56,666 nucleotides of DNA from Deltaproteobacteria bacterium (GCA_031278395.1 JAITKM010000013.1:1-56666), one strand, 5' to 3'. Positions 1-56,666 are shown, counted from the stretch's first letter. The notes: generated by a model not told the origin, from the sequence alone. Translations and numbers: made by a program.

Positions 1-90
1 TGGAATTTTGATGAACTCCATATTTTTGGATTTTGGAGATGGTGAATGCCAAAAAGCATTGCCCATAAATTACGATTTATCACAATTGAG

Positions 91-204
91 CGGTGATGAT
101 TTTTGTTTAATCCTATTGGGCTGTGATAATTTTTTTCTAATCTTTGGCTGTGATGATTTTTGTTTAGTCTTGGGAAGTTGTGATTTTTGTTTATATTTAA
201 AAGG
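91..204. repeat. Degenerate ~28-bp tandem repeat array, 4 units (consensus approx. CTGTGATGATTTTTGTTTARTCYTGGG)
   Basis: Read directly: units at about 91-120, 121-147, 148-174 and 175-204 share a GTGAT(G/A)ATTTTTGTTTA core. They abut with no spacers, so this is not a CRISPR. The annotated 90-aa ORF 8..280 is just the translation of this array. Confidence 0.7.
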
Positions 205-228
205 TAACTACCGGCAATTATTGCATTT

Positions 229-241
229 CCCCCCCCCTCCC
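229..241. repeat. Homopolymeric C9 tract followed by TCCC
   Basis: Sequence ccccccccctccc sits in an otherwise AT-rich non-coding stretch downstream of the valS 3' end. Confidence 0.8.
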
Positions 242-404
242 GCAACTTTTAGTAGGGAATTCGTGGAAGTTGTTTTTTAAAAAGTTGTTACTGATTTGTT
301 GTTTAAGATGTAACTTTTTTTGCATAAATTACCCCATTATAATGACCGAGGGGCTATTAAATTAATTATATTTTCTTGTCTAGATATTTTTTCAAGAGCT
401 TTTT

Positions 405-545
405 TCTGTTTTTTTTCTGGTACAGGGTTACTTTTATTTTTATACTTTTTTAGAAATTACAAAATAATTTAGAGAGTTACGTTTGTTTAATGTATGAAAA
501 AACTAATAAATAAAGTAACCCCATACCAGCGAAACCAGCGAAATA
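405..545. mobile_element. MITE-like palindromic repeat element, copy A
   Basis: The left terminus TTTTTTCTGGTACAGGGTTACTTTT (about 411-436) and the right terminus AAAGTAACCCCATACCAG (512-529) are inverted copies of each other. They flank an AT-rich core of about 75 bp. The right terminus is followed by the tandem ACCAGCGAA ACCAGCGAA. The core is about 80% identical to the core at 51663-51740. Confidence 0.8.
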
Positions 546-664
546 TGATGATTGCTAAAAATATACATTTTGATCGAGATTATAATCGTTAAAAATTTGT
601 CGCTTTTTATATTGACACAAATTCCATAGTAGTCGCTGCACTAGGTGCCAGGAATTATCGTTTT

Positions 665-3358
665 TTAACCTATAATATTTCCTTCCATTATTGAAATATA
701 ACTTCTTAAAGTCGCATTATTTGCCAAGAGATTTTTTTGTTTTTCTTTAACTTCTTGTACAATATTAGCTGGAGCTTTTTGTAAATAATTTTCATTACTC
801 AATGTTTTGTTACAAGTTAATAAAGCTTTTTCATTATCGGCTATTTTCTTAGTCAACATTTTGCTAATTTCTATAATATCAACAATTCCTTCATCCAATT
901 TTATATAAGCGAAACCTACATCAAGTGCTATTGGAATATATCCTGCCAATTGTTTTTTAGGACTCGTTAAGCTTTCTGTAATAAAGGCATTAGCTGTATT
1001 ATTTAAAACAAACTCTAATTCTTGATATTTTTTCAAATTGTCTCTAGCTGAATAGATAGAAATATTTAATTTTGTTTTATATTCTATGCCAAACAAATGT
1101 CTCATTTCTCGTACTTTTGTAACCAAATTCATATTAAGCAACATCGCAGAACAAATATCATTTGCACTAGGCACATCTACTTCTATCCAATTAGTATTAA
1201 GCAAAAATTGTTCGTGCTTAACATCCATAGTTTGTTGTAGTAATTGCCATAACTTTTCCGTCACATACGGTATATACAAGCTAAACATTTTTAATATCTG
1301 CACCATCACATAAACCGCCGTCATCAAAGCTTGTTGCTTGTCTACTAAGTTTTTGGAATGTAAACGCGGTTTAATTATTTCTATAAACCAATCGCAAAAA
1401 TCTCCCCGAAAGAATGCAGATAACTCAACAAAAGCTTGCGATATATTATAGGCTTGCAAATAATTATCATGATTAATAACGCATTGTTTGAGCTTAGCAA
1501 TGATCCATTTGTCTATTGCATTGTCTGATGATTTAAATTTGTCAAAATCAACTAATTTTGTTTCAGCAGTTAGATTAGTTAAGATAAAACGACAAGAATT
1601 CCATAATTTTGTAACTAAAGCTCTCCCTTCTTTATAATCATTATTGCTAATTTTGCAGTCTTGTCTTCCCAATGGATATTTACTAATCACTGTAGCTCTA
1701 ACTGCATCCACTCCAAATTCTTTAAATAAAATTAATGGATCTTGATAATTACCAAGACTTTTAGAAAGCTTACGTCCTTGTTCGTCACGAATTAGTCCAT
1801 GCAAAACCAAAGTTTTAAAAGGTATATTGTCAGTAAATTCTAAAGCCATTACCATCATTCTTGTACACCAGAAGAATAAAATATCTCGACCAGAAAAAAG
1901 AGTTGTCGTCGGAAACCAAAAATCTAATTCTGGAGTTTTCTTTGACCAACCTAAGGTAGAAAAGGGCCACAAGGCAGATGAAAACCACGTATCCAGCACG
2001 TCTGTTTCTTGTCTTAACTTAGTGTGCCCACACTTACTACAAGCTTGTGGTGTATCAATTTCAGCCATGAGATTGTCACATTTTTCGCAGGTATAAACTG
2101 GAATTTGATGTCCCCAAACTAATTGCCTAGAAATGCACCAGTCTCGAATATTATCCACCCAATGAAAGAAATCATTACGTTCAGAATCTGGAATAATTTT
2201 AATTTTTTTTGCTTCAACAGTTAACTTTGCCCGCAAAGCTAGATCTCTCATTTTTAAAAACCACTGTTCTGAAATAAGCGGTTCTATTACGTTATGACAA
2301 CGTTCACACTTAGTAATGTTATTTACATAATTCTCGATTTTTACTAAAAACTTTTGTTGGACTAGATCGTCAACAATAACATTACGAGCCGTCATTATAT
2401 CTAAGCCAATATATTTGGCTGGTGCAGGCTCTATTATTTTTCCATCTTTATTTATAATCGAAATTATTGGGAGATTATGCCGTTTTCCTACTTCATAATC
2501 AGTAAAATCATGCGCTGGCGTTATTTTTACCGCACCAGTTCCAAAATCTAAAGCAACAAAGTTGTCTTTAATAATTGGAATAACCCTATTTGCAAGCGGC
2601 AAAAAACATTTAGTATATTTTAAAGTTTTATATCTTTCATCTTCTGGATTTATTGCTACTGCCACATCACCTAACATGGTTTCGGGACGAGTCGTAGCAA
2701 TGACAACTCCGTCGTCTTGAATATTCTCTTGTTCATCTACAAACGGATATTTGATATACCACAATAATCCACTGTTTTTTTCATGAATTAAATCTTCGTC
2801 AGCAAAAGCTGTTCCGCATCTTGAACACCAACTTACTATTCTCGAACCTTTATAAATCAACCCTTTATTAAAAAGTCTAACAAACGCAGTGCGAACAGCT
2901 AAAGACAAGCCTTCGTCTAATGTAAATCGCTCACGTTCCCAATCACAAGAGAAACCTAATTTTTTAAGCTGAGTTGTAATAATATTCTTGTGATTTAAGG
3001 CAAATTCCCAAATCTTATTTAATAAAGCTTCTCTGGATAGAGTTTCCGGATTTATGCCTTGTTTGTATAAAAATTTTTTAACTACATTCTGAGTAGAAAT
3101 TCCTGCATGATCTGTGCCAGGTATCCACACAGCTGAAAATCCACGCATTCTATGCCAACGCAGATAAGCATCTTGTATAACATTATCTAAGATGTGTCCC
3201 AGATGCAATGTTCCAGTCACATTCGGTGGTGGTATTACAATTGAAAAAGGTTGTTTATTCTTATCTATCTCTGCGTGAAAGACACGACTCTTTTCCCACT
3301 GCTCACTAATCTGAGCTTCAATCTCTTCATGATTAAAATGTATAGGTATTTCTTGCAT
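665..3358 (-). CDS. valS: Valine--tRNA ligase
   Basis: 897 aa. HIGH-type motif (PPPNVTGTLHLGHILD), KMSKS-type motif (KLSKSLGN), tRNA-synthetase class I editing and anticodon-binding regions, and a C-terminal coiled coil typical of ValRS. Confidence 0.93.
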   Translation of the reverse strand: MQEIPIHFNHEEIEAQISEQWEKSRVFHAEIDKNKQPFSIVIPPPNVTGTLHLGHILDNVIQDAYLRWHRMRGFSAVWIPGTDHAGISTQNVVKKFLYKQGINPETLSREALLNKIWEFALNHKNIITTQLKKLGFSCDWERERFTLDEGLSLAVRTAFVRLFNKGLIYKGSRIVSWCSRCGTAFADEDLIHEKNSGLLWYIKYPFVDEQENIQDDGVVIATTRPETMLGDVAVAINPEDERYKTLKYTKCFLPLANRVIPIIKDNFVALDFGTGAVKITPAHDFTDYEVGKRHNLPIISIINKDGKIIEPAPAKYIGLDIMTARNVIVDDLVQQKFLVKIENYVNNITKCERCHNVIEPLISEQWFLKMRDLALRAKLTVEAKKIKIIPDSERNDFFHWVDNIRDWCISRQLVWGHQIPVYTCEKCDNLMAEIDTPQACSKCGHTKLRQETDVLDTWFSSALWPFSTLGWSKKTPELDFWFPTTTLFSGRDILFFWCTRMMVMALEFTDNIPFKTLVLHGLIRDEQGRKLSKSLGNYQDPLILFKEFGVDAVRATVISKYPLGRQDCKISNNDYKEGRALVTKLWNSCRFILTNLTAETKLVDFDKFKSSDNAIDKWIIAKLKQCVINHDNYLQAYNISQAFVELSAFFRGDFCDWFIEIIKPRLHSKNLVDKQQALMTAVYVMVQILKMFSLYIPYVTEKLWQLLQQTMDVKHEQFLLNTNWIEVDVPSANDICSAMLLNMNLVTKVREMRHLFGIEYKTKLNISIYSARDNLKKYQELEFVLNNTANAFITESLTSPKKQLAGYIPIALDVGFAYIKLDEGIVDIIEISKMLTKKIADNEKALLTCNKTLSNENYLQKAPANIVQEVKEKQKNLLANNATLRSYISIMEGNIIG

Positions 3359-3405
3359 TACTATTTCCTTGCGTTTTATTCATTTTAAATTAACTAAGAT
3401 TAAAC

Positions 3406-3445
3406 AAAAAAATTTAACAAAGACATAACTTTGTTAAATTTTTTT
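3406..3445. promoter_or_regulatory. Perfect 17-bp inverted repeat (AAAAAAATTTAACAAAG-6nt-CTTTGTTAAATTTTTTT) about 48 bp upstream of the valS start
   Basis: Read directly from the sequence. On the valS sense strand the hairpin is followed by a U-rich run, so it is a candidate operator or attenuator. Confidence 0.35.
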
Positions 3446-3512
3446 GTAGCTTTAATGTGACAATTTGTGTCTTTTGAAATTCAAATATTTTTTTAAATTT
3501 TCATGATAATCA

Positions 3513-3905
3513 TCATTCAAAAATATCAAAAGCCTCCCAACCACTCAATCGGTACAAATTGGACAACGTAGAACATAAAATTAAACTTGAAGTCAAGACA
3601 TCAAACTTAAGAATTCTTTTAATATCGTTTTCATCTAAAATTTCCAGGAGCTCGTAAATATTTTCGATATTATCTTTATGAACTGCACAACTAACTTTTA
3701 GCAAAAGTTGCTTTTATTACTTCGTTCATTGCCAAACCATTAGTAAGTATCTTAGCAATTAAATTATTAGAACGAATTTCTTTTACAAAATCTACAAGAT
3801 CTGTTCCACATAACAGTTCACCTTCTAATAAATGTATTTCCGAATTGGTAACATTAAGCTGTTTTAATAAATTTAAACCTTTTTCTCCAAAATTGATTAA
3901 CCTGA
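3513..3905 (-). pseudogene. Possible degraded gene remnant (two out-of-frame ORF pieces, no ATG start)
   Basis: An upstream fragment (~3691-3905) translates as ...LINFGEKGLNLLKQLNVTNSEIHLLEGELLCGTDLVDFVKEIRSNNLIAKILTNGLAMNEVIKATFAKS and stops at 3691-3693. In a different frame it abuts the TTG-initiated 63-aa ORF 3513..3704. Neither piece has a recognisable family. Confidence 0.25.
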
Positions 3906-4037
3906 AACGACTTTTTCAACTATTATTATTTATATTCTAGAATTTAGAATTTCTAGAATATCGAGAAAGAATTTATAAATACGACGGCGATCGTCTTGCT
4001 TTGTGCAAATTCATGTCCATTCGTTGGGCAGAAATAG

Positions 4038-4595
4038 TTAAAAATATGTATCTACTGCAAATTTAAACTGGTCAATAAATAATTTTTTAAAATATTGAGT
4101 GTTATTTTGTTCATAAAATAATAAAATTGCCTTTTTGTATTCGTCAACATTTGTATTGCGATATGATAACGGACAATAGTCGTTTGCAAGCAAGACTGCA
4201 TTGGCGAGAATTCGAGATGTTCTTTTATTACCATCTTCAAAGGGGTGAATGTAAGAAATCATTAAAACGCAAATTAATGCTTTTTCTATTGGATTTTCAG
4301 TTTGATTAACAAGCGCTACTAATTGTTCCAGCGCTTCTTTGATTTGTTTGGCATTATCCAGCGGACGATATTTCATGCCAATAATTCCAACTTTGTGATT
4401 ACGAATTCCAGACGTGATATCTAGGTCATTTGTTAGTAATTTGTGCAAATCTTCGATGTGACGTATTGTTGCCCGCGATGTTTTATCAAAATGTTCGGAT
4501 ACAAAATTCTGAATTTCTTGTCGCGAAACAGATTTTTTTAACTGTAAAAAATCTAAAATCGCTTGTTGACGTTCATTTAATTTATTTTGTGCCAT
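4038..4595 (-). CDS. Fic/Doc-family protein with N-terminal winged-HTH
   Basis: 185 aa. Fic active-site motif HPFEDGNKRTSR, a variant of HxFx(D/E)GNGRxxR. The N-terminal ~60 aa look like a DNA-binding wHTH (ERQQAILDFLQLKKSVSRQEIQNFV). Confidence 0.75.
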   Translation of the reverse strand: MAQNKLNERQQAILDFLQLKKSVSRQEIQNFVSEHFDKTSRATIRHIEDLHKLLTNDLDITSGIRNHKVGIIGMKYRPLDNAKQIKEALEQLVALVNQTENPIEKALICVLMISYIHPFEDGNKRTSRILANAVLLANDYCPLSYRNTNVDEYKKAILLFYEQNNTQYFKKLFIDQFKFAVDTYF

Positions 4596-4609
4596 TATAT
4601 TTTTCTTTG

Positions 4610-4655
4610 TTGCGTCTCATTTTAAGTTGGTTTCCGTATCAAAAATGAGACGCAA
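4610..4655. promoter_or_regulatory. Perfect 14-bp inverted repeat TTGCGTCTCATTTT-18nt-AAAATGAGACGCAA immediately 5' of the Fic start codon
   Basis: Read directly. The left arm starts about 15 bp upstream of the Fic ATG (minus strand). It is a candidate autoregulatory operator for the HTH-Fic protein, or a 5'-UTR hairpin. Confidence 0.45.
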
Positions 4656-4966
4656 ATATTTTATTTTCTGGCTATATAGTTATTTTGTTTTTAAAATAAT
4701 TAATATTTCTAATATGTTATATTTTATGCTTTTTAAAAGTAGCCTACGGACAGGCTGTCGTATTATTAGGTACCAAAAATTATGAAAACTATACAACAAA
4801 TAAGAATCAGAATATTAAATTATATTATTGGCGTGTGTAAAATAAAGGTCAAATGTCAGAAATTGATTTTGTGCTGAATTGTGGAAAAAAATTTAAAGAA
4901 TTGAAGTTAAAAGTGGCAAGATTTTCTCAAGATTGATGATTTAGAAATACTATTTAAATAGAAATT

Positions 4967-5179
4967 ATGGTTAATAAAATAATTTATCTTACTTTTGTTC
5001 TTTTCTTTTATTGCGCTTGTGTTCGCGTCAAGGATGACTATATCAATAACAATTTGGTCTACCATAATGTAACTTTAAAAGCTGCAGTGGAGAGGATTGA
5101 AGAGTATAAACTAGCAACTCAAAAGGAGCTTGAGGAAATAAAGTTACTTAGTTCTCAGGTAAAGGAAGACTTAAAATAA
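4967..5179 (+). CDS. Small exported protein (hypothetical)
   Basis: 70 aa with a hydrophobic N-terminus ending in ...FFYCAC, then a charged helical region. It lies 3 bp upstream of the next ORF, which suggests coupling. Confidence 0.35.
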   Translation: MVNKIIYLTFVLFFYCACVRVKDDYINNNLVYHNVTLKAAVERIEEYKLATQKELEEIKLLSSQVKEDLK

Positions 5180-5182
5180 TCT

Positions 5183-5965
5183 ATGAAAAATTTTGTTCGT
5201 TTTTTTCTTATTAGTAGTTTTGTGATTTTATGCTCGTTAAGTTTGGCTTTTGCTCAAGCTACTAAGCCTACATATGGTCGCACGCCAGATGGTAGCGCTT
5301 ATCGAATTGCTAAAGATGGCACGATTTTAATGGATCAAGTTGCGGAGTTAGAATTAACTGTTAATGAGTTACGCAATGATTTGATAGAAACTCAAAACGA
5401 GTTAAACGAGAAAACTAAATTAGTTCAAACTTTACAGAAGAAAATAGCCAGTCAAAGCTCTACTGAGCAAGTCCCTTATTATTCGTCTACTAATCTGTGT
5501 GCTAAGGAAAAGTCTGAGCTTGCGCGCCTGAAACAGGAATTAGTAAAATTAAAAGATGAATTAAAGATTACTAAAAGCTCATTAGCTTTTATTCAACATC
5601 AACGAGATAACGAAACGCAAAATAATGATTTTTTGTGGGGCGCTGAACCTAATAGAGCAGTAAAGACAAAAGCTAGTGGTAGTTTAAATCCATCTGCTGA
5701 AGCTGGGCTAACTAAGTCTATAACTAGAGTTGAGGCGTTAAGTAGTAAGCGTGATAAGTTGTTGGAAAAGCTAACCAAGGCAGGTAAAACTTTTGAAGTT
5801 AAAGAATTAGTTGCGACTAGTGGTAATGATTTTGAAAATCTTAAAACCAGAACAGTTAGTTCTAAGAAATCTTTGGACGAAGTAGAGTTAATTAGCCAAG
5901 ACCTTTCGGAAATTGAAAATATTTTAAAAGAAGATATTTCATTTTTACGCCGCATGTTAAAATGA
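5183..5965 (+). CDS. Secreted coiled-coil protein (hypothetical)
   Basis: 260 aa. N-terminal signal peptide (MKNFVRFFLISSFVILCSLSLAFAQA), followed by long heptad-like, Glu/Lys/Leu-rich segments. Confidence 0.5.
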   Translation: MKNFVRFFLISSFVILCSLSLAFAQATKPTYGRTPDGSAYRIAKDGTILMDQVAELELTVNELRNDLIETQNELNEKTKLVQTLQKKIASQSSTEQVPYYSSTNLCAKEKSELARLKQELVKLKDELKITKSSLAFIQHQRDNETQNNDFLWGAEPNRAVKTKASGSLNPSAEAGLTKSITRVEALSSKRDKLLEKLTKAGKTFEVKELVATSGNDFENLKTRTVSSKKSLDEVELISQDLSEIENILKEDISFLRRMLK

Positions 5966-6122
5966 AACAAATACAAGGTAGAGGCGCCCCTACAATATTT
6001 GACTATAGTAGTGTGAAATATTTTTGTTAAAAGTAACGATAGAGGCTGGGTAGGGATTTGTAGTTACTCTTTTTATTGGAGCTAAAGGGTTACAATAATA
6101 TAACGAACAACGAAAGTTATTT

Positions 6123-6368
6123 ATGAATATTCAAAAACTAAGCGCAGTAGCGCTGAAATATGATGATTCTATAGATGATGCACCTCTGATTGCCGCGCAA
6201 GGGCAATTATTAGTTGCCAAAGAAATGAAAGCTATTGCCAGACGTTACGGAATTCCAATTTGCACAAATGAAGAGCTAACAGAAAATTTGCAACAGTTGC
6301 AATGTAATCAAAATATTCCACAATCCCTATACTTAGAAGTCGCCAAAATTTTCGCCCCCAAAAAATAA
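6123..6368 (+). CDS. FlhB/YscU C-terminal-domain-like small protein (FhlB domain protein)
   Basis: 81 aa. The sequence KLSAVALKYDDSIDDAPLIAAQGQLLVAKEMKAIARRYGIPICTNEEL...LYLEVAKIFA matches the conserved post-NPTH C-terminal domain of type-III export switch proteins. It begins just after the position where NPTH would lie. Confidence 0.65.
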   Translation: MNIQKLSAVALKYDDSIDDAPLIAAQGQLLVAKEMKAIARRYGIPICTNEELTENLQQLQCNQNIPQSLYLEVAKIFAPKK

Positions 6369-6415
6369 GTCCTGAAAGTTTAACACCCAATAAAAACAGC
6401 CAGATCAAGGAATTT

Positions 6416-6460
6416 GTATCCTTTTTGAAAGTTGATACATCAAAAGGAGAGATTTTTTAT
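6416..6460 (+). terminator. Candidate intrinsic terminator after the FlhB-like gene
   Basis: Stem TCCTTTT/AAAAGGA with a 16-nt loop, followed by GAGAG and a T6 run. The spacer is a little long and the stem is weak. Confidence 0.4.
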
Positions 6461-6505
6461 ATTAATTATCTTTTATCCAATTATTTTTTTAAAAGGTGAA
6501 CGAAT

Positions 6506-6745
6506 ATGTTAACAATAAGTGTAAATGGAACTGAACTTGTGTTTAATCATGAACATGTCAAAAACATTAATGAATTAATTGAGTTTGTCAATGAAGGCGT
6601 AGCTCAACATAATCATTCAGTTTTTAGCGTTAAAAAAGGTGAGCAAGATTTAACTGAATTAGATTGGAGCATGCCGCTTCTTGATCATGAAGATACAACA
6701 CTGGCTATTTTGACTAGCGAGAAATTAACTGCGTCAGAATTATAA
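6506..6745 (+). CDS. Hypothetical protein
   Basis: 79 aa. A good RBS (AAAAGGTGAACGAAT ATG) precedes it. No recognisable family. Confidence 0.4.
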   Translation: MLTISVNGTELVFNHEHVKNINELIEFVNEGVAQHNHSVFSVKKGEQDLTELDWSMPLLDHEDTTLAILTSEKLTASEL

Positions 6746-6765
6746 GGGATTACTTCCTCCGTATA

Positions 6766-8439
6766 TTATCCCTGCATTAACTCTTGCGCAATTTCTCGAA
6801 ACTTTTCCGTAATGTTTTTGCCTGCCAGTAGATGCGCAATTTCTTCAATCCGCGCAGGACGATCTAGTTGGTTAATGTGAACAATAGTTTTTTCTGTTTT
6901 ACTAGATTTTTGTATTTCCTTTGTAATTACGTAATGTGTGTCAGCTAAAGCTGCAATTTGTGGAGAGTGGGTGATTAATAAAACTTGCGTCGTCTTGGAA
7001 ATAGTTTTTAATTTTTCACCGACTACAGTCGCAACCGCTCCACTAATCCCAGTATCAACTTCGTCAAAGATTTGCAAAATTGTTGCGTATTTCTCATTTA
7101 AAATAGTTTTTAAGGTTAGCAAAATACGGGATAATTCTCCGCCAGAAGCAACTTTATTTAACCCCCTAAATGGCTCACCAGGATTAGCAGCCAACATAAA
7201 CTCAATTACATCAGCGCCAAAACTTGAAAGCTCAACCTCTTGAAAGTCAATTTTAAACTTAGCCTTTTTCATATTTAAGCGATTCAACTCTGTTTCAACT
7301 TTTTGTTCCAAAACTTTAGCGCTAGCTTTGCGCCTTTGAGAGAGTTTCGCTGCCAATTTTTCAAGCTCTTTTTGAGTTAGTAAAAATTTCTTTTCAAGCT
7401 TTTCAATATCAAACTCACCGGCTTCAAATTCAACTAACTCTGCCTGAATTTTCTGATAATATTCTATTAACTCTGGAATACTTTTGTGGTATTTTCTTTC
7501 AAGTCTTGCAATTTCAGCAAGACGCTCGCGCAGACTTTCCAACTGCTCCGGATTTGCCTCAAGATTATTCAGATATTGCTCCAAACTAAAATTAATTTCC
7601 CGAATTTGTTGATAGGTTGAATCAATTAATTTATAAAATTCCTCTAAATTTTTGTCTTTTTTACTAGCATTTTCCAACAATTGCCTAAGTCGTACCAGTG
7701 AAAGCAACACGCCATGTTCGTCTGCATCAATTAATGTTAAGCTTTCGTTTATTGTATTGCAGATAAACTCAACATTTTGTAATTTACTAATTTGCGCTTC
7801 AAGTTTTTCTCGTTCACCTAATTCTAAACCAACTTGCTTTAATTCTTCTCTTTCAAAGCTGAGACGACGAAAATATTCCATCTTTTCACTAGCTTCTTTT
7901 TTAAAATCATCCAGTGTTTTTTTAGCTTTGGAATATTCTAAATATGCTGCCTTGACTACGCTCAACAACTCCCCAAATTCGCCATAATTGTCTAGTAATC
8001 TTCTGTGCTGGCTGTGGTCTAATAAAGATTGCTGCTGGTGTTGTCCAGTAATATCAAACAAAAAAACAGAGATTTTTTGTAAAGTTGCCAGCGGGACAAG
8101 ACTGGAATTTAAATAGGCTTTGCCTTTTCCATTGTCTTCAACAATTCTACGAATAATAATTTCTTCGTCTTCTAAGAGTTCAGCTAACTCGTCTGCTACT
8201 TCAATAATTGCTTGTTTGTTTTCGGGCGTAATATTAAATAAACCTTCAATCTCACAGCGGGCTTGACCATGCCGAATAATATCTGATGTGGAACGCAGAC
8301 CGCCTAATAAAGCAATCGCTTTCAAAATAATAGACTTACCTGCACCAGTCTCACCAGTGATGATATTTAAGCCGGAGTTAAATTCAACCTCAAGTTGTTC
8401 TACAATGGCTAAGTTTTTTATTTTAAGTAAGGATAACAT
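6766..8439 (-). CDS. recN: DNA repair protein RecN
   Basis: 557 aa. N-terminal Walker A (GETGAGKSIILKAIALLGG), a long central coiled coil, and a C-terminal SMC-type signature region (GGELSRILLTLK...DEVDTGISG). Confidence 0.9.
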   Translation of the reverse strand: MLSLLKIKNLAIVEQLEVEFNSGLNIITGETGAGKSIILKAIALLGGLRSTSDIIRHGQARCEIEGLFNITPENKQAIIEVADELAELLEDEEIIIRRIVEDNGKGKAYLNSSLVPLATLQKISVFLFDITGQHQQQSLLDHSQHRRLLDNYGEFGELLSVVKAAYLEYSKAKKTLDDFKKEASEKMEYFRRLSFEREELKQVGLELGEREKLEAQISKLQNVEFICNTINESLTLIDADEHGVLLSLVRLRQLLENASKKDKNLEEFYKLIDSTYQQIREINFSLEQYLNNLEANPEQLESLRERLAEIARLERKYHKSIPELIEYYQKIQAELVEFEAGEFDIEKLEKKFLLTQKELEKLAAKLSQRRKASAKVLEQKVETELNRLNMKKAKFKIDFQEVELSSFGADVIEFMLAANPGEPFRGLNKVASGGELSRILLTLKTILNEKYATILQIFDEVDTGISGAVATVVGEKLKTISKTTQVLLITHSPQIAALADTHYVITKEIQKSSKTEKTIVHINQLDRPARIEEIAHLLAGKNITEKFREIAQELMQG

Positions 8440-8491
8440 GTTAATTCAGCTTTAAAAATAGGTTGCTAAGGGAGAGGATTTTTTTCTACTC

Positions 8492-8938
8492 TTATTTAAG
8501 CCAATCCAATACGCCACGTTTCCAAATATACAAAAGACTTATTTCAACCAGGCTGACAAATAAAAATATTGCTACAAATCCCTGCTGACCTAAAACCTCC
8601 ACATTAACTGCATATGGATAAATTAGCGCCAGTTCAACATCGAACAGCGCAAAAACCACGGCAACTAGATAAAACTTAATATTTAAGCGCTGCCCAGTTT
8701 GGTTAGTTCCAAGAGTTCCGCACTCAAAAGCGGTCTGTTTAACTGAATTTGTTTTTGAAGATTTAAAAAAGAAACTCAAGGGGTGGCGAGTTGTTTTAGC
8801 AAAAACTAGATTGAAAAAATATAAACATAAAGGCAAAAGCAGATTTTTAAAAGTTGCCATAAAAACTACAATGCCTAGGCAGACAAGAGTAGTAATTAGT
8901 AAGGCTAAGTAAGGGGTGTCATTTAATTCAGGATTCAT
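8492..8938 (-). CDS. nuoA: NADH-quinone oxidoreductase subunit A (NuoA/ND3 family)-like membrane protein
   Basis: 148 aa. Conserved NuoA core AFECG...RLNIKFYLVAVVFALFDVELALIYPYAV...LLYIWKRGVLDW. The start overlaps the stop of the upstream DUF2934 ORF (ATGA). No other nuo genes are nearby. Confidence 0.55.
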   Translation of the reverse strand: MNPELNDTPYLALLITTLVCLGIVVFMATFKNLLLPLCLYFFNLVFAKTTRHPLSFFFKSSKTNSVKQTAFECGTLGTNQTGQRLNIKFYLVAVVFALFDVELALIYPYAVNVEVLGQQGFVAIFLFVSLVEISLLYIWKRGVLDWLK

Positions 8939-9453
8939 AATTCATTTTTTAGTTCTTCCACTGCCATTTGCCAGTGTTTTTCTGAATAGCCATGCGGACG
9001 ACCTTCTCGTTCCCAGATTGCATATGCCCGCGCTGATATTTCTTCAGGGGTAGGCTCTTTGGGCGGTTGAGTGGTGTTTTTATCAGGAATCTGAATATAG
9101 ACGTCGTCTGTATTTGAAGGATTATTGCTTGCTGATTTATCTAGTTTATCTTGAGCATTAAGTGTTTTTTGCAAGACTTGTTTGATATTTGTATTTTGGT
9201 AAAGAGATGATTTGATAGCTTTAGATTCCTGACAATCTTCATTTGCTTCTAATTGTTCTAAAACTTCTGATTCTAATTTGGTAGTTTTAGTTTTTTTAGG
9301 CTTATCAGAAATCTCAGTATTCAAACTTTTTTTGCTTGAGGTTTTTTCTTTAGTTAGAATACTTTTTGAGGATTTAGGTTTTGATTCTAATGTCGCGGAT
9401 TTTTTAATTATCGATTTAACAACATTAGATATGTTTTTATTTTTTTCTGCCAT
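8935..9453 (-). CDS. DUF2934-family protein with Lys/Ser-rich N-terminal region
   Basis: 172 aa. The C-terminus ARAYAIWEREGRPHGYSEKHWQMAVEEL matches the DUF2934 signature (AYxIWEREGRPHGxxxxHW). The N-terminal 140 aa are low-complexity and K/S/T-rich. Confidence 0.55.
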   Translation of the reverse strand: MAEKNKNISNVVKSIIKKSATLESKPKSSKSILTKEKTSSKKSLNTEISDKPKKTKTTKLESEVLEQLEANEDCQESKAIKSSLYQNTNIKQVLQKTLNAQDKLDKSASNNPSNTDDVYIQIPDKNTTQPPKEPTPEEISARAYAIWEREGRPHGYSEKHWQMAVEELKNEL

Positions 9454-9934
9454 TGTTGCTCTCTTTTATTTTGTTGCCAAGTTTAACCTAAAAAATACGG
9501 CGAACGTGTATCATAATTTAAGGTGATATAAAAATATCTATAAATTAATGTAGTTATAAAGTGAAAAAAATAGCATGATTAAGCTATGTTAGCAAGCTTT
9601 TGGCTTATATATGCAACTGCTAATTTATTCTGAGTAACCAATTACCGCCCCGCATTTTTTTATTCGCAAAGCAAATAAAAAATATCTTTCAGTCTATTCC
9701 AGGCGGGGAGCTTTAAATCATCCTGACTATTTGTAGTTTTGTCTTTTAATATTCGTCTCCAGATTATCTATAGTTTTTATTTTTTGAGATAAAACCACAA
9801 ATTATCGTGATGTAAATCTTCTTTGTATTTTTTGTCTAACAAAAATGCAGGGTGGTAAATTGTTTAGAGAACGAACGGTTACTTTATATTCGCAACTTGC
9901 AAGATATAAATTTATATGTTAGCGAAAGTCCCCA

Positions 9935-10294
9935 ATGATTAGAAGAAGATTAAAATTTATTGTTAGTGCCATGTTGATTGTATTTTGCCTCAACATATTC
10001 TCTGTGTCGTGTTTGTGTCTAGATGGTTGTTCTTGGCTTAAAATAACATCTAATTTTTGGGACTCTGCTATGGATCAAACTCAAGATTCTGATCACGTCC
10101 ATGCAAATACGACCTTCCATGAGTCTGGCTCTTGCTGTGATGGACATTGCCCAGTTTTAATTACAAAAGCTTTTAATTTTTCCAAAAATTTTTTCAAAAC
10201 AAATTTAGTAAACGTTAATACTTCAATTGTTTTATTCAGTTTCACTCCAAGCATTGAAAAACCTCCACGTCCTTATTCTTATAATACACTGTGA
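9935..10294 (+). CDS. Small Cys/His-rich exported protein (possible metal-binding), hypothetical
   Basis: 119 aa. Hydrophobic N-terminus, then CLCLDGCSW and HESGSCCDGHCP motifs. It lies immediately upstream of a heavy-metal-type efflux pair. Confidence 0.35.
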   Translation: MIRRRLKFIVSAMLIVFCLNIFSVSCLCLDGCSWLKITSNFWDSAMDQTQDSDHVHANTTFHESGSCCDGHCPVLITKAFNFSKNFFKTNLVNVNTSIVLFSFTPSIEKPPRPYSYNTL

Positions 10295-10374
10295 ATAGCT
10301 AAAATACACAAACAGGCAACCACAAAACCACTAGAGAAACCACTAGAGTTGCCTTATAATGAATAAGGAAATAT

Positions 10375-11625
10375 ATGAAATATATCATGACTCTTGCTAT
10401 AAGTATGGCTTTAGCAAGCATCACGCAACTTGCGCAAGCCAGTGAAGGGTGTTCAATAAATCGAGCAAGCGATGTGCTAAATTGCGCTTTAGAACAACAT
10501 CCTAGTCTGTTACAAGCCAAATCTCAAATTTCAATCTCCAGTATCAATCAAGACCTAGCTAACCGCTGGTTAAGCCCAAGTTTGGAAGTTAGTGGTGGAT
10601 ATAACCAAGAAGATGATGATCTCAGAGGTTTTGAAATTGACGTGGCAATTATGCAGCCTCTGGAAACGCTAACTAAGCGCCAAGCCCGTATCAAAAAAGC
10701 TCAAACGGAATTTGCCGCTGCAACAACTAGTTTGGAAGGTCAAAAAGAAATTACGGCATTTCAAGTCATGACACTGCTCAACCGCTTACGGCAAATTGCT
10801 AAAGAAAGAGGCGTGTTAATTGAAATTACAAAAACTTTTTCAGACGTAATTCAGAAATATAAAGCTCGACCAGCCTTAACACCTGAAGATAAAATCTCGC
10901 TAGATTTATTTCAATTTGCTTTTAATAATTACCAGCTTGAGAAAAACCAATTGGCAGTAGAAGAAAAAGGTTATCTTAATAATTTAAAAGCTATCTTAAA
11001 TGTTCCTTTCTCTGTAACTGAAAAAATTTTTTATTATCCGCCACGCCAGTGGCCTACACTAACAAGCATAACTTTGGCTGAAGATAATGTAGATTTAGCT
11101 CAAGAACGAATTAATATTGCACGAGCTAGAGTGGATTTTTTAGAAGCCCAAGCCTCTGCCTTTAGCGGCTTGAGTATTGGTCCATATATTCAAACTCGTC
11201 CGGGTAATGTAGGAAGAATTGACGTATATGGTTTAAAGTTTTCCTTACCACTTCCGCTTTATTCAAATGCTAAACCTGTAACTGCAGGTAATTTAGCAGT
11301 TTGGGCGGCTGAACAAAGTTATGAAGCTAAAAAGCGGGAATTAAGCCACAGTCTAGTAGGACTACAAGAACAATACATCTTAGGCGTTTCAGCTTTAAAA
11401 CAATACGACATTGACAAGATTGAAAAACAACACGCCCAAATAGAAGAGTTGTTTAAAACTGGTCGAGTAAGTGGAGCTTTATTAATTGAAGCCCATCGCC
11501 AGATGTCAGATAATGTCAAAATCTATCATCAGTATGAATTAGACACACTTCAGGCTCTCTGGAAAATTTATGCCGGACAACGCAAACTGCTAAGCTCTTT
11601 AAACGAAGTGTGCTATGAAAAGTAA
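10375..11625 (+). CDS. Outer-membrane efflux protein, TolC/CzcC-CusC family
   Basis: 416 aa. Signal peptide (MKYIMTLAISMALASITQLAQA). The size and two-repeat helical composition fit the OEP family. It lies 13 bp upstream of the RND pump gene. Confidence 0.6.
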   Translation: MKYIMTLAISMALASITQLAQASEGCSINRASDVLNCALEQHPSLLQAKSQISISSINQDLANRWLSPSLEVSGGYNQEDDDLRGFEIDVAIMQPLETLTKRQARIKKAQTEFAAATTSLEGQKEITAFQVMTLLNRLRQIAKERGVLIEITKTFSDVIQKYKARPALTPEDKISLDLFQFAFNNYQLEKNQLAVEEKGYLNNLKAILNVPFSVTEKIFYYPPRQWPTLTSITLAEDNVDLAQERINIARARVDFLEAQASAFSGLSIGPYIQTRPGNVGRIDVYGLKFSLPLPLYSNAKPVTAGNLAVWAAEQSYEAKKRELSHSLVGLQEQYILGVSALKQYDIDKIEKQHAQIEELFKTGRVSGALLIEAHRQMSDNVKIYHQYELDTLQALWKIYAGQRKLLSSLNEVCYEK

Positions 11626-11637
11626 GAGGAATTTATT

Positions 11638-14600
11638 ATGCTAAATCAGATTATAAAGTTTTCTGTCTACCATAAAGGAATAGTTTTTTTTATTACAGGT
11701 TTAGTGATAGTTTGGGGCTTTGTTAGCTTGCTCAAATTGCCAATTGATGCAGTCCCAGACATCACTAATAACCAAGTTCAAATCAATACTGCTGTTGCTG
11801 GTTGGTCAGCCGAAGAAATTGAAAAAATAGTTACCTTTCCAGTTGAATCAGTTGTGCGTGGCATACCAAATGCAAAAGAGATTTTTTCACTTAGTTATTT
11901 AGGTTTATCGCAAGTTACGATTATTTTTGATGATAGCATGGACATATATCGGGCGCGGCAATTAGTAGCTGAACGTCTACAAACAATTGCCGTGGATTTA
12001 CCAGAAGGCGCTAAACCGCAACTAGGACCAATTAGCACAGGATTGGGAGAAATTTATCAATATGTTTTGGAATTTAAAAATATTGCGACAGATAACGAGG
12101 AGCGTTTTAAACAATTAGTAGAACTGCGAACTACGCAGGATTGGTTTGTTAAACCGCGCTTGATTGGTATTACTGGTGTGGCTGAAGTCAATACTATTGG
12201 TGGCTATGAACGGCAAATTTATATTGTTCCAGATCCGAAAAAATTATCAGATTACGGTATTTCTTTTGCAGATGTTAAAAACGCGGTTAAGAACGCGACA
12301 CAAAATATAGGCGGCGGATATATTGAACAAAGCTCTGAACAATTTGTGGTGCAGGCAGTTGGTTTTTTAAAAGATAAAAATGATATTTTAGATTTACCGA
12401 TTAAGACTTTGCCGAATTTTCAAACTATCAGTGTTAGGGATGTAGCCGAGGTGCAAGAAGGTAAAGAAAACCGCAGTGGAGCCGCGACCTATAACGGGCG
12501 TGAAGCCGTGCTCGGAACAGCTATGATGATGACTGGAGCCAACAGTCGAACTGTTGCCCTACGCATAGAAGAACGAATTGAGGAAATTGCTAAAACACTT
12601 CCTGCGGCAATGGAAATTATCCCCCTCTATAGTCGTTCAGATTTGGTGAATGCGACAATTAATACGGTTTGGCACAACATTTTAACTGGCGCTTGTTTAG
12701 TGATTGTAATTTTGTTTTTACTAGTTGGAAATTTGCGTGCAGCATTTATCACCGCGTTGGCAATTCCGTTGGCGCTACTGATTACTATTATTAGTATGCA
12801 AGCTTTGAATATTTCGGGTAATTTAATGAGCCTAGGCGCACTAGATTTTGGAATTATTATTGATGGGGTGGTGATTGTAGTTGATCATTGTTTGCGCAAA
12901 ATTAAAGAAAAAATCGGTGAAACTAAACTGGTTTTAACTCAGGCAGAAATTGATAGTTTCGTGCTAGACGCTACCACTGAAATTAGAACTGCGGCTGGTT
13001 TTGGACAATTGATTTTGGTGGTTGTCTTTTTGCCAATTTTTGCCTTAGTTGGAATTGAAGCTAAAACATTTCAACCTATGGCAACCACATTCATCAGCGC
13101 TTTACTAGGAGCTTTGTTATTATCCTTGACCTTAACGCCAGCTTTAATTGCCACGCTACTACGCAAAAATTATGCGGAGCAGAAATCGTACTTAATGTCG
13201 TTTTTAGAACAGATGTATCAAAAAATTATTACAAGTGTTTTAAAGAGATCGTCTTTGATTATTACTGGCTCGGCAGTCCTGATTGGTTTAGCGGTTGGAT
13301 TAGTTAATTTTTTTGGCGCGGAGTTTTTACCCCAATTAAAAGAGGGAGCATTGGCCTTTCATATAATTCGCCCGCAAAATGTGTCTTTAACACTTAGCGT
13401 TGATTTGCAAGGTAAAGCTGAAAAAATTATTTTGGAATATCCCGAAGTGTCCCATGTTTTTTCGCGTATTGGAACTGCGGAAGTGGCTACTGATCCAATG
13501 GGTATACATGTTTCGGATACTTACATTATTCTTAAAAATTTTGGTAAGGGGTTAGATTTTGATAAGTTTTCCGAAGAGTTAATGGAGCATTTGAAAACTG
13601 CTTTGCCAGCAATGACCTATCTAGCTTCACAACCAATTCAGATGCGTTTTAATGAATTACTAGAAGGCTCTCGTGCAGATTTAACAATTAAAATTTTTGG
13701 TGATGATTTGCAAGAATTAGAAAAAATAGGTGAACAAGTAGAAGAGTTGATTAAGCCTATTTCACCAACTAGTGATATTGAATTGGATAAAACGGGTAAT
13801 TTTCCGGTTTGGACGATTGAACCGAATTTACGAGCTTTACAAAGATATGGTGTAAGTAAAGCGGCTGTCTTAGAGTTAGTCTCTTTGGCTTTAGCTGGAG
13901 AACCAGTTGGTTATTTCTTTGATAAAGATAAGCGTTTTCCAATTATGATTCGCTTAAACGAAGAGACTCGCCAAAATTTGGAGGTTATTAAAAAACTGCC
14001 TGTGCCGTTGTTTGCGGATACGATTGTGCCGCTGGAAGAAATTGCAACGGTTGGGTTTAAAGAAACCTATAGCGCAATTAATCGTGATAATGGGTATAGG
14101 CGGGCTACAATTATGGTTAATATTCGTGGGCTGGATACCAAAACTTTTGTTGAGAAAGTACAAAAGTTAGTGGCAGAAAAAATTAAGTTGCCTGAAGGAT
14201 ATTTTATTGAATGGGGAGGGCAATACAATAATTTGCAGGAAGCAACAGCGCGTTTTGCAATTTTAATACCATTTACGCTTTTAATTGTCTTTTTTATGAT
14301 TTTTATGGCTTTTAAAAGCGTGAAGAAAACATTGTTAATTTTTGTTGGTATTCCGTTTGCGCTGCTTGGAGGGATTTTGAGTCTATTTTTTGTGGGCTTG
14401 CCATTTAGTATTTCGGCAGCAGTTGGTTTTATTGCGTTGTTAGGGATAGCAGTTTTAAATGGTATTGTTTTGTTGAACGGTTTTAGTAGTGGTGCGTATC
14501 AGAGTTTGCCTTTGCAAGAAAAGATAGTTAAAGGGTCAACGTCGCGTCTGCGTCCAGTCTTAATGACTGCTTTGGCAGATATTCTAGGTTTTATTCCGAT

Positions 14601-14742
14601 GGCTCTTTCGATGGGAATAGGTTCGGAAGTTCAACGCCCGCTAGCAGTGGTGATTATCGGAGGTATTATCACATCCACAGCTTTAACCTTGATTGTTTTA
14701 CCAACAATTTATTATCGTTGGTATAAACATTTTGAGAAATAA
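11638..14742 (+). CDS. CusA/CzcA-family heavy-metal efflux RND transporter permease
   Basis: 1034 aa. 12-TM RND architecture with two large periplasmic loops. Strong family-level similarity, for example GGYERQIYIVPDPKKL and VGIPFALLGGILSLFFVGLPFSISAAVGFIALLGIAVLNGIVL. Confidence 0.9.
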   Translation: MLNQIIKFSVYHKGIVFFITGLVIVWGFVSLLKLPIDAVPDITNNQVQINTAVAGWSAEEIEKIVTFPVESVVRGIPNAKEIFSLSYLGLSQVTIIFDDSMDIYRARQLVAERLQTIAVDLPEGAKPQLGPISTGLGEIYQYVLEFKNIATDNEERFKQLVELRTTQDWFVKPRLIGITGVAEVNTIGGYERQIYIVPDPKKLSDYGISFADVKNAVKNATQNIGGGYIEQSSEQFVVQAVGFLKDKNDILDLPIKTLPNFQTISVRDVAEVQEGKENRSGAATYNGREAVLGTAMMMTGANSRTVALRIEERIEEIAKTLPAAMEIIPLYSRSDLVNATINTVWHNILTGACLVIVILFLLVGNLRAAFITALAIPLALLITIISMQALNISGNLMSLGALDFGIIIDGVVIVVDHCLRKIKEKIGETKLVLTQAEIDSFVLDATTEIRTAAGFGQLILVVVFLPIFALVGIEAKTFQPMATTFISALLGALLLSLTLTPALIATLLRKNYAEQKSYLMSFLEQMYQKIITSVLKRSSLIITGSAVLIGLAVGLVNFFGAEFLPQLKEGALAFHIIRPQNVSLTLSVDLQGKAEKIILEYPEVSHVFSRIGTAEVATDPMGIHVSDTYIILKNFGKGLDFDKFSEELMEHLKTALPAMTYLASQPIQMRFNELLEGSRADLTIKIFGDDLQELEKIGEQVEELIKPISPTSDIELDKTGNFPVWTIEPNLRALQRYGVSKAAVLELVSLALAGEPVGYFFDKDKRFPIMIRLNEETRQNLEVIKKLPVPLFADTIVPLEEIATVGFKETYSAINRDNGYRRATIMVNIRGLDTKTFVEKVQKLVAEKIKLPEGYFIEWGGQYNNLQEATARFAILIPFTLLIVFFMIFMAFKSVKKTLLIFVGIPFALLGGILSLFFVGLPFSISAAVGFIALLGIAVLNGIVLLNGFSSGAYQSLPLQEKIVKGSTSRLRPVLMTALADILGFIPMALSMGIGSEVQRPLAVVIIGGIITSTALTLIVLPTIYYRWYKHFEK

Positions 14743-14838
14743 GTAACTATTCATTATTTGCTATGGACAAAAAATATTAATTAGTTTAGTAGCGTCCCGC
14801 GTTACAAAAAATATATTAAATATGTGGAGAACTAAAAA

Positions 14839-15435
14839 ATGAATTTTTTAAGATTTTTTGTTTTGAGTGTTGTCATAGTTACTGGCTTAAGCGCTTGTTC
14901 AACTTTTGATTCAAAATCTAACTTTGCAGCGGGACAACAGATTGCAATTGATGTTTTTGCAGGACGCGGTTTTCTTAGTGGCACAAGCTACGAAAGGTAT
15001 TATTTAGATAATAATGTGCTTTGGCGTGAATGTGGTAATGTTACCAGAGAAGATAACAAGAAATCGCCAGATATGTTACCAGCCTTTGCATATCATCCTA
15101 ATTTAAAATTAACTAATACAGGTAAAGAGATTTTAACTGACAAAGAATTTGACAAAATTGCTAATGTAGCAGTTGAGTTATTTAATGATATTTCAACTCG
15201 CGATAAAGAGGATTTACCAGAACCAGAGTCATTGTTTTCTCTTTCTAATGCAGGAGTTTTTGAAATTCGCATAACTTATAATGGTAATGATAAATCTTTG
15301 GTTACTTCATTAGATGGTATTAATGAGGGGAAATTAATTCGCCAAAAAACAGCCCGTAATCTGTTCACTTTAATTCGTGGTGTCGGTCCTGTAATCTGTA
15401 GTTCACAAACTTTTTTTGGGATTGAAAGACGCTAG
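14839..15435 (+). CDS. Lipoprotein (hypothetical)
   Basis: 198 aa. Signal peptide with lipobox LSAC. No recognisable catalytic motifs. Confidence 0.5.
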   Translation: MNFLRFFVLSVVIVTGLSACSTFDSKSNFAAGQQIAIDVFAGRGFLSGTSYERYYLDNNVLWRECGNVTREDNKKSPDMLPAFAYHPNLKLTNTGKEILTDKEFDKIANVAVELFNDISTRDKEDLPEPESLFSLSNAGVFEIRITYNGNDKSLVTSLDGINEGKLIRQKTARNLFTLIRGVGPVICSSQTFFGIERR

Positions 15436-15628
15436 ATTATTTGTGGCATTGATTCATTGAGTATAAAGAGTCTTAAAAAAGACTGCTAACTAACGGCAAT
15501 CTGCTATGATTTTTCAGATTTGCATCTTGGCTTCATATAATGTATTGAAGGTCGTTTTATTTCTGAATTAGAATTCCAGATTAGAAAGATAGTTTACGAG
15601 AGTTACTTAGTAAATATAAACAAAAGTT

Positions 15629-16711
15629 ATGAAATCAATTTTAATTACAGGTGGTGCAGGATTTATTGGTTCTAATTTTGTGCCGTATTTTTTGAATAAA
15701 TACCCCGATTACAGAATTATCAATTTAGACAAACTGACATATGCTGGAAGTTTGGATAACCTTCAAGAGTTAAACTCTTTAGTTAAACCGACGGACTCGC
15801 CTAAAGTCGTGAGATTGGCGAATTACGTCTTTATTCAAGGCGATATTTGTAATTTTGAGTTGGTGAGTAGTATTTTTGAGGCATATGATATTCGTGGAGT
15901 AATTCATTTTGCCGCGGAAAGCCATGTCGATAATTCTATTAATAATCCTAGAGTTTTTGTAGAAACTAATGTCGTAGGGACTTTTAATTTGCTCCAAGCC
16001 GCATATAAACACTGGATGGGACAACCAGGTCAATATAAAGCTGATTATGAAAATTGTCGTTTTCATAATGTTTCAACTGATGAAGTCTACGGGTCGTTAG
16101 ATATTTTACCTGACGTATCTAGTTGGACAGAAAACTCAAAATACGCGCCTAATTCGCCGTATGCTGCTACTAAAGCTGCGGCTGATTTTTTAGCGCGCAG
16201 CTATTATCAGACTTACGGTATAAATATTACAACTTCTAACTGTTCTAATAATTATGGTCCAAAGCAACATTCTGAAAAATTAATTCCGACGATTATTCGT
16301 AAATGCTTAGCCGGTGAGGCGATTCCAATTTATGGTAAGGGTGAAAATGTGCGAGATTGGCTTTATGTTTTAGATCACTGTAAAGCCATAGATTTGATTT
16401 TTCATAAAGGGCGAACGGGCGAAACTTATAATGTGGGTGGGGTTAATGAGAAAAACAATTTAGAGGTAGTGCAGATAGTATGTGAGCTTTTAGATAATAA
16501 ATTGCCAAGAGCTGCTGGTAAATATAGCGATTTAATTATCTTTGTCGCAGACAGACCGGGGCATGATTTACATTATGCAATTGATGCTACTAAACTTAAA
16601 ACTGAACTGGGGTGGCAAGCTAAAGAAAGTTTTGAGACTGGTATGGCTAAAACTCTTGATTGGTATCTCGAGGCATTACATGCCACGCCTCAGCTAGAAC
16701 GTGTCATATGA
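15629..16711 (+). CDS. rmlB: dTDP-glucose 4,6-dehydratase
   Basis: 360 aa. N-terminal Rossmann GGAGFIGSNF, the short-chain dehydrogenase catalytic region YAATKAAADFL (YxxxK), and overall RmlB-like sequence. Confidence 0.9.
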   Translation: MKSILITGGAGFIGSNFVPYFLNKYPDYRIINLDKLTYAGSLDNLQELNSLVKPTDSPKVVRLANYVFIQGDICNFELVSSIFEAYDIRGVIHFAAESHVDNSINNPRVFVETNVVGTFNLLQAAYKHWMGQPGQYKADYENCRFHNVSTDEVYGSLDILPDVSSWTENSKYAPNSPYAATKAAADFLARSYYQTYGINITTSNCSNNYGPKQHSEKLIPTIIRKCLAGEAIPIYGKGENVRDWLYVLDHCKAIDLIFHKGRTGETYNVGGVNEKNNLEVVQIVCELLDNKLPRAAGKYSDLIIFVADRPGHDLHYAIDATKLKTELGWQAKESFETGMAKTLDWYLEALHATPQLERVI

Positions 16712-17499
16712 AAATAGCTGTTCATCTGCATCTATATTATTTAGAGCAACTGCCGAGGTTCTTAAAAAAATTAAAAAATCTTCCAGCTAATTCTTACGAT
16801 TTATTTGTAACCATGGTTAGTTCAAATAAAATGATAGAACAAGCCGTCCTTTCTTTTAATCCAAAAGCTAAAATTATTTTTGTTCCTAATCGAGGCTTTG
16901 ATGTGGGTCCGTTTATATTTGTGTTAAGCCAGATAGAATTAGAGGCTTACGATTATGTGCTCAAGATTCACACTAAGAATTGGAATTGGCGTTATTTAAC
17001 TAGGTTAAATAACGTCTGGTTTAATCACAAAAATTGGTCGCGTTTATTAATTAATTCTTTATTAAAGAGCAAAGCAGTTGTTGCAAGAAATTTAAAGCTC
17101 TTTGAAAACAATCCGCAGATTGGCATGTTAGCTTCTAGTTATTGTATAACTGACGAGGATTTTTGTTATCAAGGTTTGTTGAATTTTATAAATTCGGAGT
17201 TAAAAAAAATTAATTATAGCAACGTGATGCCGTTACCTTTTGTGGCAGGCACAATGTTTATGGTGCGGGCAAAATTATTAAAACCATTGCAAGGTAAATA
17301 TAACATAGAGGATTTCGATTTTTCTTCCACTATAATTAAAGATTATACGTTAGCACATGCCTTAGAAAGGATGTTTGGTATTTTAGTTCAACTCCAGGGG
17401 TTTGAGATACAAGGTGTTAAGTATGACAAACCAGATATGTATATAGCGCTAGCGCTAAAGTCAAAAGAGGTAATACAGCGTGTTTTCTCTTTTTCCTAG
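16708..17499 (+). CDS. Rhamnan-synthesis-F (RgpF/WsaF)-like glycosyltransferase family protein
   Basis: Likely starts at ATG 16708 (MKIAVHLHLYYLEQL...), overlapping the rmlB stop (ATGA). The HLHLYY...YDLFVT pattern resembles the Rhamnan_synth_F family. The ORF-track start at 16660 overlaps rmlB and is unlikely. Confidence 0.5.
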   Translation: MKIAVHLHLYYLEQLPRFLKKLKNLPANSYDLFVTMVSSNKMIEQAVLSFNPKAKIIFVPNRGFDVGPFIFVLSQIELEAYDYVLKIHTKNWNWRYLTRLNNVWFNHKNWSRLLINSLLKSKAVVARNLKLFENNPQIGMLASSYCITDEDFCYQGLLNFINSELKKINYSNVMPLPFVAGTMFMVRAKLLKPLQGKYNIEDFDFSSTIIKDYTLAHALERMFGILVQLQGFEIQGVKYDKPDMYIALALKSKEVIQRVFSFS

Positions 17500-17688
17500 C
17501 CTTTTCCTAGTGCATGGTTCATGTAGTAATAAAACAGGAAATACAAACAAAATAACCCTGCCCCAAGTGGTTAGGGTGAGCCCTGCACTTTCTGTTTTTT
17601 TCTCTTTCGGTTTTTTCTGGCACCACTATAGATGATAGCACAGCCAGGATTGGGCTGTGCTACACACAAAAAAAGTCGTCTCAACTTT

Positions 17689-18384
17689 TTAAGCGGCGTG
17701 TTTTATATTAGGGTTAGGTTTGCCTTTCTTTTTGCTTTTCGTGATTTTTTCTCCGCTAAGCCCTTTGTATTCATTATAAGTCTGAAATAATCTTTTTTTG
17801 AGCATGAGACGTGAACGATGAAGTCGAGACTTTATCGCTGGAATACCAATATTTAGAATGGCACTGACCTCTTTATTAGAGAGTTCGTCAATGTCTCGCA
17901 AAATATAAACTGCCCTGTAATCTGGTGGTAGTTTCGCAATTGCATTTTCTAAATTAGAACGTATGTCGCTGAAATTTATTTCAGCTTCAGCAGAATTAGT
18001 AGTATTTAATAATTCTGTATTATCCTTGTTTAAAATAATATCATCTAATGAAATGTAACGTTCTTGTCTGCGTTTTCTTAATTTCATAAAAGCTGAATTG
18101 GCAGCTACTCTATAAAGCCAGCTTGAAAATTTAGACTTGCCTTCAAAACTATCTATCTTACGATAGACCGTAATAAATACGTCTTGCAAAACTTCCTCAG
18201 CGTCTTCTTTGTTTTTTGTTAAACGTAAAGCCAAACTAAAAACTTTAGCTTTATAACGGTCAACTAAATCGTGAAAGCTAAGTTCAGAGCCTTTAACAAA
18301 ATTAATAATTAGTTCTTCGTCAGTAAGTTCAAGATTAGTTATAGTTGTAGTTAAATTTCTAGTTGTTTCTGAACTTGTTTCCAT
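17689..18384 (-). CDS. RNA polymerase sigma-70 family ECF sigma factor
   Basis: 231 aa. Region 2 (VFITVYRKIDSFEGKSKFSSWLYRVAANSAFMKLRKRRQ) and region 4.2 HTH (LSNKEVSAILNIGIPAIKSRLHRSRLMLKK). Lys-rich C-terminal tail. No adjacent anti-sigma gene. Confidence 0.85.
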   Translation of the reverse strand: METSSETTRNLTTTITNLELTDEELIINFVKGSELSFHDLVDRYKAKVFSLALRLTKNKEDAEEVLQDVFITVYRKIDSFEGKSKFSSWLYRVAANSAFMKLRKRRQERYISLDDIILNKDNTELLNTTNSAEAEINFSDIRSNLENAIAKLPPDYRAVYILRDIDELSNKEVSAILNIGIPAIKSRLHRSRLMLKKRLFQTYNEYKGLSGEKITKSKKKGKPNPNIKHAA

Positions 18385-18588
18385 CTGTTGAAATCCTTTT
18401 ACTTTAGCGCCACTTCGTTAATATTTACAGCCAAACAACTTCATTGTGTTTGGGCTTGTAATTTATTTTAGGAACAGAGTTGCCATAGAATTGTAAAAGA
18501 TTTCACACGCTTTGTAATAAGAAGGTAAAATGTTATTCTGGTAGATAACCATTTATGAGGGCTGAAGTAGTTACAAAATAATTATCAA

Positions 18589-19257
18589 TCATCTGGAGGA
18601 AGCTAGCCAAGAACAAAGGAGCTTGCGGGCAGATTCGACACCATAAAACTTTTTATTGCCGACAGTAGAAACTGGAAGTATTTGCGAATCCTCAAGCAGA
18701 AGGGATTTTTTAAGGTTGTTTTTAGCATTGGCTAACTCGCGATTAGATAACTTATCTATTTTAGTTAAGAGTAAAAGAAAATTACTATTGTGAAAACTAC
18801 CGTCTTGGCACATTTGAGAAATTAGAATTTCTTCTCGTTCTGGTTGGCGACGACAGTCCAGAAATAAACAAATTCCCTTCAACTGCTGGCGTTCTCGCAG
18901 GTAATGCACAATTTGTTCAGCCCATTTTTTTTGCATCTGAGCATTCACTTTGGCATAACCATAACCAGGTAAGTCAACAATATGTCCCTCAGCTTTTACC
19001 AAATTCTGATTGCAATTTTCTAGTTGATCTAGAACAGACTTAAATTCAATTTTAAAGTAATTAAAGGATTGAGTTTTGCCAGGCGTGTTACTCGTTTTAG
19101 CTAACTTGTTTCTGCCAACAATGGCGTTTAACAAGCTCGATTTTCCAACATTTGAACGTCCCACCAAAGCTACTTCACTTAATTGTGTTTGCGGAAGCTT
19201 AGCAATTTCAAAAACAGAAGTAATAAAAGTAGCGTTAGTTATGTTGTAGGTTTGCAT
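18589..19257 (-). CDS. engB: Ribosome biogenesis GTP-binding protein YihA/YsxC (EngB)
   Basis: 222 aa. G1 motif GRSNVGKSS and G3 motif DLPGYG, with EngB-family order and length. Confidence 0.85.
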   Translation of the reverse strand: MQTYNITNATFITSVFEIAKLPQTQLSEVALVGRSNVGKSSLLNAIVGRNKLAKTSNTPGKTQSFNYFKIEFKSVLDQLENCNQNLVKAEGHIVDLPGYGYAKVNAQMQKKWAEQIVHYLRERQQLKGICLFLDCRRQPEREEILISQMCQDGSFHNSNFLLLLTKIDKLSNRELANAKNNLKKSLLLEDSQILPVSTVGNKKFYGVESARKLLCSWLASSR

Positions 19258-19364
19258 GATTTATGTGATTTTATGTAACCGTTCAGGCTATAGTTTTCTA
19301 CCTTCCCGCATTTTTTTTGCAACGCCAAGAAAAATGCTTTCCTTCCTATTCTAAGAGGGGAACT

Positions 19365-20912
19365 TTAGGGGTCTAGTTCTTCTTCTTCTTCATCAATCAC
19401 AACCCAGTCAAAATCAACTTCGTCAGTATTTGAAACGCCTAAGTCGTTTTTGACATCCGCTAATTTATTAAGTACGTGGTCCTTAACCCAACTTCTATCC
19501 CACCACTCAATTGGCGAGACAGCTTGCCCTTGAACTAAAACAGCAAGATAAAGCTTAGCCCCGGCAGCTAAACCAGAATTACCACTCTTGCCAAGGACAG
19601 ATTCACGTTGAACAGAGTCTCCCGCTCTAACATAACTTTCAGACAAATAACCATACATTGAACTTAACCCAAACCCATGGTCAATTATTACTGCCTTACC
19701 ATAAACGCCTAGTTTTCCCGTAAACACTACAACGCCTTCAGCCAATGGCAAAACTTCACTTCCTGTATGCAAAGAAACTTCAAGCCCTTTGGTAATTACC
19801 GAACTAAGCGGATTACTATTGAAATAAAAATTTTTCTTATCGCCATATAAAGACGAAAGCGTATTGTTAATTTGGTTAAAACTACCATTCCAAAGCTTAG
19901 CATGAACTGTATCTGCCGTTAAAGTTCTAATTCGCTCAGTAGTAAGTTTTAAAAACTCTGTATTTAAAAGCTTAAACTTATCCTCTAGGTTTAAATTAGG
20001 ATTATCTTCTATTTTATAAGTTTCAGCCTCGGCCAGATAGTATTGTTCATAAACTCGCCCAGCCTTTTCTAAAAATTCTTTGGAAATTTCAAGATTACGA
20101 ATTGTCTGCGAAACTCGTCGCGTATTATATTTAAATTTAGCCAGCTTTTCATTACCCGCGCTATCGCGGGCGTAAAGTCGAATAATATCTTTTCTTGGAT
20201 TAAAATCCAGGGGGATAGCATAAAATACAAAATAAGCGTTCTTAGCTTTTTCATATTCCGGGCTATATTCCGCTAACGGAAAACCTTTAAAGTATTGATT
20301 ACGGATTTTAATTCCGCTTTCAACTAAATTTTTATCTTCTACTCGATAAACAATTAGTTCAGAACCGCCTTGTGTGCCGTTATGTTGTGTTGTGTAAGCT
20401 GCAATACGTGGAGCTGTAACATCTACCAGATACTCCCAACTAGCTTCGGCGCTATTACTCCAGAATGATTTATCAAAGACCTTGACTTCAATCTTGCCAG
20501 TTTTAAAAGGGAAAATACTGTTTTTGTCTTTATCTTTCGATTTGCCAGACAACTCAACTTCTATTCTATCTTGATAAACATCTTGCTTGAACTCATAACG
20601 CTTATTTAAAATAGTTCGATTCACTCCGCGTTCTGTGGCGCGAATGACAACTTCATCTAGACCCGCGCCTTTATCCGAGACTTCTAGAATGATTTTTGAT
20701 TTTGCTAGACCAAAACCCGCTGGCGCTTGAATGATTTTTAAGGTTGGCGCGTCATTTTCTAAATATTTTTTATAAATGCGTAGTGAAATAACCAGAGCTG
20801 GAATTATTATAAATAATGTAAAAATAACAAAGGCAATCCAAAAGGCTTTATTATTTAATTTTTTAATTTCGGCTAACTCTACTGGGGTTAATTTTTTTTT
20901 AGATTTAAACAT
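19365..20912 (-). CDS. M23-family metallopeptidase (membrane-anchored)
   Basis: 515 aa. N-terminal TM helix. C-terminal LytM/M23 domain (DHGFGLSSMYGYL...GNSGLAAGAKLYLAV). Acidic C-terminal tail. Confidence 0.8.
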   Translation of the reverse strand: MFKSKKKLTPVELAEIKKLNNKAFWIAFVIFTLFIIIPALVISLRIYKKYLENDAPTLKIIQAPAGFGLAKSKIILEVSDKGAGLDEVVIRATERGVNRTILNKRYEFKQDVYQDRIEVELSGKSKDKDKNSIFPFKTGKIEVKVFDKSFWSNSAEASWEYLVDVTAPRIAAYTTQHNGTQGGSELIVYRVEDKNLVESGIKIRNQYFKGFPLAEYSPEYEKAKNAYFVFYAIPLDFNPRKDIIRLYARDSAGNEKLAKFKYNTRRVSQTIRNLEISKEFLEKAGRVYEQYYLAEAETYKIEDNPNLNLEDKFKLLNTEFLKLTTERIRTLTADTVHAKLWNGSFNQINNTLSSLYGDKKNFYFNSNPLSSVITKGLEVSLHTGSEVLPLAEGVVVFTGKLGVYGKAVIIDHGFGLSSMYGYLSESYVRAGDSVQRESVLGKSGNSGLAAGAKLYLAVLVQGQAVSPIEWWDRSWVKDHVLNKLADVKNDLGVSNTDEVDFDWVVIDEEEEELDP

Positions 20913-20957
20913 AGTCCTTAGCTTTAAGCTGACAAGCGACGGGAGCGCTCGCCACTA

Positions 20958-22517
20958 CTATAAAATTGGTTCATCATATAAACTATCTTCTTCATTATTA
21001 CCTCTGAGATTAGAACTGCTGAGAACACCGCTAATTATCGCTTCTTCAGTAATTTCGCCATAACCTTCAGCTGCATTTTCAAATGAAGTATACTCGCCAT
21101 GAAAAATCAGCGGAATGGTTCTAGTTTCTCCATTACGATGTTTAGCAATAATTAACTTAGCTTCATTTCTATCTTCTTCTTTTTTAGTTATGGGATATTT
21201 ACGTTGAACAAAAGCAATAATATCCGCATCTTGTTCAATAGCTCCAGATTCTCTTAAATCTGAGAGCAGTGGATCACTGATACCAGTGGTAGTGCGCTTT
21301 TCTACAGCACGACTAAGTTGTGACATAGCCACCACTGGTATTCTTAATTCTTTGGCTAAGGCTTTTAAAGACCTTGAAATTTCCGCGACTTCTTGTTCAC
21401 GATTACGGTCATTACGGCTTGGATTAGCCCGCATTAATTGGAGGTAATCAATAAAAATAATATCTAAATTTTTATCTCGATGTATTCTACGGGCTTTAGC
21501 TCTTAACTCGCCAACTGTAATTGACGGAGTTTCGTCGATAATAATATCAGCTGGACTAATCCTACCGCCAGCATCAGCTAATCTAGCAAAGTCGTCCGTG
21601 GCTAAATATCCGCTACGTATTTTTGAACTCGAAACTCTGGATTCAATACTTAAAATGCGATCGCCAATTTGATCGGCTGACATTTCCAGTGAAAAGAAAG
21701 CCACTCTCTTACCATACTCAACTGCTATTTTACGCACAATCGACAAGGCTAGGGCGGTTTTTCCCATGGCAGGTCTGCCAGCTATAATAATTAGATCTGA
21801 GGGTTGAAATCCAGAAGTTAGTTTATCTAGTTCGGTTAAGCCTGTTTCAACTCCAGTAATTGCGCCTTTATTGTTATATCTGGCTTCAATACGTGGAAAA
21901 GCGTTTTGCATAATATCGCTAATCTTGGTGACGCCATTGTGAGTTCTCACAGATGAAATTTGCAAAATCTTTTCTTCAATATTGTCGATTAAGTCTAAGG
22001 TTTCGCCTTTGTGAGTAAAGGCGCTATCGACAATTTCGCTAGCAGCGTGGATTAATTTTCTACGTAAAGCGGAATCTTTAACAATTTTTGTGTAATAAGC
22101 CGCATTAGCGGAGGTTGGCACAGAGTCAAGCAGGGTAATTAAATAATTAATACCGCCAACGTCTTGTAAGAGGTTGTCCGCTTTAGAAAAAAACTCATTA
22201 TCGTTTTTACCTTTCTCGGCTGTGGTATCTACTTTTTTTAAAAAATTTGCCAAAGTTAAAGTGTCTATTGGTTCACCTTTAGCATTCATTTTGAGCATGG
22301 CAGTAAAGATCGTTTTGTGTGCTTTTTTGTAAAAGTCATCGGCTTGGAGTTTGCCATCAATAATGTAGTTTAGGCTTTCATTATCACGCAAAACGGCTCC
22401 TAACACGGATTGTTCAGCTTCCAAAGAGTGGGGTGGAGTTCGTCCAGCGGATTGTTCTGGAAACTGAATATCTTGAGTTGTGTTTTCAATTAGAATTTCT
22501 GCGGTATTATTACTCAT
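20958..22517 (-). CDS. dnaB: Replicative DNA helicase DnaB
   Basis: 519 aa. N-terminal DnaB domain (SLEAEQSVLGAVL), Walker A GRPAMGKTALAL, and RecA-like C-terminal domain motifs. Confidence 0.9.
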   Translation of the reverse strand: MSNNTAEILIENTTQDIQFPEQSAGRTPPHSLEAEQSVLGAVLRDNESLNYIIDGKLQADDFYKKAHKTIFTAMLKMNAKGEPIDTLTLANFLKKVDTTAEKGKNDNEFFSKADNLLQDVGGINYLITLLDSVPTSANAAYYTKIVKDSALRRKLIHAASEIVDSAFTHKGETLDLIDNIEEKILQISSVRTHNGVTKISDIMQNAFPRIEARYNNKGAITGVETGLTELDKLTSGFQPSDLIIIAGRPAMGKTALALSIVRKIAVEYGKRVAFFSLEMSADQIGDRILSIESRVSSSKIRSGYLATDDFARLADAGGRISPADIIIDETPSITVGELRAKARRIHRDKNLDIIFIDYLQLMRANPSRNDRNREQEVAEISRSLKALAKELRIPVVAMSQLSRAVEKRTTTGISDPLLSDLRESGAIEQDADIIAFVQRKYPITKKEEDRNEAKLIIAKHRNGETRTIPLIFHGEYTSFENAAEGYGEITEEAIISGVLSSSNLRGNNEEDSLYDEPIL

Positions 22518-23442
22518 AGCATACTTCCTTAATTAGAATGTGAACATCGTTTTTAAAACTTGTATTCCAGAACTCTGGAAAGTTTTGAGAAAATGAAGAA
22601 CAAAAGGGGCGGTCTTTTTTCTTGAGTTTTGTCAAATCTTTGCTGGCGTCAGTTAACAGGATAATGGCTTTAGCGGTATAATATTCTTCTAAATTATAAT
22701 CAAAGAGTTTTAAAATTTTATTAACTTGGCAAAAGGCGGAGTTTTTTTTGCCATTGGAGTATAAACTAATAGCATATAAATTGTTGAGACTAACAGATTT
22801 TAGTTTTTTTTCTTTGAGATTGAAAATTAAAAATTCTTCAGCTTCTTCTGTTTGGTCTAGGGCTAAGAGTAACTTGGCGTATTGTTCGGCGTAATAAGTA
22901 TTTGGTTCAGTTTCAAAGGCGAGTTTTGAATATCGGATTGCGGTTGGGTTAAGATTTTGTAAATGGTAGATTAAAGATATATTTTGATAGATGAGCGCCA
23001 GGTCAGTTTTAGTGAGTTGGGTTTTAGTTTTGAGAAGTTCAGTATATAATTGTAGAGCTTGGTCTGTAGAGCCTTCTTGATAGAGTAGGTAAGCTAGATT
23101 AATTTGGGCGTTAATATTTGCGGGGTCTAAAGTTAATGCTTTTTCAAAATAAGTTTTAGCTTCTGACAGATTTTTTTGTTTGAGTAAGGCGTAGCCTAAG
23201 TCGTTATATATTCCAGAGTTGTTGTCATTTAAGGATAAGGCTTTTTTAAATTCTATTTCTGCGGCTTGGTATCTGTTTTGATCGGCTAGGTCTTTTCCTT
23301 TTTTAATGATACTTAATAATTCGATTTGTTGTGCGTTCTCTGGGTCAGTAGTAATTTTTTGTGGTGGAGTAATACAGGCGGTTGGGAGAAAGAAGAATAA
23401 TGAGATAACGAAAATATAGTTGATTGTTTTGTCTAAACACAT
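22510..23442 (-). CDS. TPR-repeat lipoprotein
   Basis: 310 aa. Signal peptide with lipobox (LPTAC). Multiple 34-residue TPR-like repeats (AEIEFKKALSLNDNNSGIYNDLGYALLKQKNLSEAKTYFEKAL...). Overlaps the dnaB start by 8 bp. Confidence 0.6.
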   Translation of the reverse strand: MCLDKTINYIFVISLFFFLPTACITPPQKITTDPENAQQIELLSIIKKGKDLADQNRYQAAEIEFKKALSLNDNNSGIYNDLGYALLKQKNLSEAKTYFEKALTLDPANINAQINLAYLLYQEGSTDQALQLYTELLKTKTQLTKTDLALIYQNISLIYHLQNLNPTAIRYSKLAFETEPNTYYAEQYAKLLLALDQTEEAEEFLIFNLKEKKLKSVSLNNLYAISLYSNGKKNSAFCQVNKILKLFDYNLEEYYTAKAIILLTDASKDLTKLKKKDRPFCSSFSQNFPEFWNTSFKNDVHILIKEVCYE

Positions 23443-23580
23443 CGATGCTGACCAATAGTATGTTTAACTAACGTCGTTAATATTAAAAAAGTATGGTAAA
23501 GTAGTCGCCGAACATACTTGTTTGGAATGGATAAAGCAACAAAATCACACTTCTGCTGCTGATCTATTCTGGTTGACTAT

Positions 23581-23760
23581 TTCTGGAGAAAAAAATAAAA
23601 AAATTCTGGAAATTCTGGTATGGGGTTACTTTATTTATTATCTTTTTTATAATTTGTTAAAACTACAATATATTGAATTTATTTGTTATTCTTTGAAAAA
23701 AAATTAAAAGTTTATATTTAAAAGTAACCCCATACCAGATGACCAGATGAATCCAGAGCT
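23581..23760. mobile_element. MITE-like palindromic repeat element, copy B
   Basis: Left arm TTCTGGA x3 then TGGTATGGGGTTACTTT (23617-23633). AT-rich core of about 85 bp. Right terminus AAAGTAACCCCATACCA (23721-23737), followed by ACCAGATG ACCAGATGA ATCCAGAG. Overlaps the spurious ORF 23522..23707. Confidence 0.8.
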
Positions 23761-23817
23761 ATTAACATCTTAAATTTATGTATTATTCTTTAGATTTGGT
23801 CTTTATGTGAAAGTATA

Positions 23818-23866
23818 TGAAATAACCCTGTACCAAAGAAAACCCCAAAGAAAACCAAAGAAAAAT
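23818..23866. repeat. Solo element terminus (AATAACCCTGTACCA) followed by 3x tandem CCAAAGAAAA(CC)
   Basis: Read directly: gaaataaccctgtaccaaagaaaaccccaaagaaaaccaaagaaaaa. Confidence 0.7.
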
Positions 23867-24104
23867 AAATCACAATTTTTTGAGGTATTTCCCTTGATTT
23901 TTAGTAAAAAATTCTATACTGAACTGCTGCTTAAATTTATTATATTTTAGTAGAAGTGCGTATTTGTTTCTCTGTTATAGAGTAATTTTAGTGATTTTAT
24001 AATAGGGAAACAAAATTCTTGAAAAAGGTTTTATGTTCCTTTGTTGAATTTCTAGTTTTCGCGGAAAACTTGTTTATTCAATAAATTTAGTTTTTGAAAA
24101 AGGA

Positions 24105-25085
24105 ATGAGGTTTATTATGAAAGGGTTAATTGATATTGACCTAACTAAGCTTGGCCTTAAAAATGTTAGGAAAGGCAAGGTCAGAACGCTGGGCGAGTTT
24201 GGTGATAAATTTATAGCAGTTACAACAGACAGGTTGTCAGCCTTTAATGTTGTTTCTACTCAAGCAGTTCCCTTTAAAGGGCAGTGTTTGAACGCCCAAA
24301 GTAGGTATTTCTTCAATGAATGTGAAAACATAATTAAGCCTTGGGCAGGGACGATTTCTCACCCACTCCTGTTAATTGGAGAAAAGTTGGAAATCATTCC
24401 ATTCGAATTCATCTATCGAGCAATCCTCACTGGATCGCTTGCAGATGATTATGCTCGCGGGGAGCGCGGGGAAGTTTATGGAATTAAACTCCCAGATAAT
24501 TTGAAGAGAAACCATTTTTTTGAAAAGCCAATTTTTACGCCAACCAGAAAATCTGAGTTTGACGAAAAAATCTCCGTAGACACGATGTTTGAGGAGGCTA
24601 AATCAGGTAAAATTCAGGGAAAGAGAATAATTTCTCCTATTATAAAGGAGGCGATAGATGTTGGATTTGCGTTGTTCTACAGAATCCAAAATCTGTTAAA
24701 TGATAAAAACCTGATTCTTGCAGATTGTAAGTTAGAGTTTGGAATTAGTAGTGACTCAAGATTAATGTGGGCTGACGAAGCCCCAACAGGTGATTCAGCT
24801 AGATTTTTTGATCGAGCAGAGTTTGAAGAGGCTGTTGCCGAAGGAAGAGAACCTGTTCAGTTATCAAAAGAATACCTTCGTCAAATCTTGAAGAAAATGG
24901 GATGGACTGGCGGAACGCCTGTAATGCCGATTTTCTCAGAAGAGGAGATATCCGAAACAAGTAAACGTTATCTTGAGCTTACTAAACTAATTAGAGGGAA
25001 ACCTGTTAGCAAATTGGATTATGACATAAATCAAGAGGAGGTAATAGTTAGTATTATCTCAGATTATTTAGGTTGTATTAGATAA
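24105..25085 (+). CDS. purC: Phosphoribosylaminoimidazole-succinocarboxamide (SAICAR) synthase family protein
   Basis: 326 aa. SAICAR-synthetase signatures GKVRTLGEF...IAVTTDRLSAFNVV and LILADCKLEFGISSD. It is the long-form architecture. No other pur genes are adjacent. An alternative start is at 24117. Confidence 0.6.
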   Translation: MRFIMKGLIDIDLTKLGLKNVRKGKVRTLGEFGDKFIAVTTDRLSAFNVVSTQAVPFKGQCLNAQSRYFFNECENIIKPWAGTISHPLLLIGEKLEIIPFEFIYRAILTGSLADDYARGERGEVYGIKLPDNLKRNHFFEKPIFTPTRKSEFDEKISVDTMFEEAKSGKIQGKRIISPIIKEAIDVGFALFYRIQNLLNDKNLILADCKLEFGISSDSRLMWADEAPTGDSARFFDRAEFEEAVAEGREPVQLSKEYLRQILKKMGWTGGTPVMPIFSEEEISETSKRYLELTKLIRGKPVSKLDYDINQEEVIVSIISDYLGCIR

Positions 25086-25096
25086 CCGGTGCTTTC

Positions 25097-25146
25097 GAAA
25101 AAAGGTTATTTCGTTTAGTCATACTAAATGAAATAACCTTTTTAAA
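25097..25146. terminator. Candidate bidirectional terminator between the convergent purC-like and TolC-family genes
   Basis: Perfect 12-bp inverted repeat AAAGGTTATTTC / GAAATAACCTTT with a 17-nt loop. It is flanked by A-runs upstream and T-runs downstream. Confidence 0.55.
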
Positions 25147-25310
25147 TTTATGATGTTTTATAAGAATTTTGTTTCTAATATTTTGTTGATTATGCCTTTT
25201 GTTAAGAAACACAGCCAGTTTTATGTTTAGAACTCTTTGTGTTGTAGTAGCATGTAACATTTAAAACCTTACAGCTCCCTAAATTTGAACATCTCCAAAG
25301 TTATAGTGAA

Positions 25311-26741
25311 TTATTTCCCCACAGCTCTTTCTAGTCTGGCAATAGCTACATTATAGTCATACAGCGCACTGATTTTATTATTGCACGCGTCAGTTAGATC
25401 ATATTGGGACTGCAAAACATCTAACTGTATTCCAACTCCTGCGTCTTTGCTGGCTTTGGCAAGACGTAAGCTTTCTTCAGCTTGTTCTGTAACTTTGGTC
25501 GACGCTTCTAATAAGGCTTTAGCTTCTACAAAGCTTGAATAGGCGCGCCTAACTTCAACTTCAATCGTCAGCTGTTGGTTAGATTTATTGGTTTTTAAAA
25601 TGTTTTTGTCGGCAATGGCTTGTTCAACTTGCGCAGTTGTCCCAAAACCATCAAACAAATTCCAAGAGGCAAGCGCGCCGACTTTCCAGCCAGCAGCGGC
25701 ATCGTCGTAAAATGTATGAGATAAATTTTTGTTGGCTAGCCCGTAGCTCGCAAAAATATTGATTTTGGGTAGATAGCCTGCTCGATTGGCCAGAATAACT
25801 TTATCTTGGGCGGCAATTGCCGCGTATAGCTCCTCAAGTTCAGCGCGATTACTTTGAGCTATTTCGAGGGCTTTATCCAGGTTAATATTATAAGGCTTAT
25901 CTTTTAACTCACCTTTAATATCTAAGAGTATTTGCGATTCTGTTTCAATATCACTTAACCCCAGCACTTGTCGTAACTCCTCAATAGTTATGCGATAAGA
26001 ATTCTGAGCCCGAATTAAAGGCACTTTACTGTTAGCTAAAGCAACTTCTGCTCTAAGAACATTAAATTCCGGCACAACTCCAGCTTTAAATTTATTTTTT
26101 TCCGAAATTAATTCTTTAGAAAGTAATTCTACTAGTTGTTCCTGAACTTCAATTCTGTTACGAGCGAGCAGAGCAGAGTAAAAAATAGTTTTTATATTAA
26201 ATATCGTATCTTCTACAATCCATTTTAGTTTTTTCTTTAAAGAATCCAGCATTAAATTTTCTTTTTGTAGCAAAGCTAAATTTTTTCCACCTGCAAAAAG
26301 CGTTTGATTGATTGTAGCATCTGCATCCCAAAGATTCTCAGTAACTCTGCCGTTTGTGCCAGAGATTTTTTTTAACATTTCGTCATCAATTTTAGTGGCG
26401 CTGGTATTTAATGTCAGGCTTGGAAGCAGCTGGGAAAGTGCCACTTTTTGGATAGCATTTTGTTTAACGATATTTTTTTTAGCAATTTTTATATTATTGT
26501 TATTACGTAAGGCAAAATTAATGCAATCGTCGAGAGTGAACGTATATTTACTGGTTTGATTAGTTGATAGCGGGGGAAGCTCGCCAATTAGCTCAGAGTG
26601 GTTATCCCTGGCAGTTTCATCTGCCAGGTGGATAGTTTTATTAATTTTATCCTGAATACTTTGTGTTTCTATAGAGTATGCTTGAGAAGAAACACTCCCC
26701 CCAATAATAAATATAAATAATGTCCACCGTGCTATTTTCAT
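25311..26741 (-). CDS. TolC-family outer-membrane efflux protein
   Basis: 476 aa. Signal peptide (MKIARWTLFIFIIGGSVSSQAYS). Two-repeat OEP-like helical architecture. Ends 7 bp after the SPFH gene stop, in the same orientation. Confidence 0.7.
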   Translation of the reverse strand: MKIARWTLFIFIIGGSVSSQAYSIETQSIQDKINKTIHLADETARDNHSELIGELPPLSTNQTSKYTFTLDDCINFALRNNNNIKIAKKNIVKQNAIQKVALSQLLPSLTLNTSATKIDDEMLKKISGTNGRVTENLWDADATINQTLFAGGKNLALLQKENLMLDSLKKKLKWIVEDTIFNIKTIFYSALLARNRIEVQEQLVELLSKELISEKNKFKAGVVPEFNVLRAEVALANSKVPLIRAQNSYRITIEELRQVLGLSDIETESQILLDIKGELKDKPYNINLDKALEIAQSNRAELEELYAAIAAQDKVILANRAGYLPKINIFASYGLANKNLSHTFYDDAAAGWKVGALASWNLFDGFGTTAQVEQAIADKNILKTNKSNQQLTIEVEVRRAYSSFVEAKALLEASTKVTEQAEESLRLAKASKDAGVGIQLDVLQSQYDLTDACNNKISALYDYNVAIARLERAVGK

Positions 26742-26748
26742 TGTTTTG

Positions 26749-28260
26749 TTATTTTCTATTTAGAACGCTACCCAGTCCATCCACAAACTTCTCACCAGCA
26801 GGCGTGCCTTTTAAGCCTTCCAAAGCGCTCCCCAAAGCTAAACCACCTTTAGTTGAGAAAATTTCCATGGCTGACTTTAAACCACTGTCCACACTTCCGC
26901 CGTTAGCAATAACTTTAATATCAGCTCGTCCTAAATTCTTTGCTTGTTCAATTCCTATTTTCTCATTTGCTTCAACCTGACGCACAGATACTAAATACTT
27001 CTGATATGGTTCGTTAGCGCCTACCTTTTCAGCTAAGGTAACTTGTGCCACAACCGAAGCCAACTCTTTTTCCTTTAAAGCTACTGCCACGGCTTTACCT
27101 TCAAGCTCAATACCTTGAGACTCTTTTTGTTTAGCCACCAAAGCTGCAGCAGCTTCTAATTCAATCGCTGTTTTTTTACCTTCAGCTTCAGTAATAAAGA
27201 CAGCCTTATGACCATTTGCCTCGGTCATGGCAACATTCTTAGTTGCTTCAGCCTTAATTTCTGCGACAGACCTATCTTCTTCTGCCTTAACAATATTAGC
27301 TTCCTTTTTAATTGTTGCCATTTGAACTTGCTTGACTTGCTCTACAGCCATTTGCTTTTCAGTCGTAATTTTGGCTTGTTCAGTAATATCCTGCTCAGCT
27401 TTTTCTTTAGCAATCCCAATGGTTCTTGAAACTTCGGCTTGTTTTTTACCAACATCCTCTTTAGCTGACTCATTCTTCAAAGCTACTTCTCGTGAAGCTT
27501 CAATCTCAGCTTGTTCAGCTTTTTTTCTGTTTTCAGCCACCTCTGTCCTGGACTCCATTTCAATCTGAGATTTCTTTTTAGCCATAATATTTTCAATAAC
27601 TCGGCTATCTTTAGTGTCACGAATATCCATTAACTCAATACTTTTTACTGGCACGACGCCCCACGCCTCAAGTTGTTGCGTTACTTCTTCGGTGAATTTT
27701 GCTCCGTAAATACTTCTTTCTGACATGATGCTTTCCAAATCAGATTTAGCTAGTAGACTTCTCACAGCGCCACGCACAATATCAGTCAACTGTTTGTGTA
27801 ATTCTCCGAACGACGATACGCGACTGGCTGCAACATCTGAATTGTCTATTCTAAAGAAGGCTTTCACATCAACCACAAACGGCAAACGCCCTTTATCGTA
27901 GGCTTCGTAATTTATTAAATCAATATCAAAAACAGAAATAGGATAACTTACAACTGAAACACCTATGAATGGCATCCATGAAGGCCATTCATAGTATTTA
28001 TTACCTGCCGAACTATTTTTGCCATATGAAGTAGCAGATTTAGCTCTTTGCACAATATCTACCTGATTAGTTGGAACTACGCGCCTTAAACTTAAGATTG
28101 CATAGATTATCCATGCTCCAAATAACGCTAAGATAATCAAAAAGAAAAAACTTATAACTGCTGCTTCAAATGACTCAAACATAAATTGTTCTCCATTATT
28201 ATTTATTAGTTTATCATGTTCTACGCCTAACTCGACTAAGGAGATAATCGTGTATAGCAC
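26749..28260 (-). CDS. SPFH/band-7 (flotillin-like) membrane protein
   Basis: 503 aa. N-terminal TM helix, an SPFH domain, then a long Ala/Glu/Lys-rich coiled-coil region (EAEGKKTAIELEAAAALVAKQKE...). Confidence 0.75.
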   Translation of the reverse strand: MLYTIISLVELGVEHDKLINNNGEQFMFESFEAAVISFFFLIILALFGAWIIYAILSLRRVVPTNQVDIVQRAKSATSYGKNSSAGNKYYEWPSWMPFIGVSVVSYPISVFDIDLINYEAYDKGRLPFVVDVKAFFRIDNSDVAASRVSSFGELHKQLTDIVRGAVRSLLAKSDLESIMSERSIYGAKFTEEVTQQLEAWGVVPVKSIELMDIRDTKDSRVIENIMAKKKSQIEMESRTEVAENRKKAEQAEIEASREVALKNESAKEDVGKKQAEVSRTIGIAKEKAEQDITEQAKITTEKQMAVEQVKQVQMATIKKEANIVKAEEDRSVAEIKAEATKNVAMTEANGHKAVFITEAEGKKTAIELEAAAALVAKQKESQGIELEGKAVAVALKEKELASVVAQVTLAEKVGANEPYQKYLVSVRQVEANEKIGIEQAKNLGRADIKVIANGGSVDSGLKSAMEIFSTKGGLALGSALEGLKGTPAGEKFVDGLGSVLNRK

Positions 28261-28330
28261 AGACTAAGAGCTTAAGATGTTCTTGTGATGAAATTATTTA
28301 GAGAAAATATTCAGAAAAGTTTTGGAAGTT

Positions 28331-28352
28331 ATTTCTGGTATGGGGTTATTTC
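28331..28352. repeat. Solo element terminus (ATTTCTGGTATGGGGTTATTT)
   Basis: Read directly. It lies in the 141-bp gap between the SPFH gene and the upstream methyltransferase gene. Confidence 0.65.
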
Positions 28353-28401
28353 CATATAACAACACTATCAGTTAGTATGCAACGTCTAAAACTAGCTACA
28401 T

Positions 28402-29853
28402 TCAGCTAGTTAAGGCAATTTCTTTGAAAAAGGCGAGAATATCTTCAATTTCATTGAGTGTAAGCTCAGGAGTTAATTTTTTAGAAATGTCCTGAAGGGA
28501 ATTTGTAGCATCCAGAAGTTTGGCGACTTTAATTTCATTTGGGGTAAGTTTAACATATTCATGACGATAATTAGTTATCCAGTCTTGAGTTTCAAGCTGA
28601 ATTTTTACGTAAGGCGAGATAGGTTTCTTATCTGTCGAGCAGCTTAGATACAGATCTAATAGTTCTTGTTTAAATAATTTAAAAAGCTCTTCTTTAACTG
28701 AAGTTTCGAGAGTCATTCCTACTAATGGAGCTAGGCTTTTTATTTCTCTAGGGTTAGGCCATTCTTGAATTACAAATTTTAAAATTTCTTGAGTTACTTT
28801 ATTGCGGATGCTAACTTTTACACCTTGTGCGTCGTAAAAATATGTTTCACCAAAATTGTCCGACTCAAAAACAAGCTTGGAGCTAAGATAGCAATCTTCA
28901 ATTATGTCTAAATTTGGTTTACGATTTATTAGGGCTTCATTTTTACAAAAAAGAGTTCCGCGAAATGCAGTAGCTTGACAGAAATCCGCCTCTTGCTCAC
29001 AAGTTTCAATAAAATCATCGCTGTAAACTTCGGGATTCTTATTAAGATCTAAGTAGTTAATTCTGTTTAATTTACTATCGCCTAGGTATTTTAAACCGAA
29101 ACTTTTAATATGCTCAGTTAGTTCTTGAAAATAGAACGCTTGATTATGTTCTGCTAGAAGTTCGTAAAATATATAACCGTCACTTTGTTGCAGAATGTGA
29201 TTAATTTCAAAATTTAACCTTGCGGCTTGAAAGGGTAGGTGTTTGTTTTTAAAATTGTAATTTAAAAGAAAGTCACGAATTTCTTGAAGGTTTGTCTGGG
29301 TTGGAACAGATAAATTAGAAAATTTATTTTGTAGTTCATGTCTTAAGAAATTCCGAACTTCGAAGCCTGGTAGCACATTATAGCTAATGTAACAAACGCC
29401 GTTTGAGGCAAGTTGAGACGAGCAGATTTGCAAAATACTATCTTGGGTTGCAGTTGGAACCCAAGAGAAAACTCCATGAACTAGAATATAGTCAAAATCC
29501 TTCTGAGTTTGGCTTTGCCAGAGATGTTGTTCAGTCTGATTAAGATCTTGAGCAATAAATTTAATATTTTTTAGGTTTAAGCTTTGGACATGCTGGTTAG
29601 CAATAGCAATTTGTTCTTTAGAAATATCAACCCCGATAAATGAGCTATTTGGATTACTTAAAGCAACTGGAATTAAGTTACTTCCTGTTCCGCAGCCAAG
29701 CTCTAAAATTACTGCATTTTGACTTAAGAGCTTCGCTTTTAAACCAAATAATCTGGCAATTAAACACAACCTGTCAGGGTGTTTATCGTAGCTAGGTTTT
29801 GATATGTAGTTTAATTTGTTATCTATTTCTGGTATGGGGTTACTTTTAGACAT
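28402..29853 (-). CDS. Class I SAM-dependent methyltransferase with C-terminal extension
   Basis: 483 aa. Motif I VILELGCGTGSNLIPVA and the post-I acidic residue (GVDIS). About 300 aa of C-terminal unknown domain. The first 30 nt of the CDS (ATGTCTAAAAGTAACCCCATACCAGAAATA) are a copy of the repeat-element terminus. Confidence 0.7.
   Translation of the reverse strand: MSKSNPIPEIDNKLNYISKPSYDKHPDRLCLIARLFGLKAKLLSQNAVILELGCGTGSNLIPVALSNPNSSFIGVDISKEQIAIANQHVQSLNLKNIKFIAQDLNQTEQHLWQSQTQKDFDYILVHGVFSWVPTATQDSILQICSSQLASNGVCYISYNVLPGFEVRNFLRHELQNKFSNLSVPTQTNLQEIRDFLLNYNFKNKHLPFQAARLNFEINHILQQSDGYIFYELLAEHNQAFYFQELTEHIKSFGLKYLGDSKLNRINYLDLNKNPEVYSDDFIETCEQEADFCQATAFRGTLFCKNEALINRKPNLDIIEDCYLSSKLVFESDNFGETYFYDAQGVKVSIRNKVTQEILKFVIQEWPNPREIKSLAPLVGMTLETSVKEELFKLFKQELLDLYLSCSTDKKPISPYVKIQLETQDWITNYRHEYVKLTPNEIKVAKLLDATNSLQDISKKLTPELTLNEIEDILAFFKEIALTS
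29826..29847. repeat. Element terminus (TATTTCTGGTATGGGGTTACTTTT) overlapping the 5' end of the methyltransferase CDS
   Basis: Read directly. Its reverse complement encodes residues 2-10 (SKSNPIPEI) of the 28402..29853 protein. Confidence 0.7.
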
Positions 29854-29910
29854 AAATTTAAATAGAAATTCTTTTAAAAAATAAACGATAAGAATAAATT
29901 TTAACTATTC

Positions 29911-29978
29911 ACTAACTTACCTCCCTCCCTGCATTTTTTACTCCGCAAGCAAAAATGCAGGGAGGGAGGTAAGTTAGT
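29911..29978. promoter_or_regulatory. Perfect 28-bp inverted repeat with 12-nt loop (ACTAACTTACCTCCCTCCCTGCATTTTT-TACTCCGCAAGC-AAAAATGCAGGGAGGGAGGTAAGTTAGT)
   Basis: Read directly. It has a GC-rich core in an AT-rich divergent intergenic region, 58 bp from the minus-strand methyltransferase start and 140 bp from the plus-strand methyltransferase-GT8 start. Confidence 0.6.
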
Positions 29979-30117
29979 ATCTCAATGATTCCGCTCTCAG
30001 CGTCTATATATGTAAAAACTATGTAACAAAAGACTTTTTATAATTATTTTGCATCAAAGGTTGTAGTATTAAATCTAGTTTTTAGCATAATTCTATAAAA
30101 TTTTATCAAATTTAAAA

Positions 30118-31827
30118 ATGAAATTTATTCAATCAACTTCAACAGAAGAACAAATTCTTAATCGGCTCAATCCAGAATATATTCAGTATTCTGAAATGCA
30201 GCCTTTAGAACGAAGTTTTTTAAATACGCTTGTTTTAAGACATAAGCCTAAAAGAATATTAGAACTTGGAGTTTCAGCCGGTAGCTCCGCTGTGCTTATT
30301 TTGAATGCGCTTCAAGAAATTCCTGGTTCTAAACTCTATTCAATTGATTACAGCAGTAGTTTGTATAGAGACTTAACTAAACACGTAGGCTTTACAGTTG
30401 ATAACTATCCAGAACTAAAGCAAAACTGGCAACTTTTAACCAACGGACTAGCTTGCAAGTTTATAGATAATCTGGAGGAAAGTTTTGATTTTTGCTTTAT
30501 CGATACCGTGCATAAAGTTCCAGGCGAAATACTGGACTTCTTATTAGTTTTCCCATACCTCAAACAAAATGCAGTGATTGTTCTACACGATACTAACTTA
30601 CATACTATTAATAACTGCTATAATGATTTGAATAGTAACAATATGCTCATCAGTGCGATTAGTGGTGAGAAACTAGTCCCTAATTATGACCGTTATCTAG
30701 GTATGAGATTTGCCAATATTGCTGGAGTTATTCTTAATGAACAACAACAAGAAAATATTTGGGACATTTTTAATCTTTTACTCCAGCCCTGGAAATATAT
30801 GCCATCCGGCATAAACCTTAACAATATTAGAAAATATTTAGCCCAACACTATACTGATTATTTTTGCAACTTCTTTGATCGAGTAGTGAATTATCAAATC
30901 TCAAAGGCTAGTTGTAACCTAAACACAGAAATTTTATATATTCCCAAGCGCGCTCCTGCTACCCACAACACAGCTGCCGTAACTACTCAAGAACTAGACG
31001 AGCTACCTCCTTGTGTTATGGATATATTTTTTGCTGCTGATAATAATTATTCTCAATCCATGTGCGTTGCTTTAACCTCTATTCTAGTTAATTCTCGCCA
31101 AGAAGAAAATTTTAATTTTTATATCTTAGATGGCGGTATTCAAGTTGAAAATAAGCAAAAGATTGAAGAAATAAAAAATATTAAATCTTGTAATATCGAA
31201 TTTATTACAATTGATGGTTCGCTTTTTGATAATTGTCCTCTTGTCTCTGACTGTAGTCATATATCTAAAACAACCTATTACCGCTATTTAATTCCTGTCT
31301 TAAAACCAGAAATTCAGAAATGTCTTTACTTAGACTGCGACCTTGTAGTTGAAAACAGTTTAAGAGATTTGTGGGATACTTTTTTAGGAGATAATTACGC
31401 TGCCGTGATTGAAGACCGTGATCCGATAAATAATAGCAAACGTCTTAAAACAAAGGACTATTTTAATGCCGGTGTTATGTTGATTAACAACCAACAGTGG
31501 ATTAAGAACAATATTACTGAGGTCTTATTTAAAACAACAGTCGAGATGGAAGAACAAGGACTGATTAAATTTGTTGATCAAGATGTTTTAAATAAAGTCT
31601 TTGATAAACGTATCTTATTTATCCATCCCAAATATAATCTGCTAACATGCTCAATTTTTAAAACTAAATCGTTAAATTATCTGAACCGAGAGTTAGAGGA
31701 GGCACAAACTCAACCGATAGTTATCCATTATGCCAGCAATGTGAAACCATGGATTCAAAGTTGCTATCCACCATTTGGTCAGCGCTATTTTGAATATTTA
31801 AATTTAACGCCTTACCGGATTAATTAA
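30118..31827 (+). CDS. Bifunctional class I SAM-methyltransferase (TylF/CmcI-like) / family-8 glycosyltransferase fusion
   Basis: 569 aa. N-terminal RILELGVSAGSSAV...FDFCFIDTVHK (O-methyltransferase-like). C-terminal GT8 signatures DIFFAADNNY...YLDCDLVV...YFNAGVMLIN, as in LPS alpha-1,3-glycosyltransferases. Confidence 0.7.
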   Translation: MKFIQSTSTEEQILNRLNPEYIQYSEMQPLERSFLNTLVLRHKPKRILELGVSAGSSAVLILNALQEIPGSKLYSIDYSSSLYRDLTKHVGFTVDNYPELKQNWQLLTNGLACKFIDNLEESFDFCFIDTVHKVPGEILDFLLVFPYLKQNAVIVLHDTNLHTINNCYNDLNSNNMLISAISGEKLVPNYDRYLGMRFANIAGVILNEQQQENIWDIFNLLLQPWKYMPSGINLNNIRKYLAQHYTDYFCNFFDRVVNYQISKASCNLNTEILYIPKRAPATHNTAAVTTQELDELPPCVMDIFFAADNNYSQSMCVALTSILVNSRQEENFNFYILDGGIQVENKQKIEEIKNIKSCNIEFITIDGSLFDNCPLVSDCSHISKTTYYRYLIPVLKPEIQKCLYLDCDLVVENSLRDLWDTFLGDNYAAVIEDRDPINNSKRLKTKDYFNAGVMLINNQQWIKNNITEVLFKTTVEMEEQGLIKFVDQDVLNKVFDKRILFIHPKYNLLTCSIFKTKSLNYLNRELEEAQTQPIVIHYASNVKPWIQSCYPPFGQRYFEYLNLTPYRIN

Positions 31828-31854
31828 AAACAAAAAATTTTGGCTGATTAAAAT

Positions 31855-32748
31855 ATGGAACAAATAAAAGTTAGTATCATTATTCCAGTTTATAATACAG
31901 GGTTATATTTAGATAAATGTTTAATCTCAATCATTAGGCAAACCTTAAAAGAAATAGAAATTATTTGTGTCAATGATTGTTCAACCGATAATAGTTTAGA
32001 AATTTTAAAATACTATGCTGAATTAGATACGCGTATAAAAATTATTGATTTACCTCAAAATGTAGGTATTTCAGCCGTCAGAAACAGTGGGCTACTTGCA
32101 GCTAGTGGTGAATATATTGGTTTTGTTGATTCTGACGATTATATCTCTCCGGGGTATTTTGAAATATTATGGAAAACAGCCCAAAAAGAAAATTGTGAAG
32201 TCTCTTGTTGCAACCAGTTTATTTATATTTTTCCCAAGCAGCTAGAATTTTCTTCCTCAGTTCTAGCGCCAGGAATTTATGAAGTTAATAGCAGATTGTT
32301 GGAGCTTAATAGTATTGCGGTAATGGTTTGGACAAAAATTTTTAAGAAGTCCTTAATTGATAAAGTGCAATTAGAATTTCCTGTTGGCTTAATTCACGAG
32401 GACGTCTATTGGCACTACTGTATTATGCCTTACGTTTCAAAACTAACTGTTATCACAGACGTCAAGTGTTTGTATTTTTATCGTCAACATATAAATTCTT
32501 TGATGGCTAGAGAAAAAGAAGAGAAAGGCGATTCCTTTGATATCTGGCTGGTTATTTTTGATAAAATTTTTCAATTCTATAAGGCGCAGGGCTTGCTCGA
32601 AAAATTTTCTTTACCATTTCAGCTTATTTGTTTCTACAAGCAAGAACAGCAATTAAATAAAATACGTGATCTTGTTAGCGGTTACTTACCAGATATTAAA
32701 AAAACTGACCACCGGGCAATGGGCTTTTTGAATCAATTAGGTCTTTGA
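31855..32748 (+). CDS. Family-2 glycosyltransferase
   Basis: 297 aa. VSIIIPVYNTGLYLDKCLISI...VNDCSTDNS...DSDD motifs typical of GT2. Confidence 0.85.
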   Translation: MEQIKVSIIIPVYNTGLYLDKCLISIIRQTLKEIEIICVNDCSTDNSLEILKYYAELDTRIKIIDLPQNVGISAVRNSGLLAASGEYIGFVDSDDYISPGYFEILWKTAQKENCEVSCCNQFIYIFPKQLEFSSSVLAPGIYEVNSRLLELNSIAVMVWTKIFKKSLIDKVQLEFPVGLIHEDVYWHYCIMPYVSKLTVITDVKCLYFYRQHINSLMAREKEEKGDSFDIWLVIFDKIFQFYKAQGLLEKFSLPFQLICFYKQEQQLNKIRDLVSGYLPDIKKTDHRAMGFLNQLGL

Positions 32749-32759
32749 TAGTTTAAATT

Positions 32760-34427
32760 TTAAAGACGAACTTTTGATTCATACAAATCTAACAAATCAT
32801 TTTCATACAAAATTACATCTTCTGGTTTGGCATTAGCGGCGACCCAAGTTTTTACTTCTTTTGCAGTATCAAGCTTAACCAGTTTTTGTTGGCTTAAATC
32901 TGCGGTGGATTTAAAACCATCAATTAAACTTTTTATTCTCTTAGGAATAACAGCAACCAAAACATCTGCAACTCGACCTATTTCTTGACCCACAGTAAAA
33001 TGCTCTTGTTCATGAATTTCTCCTAACTCCACCATGCCCGGTGTAACTAAAATACGTCTCCCCTTAGGTCGTTTTAAGATATTTAACACGCCAAGTGCTG
33101 AACGAAATCCAACAGGGTTAGAATTATAAATATCGTCGATAACTATGGCGGTATTAGGGTTACGCAAAACTTCCAGACGATGTTGAATCTGCGGCATAGT
33201 TTTTAAACTTGCTACAATTGTTTCCGGCGCAATACCTAAAATTGTAGACATCACAAACGCTTCAGCAATATTAGTTATTTGATGTAAGCCGTAAATAGGA
33301 CATTGCAGTTCGTAAACCTCTCCATTTAATTCTAACTTAAATGTAACTCCATCAACAGTTAGTTTTTCATCTGAAATGATACAAGTCTGATAATCTGGAT
33401 CTTTCTTACGCGCTACTAAAATGACGTCTTTTTGACTCCTCGCAGTAAAATGCTCAATATATTTTCTATCAACTAGCTCGGCGTTAATTACCAGTTTTCC
33501 ACCTTTTTTAAAGACTGCCTCAGCTAACTCAAACTTAGTTTGAGCTATAGTTTCTTGGCTTTTAAAACGTTCAAAGTGCATTTTTCCAACAGCAGTGATA
33601 ATCCCATATGTCGGCGGCGTGAGATTACAAATTCGTTCTATTGATCCACGTCCATATGCTCCCATTTCAGAAACAAAAAACTTATGTTCAGGTTTTAATT
33701 TTTCGCGAATAACCCTCGTAATTCCCATCGGGGTATTAATTCCGCCAGCTGGAAAAAAAATCGGGACTGATGATGATGTAATATGTGACAAGATATGTTT
33801 AGTAGAAGTTTTGCCGTAAGAACCTGTAATACCAATAATAGTTGGGTTAATCCGAGCTAATTTTTCTTTGGCTTCAGTTAAGAATTTATTTTGTGACCAC
33901 TTTTCTAATGGAGATAGAAGAATATTAGAAAGGACTAACATCAGCGGAGTCAGCTGGGTCAAAATAATAAATGAGCTAATTGGGCAAATAATTACAAAAG
34001 GCGAATTTAGAAAATTAAATGGTAAGTGCAGATAAATCACAACAGCTAAAAGCAGCACATAAAGTAAGCCAAAGACACTTAAAATACGCTTAACGCGAGC
34101 AGTCTGCACTAAGGCTTTTCTGGCGTTTTTAGCTAGTTTTAATTGTAAAAAGAAAAATACAATTAAAGTTAGAAAGATTATTAAATAAAACAAATCGATT
34201 AGATTAATTAGACTTAGATTGCTCTGAAAATGTTGAGCTATAAAAGCTAGGATACCAAGCAGTAACAAAACCACTGTTAATTTTTTATCAACTAATCTTA
34301 AGTTTCTAAAAGTAAAATTTAAAAAACGAATATTGTTATATTCGTCTTGTTGAAAGAAAATCATCAAAAGTTTAGCCCGCGCAAATAAGAAAACTAAAAA
34401 AGTAATTGTAACTATTATAATCGGCAT
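32760..34427 (-). CDS. murF: MurF-like Mur ligase with N-terminal polytopic membrane domain
   Basis: 555 aa. Residues ~1-175 are about 5 predicted TM helices. This is followed by Mur ligase central (GITGSYGKTSTK) and C-terminal domains, with the MurF-type DDIYNSNP motif. Confidence 0.55.
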   Translation of the reverse strand: MPIIIVTITFLVFLFARAKLLMIFFQQDEYNNIRFLNFTFRNLRLVDKKLTVVLLLLGILAFIAQHFQSNLSLINLIDLFYLIIFLTLIVFFFLQLKLAKNARKALVQTARVKRILSVFGLLYVLLLAVVIYLHLPFNFLNSPFVIICPISSFIILTQLTPLMLVLSNILLSPLEKWSQNKFLTEAKEKLARINPTIIGITGSYGKTSTKHILSHITSSSVPIFFPAGGINTPMGITRVIREKLKPEHKFFVSEMGAYGRGSIERICNLTPPTYGIITAVGKMHFERFKSQETIAQTKFELAEAVFKKGGKLVINAELVDRKYIEHFTARSQKDVILVARKKDPDYQTCIISDEKLTVDGVTFKLELNGEVYELQCPIYGLHQITNIAEAFVMSTILGIAPETIVASLKTMPQIQHRLEVLRNPNTAIVIDDIYNSNPVGFRSALGVLNILKRPKGRRILVTPGMVELGEIHEQEHFTVGQEIGRVADVLVAVIPKRIKSLIDGFKSTADLSQQKLVKLDTAKEVKTWVAANAKPEDVILYENDLLDLYESKVRL

Positions 34428-34429
34428 GG

Positions 34430-35188
34430 TTAGCTCTCCTTTGAATGATTGATAAAATCGTTTATTAAATTTTGCACTTGAAAACGAGCAGAGGTCAAAA
34501 TTGTGTTATGGTCAATATCGTCCAGCAGAACTAATTTTGCCTTTTTAATTAACTCTGCATACTCACTTCCCATATACGGCGGTGTAACGGTATCTAGATT
34601 TCCATAAATAATAAGCGCTGGACAAGATACTTTATTTGTATATTCGTAGATAGTTTCATTAGCAGCTTTAATTAAGATTCGTCGCATTATGCCGCTAGTA
34701 TTATTATAATCTGAACTACCGACTAGCCCTCCAAAACGTTCTCTTAAATTTAAGCCTGTTATTTTTTCAAATAGCTTAGCTATAGGTGTTAGATGTTTAA
34801 TAATAAAAATTTTAATTTTTAAGAAAAAGTTACGCTTAACTTTCATGCCAGCCGCCGCCAATAATACAATGCCAGCTACATTTTTAGGATACTCATTTGC
34901 CAAAACGACCGACAGTTTTCCACCAAACGAATGCCCAATAAAATAGGTTGGTTTCTCTTCCAAAGTCGCTAGCCAATCATGTATAGCTTGAGCGTATTCC
35001 TGCACACCCCAAATGCTATCTGGTGTAGTTGATTCTCCAAAGCCTGGCAAGTCCAACACATAATTTTCAAACTCCGAACAAAAATAGTCCGCCAGCGGCA
35101 TTAGCCAACGGTGATTATTCCCCCAGCCATGCAACCAGACTAGTCGTTTAGTTTTTGGTTCAGTATGTAATGCTTTGCTAAAAATCAT
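34430..35188 (-). CDS. Alpha/beta-fold hydrolase
   Basis: 252 aa. Nucleophile elbow GHSFGG and an HGW oxyanion region (VWLHGWGNN). Confidence 0.7.
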   Translation of the reverse strand: MIFSKALHTEPKTKRLVWLHGWGNNHRWLMPLADYFCSEFENYVLDLPGFGESTTPDSIWGVQEYAQAIHDWLATLEEKPTYFIGHSFGGKLSVVLANEYPKNVAGIVLLAAAGMKVKRNFFLKIKIFIIKHLTPIAKLFEKITGLNLRERFGGLVGSSDYNNTSGIMRRILIKAANETIYEYTNKVSCPALIIYGNLDTVTPPYMGSEYAELIKKAKLVLLDDIDHNTILTSARFQVQNLINDFINHSKES

Positions 35189-35429
35189 ATATATAAAGTC
35201 TTTATTTTTAATTTTTCATTCTTGTCATTGGGAGTAGTGGCAATTGAAGTTTGCATTTAAGTCAGCTAATGTTACTTAAAATAATAGTCGATAGTTAATT
35301 CTAAAAAGAAACGCAATGCTCTAACATATAAAGACTGAAAAATCAATTTTTTAGGGAGATTTTATAAATTTATATCTTGCGTAATTATATTGATTACCAT
35401 AAACCCCGTTATAAATTATTAGAAATTTT

Positions 35430-36488
35430 TTGAATATTATGAGAAATTTATTTTTAACTATTTTATTATTACTCATTGTTTCGCTTAGTTCGCTTACTGC
35501 TTGTAATAAGCAAGAACAGGCAAAATCTGGAATTATTGTGCCTGTTGTTGGTTTAACTATTACTGGCGAAAAACTTCAAAACGCCATAACGATTGTAGGT
35601 AATCTTCAAGCTAACGAAGACGTCATTATTAAATCAGAAATTACTGGAAACGTGGAGAAAATAAACTTTGAAGAAGGACAAACTGTTAAAAAGGGAACAC
35701 TTCTGATTCAAGTTGACCACAAAAATTTAAATTCCGAAATGGAACAGGCGCAAGCTAATTTTAATCTAGCTGATGCAAACTTGAAACGGAGTAAAGAGTT
35801 ATTTGAAAATAAAACTATTTCATCGCAAGCATATGATCAAGCGTTTGCTCAATATAAAGCAACTCAAGCTACTTTAAACAAAACTAAACAACAACTCGAT
35901 AAGGCTTCTATTGTTGCGCCATTTGACGGAATTATGGGGGCGCGTAAAGTCAGCCCTGGTCAATATGTTAGTAATAATGACACGCTAACTTCAATTAGTA
36001 GTGTGAACCCTATCAAATTAGAGTTCAATCTGGCTGAACGTTATTTAAGTAAAATTAGTCTTGGACAAAAAGTTGAAGTTTCAACTGCTGCCTTTGACAA
36101 ACAGATTTTTACTGGCGAAACTTTTTTTATTGCCCCAAGTGTTGATGTTCAAACTCGGACAGTTTTGGCTAAAGCAAAGATTGATAATGCTGTTCTACTT
36201 CTAAAACCAGGGATGTTTTCGCGTGTTAAGCTAATCTTAGAAGAAAAAGAGAATGCAATTTTAATTCCGAGTTCTGCAATTATCAACCGAGAAGATAAAT
36301 CTTCCGTGTTTGTAGTATCCGAGGATGGTATAGCAAATTATAGAGATATTACATTGGGTATTGAATATAATGATAAAATTGAGGTTACTTCTGGATTAAA
36401 AATCGGCGAGACTATCATAACTGAAGGAATAGTGAAACTTCAGCCCGGCATGCTCACACGTATATCATATCAGGTATCTGATTCTTAG
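35430..36488 (+). CDS. Efflux RND transporter periplasmic adaptor subunit (HlyD/MFP family), orphan
   Basis: 352 aa. Lipoprotein-type signal (LTAC). Biotinyl-lipoyl-like and beta-barrel motifs (IVAPFDGIMGARKVSPGQYV). No pump gene is adjacent. Confidence 0.8.
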   Translation: MNIMRNLFLTILLLLIVSLSSLTACNKQEQAKSGIIVPVVGLTITGEKLQNAITIVGNLQANEDVIIKSEITGNVEKINFEEGQTVKKGTLLIQVDHKNLNSEMEQAQANFNLADANLKRSKELFENKTISSQAYDQAFAQYKATQATLNKTKQQLDKASIVAPFDGIMGARKVSPGQYVSNNDTLTSISSVNPIKLEFNLAERYLSKISLGQKVEVSTAAFDKQIFTGETFFIAPSVDVQTRTVLAKAKIDNAVLLLKPGMFSRVKLILEEKENAILIPSSAIINREDKSSVFVVSEDGIANYRDITLGIEYNDKIEVTSGLKIGETIITEGIVKLQPGMLTRISYQVSDS

Positions 36489-36596
36489 TGTATACTAAGT
36501 TAGTTTCCTAAAATTCCTTCATCCAAGCATTAGGTTCTAATTCAAAAGTGTGAGATATAGGTTTTCTTCGGCTAGGTTATTAATGATTTTTTGGAG

Positions 36597-37505
36597 TTAA
36601 CTTAGCTTCTTGATTACTGTGATTTGATTTCCCTTTGAGTTGAAAAGGACTAGATCAAAAATTTGTCTAATAATAGTTAAACCTCGTTTAGTGATTTTTA
36701 ACATGTCCATTGGAGAATTATCTAATTCTTCGATAATCTTAGCCCAATCAAAACCACAGCCAGGGTCAGTCGTGGTAATAACAATATTCTTTTCTTCAAG
36801 TTCAATCTTGATTGTAATAATTAGATTCTTATCACTAGATATTTGCGACTGCTTTTTAATAAAAGCCTCCAACTGACCATCTTCACAAAGTTTTAACTTT
36901 TCTTCAGAGTTTAAACCAAAAGAACCATGTTCCAACGCATTACGTAAGATTTCTTGTAACCCTAAACGAATATAATTAAACTCGTTCTTGTGTATTGTAT
37001 AAACAAAGAAAGAAGTTAGAATTTTATAAGCATGTTTTATTGCTTCTGAGCTACTTTCTATTTCAAGGGTTATATTAGCTTTTCGTAAAGGCACATTTAC
37101 ATTTGTCTGATTTTCTAAGATTACCCTACGACTTTGTTTTATAATTGCAATCACCTGATTAAACTCAGTAAGATTGAACGGCTTCTTTAAATTATAAGCC
37201 GGATAATTTAACAAACACTCAATTAAAGTTTGGTTTGGTTCAGTAGCAATTAGAATCACAAAAGGTTGATCTTTTCTATTCTTAATCAATAAAAGAAAAT
37301 CAGGAAGTTCTTTGATCCTATCAGTATCAACAATAATCAGGTCAAAAGTTGAACTTGTAAGCTCACGATATGCGTTATTTAAATCCCGTACAAACGAACA
37401 ATCACTAAGCTGGTTCTTAAGTAGGTTACCTATAATAGTTGGCTTTAGGTCTTCTTCTAACCCAATAACTAGGACTTTTTGTTTACTTTGCTCTTGAAGT
37501 TCCAC
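36597..37505 (-). CDS. Response-regulator receiver domain fused to GHKL ATPase (anti-sigma-factor/RsbW-like kinase) domain
   Basis: 302 aa. The REC domain has acidic pocket (LEED), phospho-acceptor D (DLIIVDTD), T (IATEP) and K (LKKP). The C-terminal domain has HATPase_c-like N-box (LQEILRNALEHG) and G-box (ITTTDPGCGFD). Confidence 0.5.
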   Translation of the reverse strand: MELQEQSKQKVLVIGLEEDLKPTIIGNLLKNQLSDCSFVRDLNNAYRELTSSTFDLIIVDTDRIKELPDFLLLIKNRKDQPFVILIATEPNQTLIECLLNYPAYNLKKPFNLTEFNQVIAIIKQSRRVILENQTNVNVPLRKANITLEIESSSEAIKHAYKILTSFFVYTIHKNEFNYIRLGLQEILRNALEHGSFGLNSEEKLKLCEDGQLEAFIKKQSQISSDKNLIITIKIELEEKNIVITTTDPGCGFDWAKIIEELDNSPMDMLKITKRGLTIIRQIFDLVLFNSKGNQITVIKKLS

Positions 37506-37559
37506 TTGACTCTTATCGACACAATTTTGTAACTCCTTGAAAGATTAAGAAAACTTATA

Positions 37560-37597
37560 AATTATATATACAAATCTAGATTATATATACAAATCTA
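37560..37597. repeat. Tandem 19-bp direct repeat (AATTATATATACAAATCTA / GATTATATATACAAATCTA) upstream of the REC-GHKL gene
   Basis: Read directly. It lies between the pgpA stop and the REC-GHKL start. Confidence 0.7.
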
Positions 37598-37602
37598 AAA
37601 CC

Positions 37603-38112
37603 TTACATATGATCTAAAAGTATTTTATTTAAACCACCTGTGCCCAGCAAAATCACCCACGAGTAGGCTCCAGCATAAACCCCAGCAGCAACATCATCTA
37701 ATGTGATTCCATATCCACCTGTTAACTTTTCTAATCTATTAGCAGGATAAAATTTCTTAATGTCAAAGAGGCGAAAAAATAAAAACGCTAAAATAAAACT
37801 AAAATATGTCCAGGGTAAAATAGAAATTGCCACAAAAAAACCAGCAAATTCGTCAATCACTATTGAATTCGGATCTTGATTGTCGCCGTAAAGCTTTAAT
37901 TTTAAAGCTTCATTACTAACATATATTGAAAGCCAGATAATCAGCAGCGCCAGTGGAATAGTTACAATATATGACGGATTTAAATTAAAACTAAACTTTA
38001 ATACCGAAACAATAACTAATGCGGCAATGGTTCCACAAGTTCCAGGTGCAATCGGTGATTTCCCAGAATAAAAGCCGGTAGCCAGAAAATCAATAAGTTG
38101 TGATTTATTCAT
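37603..38112 (-). CDS. pgpA: Phosphatidylglycerophosphatase A
   Basis: 169 aa. PgpA-family motifs GTCGTIAALVI and ITLDDVAAGVYAG, with membrane topology. Confidence 0.8.
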   Translation of the reverse strand: MNKSQLIDFLATGFYSGKSPIAPGTCGTIAALVIVSVLKFSFNLNPSYIVTIPLALLIIWLSIYVSNEALKLKLYGDNQDPNSIVIDEFAGFFVAISILPWTYFSFILAFLFFRLFDIKKFYPANRLEKLTGGYGITLDDVAAGVYAGAYSWVILLGTGGLNKILLDHM

Positions 38113-38132
38113 ATCTTGAAAAGATTTAAGTT

Positions 38133-39425
38133 TTATCCAAGCAATCTATCTAAAATAATTGCCGCAGCACTGCGGACAGATAAATGATTGTATCTACCAC
38201 ATCCTAAAATCGGGTCAAGTCTATATTTCGCTAGCTCCATAACTTCATTTGCTAGTCCCCAGCCTGTCCCAAAAAGAATTAAGAACGGATGATCAGTTTC
38301 AGCAATGATTTCCCTCAGATTCTCATAACTTATTGTGTCACTTCCGCTGCGAGCGGAGGTTGTTACAATAATTGGTGTTTTACCATTACGATTTCTTAAA
38401 TCTAAAATAACATCTTCAATAGTTGGCAAAATCTTTAGTAAAGCTAGCGCCTCTTTGCGATTAGGATTGTAAGTTGAGCCATATCCAGTATTCCAATGTT
38501 CAAAGATTTTTTCTGATAAGCGTCGTAATATTTTTGTTGGATGAACTATATACAGCGCATCAACATCAAAAGTTTTACATGAGCGGGCGACATCGTGCAG
38601 ATCAATATTGGTAATTGATGAAGTAATAATTTCTCCATTTTTGCCTAAGACAGGATAGTGGATTAAAGCTAATGAGATGTTTGGATTGTTAACTTTGGGC
38701 ACTAATTGTTTAGAATGAATTGCTTTTTGATAAAGATCAGGACGGCGTTCTTGAGTGATTTTTAGGGCTTGTTCTTTTTGCCAATTTTGAATTTCTTGGT
38801 GGTTACCAGACAGGAGAACTGTCGGAACACTCAAGCCTTCATAGACATTCGGTTTTGTATATTGTGGATATTCAAGCAAATAATTTTCAAAAGATTCGTT
38901 TTTGATTGATTCTGGATTACCTAAAACTCCAGGCAACAAACGGCAAATGCTTTCCATGAATGCCATAGCCGGGACTTCGCCACCCATGAGAATGTAGTCG
39001 CCTAGGCTTATTTCAAGGTCGACATAATGTTGAATAATGCGTTCGTCCACACCTTCATAGCGAGTACATAAAATAATGAAATCTGTATTTTGCTCTTTAC
39101 TGGCTTGGGTTAGTTCTAATTTTTTTACTAACTCTTGGTTAAAAGTTTTTCCGCGTGGACTAAAGAGAACGATTTTTGCATTAGGTAATTTTTTTTTGGC
39201 ATATTTAATTGCTGTAACCGCAGGTTCAATTCGCAAAATCATACCTGAACCGCCGCCATATGGAGTATCGTCAATTTGTCCGTGTGTGTTAATTGCAAAA
39301 TCTCTAAGTTGTGTAGTTTCAATCTTAATTTTGTTTTCATTTATTGCCCGTGAGATAAGCCCAAATTTTTTAAACGGCTCAAATAATTCTGGGAAAATAG
39401 TTAAGATTTGAAAATTGATTGGCAT
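38133..39425 (-). CDS. trmD: tRNA (guanine37-N1)-methyltransferase TrmD fused to a second C-terminal SPOUT (SpoU/TM1570-like) domain
   Basis: 430 aa. Residues 1-~235 are canonical TrmD (ILTIFPELFEPF, GGGSGMILRIEP, YEGVDERI, GDYILMGGEVPAMAF). Residues ~240-430 carry SpoU-like motifs (NIDLHDVARSCKTFDV; LILFGTGWGL; GCGRYNHLSVRSAAAIILDRL). Confidence 0.8.
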   Translation of the reverse strand: MPINFQILTIFPELFEPFKKFGLISRAINENKIKIETTQLRDFAINTHGQIDDTPYGGGSGMILRIEPAVTAIKYAKKKLPNAKIVLFSPRGKTFNQELVKKLELTQASKEQNTDFIILCTRYEGVDERIIQHYVDLEISLGDYILMGGEVPAMAFMESICRLLPGVLGNPESIKNESFENYLLEYPQYTKPNVYEGLSVPTVLLSGNHQEIQNWQKEQALKITQERRPDLYQKAIHSKQLVPKVNNPNISLALIHYPVLGKNGEIITSSITNIDLHDVARSCKTFDVDALYIVHPTKILRRLSEKIFEHWNTGYGSTYNPNRKEALALLKILPTIEDVILDLRNRNGKTPIIVTTSARSGSDTISYENLREIIAETDHPFLILFGTGWGLANEVMELAKYRLDPILGCGRYNHLSVRSAAAIILDRLLG

Positions 39426-39565
39426 AAAATTCTATATCCATGTTTGGGAGTTATATAGTCAAGCTCCATTAGTTCCTACGGATCACAAGCATAAAGTATA
39501 AAGAAAGTGCCTCCTAGCTTGCAACTTAGCATCAGCTAAGTCAAAACCTTTAGGAGACACAAATT

Positions 39566-40315
39566 CTAAAACCTTTTGGTCACGGGATTACTTCTTTGAT
39601 TAACTTGGTTAATCAAAAAACTGTGACTCTCAAAGCCTAAAAACTTGTTTCCATACATTGTCGGATTCAGCAATCGGTTAGATTGCTGTTTCCCGTTAGT
39701 AAGGAAACATTCGTTGTTGATAGTTTTTACTTCGTATTTTTCAACAAAGTTAGTATTGTTTTGCAGTAAGGGTATTGCCGCAAACACCAGCATTAAAATT
39801 ACTGGCATTACGCCAAGTTCGCCATTTGTTGGATTAAATACGTCTGTCGCGTATTGAGCTAAGCTCCCAACATGAACTTGGTTATGCCAAACATATTGCT
39901 TACAGTTAACAATATCCTTATTGATTCTACCTATTGTTATATAAGTGTCATCAATAAAGAGACATTGTTCACTGTTTTTGCCCTTTCCTTTACCAATAAG
40001 GGAGTTTCCTAATTTTGAAACTAGAGGAGTAATCTCTGTTCCAAAATCTTTTTTCATCAAGTCTATTATGGCTTGAATATGGTCTTGTCCTTCTTGTATC
40101 TCACATCCGGGAATAATGATTCCTCCATGATGATTAGGTAGTTTTAGGAGAGGGTGATTGTTAGTTGAAACTAACGAAATCCCTCCGTTTTCATAAACTG
40201 CTAACCAAACCCGGCGGATTTTGGGCAGAGTTTCAAAAATCATTTGGTTCTCAATCCTAGGCTCGTAAAGTTTAAGAGCTTGATGGGATGAAAACACTCG
40301 TATTCTTTTACCCAT
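39566..40315 (-). CDS. Hypothetical protein (weak Nudix-like segment, C-terminal TM helix)
   Basis: 249 aa. GGIIIPGCEIQEGQDHIQAIIDLMKKDFG loosely resembles a degenerate Nudix box, but REx2EE is absent. Confidence 0.3.
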   Translation of the reverse strand: MGKRIRVFSSHQALKLYEPRIENQMIFETLPKIRRVWLAVYENGGISLVSTNNHPLLKLPNHHGGIIIPGCEIQEGQDHIQAIIDLMKKDFGTEITPLVSKLGNSLIGKGKGKNSEQCLFIDDTYITIGRINKDIVNCKQYVWHNQVHVGSLAQYATDVFNPTNGELGVMPVILMLVFAAIPLLQNNTNFVEKYEVKTINNECFLTNGKQQSNRLLNPTMYGNKFLGFESHSFLINQVNQRSNPVTKRF

Positions 40316-40446
40316 GATAAAAATCCTTCCAGACGTGATTGTCTAAAAAAGAGTGATTCACAACTTGTTTTGCAAAGTATAACTACAAGTCATACAAACA
40401 ATTGTGTTTGATACGGCTTATAGAGCTATTGCTTTATAAAGTAAAG

Positions 40447-40612
40447 TTTTCTGGTTTTTCTAGTTATTTTTTGGGGTATGGGGTATGAGGTTGTTTTATT
40501 TTTCTTATTTTTTAGTACCTTGAATATCTGCAACATAGTTAATTTATTTTGTATTTTCTTAAAAGTTAAAAAATAAAAGTAACCCGGTACCAAAAAAAGC
40601 CCAAATAAAAAC
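40447..40612. mobile_element. MITE-like palindromic repeat element, copy C
   Basis: TTTTCTGG...GGGGTATGGGGTATGAGGTTGTTTT (40473-40497), AT-rich core, then AAAGTAACCCGGTACCA (40576-40592) followed by an A-run. Overlaps the spurious ORF 40426..40614. Confidence 0.75.
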
Positions 40613-40625
40613 AATCCTCCACTAA

Positions 40626-42002
40626 TTACCGCAAGTATAATTTTTCAATTTCTTCTGCATTTCGTGGTATGCCTTTGGATAAGACTTCGCAGGCAGTGCG
40701 AGTAATTAAGATATCTTCCTCAATTCTAATACCAATACCGCGATATTTCTTCGGCACGGTTTTGTCATTAAGATCAAAATATAAACCTGGTTCGATGGTG
40801 AACACATTACCAGCTACTAATGGCATATCATAAACTTGTTTGAAATTATTGTTATTTAACTCATAAAGCGGTTCAATATCGTGTGTATTTAACCCAAGAG
40901 GATGTCCAGATCTGTGCATGTAAAAGAACTTATATGCGCCATCTTTAACAAGTTTTGCAACTTTGCCTTTTTTTAAAACACCTAATTCAAGCAGACCTTC
41001 AGTTAGACTAATACAAATTGCATAATGAATTTCTGTCAAAGTTTTTTTAGGCTTAGCGTTTTTTATACCGACTTCCAAGGCTCTAAGCACTATATTATAG
41101 ACTGCCTTTTGCTCTTTTGTAAAAACTCCTGAGACTGGAACAGTTCTAGTAACATCACCGCAATAGCCGCTAAATTTTGCTCCAGTATCGATCAGAACTA
41201 ATTCTTTTTTAGGTAGAGGTTTATTAGTAGGCATATGGTGCAAAGTTGTGGCATTTTTTCCGCCTGCGACAATAGTAGGGAAGGCAAGGTTTTCTGCTCC
41301 TAGTTTAAAGTACTCGCGTTCTAATGCTGTGGCGCAGTCTCTTTCGCTTGAAAAAGTTTTTAATTGTGTAATAGTGTTTCGTAAGCCTTGAGTAGTAATT
41401 TTTGCTGCTTGCTTTAAGCAAGAAATTTCATACTGGTTTTTGATCCAGCGCATTTTAGCAGTCAGTAGTCTTGAATCTGAGAGTGTATTAGGATAGTTGA
41501 CACGTGGAGCAGTTGTGCTTTTTAAAAGTGTAAAAACAATGTTATCAAAGCTATCGTTATTTCCAAGTGCATAATGCAAAGTGCTTGCTCCAACCAGATA
41601 TTTACGAAGTCCGTCGATTATGTTCTGAATATCTAGAACGTCGTTAAACTTTAAAATTTTTTTGGCTTTAGCAATGCCTAATATTTGACCAGTCCAGCGT
41701 TCTTGTGCAGGAGCTTTATCCTTAATAAAAAGAAGAGATTTCATACCATATTTTTTGGTGTTAATTAGTAAGATGGCAGCGTTTGGTTCGTTTATACCGG
41801 TCAAGTAAAAAAAATCTGCTTCTTGTTGAAAGGGGAAGTTTTGATCTCTGTCGCTGGTTTGTTCTTTAGCGGCACAGAATAAAGCCACGCCATTAGGGAT
41901 TTGTTTTAAGATTTTAACTCTGCGTGTTTGATAAATTTTTTCAAGTTGTTTCATAATTATCATGTTGGTTTGTTTGTAAAAAAAACTCTGTTCGCTTAGC
42001 AT
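40626..42002 (-). CDS. pepP: Xaa-Pro aminopeptidase (M24B family)
   Basis: 458 aa. N-terminal creatinase-like domain. C-terminal pita-bread fold with metal ligands (DTGAKFSGYCGD, HRSGHPLGLNTHD, EPGLY, EEDIL). The true start may be an internal Met (MIIMKQLEKI). Confidence 0.8.
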   Translation of the reverse strand: MLSEQSFFYKQTNMIIMKQLEKIYQTRRVKILKQIPNGVALFCAAKEQTSDRDQNFPFQQEADFFYLTGINEPNAAILLINTKKYGMKSLLFIKDKAPAQERWTGQILGIAKAKKILKFNDVLDIQNIIDGLRKYLVGASTLHYALGNNDSFDNIVFTLLKSTTAPRVNYPNTLSDSRLLTAKMRWIKNQYEISCLKQAAKITTQGLRNTITQLKTFSSERDCATALEREYFKLGAENLAFPTIVAGGKNATTLHHMPTNKPLPKKELVLIDTGAKFSGYCGDVTRTVPVSGVFTKEQKAVYNIVLRALEVGIKNAKPKKTLTEIHYAICISLTEGLLELGVLKKGKVAKLVKDGAYKFFYMHRSGHPLGLNTHDIEPLYELNNNNFKQVYDMPLVAGNVFTIEPGLYFDLNDKTVPKKYRGIGIRIEEDILITRTACEVLSKGIPRNAEEIEKLYLR

Positions 42003-42517
42003 TGAAAAAAAATCTTAGTCAAGAAGATATATTCAACTCGCGCAATACGCAGCACCATTGACGGGCAACGACAAAAACCGCGCTCTGATAAAAGTACAGG
42101 GTTTGTTCGTATGTTTATCCTATCCAGCGAGGTTGATAAGGATGTTGCTGCAAAGCACGACCAGAATAATTTTGCTATTATGAAGATTCTTCGTAAATAT
42201 TCACCTGCGATAGTGAGATCATATTATCGTATCTGCTTTCCACATTTTTTCTGGTTGATGATGCCACTATAGCAGTAAAAACATGGTAGTTCAGGCTAGT
42301 TAGGTGTTCTTAAAAAAAGTTTGTCTTTTTATATAAATTTTGCTAGGAAAGCGAAAATTTTTAAGTCGTCATAACAATGACTTTAAATTTTAGGTTATTT
42401 TAGGTTTTTTGTTCTTAATCCTTGGGGTTGTATTTTTTAGTCCTAGCTTTAATTACCCTTGCATTGGTTATTTTTCGGTTGTCATTTGAATGGACAGCCA
42501 CGCTATTTTTTTAAACT

Positions 42518-43003
42518 ATGGCTTTTTTGCATGAACAAAATAAGTTGTGGCAACACATCGAAAGTCTAGCTCGGGAACTTGAATTTACGATTTATGATTT
42601 AGAGAAACGCGGCAGAGGAAAGATTATTGTAAGTATCAATAAAGCGACAAAAGCTACAGCTGTTACTAGTGAGGATTGCTCTAAGCTGGTTCGCAAATTA
42701 ATGAATGATTTTCTGATAACTGGTGAAAGTTTTGGATTAACCAACGAGCCAGAAATAGAAGTTTGTTCGCCAGGAATTAACCGCATTTTACGCTTATCTC
42801 AGCACTTTATGAATGCGCTAGGGGAGCGAGTAAAAATAATTGTGCAAGCCGCAGGCACAAAAAATGGGACTATTTTGTTAGTTGGTAACTTAATTGCCTC
42901 AGATGGTAAAACAGCTTGCGTAGCTGATGAACAAACCAAAAAAGAAGTTAGTTTTTTACTGGAAGATGTTAAGTCAGCCAGAATAGATTTTAAGTTTGAT
43001 TAA
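42518..43003 (+). CDS. rimP: Ribosome maturation factor RimP
   Basis: 161 aa. RimP-like EVCSPGINRILRL motif and domain order. It lies directly upstream of nusA, the conserved operon position. Confidence 0.8.
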   Translation: MAFLHEQNKLWQHIESLARELEFTIYDLEKRGRGKIIVSINKATKATAVTSEDCSKLVRKLMNDFLITGESFGLTNEPEIEVCSPGINRILRLSQHFMNALGERVKIIVQAAGTKNGTILLVGNLIASDGKTACVADEQTKKEVSFLLEDVKSARIDFKFD

Positions 43004-43024
43004 TGTTTTGATTAACGGTGAAAT

Positions 43025-44518
43025 ATGGGAATACGTTTTGATTTAGACCAAATAGTTGGACAAGTTGGAAAAGATAAAGGCATTGATAAAGAAGTTCTGA
43101 TTAAGGCTTTGGAATCAGCTGTCTTAAGTGCGGCAAAAAAACATTATGGGCATGGGCGAAACCTTGAGGCGTCTTATAATCCAGACTTGGGTGAGATTGA
43201 AGTCTTAGAGTTTAGAACAGTTGTTGAGGAAGTTAAAGATTCGGCTACACAGATGACTTTAGAAACTGCCCGCAAAGAATATGATGCTGATTCTGAAATT
43301 GGAGATGAGTTAGGACGCAAGCTAAACTCGTCAGAATTAGGACGTATTGCAGCCCAAACAGCTAAACAAGTTATTATTCAAAAATTGCGTGAAGCAGAAC
43401 GAGATATTATTTTTAACGAATTCAGAGGACGCAAAGGTGAACTAGTCAATGGTATTGTGCAACGTTTTGAAAAGGGAAACTTGATTGTCAATTTAGGGCG
43501 AACTGATGCAATTTTGCCTGAACGTGAACAAATAAAAAAGGAACGATATCGACAAGGGGATAGAATTAGAGCCATGATTTTGGAGATTGATCCACATTCA
43601 CGTAGTTCGCAGGTAATTTTAACACGAAGTCATCCTGAATTTATGCGTCGGCTTTTTGAACAAGAAGTGCCAGAAATTAATGAAGGTACAATTGAAGTTA
43701 AGGGACTGGTTCGCGAAGCTGGCGAGAGAGCCAAAATTGCCGTTTCATCATCTGACCCTAATCTCGATGCAACAGGGGCTTGTATTGGTCTTAAAGGTTG
43801 CCGCGTGCAAGCGGTAACTAATGAATTAAAAGGTGAAAAGGTGGATATTGTAGCTTGGTCTGCAGATGCTCCAACCTTCGTTTCTAAGGCTCTATTTCAA
43901 GATGGCTCTAAAGATATTGAGAGAATTTTAGTCGATGAGGATGAACATTCTATGGAAGTAATTGTGCAGGACGCAAAATTAGCTCAAGCAATTGGTAAGC
44001 GCGGTTCAAATGTAAAGCTGGCTTCAAAATTAACTGGCTGGCGAATTGATGTGCGAAGTTTATCTGCAGTTGAGGAGGAACAAAAAGCAGCTCGTGCGGC
44101 TTTGGAATCCATCCCAGGCATTGGGTTTGGCGAATCCGAGTTGTTATTTCAGGAAGGTTACCAAACTATTCGGGATGTAGCATATGCGGCAGTTGAGGAA
44201 TTACAAGCCATTGAAGGTATTGATAATGCAAGAGTTGAGTCGATTATCCAAGAAGCTAGAAATTATCTTGATCTTCATAAAGACGAAGAAGAGAAACGGG
44301 ATAAACATCGCAGATTTAGTGATATTGATCAGCTGATTTTGCCAGAAGATACGAAAGAGATTTTGATTTTATGTGGCTATAATCGAATCCAACTTTTGGC
44401 AGATATCACAGCAGATGAATTGATTGAACAAACTGGCATGAATCGTAAGGAAGCCGAAGTTGTTGCAGACGCGGTGGATAAATTTTTAAAGGCACAAACA
44501 TCGTCTATTAATGGCTAA
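43025..44518 (+). CDS. nusA: Transcription termination/antitermination factor NusA
   Basis: 497 aa. N-terminal domain, S1, two KH domains (GxxG: LKGCRVQ, IGKRGSNVKL) and a C-terminal acidic repeat region. Confidence 0.92.
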   Translation: MGIRFDLDQIVGQVGKDKGIDKEVLIKALESAVLSAAKKHYGHGRNLEASYNPDLGEIEVLEFRTVVEEVKDSATQMTLETARKEYDADSEIGDELGRKLNSSELGRIAAQTAKQVIIQKLREAERDIIFNEFRGRKGELVNGIVQRFEKGNLIVNLGRTDAILPEREQIKKERYRQGDRIRAMILEIDPHSRSSQVILTRSHPEFMRRLFEQEVPEINEGTIEVKGLVREAGERAKIAVSSSDPNLDATGACIGLKGCRVQAVTNELKGEKVDIVAWSADAPTFVSKALFQDGSKDIERILVDEDEHSMEVIVQDAKLAQAIGKRGSNVKLASKLTGWRIDVRSLSAVEEEQKAARAALESIPGIGFGESELLFQEGYQTIRDVAYAAVEELQAIEGIDNARVESIIQEARNYLDLHKDEEEKRDKHRRFSDIDQLILPEDTKEILILCGYNRIQLLADITADELIEQTGMNRKEAEVVADAVDKFLKAQTSSING

Positions 44519-44876
44519 GCTTGAGAAAAAAACACAACGAACTTGTGTTGTATGTAAACAAAAAGCTGATAAAGCTAGTTTATTGCGGTTTGTGCAAGTA
44601 AGAAATAGAAGTGGTAAGCTGCTAGTTACAGAGCAATTTCAGCAGCGGGCAGCTAGTTCTCAGGATAACCAACTAAATTATGAAGTTTTAAAAAAGATAG
44701 AAGATAAAACAATGCCAAAGGTTATGTTTGATGAACTACAAAAAATGTCGGGACGTTCTGCGTATTGTCATAATCAGCCAGAGTGTTTGGGCTCAGCAAG
44801 GGTTACAAGATTTATTTCTGGTAGTTTAAATAGAGGCAGATACAATAGGAAAAACATTAGGAAGAAGAAACGGTAA
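44511..44876 (+). CDS. YlxR/DUF448-family RNA-binding protein
   Basis: 121 aa. RTCVVCKQKADKASLLRFV signature. Lies between nusA and infB in the conserved position. Overlaps the nusA stop by 8 bp. Confidence 0.75.
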   Translation: MAKLEKKTQRTCVVCKQKADKASLLRFVQVRNRSGKLLVTEQFQQRAASSQDNQLNYEVLKKIEDKTMPKVMFDELQKMSGRSAYCHNQPECLGSARVTRFISGSLNRGRYNRKNIRKKKR

Positions 44877-44884
44877 ATAAATTT

Positions 44885-47623
44885 ATGGCAAAACTTAGAA
44901 TTCACGAACTTGCTAAAGAATTAGGACTTGAAAATAAGGACCTCTTAGAGCTTTGTGCAAAGATTGGCTTGAGTGGTAAGACCTCTCATTCTAATACTCT
45001 GACGGATGATGAAGCAGATAAATTGCGACGGGCTGTTTTGCGCCAAGCTGTTGGTGGTAGTGTGGGTATAGCTAAAGACGTAGAGCGTGAAGATGGTAAA
45101 TTCACAGAAAGGCGCCTTGGTGGCAATATTATTAGACGTAGAAAAAGAGAAGATACGCCAGAAGATAAGGAAGAAAAAATTGATCTCAATGCCGAAGCTC
45201 TCCAGAATGAGCCTCAATTTGCGGTTTCTGTGCCAAATTTTGCGGATGAAAAAGCCATACGCGATCAAGCGTTAGCCTCGGCGGACGCGTTGTTTGAAGA
45301 AGAAACCCCACCTACTGTTGAGCCAGAAAGTGCAAAAGTAGAGCCAACGTGGTCAGAATTAGATTTATTTCCAACAGAACCAGTAGCAACGGATAATGAT
45401 GCGGTCGTTGCTATGCCGGAAGTTCAAGAGTTACCACAATTATCTTCAGAGGAATTATTAGCCAAAGAACGCACTAATAAACTTAATGCGATTCGTGAAA
45501 GACACGGTGTTAAAGCGCCTAATGTTTTGGGAACCATTGTTTTACCAACAGTTCCTGGTTTTGAGAAAAAAGAGAGTGAAGAAATAACTAAAAAAGAGAA
45601 GCTCAAATCCAAAACTAGTGCCGCCAAAAACAAAGATAAAAAAGGGCTCAAGGGTAAAGACTTTGATGAGCTTGACGAAACACCAAAATTTCAAAAGAAA
45701 ACTAAGCGTAAGGTGCTTGAAAAAGACGATTTGGTTGATATGGATGACGAGTCTAGTTGGCGCACTGCTAGATTAAGAGAGAGAAATAAAAAGAAACAAG
45801 AAAAGGTCAAAACGGCGGAGCAGCCTTTGGCTAATGAAATGCGTGCCTCGAAGAAAGTTATTAAGATGCAAAATGAAATTATTGTTAGCGAGCTGGCAAA
45901 AAGCATGCAGGTAAAGTCGGGTGAGATTATTAAAAAATTAATGTCACTTGGGGTTTTGGCGAGTATTAACCAACTAATTGATTTTGAAACAGCTGAACTA
46001 ATTGCTAGCGAATATGGCTATAGCATAACTAAAGTGGGGGATGAGGAAGACGAGTTAGGAATTTTAGCTGAGTTAAAGCAGTTAGATGCAGAGGAAAATT
46101 TAATCCTCAGACCGCCAGTAGTTACAATTATGGGGCATGTTGACCATGGTAAAACAACATTATTGGACGCCATTCGTAATTCATCTGTGACTGCAAGCGA
46201 GGCTGGTGGAATTACGCAACATATTGGAGCTTACAAGGTAACAACTAAATCTGGTGGGCAGGTAACATTTATCGATACGCCAGGGCATGCCGCATTTACT
46301 GAAATGCGTGGACGTGGGGCAAAAGTTACGGATATTGTCGTGTTAGTTGTGGCGGCTGACGACGGTATTATGCCACAAACAATTGAGGCAATTAATCATG
46401 CTAAAGCGGCAAGCGTGCCGATTATTGTGGCGATTAATAAGATAGACAAGCCCGGCGCAAATATTGAAAAAACTAAACAACAGCTTACCGAGTATGAACT
46501 AGTTCCAGAAGATTGGGGCGGACAAACCATTATTTGTCCGGTTTCTGCAAAAAGTAAGGAAGGATTGGATAATTTGCTTGAAAACTTAGCCTTGCAAGCT
46601 GAAATTTTGGAGTTAAAAGCTAATCCAAACCGTTCGGCAATTGGAACAGTCATCGAATCTAAAGTTGATAAAGGACGTGGTCCGGTTACTACAATTCTAG
46701 TGCAGAATGGGACTTTGGAAAAAGGCGATGCATTTATTGCAGGCATAACTTGGGGAAAGGTGCGGGCGATGAGTTCATATGATGGGAAAAGTATTACTGC
46801 TGCTACGCCAAGTATGCCGGTTGAAATTTTGGGAGCTGAATCTGCGCCGTTAGCTGGTGAAGAATTTTTAGTGATTAAGTCCGAAGCTGCTGCGCGCCGG
46901 ATTGCTGAAATTAGGCAAAGTCGTGCCAGACTTAAAGATTTAGCCCACAAAAGCGGTGGTGTTGGCGCGCCGCTGACTTTGGATTATTTTGCTGAGATTA
47001 CTGGTAATGCAGATAAGAAAGAATTGAATTTAATTATTAAAGCCGATGTTCAAGGCTCAGTTGAAGCTGTTTCGCAGGCTTTAGAGAGGCTGACAAATAA
47101 TGAAGTTACTGTAAGAGTTTTGCATAAAGCAGTCGGAGCAGTAAATGAAAATGATATTCAGTTAGCGCTGGCTTCCAATGCCATATTAATTGCCTTTAAT
47201 ATTCGGGCAGATGCACGAGCTACAGAACTGGCGGAAAAGTCTGGAGTAGAAATTCGGTATTCAAGAATTATTTATGAATTAATCGAAAATATTGAAGCTG
47301 CTCTCAAGGGCTTTAAAGCTCCGGTGTTTAAAGAAAATATTTTAGGTCGAGTGGAAGTTCGGCAGACTTTTAAAGTTCCAAAGATTGGGATTATTGCCGG
47401 GTGTTATATAACGAGTGGTATGGTTAAACGTAACTCGCTATTACGATTGCTGCGAGATAATGTTGTTGTGTTTGAAGGGAAGATGGCGAGTTTAAGAAGA
47501 GCTAAAGATGATGTGAAGGAAGTTCAGGCAGGGTATGAATGCGGTATAGGTATTGAGGGGTATCATGATTTTAAAGAGGGTGACGTTTTAGAAGTTTATG
47601 TCATGGAGCAGGTCGAGGTCTAA
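44885..47623 (+). CDS. infB: Translation initiation factor IF-2
   Basis: 912 aa. Charged low-complexity N-terminal region. G domain [22 protein letters not shown]-terminal beta-barrels. Confidence 0.95.
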
Positions 47624-47626
47624 TTT

Positions 47627-48019
47627 ATGTTTCGTAAAGAAAGAGTTAGTGAAGTTTTGTTAGGTTTTTTAGCGCAAGCAGTGCGTGAACTTGAAGATGC
47701 GCGTTTGATGTTGGTTACAATTACAGACGTGCGGGTATCGTCTGATTTAAAGTATGCTCAAGTTTTTTGGTCAATGCCGATTTGGAATACTGTTAAAAAC
47801 GGTAGCCAAGAAGTTAGAGTTTTAAGCTTTCCAAATCCAGTTCAACAAGCGCAACTTAACAAAATTTTTGATGAATATAAAAATAACCTCAAAAGCCAAA
47901 TTGCTAAGGAGTTAAATCTACGTTATACGCCGGAACTGTATTTTGAATATGATTTTTCTGAAGAACAAGGGACTAAGATTGATAGGACGATTGATAATAT
48001 TTTGAATAATCAAAGATAG
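47627..48019 (+). CDS. rbfA: Ribosome-binding factor A
   Basis: 130 aa. RbfA-like KH fold sequence (LVTITDVRVSSDLKYAQVFWS). Conserved position after infB. Confidence 0.8.
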   Translation: MFRKERVSEVLLGFLAQAVRELEDARLMLVTITDVRVSSDLKYAQVFWSMPIWNTVKNGSQEVRVLSFPNPVQQAQLNKIFDEYKNNLKSQIAKELNLRYTPELYFEYDFSEEQGTKIDRTIDNILNNQR

Positions 48020-48021
48020 GT

Positions 48022-49005
48022 ATGACATTACAAGAAATAGCTGCTGCAATTAAACAAGCTAAGAATGTGCTAGCTTTAACTCATGTTAGTCCAGATCCAG
48101 ATGCAATTGGTTCAAGTGGAGCCTTAGTTTTAGCTCTAAATTCAATCGGGATAAAGGCTAAGTTATTGCTTGAAGCTGAACCAGAATATAAAATTAGAGA
48201 ATTAGCCAAGACTATTCCGATTATTTATGAACTGCAGAAGGCAGAGAGTTTTGATTTAGTTGTTGGCTTAGATACCTCAACTAAAAAAAGATTAGCAGGC
48301 TATCAAGATGGTTTAGTAAAAGCAGATGGCAAAATTATCAATATTGATCATCATGTAAGTTCTGAAATTAGTTGGGCAACTATGAATTTTGTTTCAGATA
48401 AATATCCGGCTGCTAGCGCGATTGTATTTGAAATTTTAAATTTACTAGAGGTTAAAATTGACTCTGTGATGGCTAATTTGTTGTTAGCAGGCTTAATGGA
48501 TGATACCGGTTCTTTTAGATTTAGTAATACTAATGAAATTGCGTTTAATACTGCTTTGGGATTGTTACGGTGTGGAGCAAATTCAGAGTTAGTTTCTAAT
48601 AATCTTTATTATTCTATTCCGCAAAGAATTTTAAACTTAACAAGTATCTGTTTATCAGATATGAGGTATTTTGCTGAGGGACGTGGCTCGTTAATTTTTT
48701 TAACGCGGGAACTTTTAGAGGAGCTAGGAGCGCAAGATGGTGATACCGATGTTTTGCCGGATATTGGGCGTTCTGCCGCTGGTGTTATTGTGTCTGTTAT
48801 TATTAGACCTGGTATGCGAGAAAAAGGTAAGTGGAAGATTAGCTTGCGTTCTAAGGAGCGTCGGATCGATGTGAATAAAATAGCGGCGAAGTTTGGTGGT
48901 GGTGGACATATTCAAGCTTCTGCTTTTGTTTATCAGGGGAATGAAATTGCAAGGATAGAGTCAGCTTTACTGGATGAAATTACGAGGTGGTTAGATTTAT
49001 TGTAA
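48022..49005 (+). CDS. nrnA: DHH/DHHA1 phosphoesterase (NrnA-like oligoribonuclease/pAp phosphatase)
   Basis: 327 aa. DHH motifs (HVSPDPDAIGS; NIDHH) and DHHA1 GGGGH. Confidence 0.7.
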   Translation: MTLQEIAAAIKQAKNVLALTHVSPDPDAIGSSGALVLALNSIGIKAKLLLEAEPEYKIRELAKTIPIIYELQKAESFDLVVGLDTSTKKRLAGYQDGLVKADGKIINIDHHVSSEISWATMNFVSDKYPAASAIVFEILNLLEVKIDSVMANLLLAGLMDDTGSFRFSNTNEIAFNTALGLLRCGANSELVSNNLYYSIPQRILNLTSICLSDMRYFAEGRGSLIFLTRELLEELGAQDGDTDVLPDIGRSAAGVIVSVIIRPGMREKGKWKISLRSKERRIDVNKIAAKFGGGGHIQASAFVYQGNEIARIESALLDEITRWLDLL

Positions 49006-49008
49006 GTT

Positions 49009-49476
49009 ATGTATCTTTGGACTACTCAGACAAAAATTGGAAAAATTTCCATTGCTGAAAATAGTGGAAAGATTACCAACCTTTATTTTACTAATGATGT
49101 GAAGCCGGAGCGAGATTATATACTGCGGCAAACTCCACTACTTCAAACCGCGTTTCAGCAATTAAACGCTTATTTGTCTGGTGATTTAAAAAACTTTTCA
49201 GTTCCGCTAAATCCGCAAGGCACTAAATTTTTGCAGCAGGTTTGGAAAGCTTTGCAAAGAATTTGTTATGGACAAACTGTAAGTTATCGGGATATTGCTT
49301 TAAAAGTAGGCAATTCGAAAGCTGCGCGAGCTGTGGGACTGGCGAACAATAGAAATCCGATTCCTGTCTTTATTCCATGTCATCGTGTGCTTGGTAGTGA
49401 TGGTAGTTTGGTTGGTTATCGTGGTGGAGTTGAGTTAAAGGCGCAACTTTTAGAAATAGAAAGAATAAGGTTATAA
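49009..49476 (+). CDS. ogt: Methylated-DNA--protein-cysteine methyltransferase
   Basis: 155 aa. Active-site PCHRV motif (IPCHRVLGSDGSLVGYRGG) and N-terminal domain. Confidence 0.85.
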   Translation: MYLWTTQTKIGKISIAENSGKITNLYFTNDVKPERDYILRQTPLLQTAFQQLNAYLSGDLKNFSVPLNPQGTKFLQQVWKALQRICYGQTVSYRDIALKVGNSKAARAVGLANNRNPIPVFIPCHRVLGSDGSLVGYRGGVELKAQLLEIERIRL

Positions 49477-49519
49477 GAGAAGTAAGTTCTTATTAATGGT
49501 GTAGATTTTTTTTTAGATT

Positions 49520-49745
49520 TTTTTTGTTTTTCTTTGGTGCAGGGTTCTTTTTTAGCTTTTTGTATATAAAAAGCTATTAAAAGTTGTATAGTTTTTAGAT
49601 AGTAAAATTAAATAGTTATCTTTTAAAAAGGTAACACTATAACCAAGAAAGCAAGCAAAAATTTGTTTCATACGTGGATTATCATAAAAAGATTATAAAG
49701 TAACCCTGCACCAGAAATAACCAGAAATACCAGAAATAACTGCAG
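49520..49745. mobile_element. MITE-like palindromic repeat element, copy D (longer core)
   Basis: TTTCTTTGGTGCAGGGTTCTTTT (49531-49552), a core of about 145 bp, then AAAGTAACCCTGCACCA (49698-49713) followed by ACCAGAAATA x3. Confidence 0.7.
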
Positions 49746-49876
49746 TGGTATCTCGAAAATCAGGAATGAGTTAATTCTGTAAAATCCGGCGATTATCAGA
49801 AGTATTATAAGAAAACAATATGCCGGACGCTAACCATTGCGGTTTTGTTAACACCTAGGCGGTCGGAAGGAGAATT

Positions 49877-50224
49877 ATGGCAAATTATATAGAAAACCGA
49901 CCTTGGGGCAGTTTTGAAGTTTTGCTGGATAATGTAAATTACAAAGTAAAAATTCTGACTGTCCGTCCGCAAAAACGTTTGAGCCTGCAGTCACACCGGC
50001 GCCGCAGTGAAAACTGGGTGGTTGTGGTCGGACAGGCTTATGTGGAGATAGACGATGAGTTTTGGATTTTGGACAAAGGTCAACATGTGTTTATACCGAT
50101 CGGCGCGAAGCACCGCCTGGAGAATAAAGGCGAGGTTGACCTCGTAGTTGTGGAGACGCAGACCGGCGATTATTTTGGCGAGGATGATATTGTGCGCTAT
50201 GCTGATGATTTTCAGAGAACTTAA
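49877..50224 (+). CDS. Cupin-domain protein (mannose-6-phosphate isomerase type-II C-terminal-like)
   Basis: 115 aa. ENRPWGSFEVL...QSHRRRSENWVVVVGQAYVEID...GAKHRLENKG cupin motifs. By eye the gene is visibly GC-richer than its neighbours. Confidence 0.65.
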   Translation: MANYIENRPWGSFEVLLDNVNYKVKILTVRPQKRLSLQSHRRRSENWVVVVGQAYVEIDDEFWILDKGQHVFIPIGAKHRLENKGEVDLVVVETQTGDYFGEDDIVRYADDFQRT

Positions 50225-50522
50225 TCGATGAGCCAGCTGGGGATTTTTTCTGGAACGGCTTATATTTTTTTGGGTCTACGCCGTGCCGCTGTTTTCTTTC
50301 TTTGGTGCAGCCCCTGCCCCTCTGCCCCAGCAGAAAAACAAAATCAAGTAATATGCGAAAAGAGACGATAGGCAATGGCGCGAAAAAGAAATTTTTTAAG
50401 ATATTTGTTCCCATCGAATATAAGTATAATGACGGATTTTAATCAACTAAAAGGTAAGCAGGTAGTAACAGTAGTGGATTATATCGGCAATTAAAACCGC
50501 CGTTTGAATTAAGCTGCACTTC

Positions 50523-51509
50523 TTAAGCTTCGCCGCGAATTATCTTATAGGTTTCTTCAATTTGTTTCTTTTCTTCTTTTTGCCGCGATAATTTTTTATA
50601 AATATTAGCCTGTTCAATGTTGCCTTGCTCTTTATATAAAACAGATAATTCATAGCATGCACCAGCAGTCCATTTTTGTTCATGACATAAAATCTTAAAG
50701 ATAGCCTCTGCTTCTTTTATTTTATTAAGTTTCATTTTAGTACGTCCAAGATTACCATAGGCATTAATATCTCCAAGTTCATGTCCTTTAGCAAACAACA
50801 GTTCTGCCAAGTCATAATTTTTACGTATAAACTCAATTGTGCCAAGGTTATTGTGTGCTCCAGCATGATTTAAACTCACTGCTCGTCCATATAAAACATG
50901 AGCATTTATATTATCATAAAGTAGCTTCTCATAAACTAACCCGGCATGAAAACAACCTGCACCGTTGTTTAAATCACATGCCTTTTCATACCAGTTAATT
51001 GCTTGGTAATAATCTTTCTTATTATAACGATAATCATTCGCAACCAGCATACATGAGTTACTAGTGATATTGCCTCTCTGGCATGTCTTTTTAGCAATTT
51101 CAATGTTAACTGGAGCTAATGAAAATTGTGCATTGAGCCTTGGTAGTAAAAGAAATATTAATATTAGCAGCAGTAAAATTATAGCCTGCCGAGGATGCAG
51201 CTTATCTGGCTGAAATTTACTTTTCCATTGTTTAACAGCATAGTTAGTTTCTATATCTATCTTGTCACTTAGTTGTTTGTTTTTTTCTGAAAATATAGTC
51301 TTTTGAGAATTTGTTTTTAAAACTAAATCGTTAGTTAAAAAATTATTATTTCGTGAGTATGAATCATTGGTATTAGAAGTCTCTTGAGGTGGTTTAATAT
51401 TTTTTAATAACAGATACATTACCCAGATTAATATTCCCAGTAGTATTACTATTCTTAGGGCAGTCTGAGGATCTTCTATTAAAAATTGGATTGAATTAGC
51501 TATTGGCAT
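50523..51509 (-). CDS. Sel1-like repeat (SLR/TPR-like) membrane-anchored protein
   Basis: 328 aa. TM helix near residue 100. The C-terminal half has Sel1-like repeats with spaced Cys/Gly/Ala (AINWYEKACDLNNGAGCFHAGLVY...NHAGAHNNLG...). Confidence 0.6.
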   Translation of the reverse strand: MPIANSIQFLIEDPQTALRIVILLGILIWVMYLLLKNIKPPQETSNTNDSYSRNNNFLTNDLVLKTNSQKTIFSEKNKQLSDKIDIETNYAVKQWKSKFQPDKLHPRQAIILLLLILIFLLLPRLNAQFSLAPVNIEIAKKTCQRGNITSNSCMLVANDYRYNKKDYYQAINWYEKACDLNNGAGCFHAGLVYEKLLYDNINAHVLYGRAVSLNHAGAHNNLGTIEFIRKNYDLAELLFAKGHELGDINAYGNLGRTKMKLNKIKEAEAIFKILCHEQKWTAGACYELSVLYKEQGNIEQANIYKKLSRQKEEKKQIEETYKIIRGEA

Positions 51510-51587
51510 AGATTTTTATTTTACTTTTGCAGGAACAAAAAAGTATAATCGAAACACTAACATTAAAACTTTAATATTATTAATATT

Positions 51588-51800
51588 GAATGTTGGGTAA
51601 CAAAATTAATACAATATCTAATCTAAATTAAAGTAACCCCATACCAACACTACCAACACTAACTTTTTACTTTTTTAAAAATTACAAAATAATTTAGAAT
51701 CTTATATTTATTTAAATCATGAAAAAACTAATAAACAAAGCACCATAGAAAACAACCCTACACCATAGCACCATAGAAACACATGTTCACCATAGAAAAT
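51588..51800. mobile_element. MITE-like repeat element, copy E (rearranged: terminus-core-degenerate terminus)
   Basis: AAAGTAACCCCATACCA (51630-51646) plus ACCAACACT x2. The core at 51663-51740 is about 80% identical to the copy A core. The right end is degenerate (AAAGCACCATAGAAAACAACCCTACACCATAGCACCATAGAAA), with CACCATAGAAA repeated 3 times. Confidence 0.7.
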
Positions 51801-51983
51801 AATCAAACTTGCTCTATTTTTTTTTTTTTGATAAAGCTACTCGTTTTTTTATCCTATTTATGGAAGTAGTTTTAGATTTAGTTGTGTTGTTTGTTGCGTG
51901 TTGTAATGGTGATTTAACAACATTTTATTTATAATTTGTTGCCGAATATAAATTTAGTTCGGTTTTTTATTGGAGTTTTTTTT

Positions 51984-52703
51984 ATGAAAAAAAGTAATTT
52001 AATTTTATTAACATTTGCAGTATCGCTGTTTGCTGTCATACCCCATACTTTCGCAGAGGGAAATGAAGTAACAGTTTCTCCTTACGTTTCAACAAAACTA
52101 TCATTTGGCTGGACAAAAGGTCATAACGCTGTTGGTGATTTATCGTCAGATGATGGTTATGAAACTTCTTTTGATACTAATACTGATACTGGAGTTGGTA
52201 CAAAAATAGCCGTTGGTGTTTCAACAGCTGTCCCTGCTATTCATGGCGCAATCAGAACAGAATTAGAATTTGGTTTAAATTCAGATTACAAAGATAAAAA
52301 TGTAGATACTAGCTATGTTGATGATGGATATCCGTCATTTACTGTTGAGAGTAAAACGTTTTTATTCAATGTTTATTATGATTTTACCAATTGTTCAAAA
52401 TTTACTCCATACATCGGAGCTGGTTTGGGTTTAGCTCATACAACTTTGGATATGAATTATTTTGGTGATGACGGTGGTAATGATTGGTATGCTGGCGGAA
52501 GTAAAACGAATAATAAATTTGCTTGGCAGGTAGGAACTGGTGTTGCTTATAACATAACTGACAAAACTGCATTAGATCTTGGATATAGATTTACTGATCT
52601 TGGTGAAATTAGCGCAGATGCAGACCGAAACAGTAATCCAGGTGCTGTTAAAGCAGATTTAAAATCACATGAAATCTTACTTGGGCTTAGATATACTTTC
52701 TAA
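51984..52703 (+). CDS. Outer-membrane beta-barrel protein (OmpA-like/OMP_b-brl porin family)
   Basis: Most likely start is MKKSNLILLTFAVSLFAVIPHTFA (signal peptide). There are alternating amphipathic beta-strands and a C-terminal ...LGLRYTF aromatic terminus. The ORF-track start at 51936 is probably too early. Confidence 0.75.
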   Translation: MKKSNLILLTFAVSLFAVIPHTFAEGNEVTVSPYVSTKLSFGWTKGHNAVGDLSSDDGYETSFDTNTDTGVGTKIAVGVSTAVPAIHGAIRTELEFGLNSDYKDKNVDTSYVDDGYPSFTVESKTFLFNVYYDFTNCSKFTPYIGAGLGLAHTTLDMNYFGDDGGNDWYAGGSKTNNKFAWQVGTGVAYNITDKTALDLGYRFTDLGEISADADRNSNPGAVKADLKSHEILLGLRYTF

Positions 52704-52798
52704 TTCTTAAGATTGTGATGAAATCACAAAGTTTTTGCCGAAATATTTTTAGCGGCAGAACTTTTAAAAAAATTCTTATAGAATTCTAATTTGTTTTA

Positions 52799-52830
52799 AG
52801 TCGGTGATAATTGTTACCGACTTTTTTTTC
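52799..52830 (+). terminator. Candidate intrinsic terminator downstream of the OMP gene
   Basis: GTCGGTGATAATTGTTACCGAC imperfect hairpin, followed by a T8 run. Confidence 0.55.
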
Positions 52831-52839
52831 TCTCCTCCT

Positions 52840-53121
52840 CCTGACCTCCTCCTTCCTCCTGGTACAGGGTTACTTTCATTTTATATTTCTTGATGACACT
52901 TTTAAAAAATACCAAATAAATCTAATATATTAATCAAGATACCTAACTAAAAATATGGGTAATACCAGAAAGACCAGAAAAGTAACCTTATACCAGAAAG
53001 AAAATTAGTGGTCAGTGGTTAGCACAAGAGTGGTTAGTGGTTAGTTTACATGAGAACCAGAAAGAAAATATTAAACAGAAATCTAGTGTTAGACCAGAAC
53101 CCTATACCAGAAAGAAAAAAA
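52840..53121. mobile_element. MITE-like element copy F plus cluster of solo termini and microsatellites
   Basis: CCTCCT-rich run, then TGGTACAGGGTTACTTTC (52860-52877), core, then AAAAGTAACCTTATACCA (52978-52995) flanked by ACCAGAAAG repeats. GTGGTTA is repeated 3-4 times at 53007-53043. A further terminus AGAACCCTATACCAGAAAG lies at 53096-53114. Confidence 0.7.
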
Positions 53122-53532
53122 AATTCTTGACTTGGCGAAACCTTTACTCTCGCCCCCAGACCCACCAAAACCTCGCTATGCCCTACATAACGATGTAATA
53201 ACTTAACCGGTAAATTCCAGCGCTGTTGCAAAAAAAAATCCTTTGTAGCTCTGGCAAACACTTATACTTTTGTGAATCAATCACGGGTATAAGTAAAATA
53301 AATCTCTTAGTCCTTAGTTTTTAAATATTTTTTAGGTTGTTTATTATCGTTTTTAGAGCATAAAACGGTGGTCGTATTAGGAGAAAAATTGTGATTTGGC
53401 AATAAAAACTTTTAGTTTGCGCTTGAAACAAAGTATGAAACGGACCCAAAATTGTTATGATAATGGTTTCTTATGGTTTAAAATTATTTTTATTTTTTGA
53501 AACAGATAATAAAACTACATCAAACTTAATTC

Positions 53533-53549
53533 AAAAGAACCCTGTACCA
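53533..53549. repeat. Solo element terminus (AAAAGAACCCTGTACCA + A-run) at the base-composition boundary
   Basis: Read directly. The GC-rich segment begins about 10-40 bp downstream. Confidence 0.65.
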
Positions 53550-53590
53550 AAAAAACTAACCTTTGCGAAACGTTACATTTGATCTTTGAT

Positions 53591-54904
53591 TTATCTGAAT
53601 GTAATTCCGTTTTTTTCTGAGCGTTTTAGCAACGTAATTGCAACAATCAGGGCAAGCATTTCCGCAATACCTGCGGTAAACCACACAACGGCAACGCCGA
53701 ATAAAACGGGAAATACGGAAATAATCACCGAGTTGAACAGCAGTCCCCGGCATACGTTGATGATAACCGATTCTTTCGTGCGTTTAGTTGAATATAAATA
53801 CGCAGAAATAATCGCAGTCAGGGAAATCGGAATAAAACTCCATGCGAATTTCGGCATAGCGTCCACGATGACATTGTAGATAGTCTCGTCCGCTCCAAAC
53901 AGCCCGCAAATTACCCTGCCTAAAAACAGCAACAGAACAAAGATCGCTACGCTTGCAGAAAAGTTGATCACAACGCCGGCATGAAAATAGTATTTCAAAT
54001 CATTTTCTTTTTTCGCCCCATAGGATTGTCCGAATAAGGGTTGCAAGCCCTCGGAAATGCCCCAAAATGCCGCAAATAAACAGGACGACACATAGTTGAT
54101 GATTGAATAAGCGTTGACCGCGCTGGCGCCAAGCGAGTTAAGCAACGTGTAGTTCAGGCAGAGCGTTGTAACCGGCATGGCGAATTGCGCGGTCATTTCG
54201 GGCAGCCCGCGAAGGAGAATTTTACGCCACATGGCGAAATCCGGCGTAAAGAGATGAAACCGCAAAGCCCCTTTTTTGCGTATAAAGTGAGACAGCATGA
54301 TAACAGCCCCGATTGTTTGGGATATTCCCGTTGCGATTGCCGTGCCCGCCACGCCTTGTTGAAGGGGGAAAATAAACAGCCAGTCCAGAAAAACATTGGC
54401 GGCGGTACTGACAATAACCGACGCGGCGACAAGTCGCGGCGAACCGTCATTGCGGCAAAATGCTTGCAATAAAAAGCCCGGTTCGGAAATAATCAGGAAC
54501 GCCGAATACCAGAATAAATAATCGCGGACGTAGGTAAAATAAATATCGTTTGCTCCGAGCAGGCGGGCAAGCGGTCCGGTAAAGAACATTCCGGCAATAC
54601 ATAACAGTACGGCAACCATGAAAATACCGGAAAGAGCGTGCATAAAAACCTGATTGGCGCCATTGGTATCGCCGCGACCAAGACGAATAGCGGCAATTGT
54701 TACACCGCCTATGGTTACGAGCAAATTAAGCGATACGACCAGCATGACGAAAGGAAGCGCAATATTGATCGCGCCAAGCGCATCCACCCCGACGCCCCTG
54801 CCGACAAAAACGCCGTCAATGACTGTAAATAAGAAAAAACAACAACTGCTGAGTACCGAAGGTACAAGATAATATGCTATATTTTGCGCCCGTGTCCGTT
54901 TCAT
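53591..54904 (-). CDS. MATE-family efflux transporter
   Basis: 437 aa. 12 predicted TM helices with MatE-family repeats (e.g. PEMTAQFAMPVTTLCLNYTLLNSLGASAV). GC-rich codon usage unlike the rest of the window. Confidence 0.8.
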   Translation of the reverse strand: MKRTRAQNIAYYLVPSVLSSCCFFLFTVIDGVFVGRGVGVDALGAINIALPFVMLVVSLNLLVTIGGVTIAAIRLGRGDTNGANQVFMHALSGIFMVAVLLCIAGMFFTGPLARLLGANDIYFTYVRDYLFWYSAFLIISEPGFLLQAFCRNDGSPRLVAASVIVSTAANVFLDWLFIFPLQQGVAGTAIATGISQTIGAVIMLSHFIRKKGALRFHLFTPDFAMWRKILLRGLPEMTAQFAMPVTTLCLNYTLLNSLGASAVNAYSIINYVSSCLFAAFWGISEGLQPLFGQSYGAKKENDLKYYFHAGVVINFSASVAIFVLLLFLGRVICGLFGADETIYNVIVDAMPKFAWSFIPISLTAIISAYLYSTKRTKESVIINVCRGLLFNSVIISVFPVLFGVAVVWFTAGIAEMLALIVAITLLKRSEKNGITFR

Positions 54905-55410
54905 AAATTAACGCCCCTACGAAAAAATTAATTTCTTTATGCAACGACCGAAGTCCTCATACTGCAAAAAAAAAGCCGAATAAGACGCCAATTGGATGTA
55001 ATTGGTTTTCTTATCCGGCGTGTTAGATACGTCTGCACGCCCTCCGAAAAACCAACTTATCCGACGTCTTATCCGGCTTTGTAACTACGCTGTACAAATC
55101 CTCCGACGAACAAAGTAAATAGTAATAAGATTACCCAAAACTATTTGAAACGTCAATCTGCCGTTTAACATACTTCCAAAGTCCAAGGTTGCAGTCGCGG
55201 TTCGGGTATTCCAATATGCACATCAGTAATTCAGCTTTTTCTTCCGTGGAAAATGTCTTTGACCAGCAAAGCGAGCATGGGGTCTATCAAAATCTTCATT
55301 TGCCCACCCCTTGGTCAAACAATGTCGGTTGCGCGGCCTGTTCCTGCCATTCCACCTTGAACGCCACGCAGTCCTTGACTTCTTGAACAAAGACCAGTTC
55401 TTCGCTTTAC

Positions 55411-55719
55411 ATGACGACGCGGGCGTTCTGCGTGAATACGAACCGCGATACTTTTTTGCGCCCCTGTAAGAACTCCAAGCCGGTCCGCGTTAAAATCCAT
55501 ATAAAAACCGAGTTCAAAAACAAATTGGAAGAGATTTATGCTCCGATACAAGAAATTATAAAAGAAGACGGATTGTTGAAAAGTGGCGCATTAAATATAA
55601 CAATCGATATGCACATGAAAGAGATACTGTTTATAGACCAGCCGGAAGAGAATCTTGATAACGAATCAATCTACAAATTGCTCGTTCCCGCCATCAAGGA
55701 AGCGCGGAATCAAATATGA
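55411..55719 (+). CDS. Hypothetical protein (uncertain ORF)
   Basis: 102 aa. No recognisable motif. Composition is mixed. The true start is unclear. Confidence 0.2.
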   Translation: MTTRAFCVNTNRDTFLRPCKNSKPVRVKIHIKTEFKNKLEEIYAPIQEIIKEDGLLKSGALNITIDMHMKEILFIDQPEENLDNESIYKLLVPAIKEARNQI

Positions 55720-55862
55720 TTTATAGAGAAGCTAAACCGCTTCCCACGAGCAAAGCATAATTTTCTGCACTTCGGCGGTATGTTTAAGGGCACGTTTGCA
55801 GCCAACGTTGTTAGCCGCAACTTCGCGTAATACTTATTATTTCGGCAATAGAAAATATTCTC

Positions 55863-56465
55863 TTAAAGGTTTATATTTTTTACCCGAATAAAATTTGTTA
55901 GTGTTTCACGATTGACACGAAGTTTTCTGGCAATAGCGGTCTTACTATCACCACGCGCGAGCATTCGGCGCACGCTATTTTCTTTGCCTGTCAGTTTCAG
56001 ATATGAACTCTTGCTGCCGAACGGCCGGCCAAGAATTTGACCAGCCGCACGACGGGCGGCCAGCGCTTCCTTGGTGCGCTGGGATATGAGATTTCTTTCC
56101 AATTCGGCTGTAAGACCAAAGGCAAAGGCGAGGATTTTTCCCTGTATACCTGCGTCAAGGCGATAATTGTCTCGGATAGTCCAAATGTTCGCACCAATAT
56201 TCATACAATGGTTCAGAATGCCCATAATCTGTAATAAATCACGTCCAAGGCGCGATAATTCGCTTGAAATAACTATATCGTCTTTTTTGATTTTCCTTAT
56301 CAATCTGCCAAGTTTGCGCTTTTTTAGCTCTTGCCGCGAACTGATGGTTTCCTCAACCCACTCATCAATAACGATGTGCTGCCCAGCAACGAATTGCTCT
56401 ATCTCAAACCTTTGGTTTTCTGTTGTTTGCGTAGCTGTGCTGACCCGTATGTAGCCATAAATCAT
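55863..56465 (-). CDS. Small serine recombinase (resolvase/invertase family)
   Basis: 200 aa. Catalytic N-terminus MIYGYIRVSTATQ (Ser nucleophile), SELSRLGRD motif, and C-terminal HTH (SKTAIARKLRVNRETLTNFI). Confidence 0.85.
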   Translation of the reverse strand: MIYGYIRVSTATQTTENQRFEIEQFVAGQHIVIDEWVEETISSRQELKKRKLGRLIRKIKKDDIVISSELSRLGRDLLQIMGILNHCMNIGANIWTIRDNYRLDAGIQGKILAFAFGLTAELERNLISQRTKEALAARRAAGQILGRPFGSKSSYLKLTGKENSVRRMLARGDSKTAIARKLRVNRETLTNFIRVKNINL

Positions 56466-56530
56466 TTTATACTCCTTTATTTTTGTTGAACATGTGTAGT
56501 CTAAATCATTTTATACTTCTTTGTTTTTCT
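56458..56530. promoter_or_regulatory. 29-bp direct repeat pair (TAAATCATTTTATACTCCTTTATTTTTGT / TAAATCATTTTATACTTCTTTGTTTTTCT) at the recombinase 5' end: candidate res-like/autoregulatory site
   Basis: Read directly. Copy 1 contains the recombinase RBS and start codon. Copy 2, 44 bp further upstream, carries ATG-ATT-TAG (a start followed by an immediate stop). Confidence 0.45.
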
Positions 56531-56666
56531 TAAACAACAACTTGTATAAAATAAACGACCGTATAAATCCGCCGGCGGCGCGATGATTTTTAATCCCACG
56601 CTGGGTCGAGAAATACCGGCGGGGTGGGAAACCTTGAAATTAGAAAAGCGGTTCAATTTTGATAGA

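What the first reader, a model, noticed from the sequence alone, without database searches (positions are those of the whole stretch)
53556..56666. GC-rich 3.1-kb segment encoding a MATE transporter and a serine recombinase: candidate mobile islet or foreign DNA
The last 3.1 kb is about 50% GC by eye, against about one-third for the preceding 53.5 kb, with matching codon usage. It carries a 437-aa MATE efflux pump, a 200-aa resolvase/invertase-type serine recombinase, 10-mer repeat clusters and a duplicated recombinase 5' region. Small serine recombinases are hallmarks of transposons, invertible segments and integrative elements. Hypothesis: this is a compact recombinase-associated resistance or efflux cargo module integrated next to a MITE cluster. 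The window ends before its far boundary.
Basis: partly seen in the sequence, partly recalled or inferred. Interest (0 to 1): 0.65.

Follow-up and report, generated by a model that had tools for sequence, protein, structure and literature searches.

The report
Foreign patch: efflux pump plus restriction-switch invertase
The GC-rich end of this contig is real foreign DNA, but it is a patchwork (a self-contained efflux-pump gene with its own RNA leader, dead gene remnants, and a DNA invertase that most likely flips the specificity gene of a restriction system lying beyond the contig end), not one recombinase-driven resistance cassette.

Summary
Observation confirmed. The last 3.1 kb has 44.5% GC against 35.1% for the rest (z=4.2). 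GC3 is 0.52 for the MATE gene and 0.43 for the recombinase, against 0.28±0.05 for host genes. The tetranucleotide distance is about 9 SD out. An independent Logan contig crosses the junction at 100% identity, which argues against a chimera.

Interpretation partly supported. The DNA is foreign, but it is a mosaic.
1. A MATE cassette (53591-55121). Six relatives carry the same gene and a conserved ~165-nt structured leader with terminator, none has a recombinase nearby, and there are no flanking repeats.
2. About 700 bp of pseudogene remnants. Two are syntenic with prophage genes downstream of the orthologous invertase in an alphaproteobacterial MAG.
3. An Mpi-family serine invertase (NCBIfam 281.8 bits, cutoff 272). 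In every informative relative of ≥74% identity it sits beside inverted hsdS/hsdS' genes of a Type I restriction system.

The window ends 28 codons into such a half-hsdS'. It carries one copy of a 16-nt core (ACGACCGTATAAATCC) that forms inverted pairs in four related loci. The invertase therefore most likely switches restriction/methylation specificity and does not move the pump. Inversion itself is not shown. This is a new member of a known kind. The leader RNA matches no Rfam family and is the most novel item.

The parts
52845..53549 (.). Host-type, repeat-rich intergenic region ending at the junction. It holds MITE/REP-like terminal motif copies at 52860-52876(-), 52979-52995(+) and 53533-53549(+).
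   Evidence: The motif AAAGTAACCCTGTACCA (up to 3 mismatches) occurs 14 times in the window against 0.08 expected. None lies inside 53550-56666. GC is about 0.29-0.35.
53591..54904 (-). Intact MATE-family efflux transporter gene (437 aa).
   Evidence: Pfam MatE E=1.6e-39, two stretches. NCBIfam FepA/PRK09575/TIGR00797-like hits, all below their equivalog or subfamily cut-offs. Full-length alignment to 437-aa homologues at 64-71% identity. GC3 0.52.
54959..55120 (-). Conserved structured 5' leader of the MATE gene. It comprises hairpin H1 (about 55078-55098), a long stem whose 5' strand includes GCCGGAUAAGA (55064-55078), an inner hairpin H2 with a CGUA loop (about 55017-55041), a second GCCGGAUAAG copy (55010-55019), the 3' strand (54975-54989) and a U-run (54966-54974), which together make an intrinsic terminator.
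   Evidence: 75-81% nucleotide identity to the regions upstream of MATE in L003, L002, L093, L094 and L096/97. The RNAalifold consensus has 48 pairs, 10 of them with compensatory changes; 92% of cells are paired against 39-46% for slid controls, and 0/500 shuffles reach the observed value. Window MFE is -69.4 kcal/mol, z=-7.4. The covariance model R1 scores 155 bits here. No Rfam 15 family matches.
55128..55156 (-). Putative sigma-70-type promoter of the MATE cassette: -35 TTGACG (55151-55156), 17-nt spacer, weak -10 TAATCT (55128-55133).
   Evidence: TTGAC is invariant in the window/L003/L002 alignment, and the relatives have better -10 boxes, TATATT and TATTAT. The simple promoter scan does not call it because only 3 of 6 bases match in the -10 box. 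Read from the sequence; function is inferred.
55149..55262 (-). Remnant (first ~25-38 codons) of a gene homologous to the 167-aa gene of locus L004. It is truncated where the MATE promoter begins.
   Evidence: tblastx 71% over 38 aa. Local alignment MCILEYPNRDCNLGLWKYVKRQIDV against L004 MCILEYPTRDCELGLWKYMKKQIDI.
55296..55499 (-). Pseudogene: the C-terminal 67 codons of a homologue of the L004 141-aa phage-family protein (phrog_13837). It has an in-frame stop at 55407-55409 and lacks the N-terminal ~73 codons.
   Evidence: 77% nucleotide identity to L004 12356-12600. Protein alignment showing the stop. PHROG hit of the L004 protein.
55612..55719 (+). C-terminal remnant of a TrlF-family AAA-like ATPase gene, lying inside the mechanical ORF 55411-55719.
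   Evidence: NCBIfam NF045780, E=1.2e-11. Residues 68-100 match profile positions 843-874 of 944, with a score of 44 against a cutoff of 350, so it is only a fragment.
55863..56465 (-). Intact Mpi-family small serine recombinase (DNA invertase), 200 aa, with the catalytic motif YIRVSTATQ near the N-terminus and a C-terminal HTH.
   Evidence: Pfam Resolvase E=6e-30. NCBIfam NF009949 'master DNA invertase Mpi family' 281.8 bits against a cutoff of 272. NCBI's own name for this protein is the same. Homologues at 79-88% identity.
56458..56536 (.). Imperfect 44-bp tandem duplication of the recombinase ribosome-binding site and start codon. The distal copy reads ATG ATT TAG.
   Evidence: 35 nt, 89% identical. 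Related loci have a single copy: the gap from core site to ATG is 54-58 nt there and 89 nt here.
56555..56570 (+). Candidate recombination core ACGACCGTATAAATCC. It lies in the DNA encoding the HsdS central conserved region (..RPYKSAGGAM..), just upstream of the hsdS' start.
   Evidence: The core is perfectly conserved and occurs exactly twice, in inverted orientation 1.25-1.33 kb apart, in L004, L007, L008 and L010. There is one copy here and one in L011, where the contigs end. GGTCGTTTATTT is invariant upstream of all six recombinase genes aligned. It has no second copy in the window.
56583..56666 (+). First 28 codons of a promoter-less half hsdS' (Type I R-M specificity subunit, second target-recognition domain), divergent from the recombinase and cut by the contig end.
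   Evidence: MIFNPTLGREIPAGWETLKLEK.. compared with the L004 half-HsdS' MIFNKTLGREIPERWDVKKL... Weak PADLOC Specificity_I hits (E=0.002-0.004) to the middle of the profile, positions 204-231 of 403-415. The position and orientation match those in L004, L010, L011 and L012.

Best explanation
The terminal 3.1 kb is horizontally acquired DNA. It was assembled from at least two sources and is partly decayed.

MATE module (53591-55156). This is a self-contained efflux cassette. It has a sigma-70-like promoter, a ~165-nt structured leader whose long stem ends in a U-run (a built-in transcription terminator, so an attenuator or riboswitch-like control), and an intact 437-aa MATE exporter.

Remnant and invertase block (55149 to the contig end). 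This is the decayed edge of a prophage- or island-like element of the kind seen intact in an alphaproteobacterial MAG. Two phage-family genes and a TrlF-like ATPase gene survive only as fragments. They are followed by an intact Mpi-family serine invertase and, divergently, the start of a silent half-hsdS' gene.

Inferred mechanism. By analogy with its closest relatives, the invertase recombines the 16-nt core ACGACCGTATAAATCC upstream of hsdS' with an inverted copy inside the expressed hsdS gene, which should lie about 1.3 kb beyond the contig end, followed by hsdM and hsdR. This would swap the second target-recognition domain and so switch the methylation and restriction specificity of a Type I R-M system (a phase-variable 'epigenetic inverton').

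What is shown and what is inferred. Shown: composition, gene identities, homologue contexts, site conservation, leader conservation and covariation, and junction support from a second assembly. Inferred: that hsdS, hsdM and hsdR lie beyond the end, that inversion actually occurs, that the leader regulates the pump, and the order of the acquisition events. On this reading the recombinase has no role in moving the MATE gene.
For: Foreignness: (GC, GC3, tetranucleotides). Host IF-2 reaches at most 61% identity to anything, against 88% for the invertase and 71% for the MATE. The junction is real: Logan contig L001 equals window 53018-56551 at 100% identity.

Invertase identity: NF009949 scores 281.8 against a cutoff of 272.

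Context of close relatives: L004/L009 (87%), L007/L008 (84%), L010 (82%), L011 (79%) and L012 (74%) all have hsdS followed by an inverted hsdS' directly upstream of, and divergent from, the recombinase. HsdR is present in L004, L007, L008 and L010, and HsdM in L007, L008, L010 and L012.

Site: the 16-nt core occurs as an inverted pair in four loci and once in the window, at the homologous position.

hsdS' start.

Assembly breaks: contigs end within 700 nt upstream of the recombinase in 25 of 80 relatives, against 7 of 80 downstream. This is as expected for invertible or repeated DNA there. The window ends 201 nt upstream, and the Logan contig ends at 56551, 4 nt before the core.

Literature: Mpi-family recombinases are enriched (odds ratio 16) beside gene-altering programmed inversions, of which HsdS is the commonest target (PMC9881135). 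hsdS invertons with serine invertases are known but rare (PMC7672463).

Mosaic and decay.

MATE cassette independence and leader.
Against: Only 28 codons of hsdS' and one copy of the core site are visible. No hsdS, hsdM or hsdR is on this contig, and the partner contig could not be found: the sample is absent from the searchable metagenome collection and the MAG is absent from the genome collection. No alternative (inverted) arrangement was seen in any assembly, including the paired loci L004/L005 and L007/L008. In more distant family members (55-66% identity) the upstream neighbours are heterogeneous: of 42, six have TaqI_C, three Methylase_S, two SusD, and many are unrelated. Family membership alone therefore does not fix the target. 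The R-M system could itself be decayed, like the neighbouring genes. The window's -10 box for the MATE promoter is weak, so expression in this host is uncertain. Read coverage across the junction was not examined.
Confidence: 0.73

Rival explanations
1. One reading: one compact mobile islet (a transposon-like or integrative module) in which the serine recombinase mobilises or resolves a MATE resistance cargo.
For: The two genes are adjacent, lie on the same strand, and are both GC-rich relative to the host. Small serine recombinases do occur in Tn3-type transposons (general knowledge). The plasmid search finds thousands of resolvase homologues on plasmids at under 60% identity.
Against: No terminal inverted repeats, target duplications or transposase are present. 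The MATE homology block ends at 55121 and at the stop codon. Six of six related MATE loci lack a recombinase, and none of about 90 recombinase loci carries this MATE. Pseudogene debris separates the two genes. The recombinase meets the Mpi invertase model and is hsdS-linked in its close relatives.
Confidence: 0.05
2. Assembly or binning artefact: the GC-rich end belongs to a different organism and was joined to the host contig through a shared repeat.
For: The composition changes abruptly at a repeat-rich region near a contig end. The contig comes from a metagenome-assembled genome. The closest relatives of the end genes belong to other taxa.
Against: A separately built Logan contig covers 573 bp of host-type sequence, including host-specific repeat motif copies at 53533-53549, together with the whole MATE gene and the recombinase, without a break and at 100% identity. 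Neither the window nor L001 shows a repeat shared across the junction.
Confidence: 0.07
3. The recombinase is a global, trans-acting 'master' invertase like B. fragilis Mpi. It would flip promoter invertons elsewhere in the genome, or be an orphan left after loss of the R-M system, and its position next to hsdS' would be incidental.
For: It passes the Mpi-family model. B. fragilis Mpi inverts 13 dispersed regions (PMC4747536). More distant family members sit in varied contexts. Neighbouring genes in the window are decayed.
Against: The Mpi-type repeat consensus (ARACGTWCGT, recalled from memory) is not enriched in the window: 4 hits with up to 1 mismatch against 9.25 expected. All relatives of ≥74% identity with readable upstream DNA are hsdS-linked and carry the conserved core at the same distance from the gene. 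Only 56 kb of the genome could be examined.
Confidence: 0.1
4. The GCCGGATAAG / CTTATTCGGC repeats upstream of the MATE gene are recombination sites of a small promoter inverton, or REP/BIME-type mobile repeats, and not an RNA leader.
For: They form an inverted repeat enclosing about 75-85 bp next to an invertase-bearing region. The 10-mer is identical to the core of enterobacterial REP elements (PMC2817692).
Against: The same arrangement, in the same orientation, is conserved upstream of MATE orthologues that have no invertase nearby. It shows compensatory base changes and a U-run immediately 3' of the stem, which are features of a transcribed terminator structure. The covariance model finds no other copy in 1.03 Mb of related loci, so the element is not dispersed. 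It does not resemble the hsdS core.
Confidence: 0.05

Closest known systems
Phase-variable Type I R-M systems with invertible hsdS genes ('epigenetic invertons', e.g. S. pneumoniae SpnIII/cod locus; survey in Huang et al. 2020, PMC7672463)
   Same: A site-specific recombinase gene lies directly beside a silent, inverted hsdS' fragment. The repeat sits in the DNA encoding the HsdS central conserved region. Orthologous loci have the layout hsdR-hsdM-hsdS followed by an inverted hsdS'.
   Different: The invertase here is a small serine recombinase of the Mpi family. The surveyed invertons use tyrosine recombinases in nearly all cases, and the 2020 survey states that serine-family invertases had not been reported to catalyse hsdS inversion. 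In the window only the proximal end is visible, and inversion is not demonstrated.
Mpi, the master DNA invertase of Bacteroides fragilis (NCBIfam NF009949)
   Same: Small serine recombinase that scores above the family's curated cut-off. About 54% identity to proteins of Prevotella, Phocaeicola and Parabacteroides annotated as Mpi family.
   Different: Mpi acts in trans on 13 dispersed regions, seven of them polysaccharide promoters. This protein and its close relatives are locally linked to R-M specificity genes, and no Mpi-type repeat enrichment is seen in the window.
Gene-altering programmed inversions catalogued by Milman et al. 2023 (PMC9881135)
   Same: [quoted passage not shown] The same two contexts are seen here among relatives: Methylase_S, and TaqI_C/Eco57I.
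   Different: Nothing fundamental differs. This locus would be one more instance, from an uncultured deep-branching host and truncated by the assembly.
Guanidine-IV riboswitch (mepA motif) and its Gd4v variant, which control MATE-like exporters
   Same: The general layout is shared: a 5' hairpin followed by a Rho-independent terminator hairpin that, as in Gd4v, carries an extra hairpin on top. It lies upstream of a MATE gene (PMC9788692 and PMC7736828; leader structure).
   Different: No Rfam family matches at E≤1 in the window or E≤10 in two relatives. Loop sequences recurring in the five Gd4v examples inspected (..CACCGG.. and ..GUAGGUCUU..) are absent. This leader instead has UCGGAGG, GCCGGAUAAG twice, and CGUA-containing loops. 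No loop-loop complementarity is kept across the six sequences (my reading).
Tn3-family resolvase transposons and small serine-recombinase integrative elements
   Same: A ~200-aa serine recombinase with a C-terminal HTH lies next to an accessory gene.
   Different: There is no transposase, no terminal repeats, no res-like site next to the cargo, and no co-occurrence of the two genes in relatives.

Membership tests
Mpi-family serine DNA invertase (NCBIfam NF009949) | Whole-protein score at or above the curated equivalog cut-off (272 bits) | tested here: met
   281.8 bits, E=2.9e-84, residues 1-197 on profile positions 1-197 of 203.
Mpi-family serine DNA invertase (NCBIfam NF009949) | Serine-recombinase catalytic domain with the N-terminal YxRVSTxxQ serine motif, plus a C-terminal HTH | tested here: met
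   Pfam Resolvase, residues 2-143, E=6e-30. Weak HTH_7 hit at 161-189. The sequence reads MIYGYIRVSTATQ and ..SRLGRD...
Mpi-family serine DNA invertase (NCBIfam NF009949) | Acts in trans on multiple dispersed promoter invertons flanked by a shared inverted repeat | tested here: inconclusive
   The Mpi-type consensus (recalled from memory) is not enriched in the 56.7-kb window: 4 hits against 9.25 expected. The rest of the genome is not available.
Phase-variable Type I R-M hsdS inverton | Two or more hsdS genes or fragments in inverted orientation | tested here: inconclusive
   The window shows only the first 28 codons of one hsdS' before the contig ends. The feature is met in the orthologous loci L004, L007, L008, L010 and L012.
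Phase-variable Type I R-M hsdS inverton | Inverted repeats inside the hsdS coding sequences | tested here: inconclusive
   One copy of the core ACGACCGTATAAATCC lies at 56555-56570, with no partner in the window. Inverted pairs 1.25-1.33 kb apart occur in four related loci.
Phase-variable Type I R-M hsdS inverton | Site-specific recombinase gene adjacent to the hsdS genes | tested here: met
   The recombinase start (56465) is 117 nt from the hsdS' start (56583), and the two genes are divergent.
Phase-variable Type I R-M hsdS inverton | hsdM and hsdR genes in the locus | not testable with these tools
   They would lie beyond the contig end. The sample is absent from the searchable metagenome collection and the MAG is absent from the genome collection.
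Phase-variable Type I R-M hsdS inverton | Both orientations detectable in a population | not tested
The assemblies seen (L004/L005, L007/L008) show one arrangement each.
Resolvase-type transposon or integrative cargo module | Terminal inverted repeats or target-site duplication bounding the element | tested here: not met
   No shared word of 8 nt or more of significance between the left junction and candidate right boundaries. Nothing relevant appears in the repeat lists.
Resolvase-type transposon or integrative cargo module | Cargo and recombinase travel together in related elements | tested here: not met
   None of six related MATE loci has a recombinase. None of about 90 recombinase loci has this MATE.
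MATE efflux transporter (Pfam PF01554) | Two MatE domains over a ~440-aa membrane protein, above the gathering score | tested here: met
   135.6 bits against a cutoff of 24.9, two stretches. TIGR00797 scores 144.0 against 147.4, just below its cut-off. No equivalog model (FepA, MepA etc.) is met, so the substrate is unknown.
Guanidine-IV / Gd4v riboswitch | Match to the family covariance model, or the conserved loop nucleotides | tested here: not met
   No Rfam 15 hit at E≤1 (window 53000-56666) or E≤10 (L002, L003). The loop motifs differ from the five published Gd4v sequences inspected.

The most novel reading that the evidence does not exclude
The ~165-nt leader upstream of this MATE clade is an undescribed ligand- or protein-responsive transcription attenuator, that is, a new riboswitch-like class controlling a multidrug/toxin exporter. 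It consists of a promoter, hairpin H1, a long terminator stem built from GCCGGAUAAG-type strands, an inner CGUA-loop hairpin and a U-run. A secondary possibility is that the hsdS-linked Mpi subclade, with its invariant 16-nt core, is a discrete and as yet uncharacterised serine-invertase system for switching Type I R-M specificity in gut and host-associated bacteria.
Probability: 0.3. Interest if true: 0.6.

Novelty: new member of a known kind. Interest (0 to 1): 0.35.

Why it matters
For genome interpretation, a recombinase next to a pump should not be read as a mobile resistance cassette. Here the pump is a stand-alone acquired gene, and the recombinase belongs to a defence and epigenetic switch. 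The locus adds an example, from a deep-branching uncultured host, of serine (Mpi-family) invertases linked to hsdS. That combination is documented statistically but has hardly been studied experimentally. The locus also supplies a precise candidate crossover core that could be tested. It explains why such contigs break where they do. The conserved leader upstream of the MATE gene matches no Rfam family and is a concrete candidate for a new regulatory RNA. Testing it could reveal what this exporter clade pumps.

Tried and rejected
1. Exact-pattern scan of metagenome contigs with 50 nt of the hsdS' start, to find the partner or alternative junction: no hit, so the sample is not in that collection.

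2. Gapped pattern for the leader in metagenome contigs: four hits, all the same unrelated marine sequence with no MATE gene, i.e. chance matches.

3. DNA search of the whole segment and of the leader against plasmids: one weak recombinase hit and nothing for the leader.

4. Rfam at the gathering and E-value thresholds on the window and two relatives: nothing relevant.

5. Covariance model of the leader searched over 1.03 Mb of fetched loci: only the training sequences were found.

6. Mpi-type repeat consensus in the window: below chance.

7. Search for direct or inverted repeats bounding the MATE module or the segment: none.

8. 'Empty site' test in a host relative: the nearest IF-2 relatives are only 59-61% identical. 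In the one relative examined, synteny holds through NusA-YlxR-IF2-RbfA-DHH and then diverges at 49 kb, so the test says nothing about this junction.

9. A tblastn screen for HsdS upstream of the 80 recombinase relatives was too insensitive. It missed L012 and the Type IIG cases later found with Pfam. Its negative results were discarded.

10. Leader-peptide idea for the MATE leader: an ATG-initiated 7-codon ORF exists in L003 and L094, but not in the window, L002 or L096. Rejected.

11. Loop-loop kissing between H1 and H2: 4-bp complementarity is possible in most sequences but is lost in L093 (my reading). Not supported.

12. Literature search for the sample accessions: nothing.

Full report

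Yes. The window is an entire 56,666-bp contig of a metagenome-assembled genome that NCBI labels 'Deltaproteobacteria bacterium'. Positions 1-53,555 carry ordinary chromosomal genes: ValRS, RecN, an AcrB-type pump, DnaB and the NusA-YlxR-IF2-RbfA cluster. This part has 35.1% GC.

The last 3,111 bp have 44.5% GC. That is 4.2 SD above the distribution of equally long host windows, whose maximum is 40.8%. A single change-point fit places the break at 53,647.

Third-position GC is 0.52 for the MATE gene and 0.43 for the recombinase, against 0.281±0.048 for 40 host ORFs (z=5.0 and 3.2). The tetranucleotide distance of the segment from the host is 0.388, against 0.178±0.023 for host windows.

Both ORFs exist as described and match Pfam MatE and Resolvase. 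The 10-mer repeats, the duplicated recombinase 5' region and the neighbouring cluster of dispersed repeats are all present.

**2. Is it an assembly artefact?**

Probably not. A Logan contig from run SRR14710901 (3,534 bp) is 100% identical to window 53,018-56,551. It therefore carries 573 bp of host-type DNA on one unbranched path with the whole MATE gene and the recombinase. That host-type DNA includes a copy of the host's own dispersed repeat motif at 53,533-53,549. The motif occurs 14 times in the window against 0.08 expected, and never inside the GC-rich part. Read depth could not be checked.

**3. Host versus donors.**

The host's IF-2 has no relative above 61% identity in 5.8 billion proteins. 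The named hits are 'Deltaproteobacteria' and 'Bdellovibrionales' MAGs. By contrast:
- The recombinase has relatives at 79-88% identity, mostly in gut Alphaproteobacteria MAGs, including Candidatus Enterousia.
- The MATE protein has relatives at 64-71% identity in a Treponema MAG and in uncultured bacteria from JGI samples and from an adjacent SRA run number.

Accessory genes that are much closer to other lineages than any housekeeping gene is to anything, combined with the composition shift, make horizontal acquisition the straightforward reading. A test against an 'empty site' was not possible. In the nearest relative, synteny holds from RimP to the DHH gene and then diverges at about 49 kb.

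**4. The MATE part is a stand-alone cassette.**

Nucleotide similarity to six related MATE loci covers window 55,121 down to the stop codon at 53,591 and nothing beyond. The neighbours differ in each relative and never include a recombinase. No direct or inverted repeats bound the module.

The ~165 nt upstream of the gene are as conserved (75-81%) as the coding sequence (71-74%). They contain, in order:
- a TTGAC -35 box, with a weak -10 box in the window;
- a hairpin (H1);
- a long stem whose strands are GCCGGAUAAGA... and ...UCUUAUUCGGC;
- an inner stem and a second hairpin (H2) with a CGUA loop, followed by a second GCCGGAUAAG;
- a run of nine U directly after the long stem.

The consensus structure has 48 pairs, 10 with compensatory changes. 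92% of cells are paired, against 39-46% when partners are slid, and no shuffle out of 500 reaches the observed covariation. The window's own fold is -69.4 kcal/mol (z=-7.4).

A promoter followed by a conserved terminator-bearing structure in front of the gene is the logic of an attenuator or riboswitch.

No Rfam 15 family matches. The layout recalls guanidine-IV/Gd4v riboswitches, which also precede MATE genes. However, the loop sequences seen in published Gd4v examples are absent. The 10-mer is also the core of enterobacterial REP elements. Even so, the element is not dispersed in the related loci, and it keeps its position and orientation upstream of the MATE gene. I treat the REP likeness as a resemblance only.

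**5. Between the two genes lies debris.**

- Window 55,296-55,499 (minus strand) encodes the last 67 residues of a homologue of a 141-aa phage-family protein (phrog_13837), interrupted by an in-frame stop.
- 55,149-55,262 encodes only the first 25-38 residues of the next gene.
- Both match, at 77% nucleotide identity and in the same order, genes lying 1.4-2.4 kb downstream of the orthologous invertase in locus L004. There they are followed by ParB-methylase, terminase and portal genes, and preceded by an integrase and a Type I R-M system.
- The truncation point coincides with the MATE promoter.
- 55,612-55,719 (plus strand) is the C-terminal stub of a TrlF-type ATPase.

The right-hand part of the segment is therefore the eroded edge of a prophage- or island-like element, and the MATE cassette abuts it. 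The patch is a mosaic, not a unit.

**6. What the recombinase is for.**

[quoted passage not shown] Every relative of ≥74% identity with readable upstream DNA shows the same arrangement: L004/L009, L007/L008, L010, L011 and L012. In each, an expressed hsdS is followed by an inverted hsdS', full-length or half, and then by the recombinase, divergent from hsdS'. HsdR lies further up in L004, L007, L008 and L010, and HsdM in L007, L008, L010 and L012.

In L004, L007, L008 and L010 the 16-mer ACGACCGTATAAATCC occurs exactly twice, inverted and 1.25-1.33 kb apart. It lies in the DNA encoding the HsdS central conserved region, and the flanking codons differ at synonymous sites.

The window has one copy at 56,555-56,570. 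It is followed by an ATG and 28 codons (MIFNPTLGREIPAGWE...) that match the start of L004's half-HsdS' (MIFNKTLGREIPERWD...), and then the contig ends. GGTCGTTTATTT is invariant upstream of all six recombinase genes aligned.

The window differs only by a 44-bp imperfect tandem duplication of the ribosome-binding site and start codon.

I therefore infer the following. Beyond position 56,666 lie the rest of hsdS', a convergent hsdS with the partner core, and hsdM/hsdR. The invertase swaps the second target-recognition domain and so switches the specificity of methylation and restriction.

The assemblies behave consistently with this. Among 80 relatives, contigs end within 700 nt upstream of the recombinase in 25 cases and downstream in 7. 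The window ends 201 nt upstream, and the Logan contig ends 4 nt before the core.

**7. Limits.**

Inversion is not shown. No alternative arrangement was found, and the partner contig could not be retrieved. More distant family members (55-66% identity) have mixed neighbours. Of 42, six have TaqI_C specificity fragments of Type IIG enzymes, three have Methylase_S, two have SusD, and many are unrelated. The inference therefore rests on the close subclade and on the site, not on the family name. The R-M system could be decayed like its neighbours. An early tblastn screen under-detected HsdS and was superseded.

**8. Comparison with what is known.**

Invertible hsdS loci are well known but almost always use tyrosine recombinases. 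The 2020 survey found only a handful of serine-family candidates and noted that this family had not been reported to catalyse hsdS inversion (PMC7672463). A 2023 survey found Mpi-family recombinases strongly enriched beside gene-altering inversions, with HsdS and Type II R-M enzymes as the main targets (PMC9881135). B. fragilis Mpi itself acts globally on promoters (PMC4747536), and no such repeats are enriched here.

This locus is thus a new member of a known kind. The Tn3-like or integrative cargo model fails its defining tests: no bounding repeats, no transposase, no co-travel of cargo and recombinase.

**9. Verdict.**

The 'recombinase-associated efflux cargo module' is not supported. The ordinary part is an acquired MATE gene next to a fragment of an R-M-bearing element at a contig end. 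Two pieces are modestly interesting. One is the precisely conserved core site of a serine-invertase hsdS switch. The other is a conserved, structured, unclassified leader in front of the MATE gene.

Overall interest is 0.35. The best novel reading is that the leader is a new regulatory RNA class, with probability about 0.3.

Noticed in passing
window 49750-50350 (ORF 49877-50224, +): A second small GC-rich spot (GC 0.43-0.48; GC3 0.483 against a host mean of 0.281). It encodes only the C-terminal cupin part of a mannose-6-phosphate isomerase (115 aa). Copies of the host repeat motif lie upstream at 49535-49551(-) and 49697-49713(+). It looks like another acquired gene fragment.
   Followed up: partly
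window, 14 sites, e.g. 418-434/512-528, 23616-23632/23721-23737, 49535-49551/49697-49713, 52860-52876/52979-52995, 53533-53549: A host-specific dispersed element with terminal inverted motif TGGTA[CT][AG]GGGTTACTTT ... AAAGTAACCC[CT][GA]TACCA. It often occurs as pairs 110-180 bp apart (MITE/REP-like), with 14 motif copies against 0.08 expected. A solo right end sits immediately at the foreign junction.
   Followed up: partly
window 49005 onward, compared with L098 11325-12218: Synteny with the nearest relative (59% IF-2 identity) runs RimP-NusA-YlxR-IF2-RbfA-DHH and then breaks. The relative continues with TruB. The window instead has Ogt, the cupin fragment, a Sel1/TPR protein and an OMP beta-barrel. 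The whole 49-56.7 kb stretch may therefore be a variable region.
   Followed up: partly
window 38133-39425 (-): A 430-aa protein that fuses TrmD (tRNA m1G methyltransferase) to a C-terminal SAM-dependent RNA methyltransferase domain (Pfam Methyltrn_RNA_4).
   Followed up: no
window 55010-55019 and 55068-55077 (plus-strand CTTATCCGGC; GCCGGATAAG on the MATE sense strand), with an imperfect inverted copy within 54975-54989 (plus-strand GCCGAATAAG): The leader's 10-mer GCCGGATAAG is identical to the core of enterobacterial REP elements (GTAGGCCGGATAAGGCG..., PMC2817692), and hairpin H1 even contains GTAG. The resemblance is unexplained. The element is not dispersed in the loci searched.
   Followed up: partly
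L024 3684-7938 and L042 3210-7883 (relatives at 60-65% recombinase identity): Mpi-family recombinases sit next to a large Type IIG (Eco57I/MmeI-like) enzyme, followed by an inverted fragment carrying only the TaqI_C specificity domain. This is the same domain-swapping layout as the hsdS loci, but for a single-polypeptide R-M enzyme. Six of 42 upstream neighbours have TaqI_C.
   Followed up: partly
L009-L088 (80 genome loci): Contigs terminate within 700 nt upstream of these invertase genes in 25 of 80 cases, against 7 of 80 downstream. This suggests that invertible or repeated DNA next to the gene systematically breaks short-read assemblies.
   Followed up: yes
L004 418-20627 (Alphaproteobacteria MAG JAQWBS010000003.1): The closest intact counterpart places the phase-variable Type I R-M system and invertase between an integrase and phage genes (excisionase-like, ParB-methylase, terminase GpA, portal, Fic). 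It is a prophage-like element carrying a switchable R-M system as cargo.
   Followed up: partly
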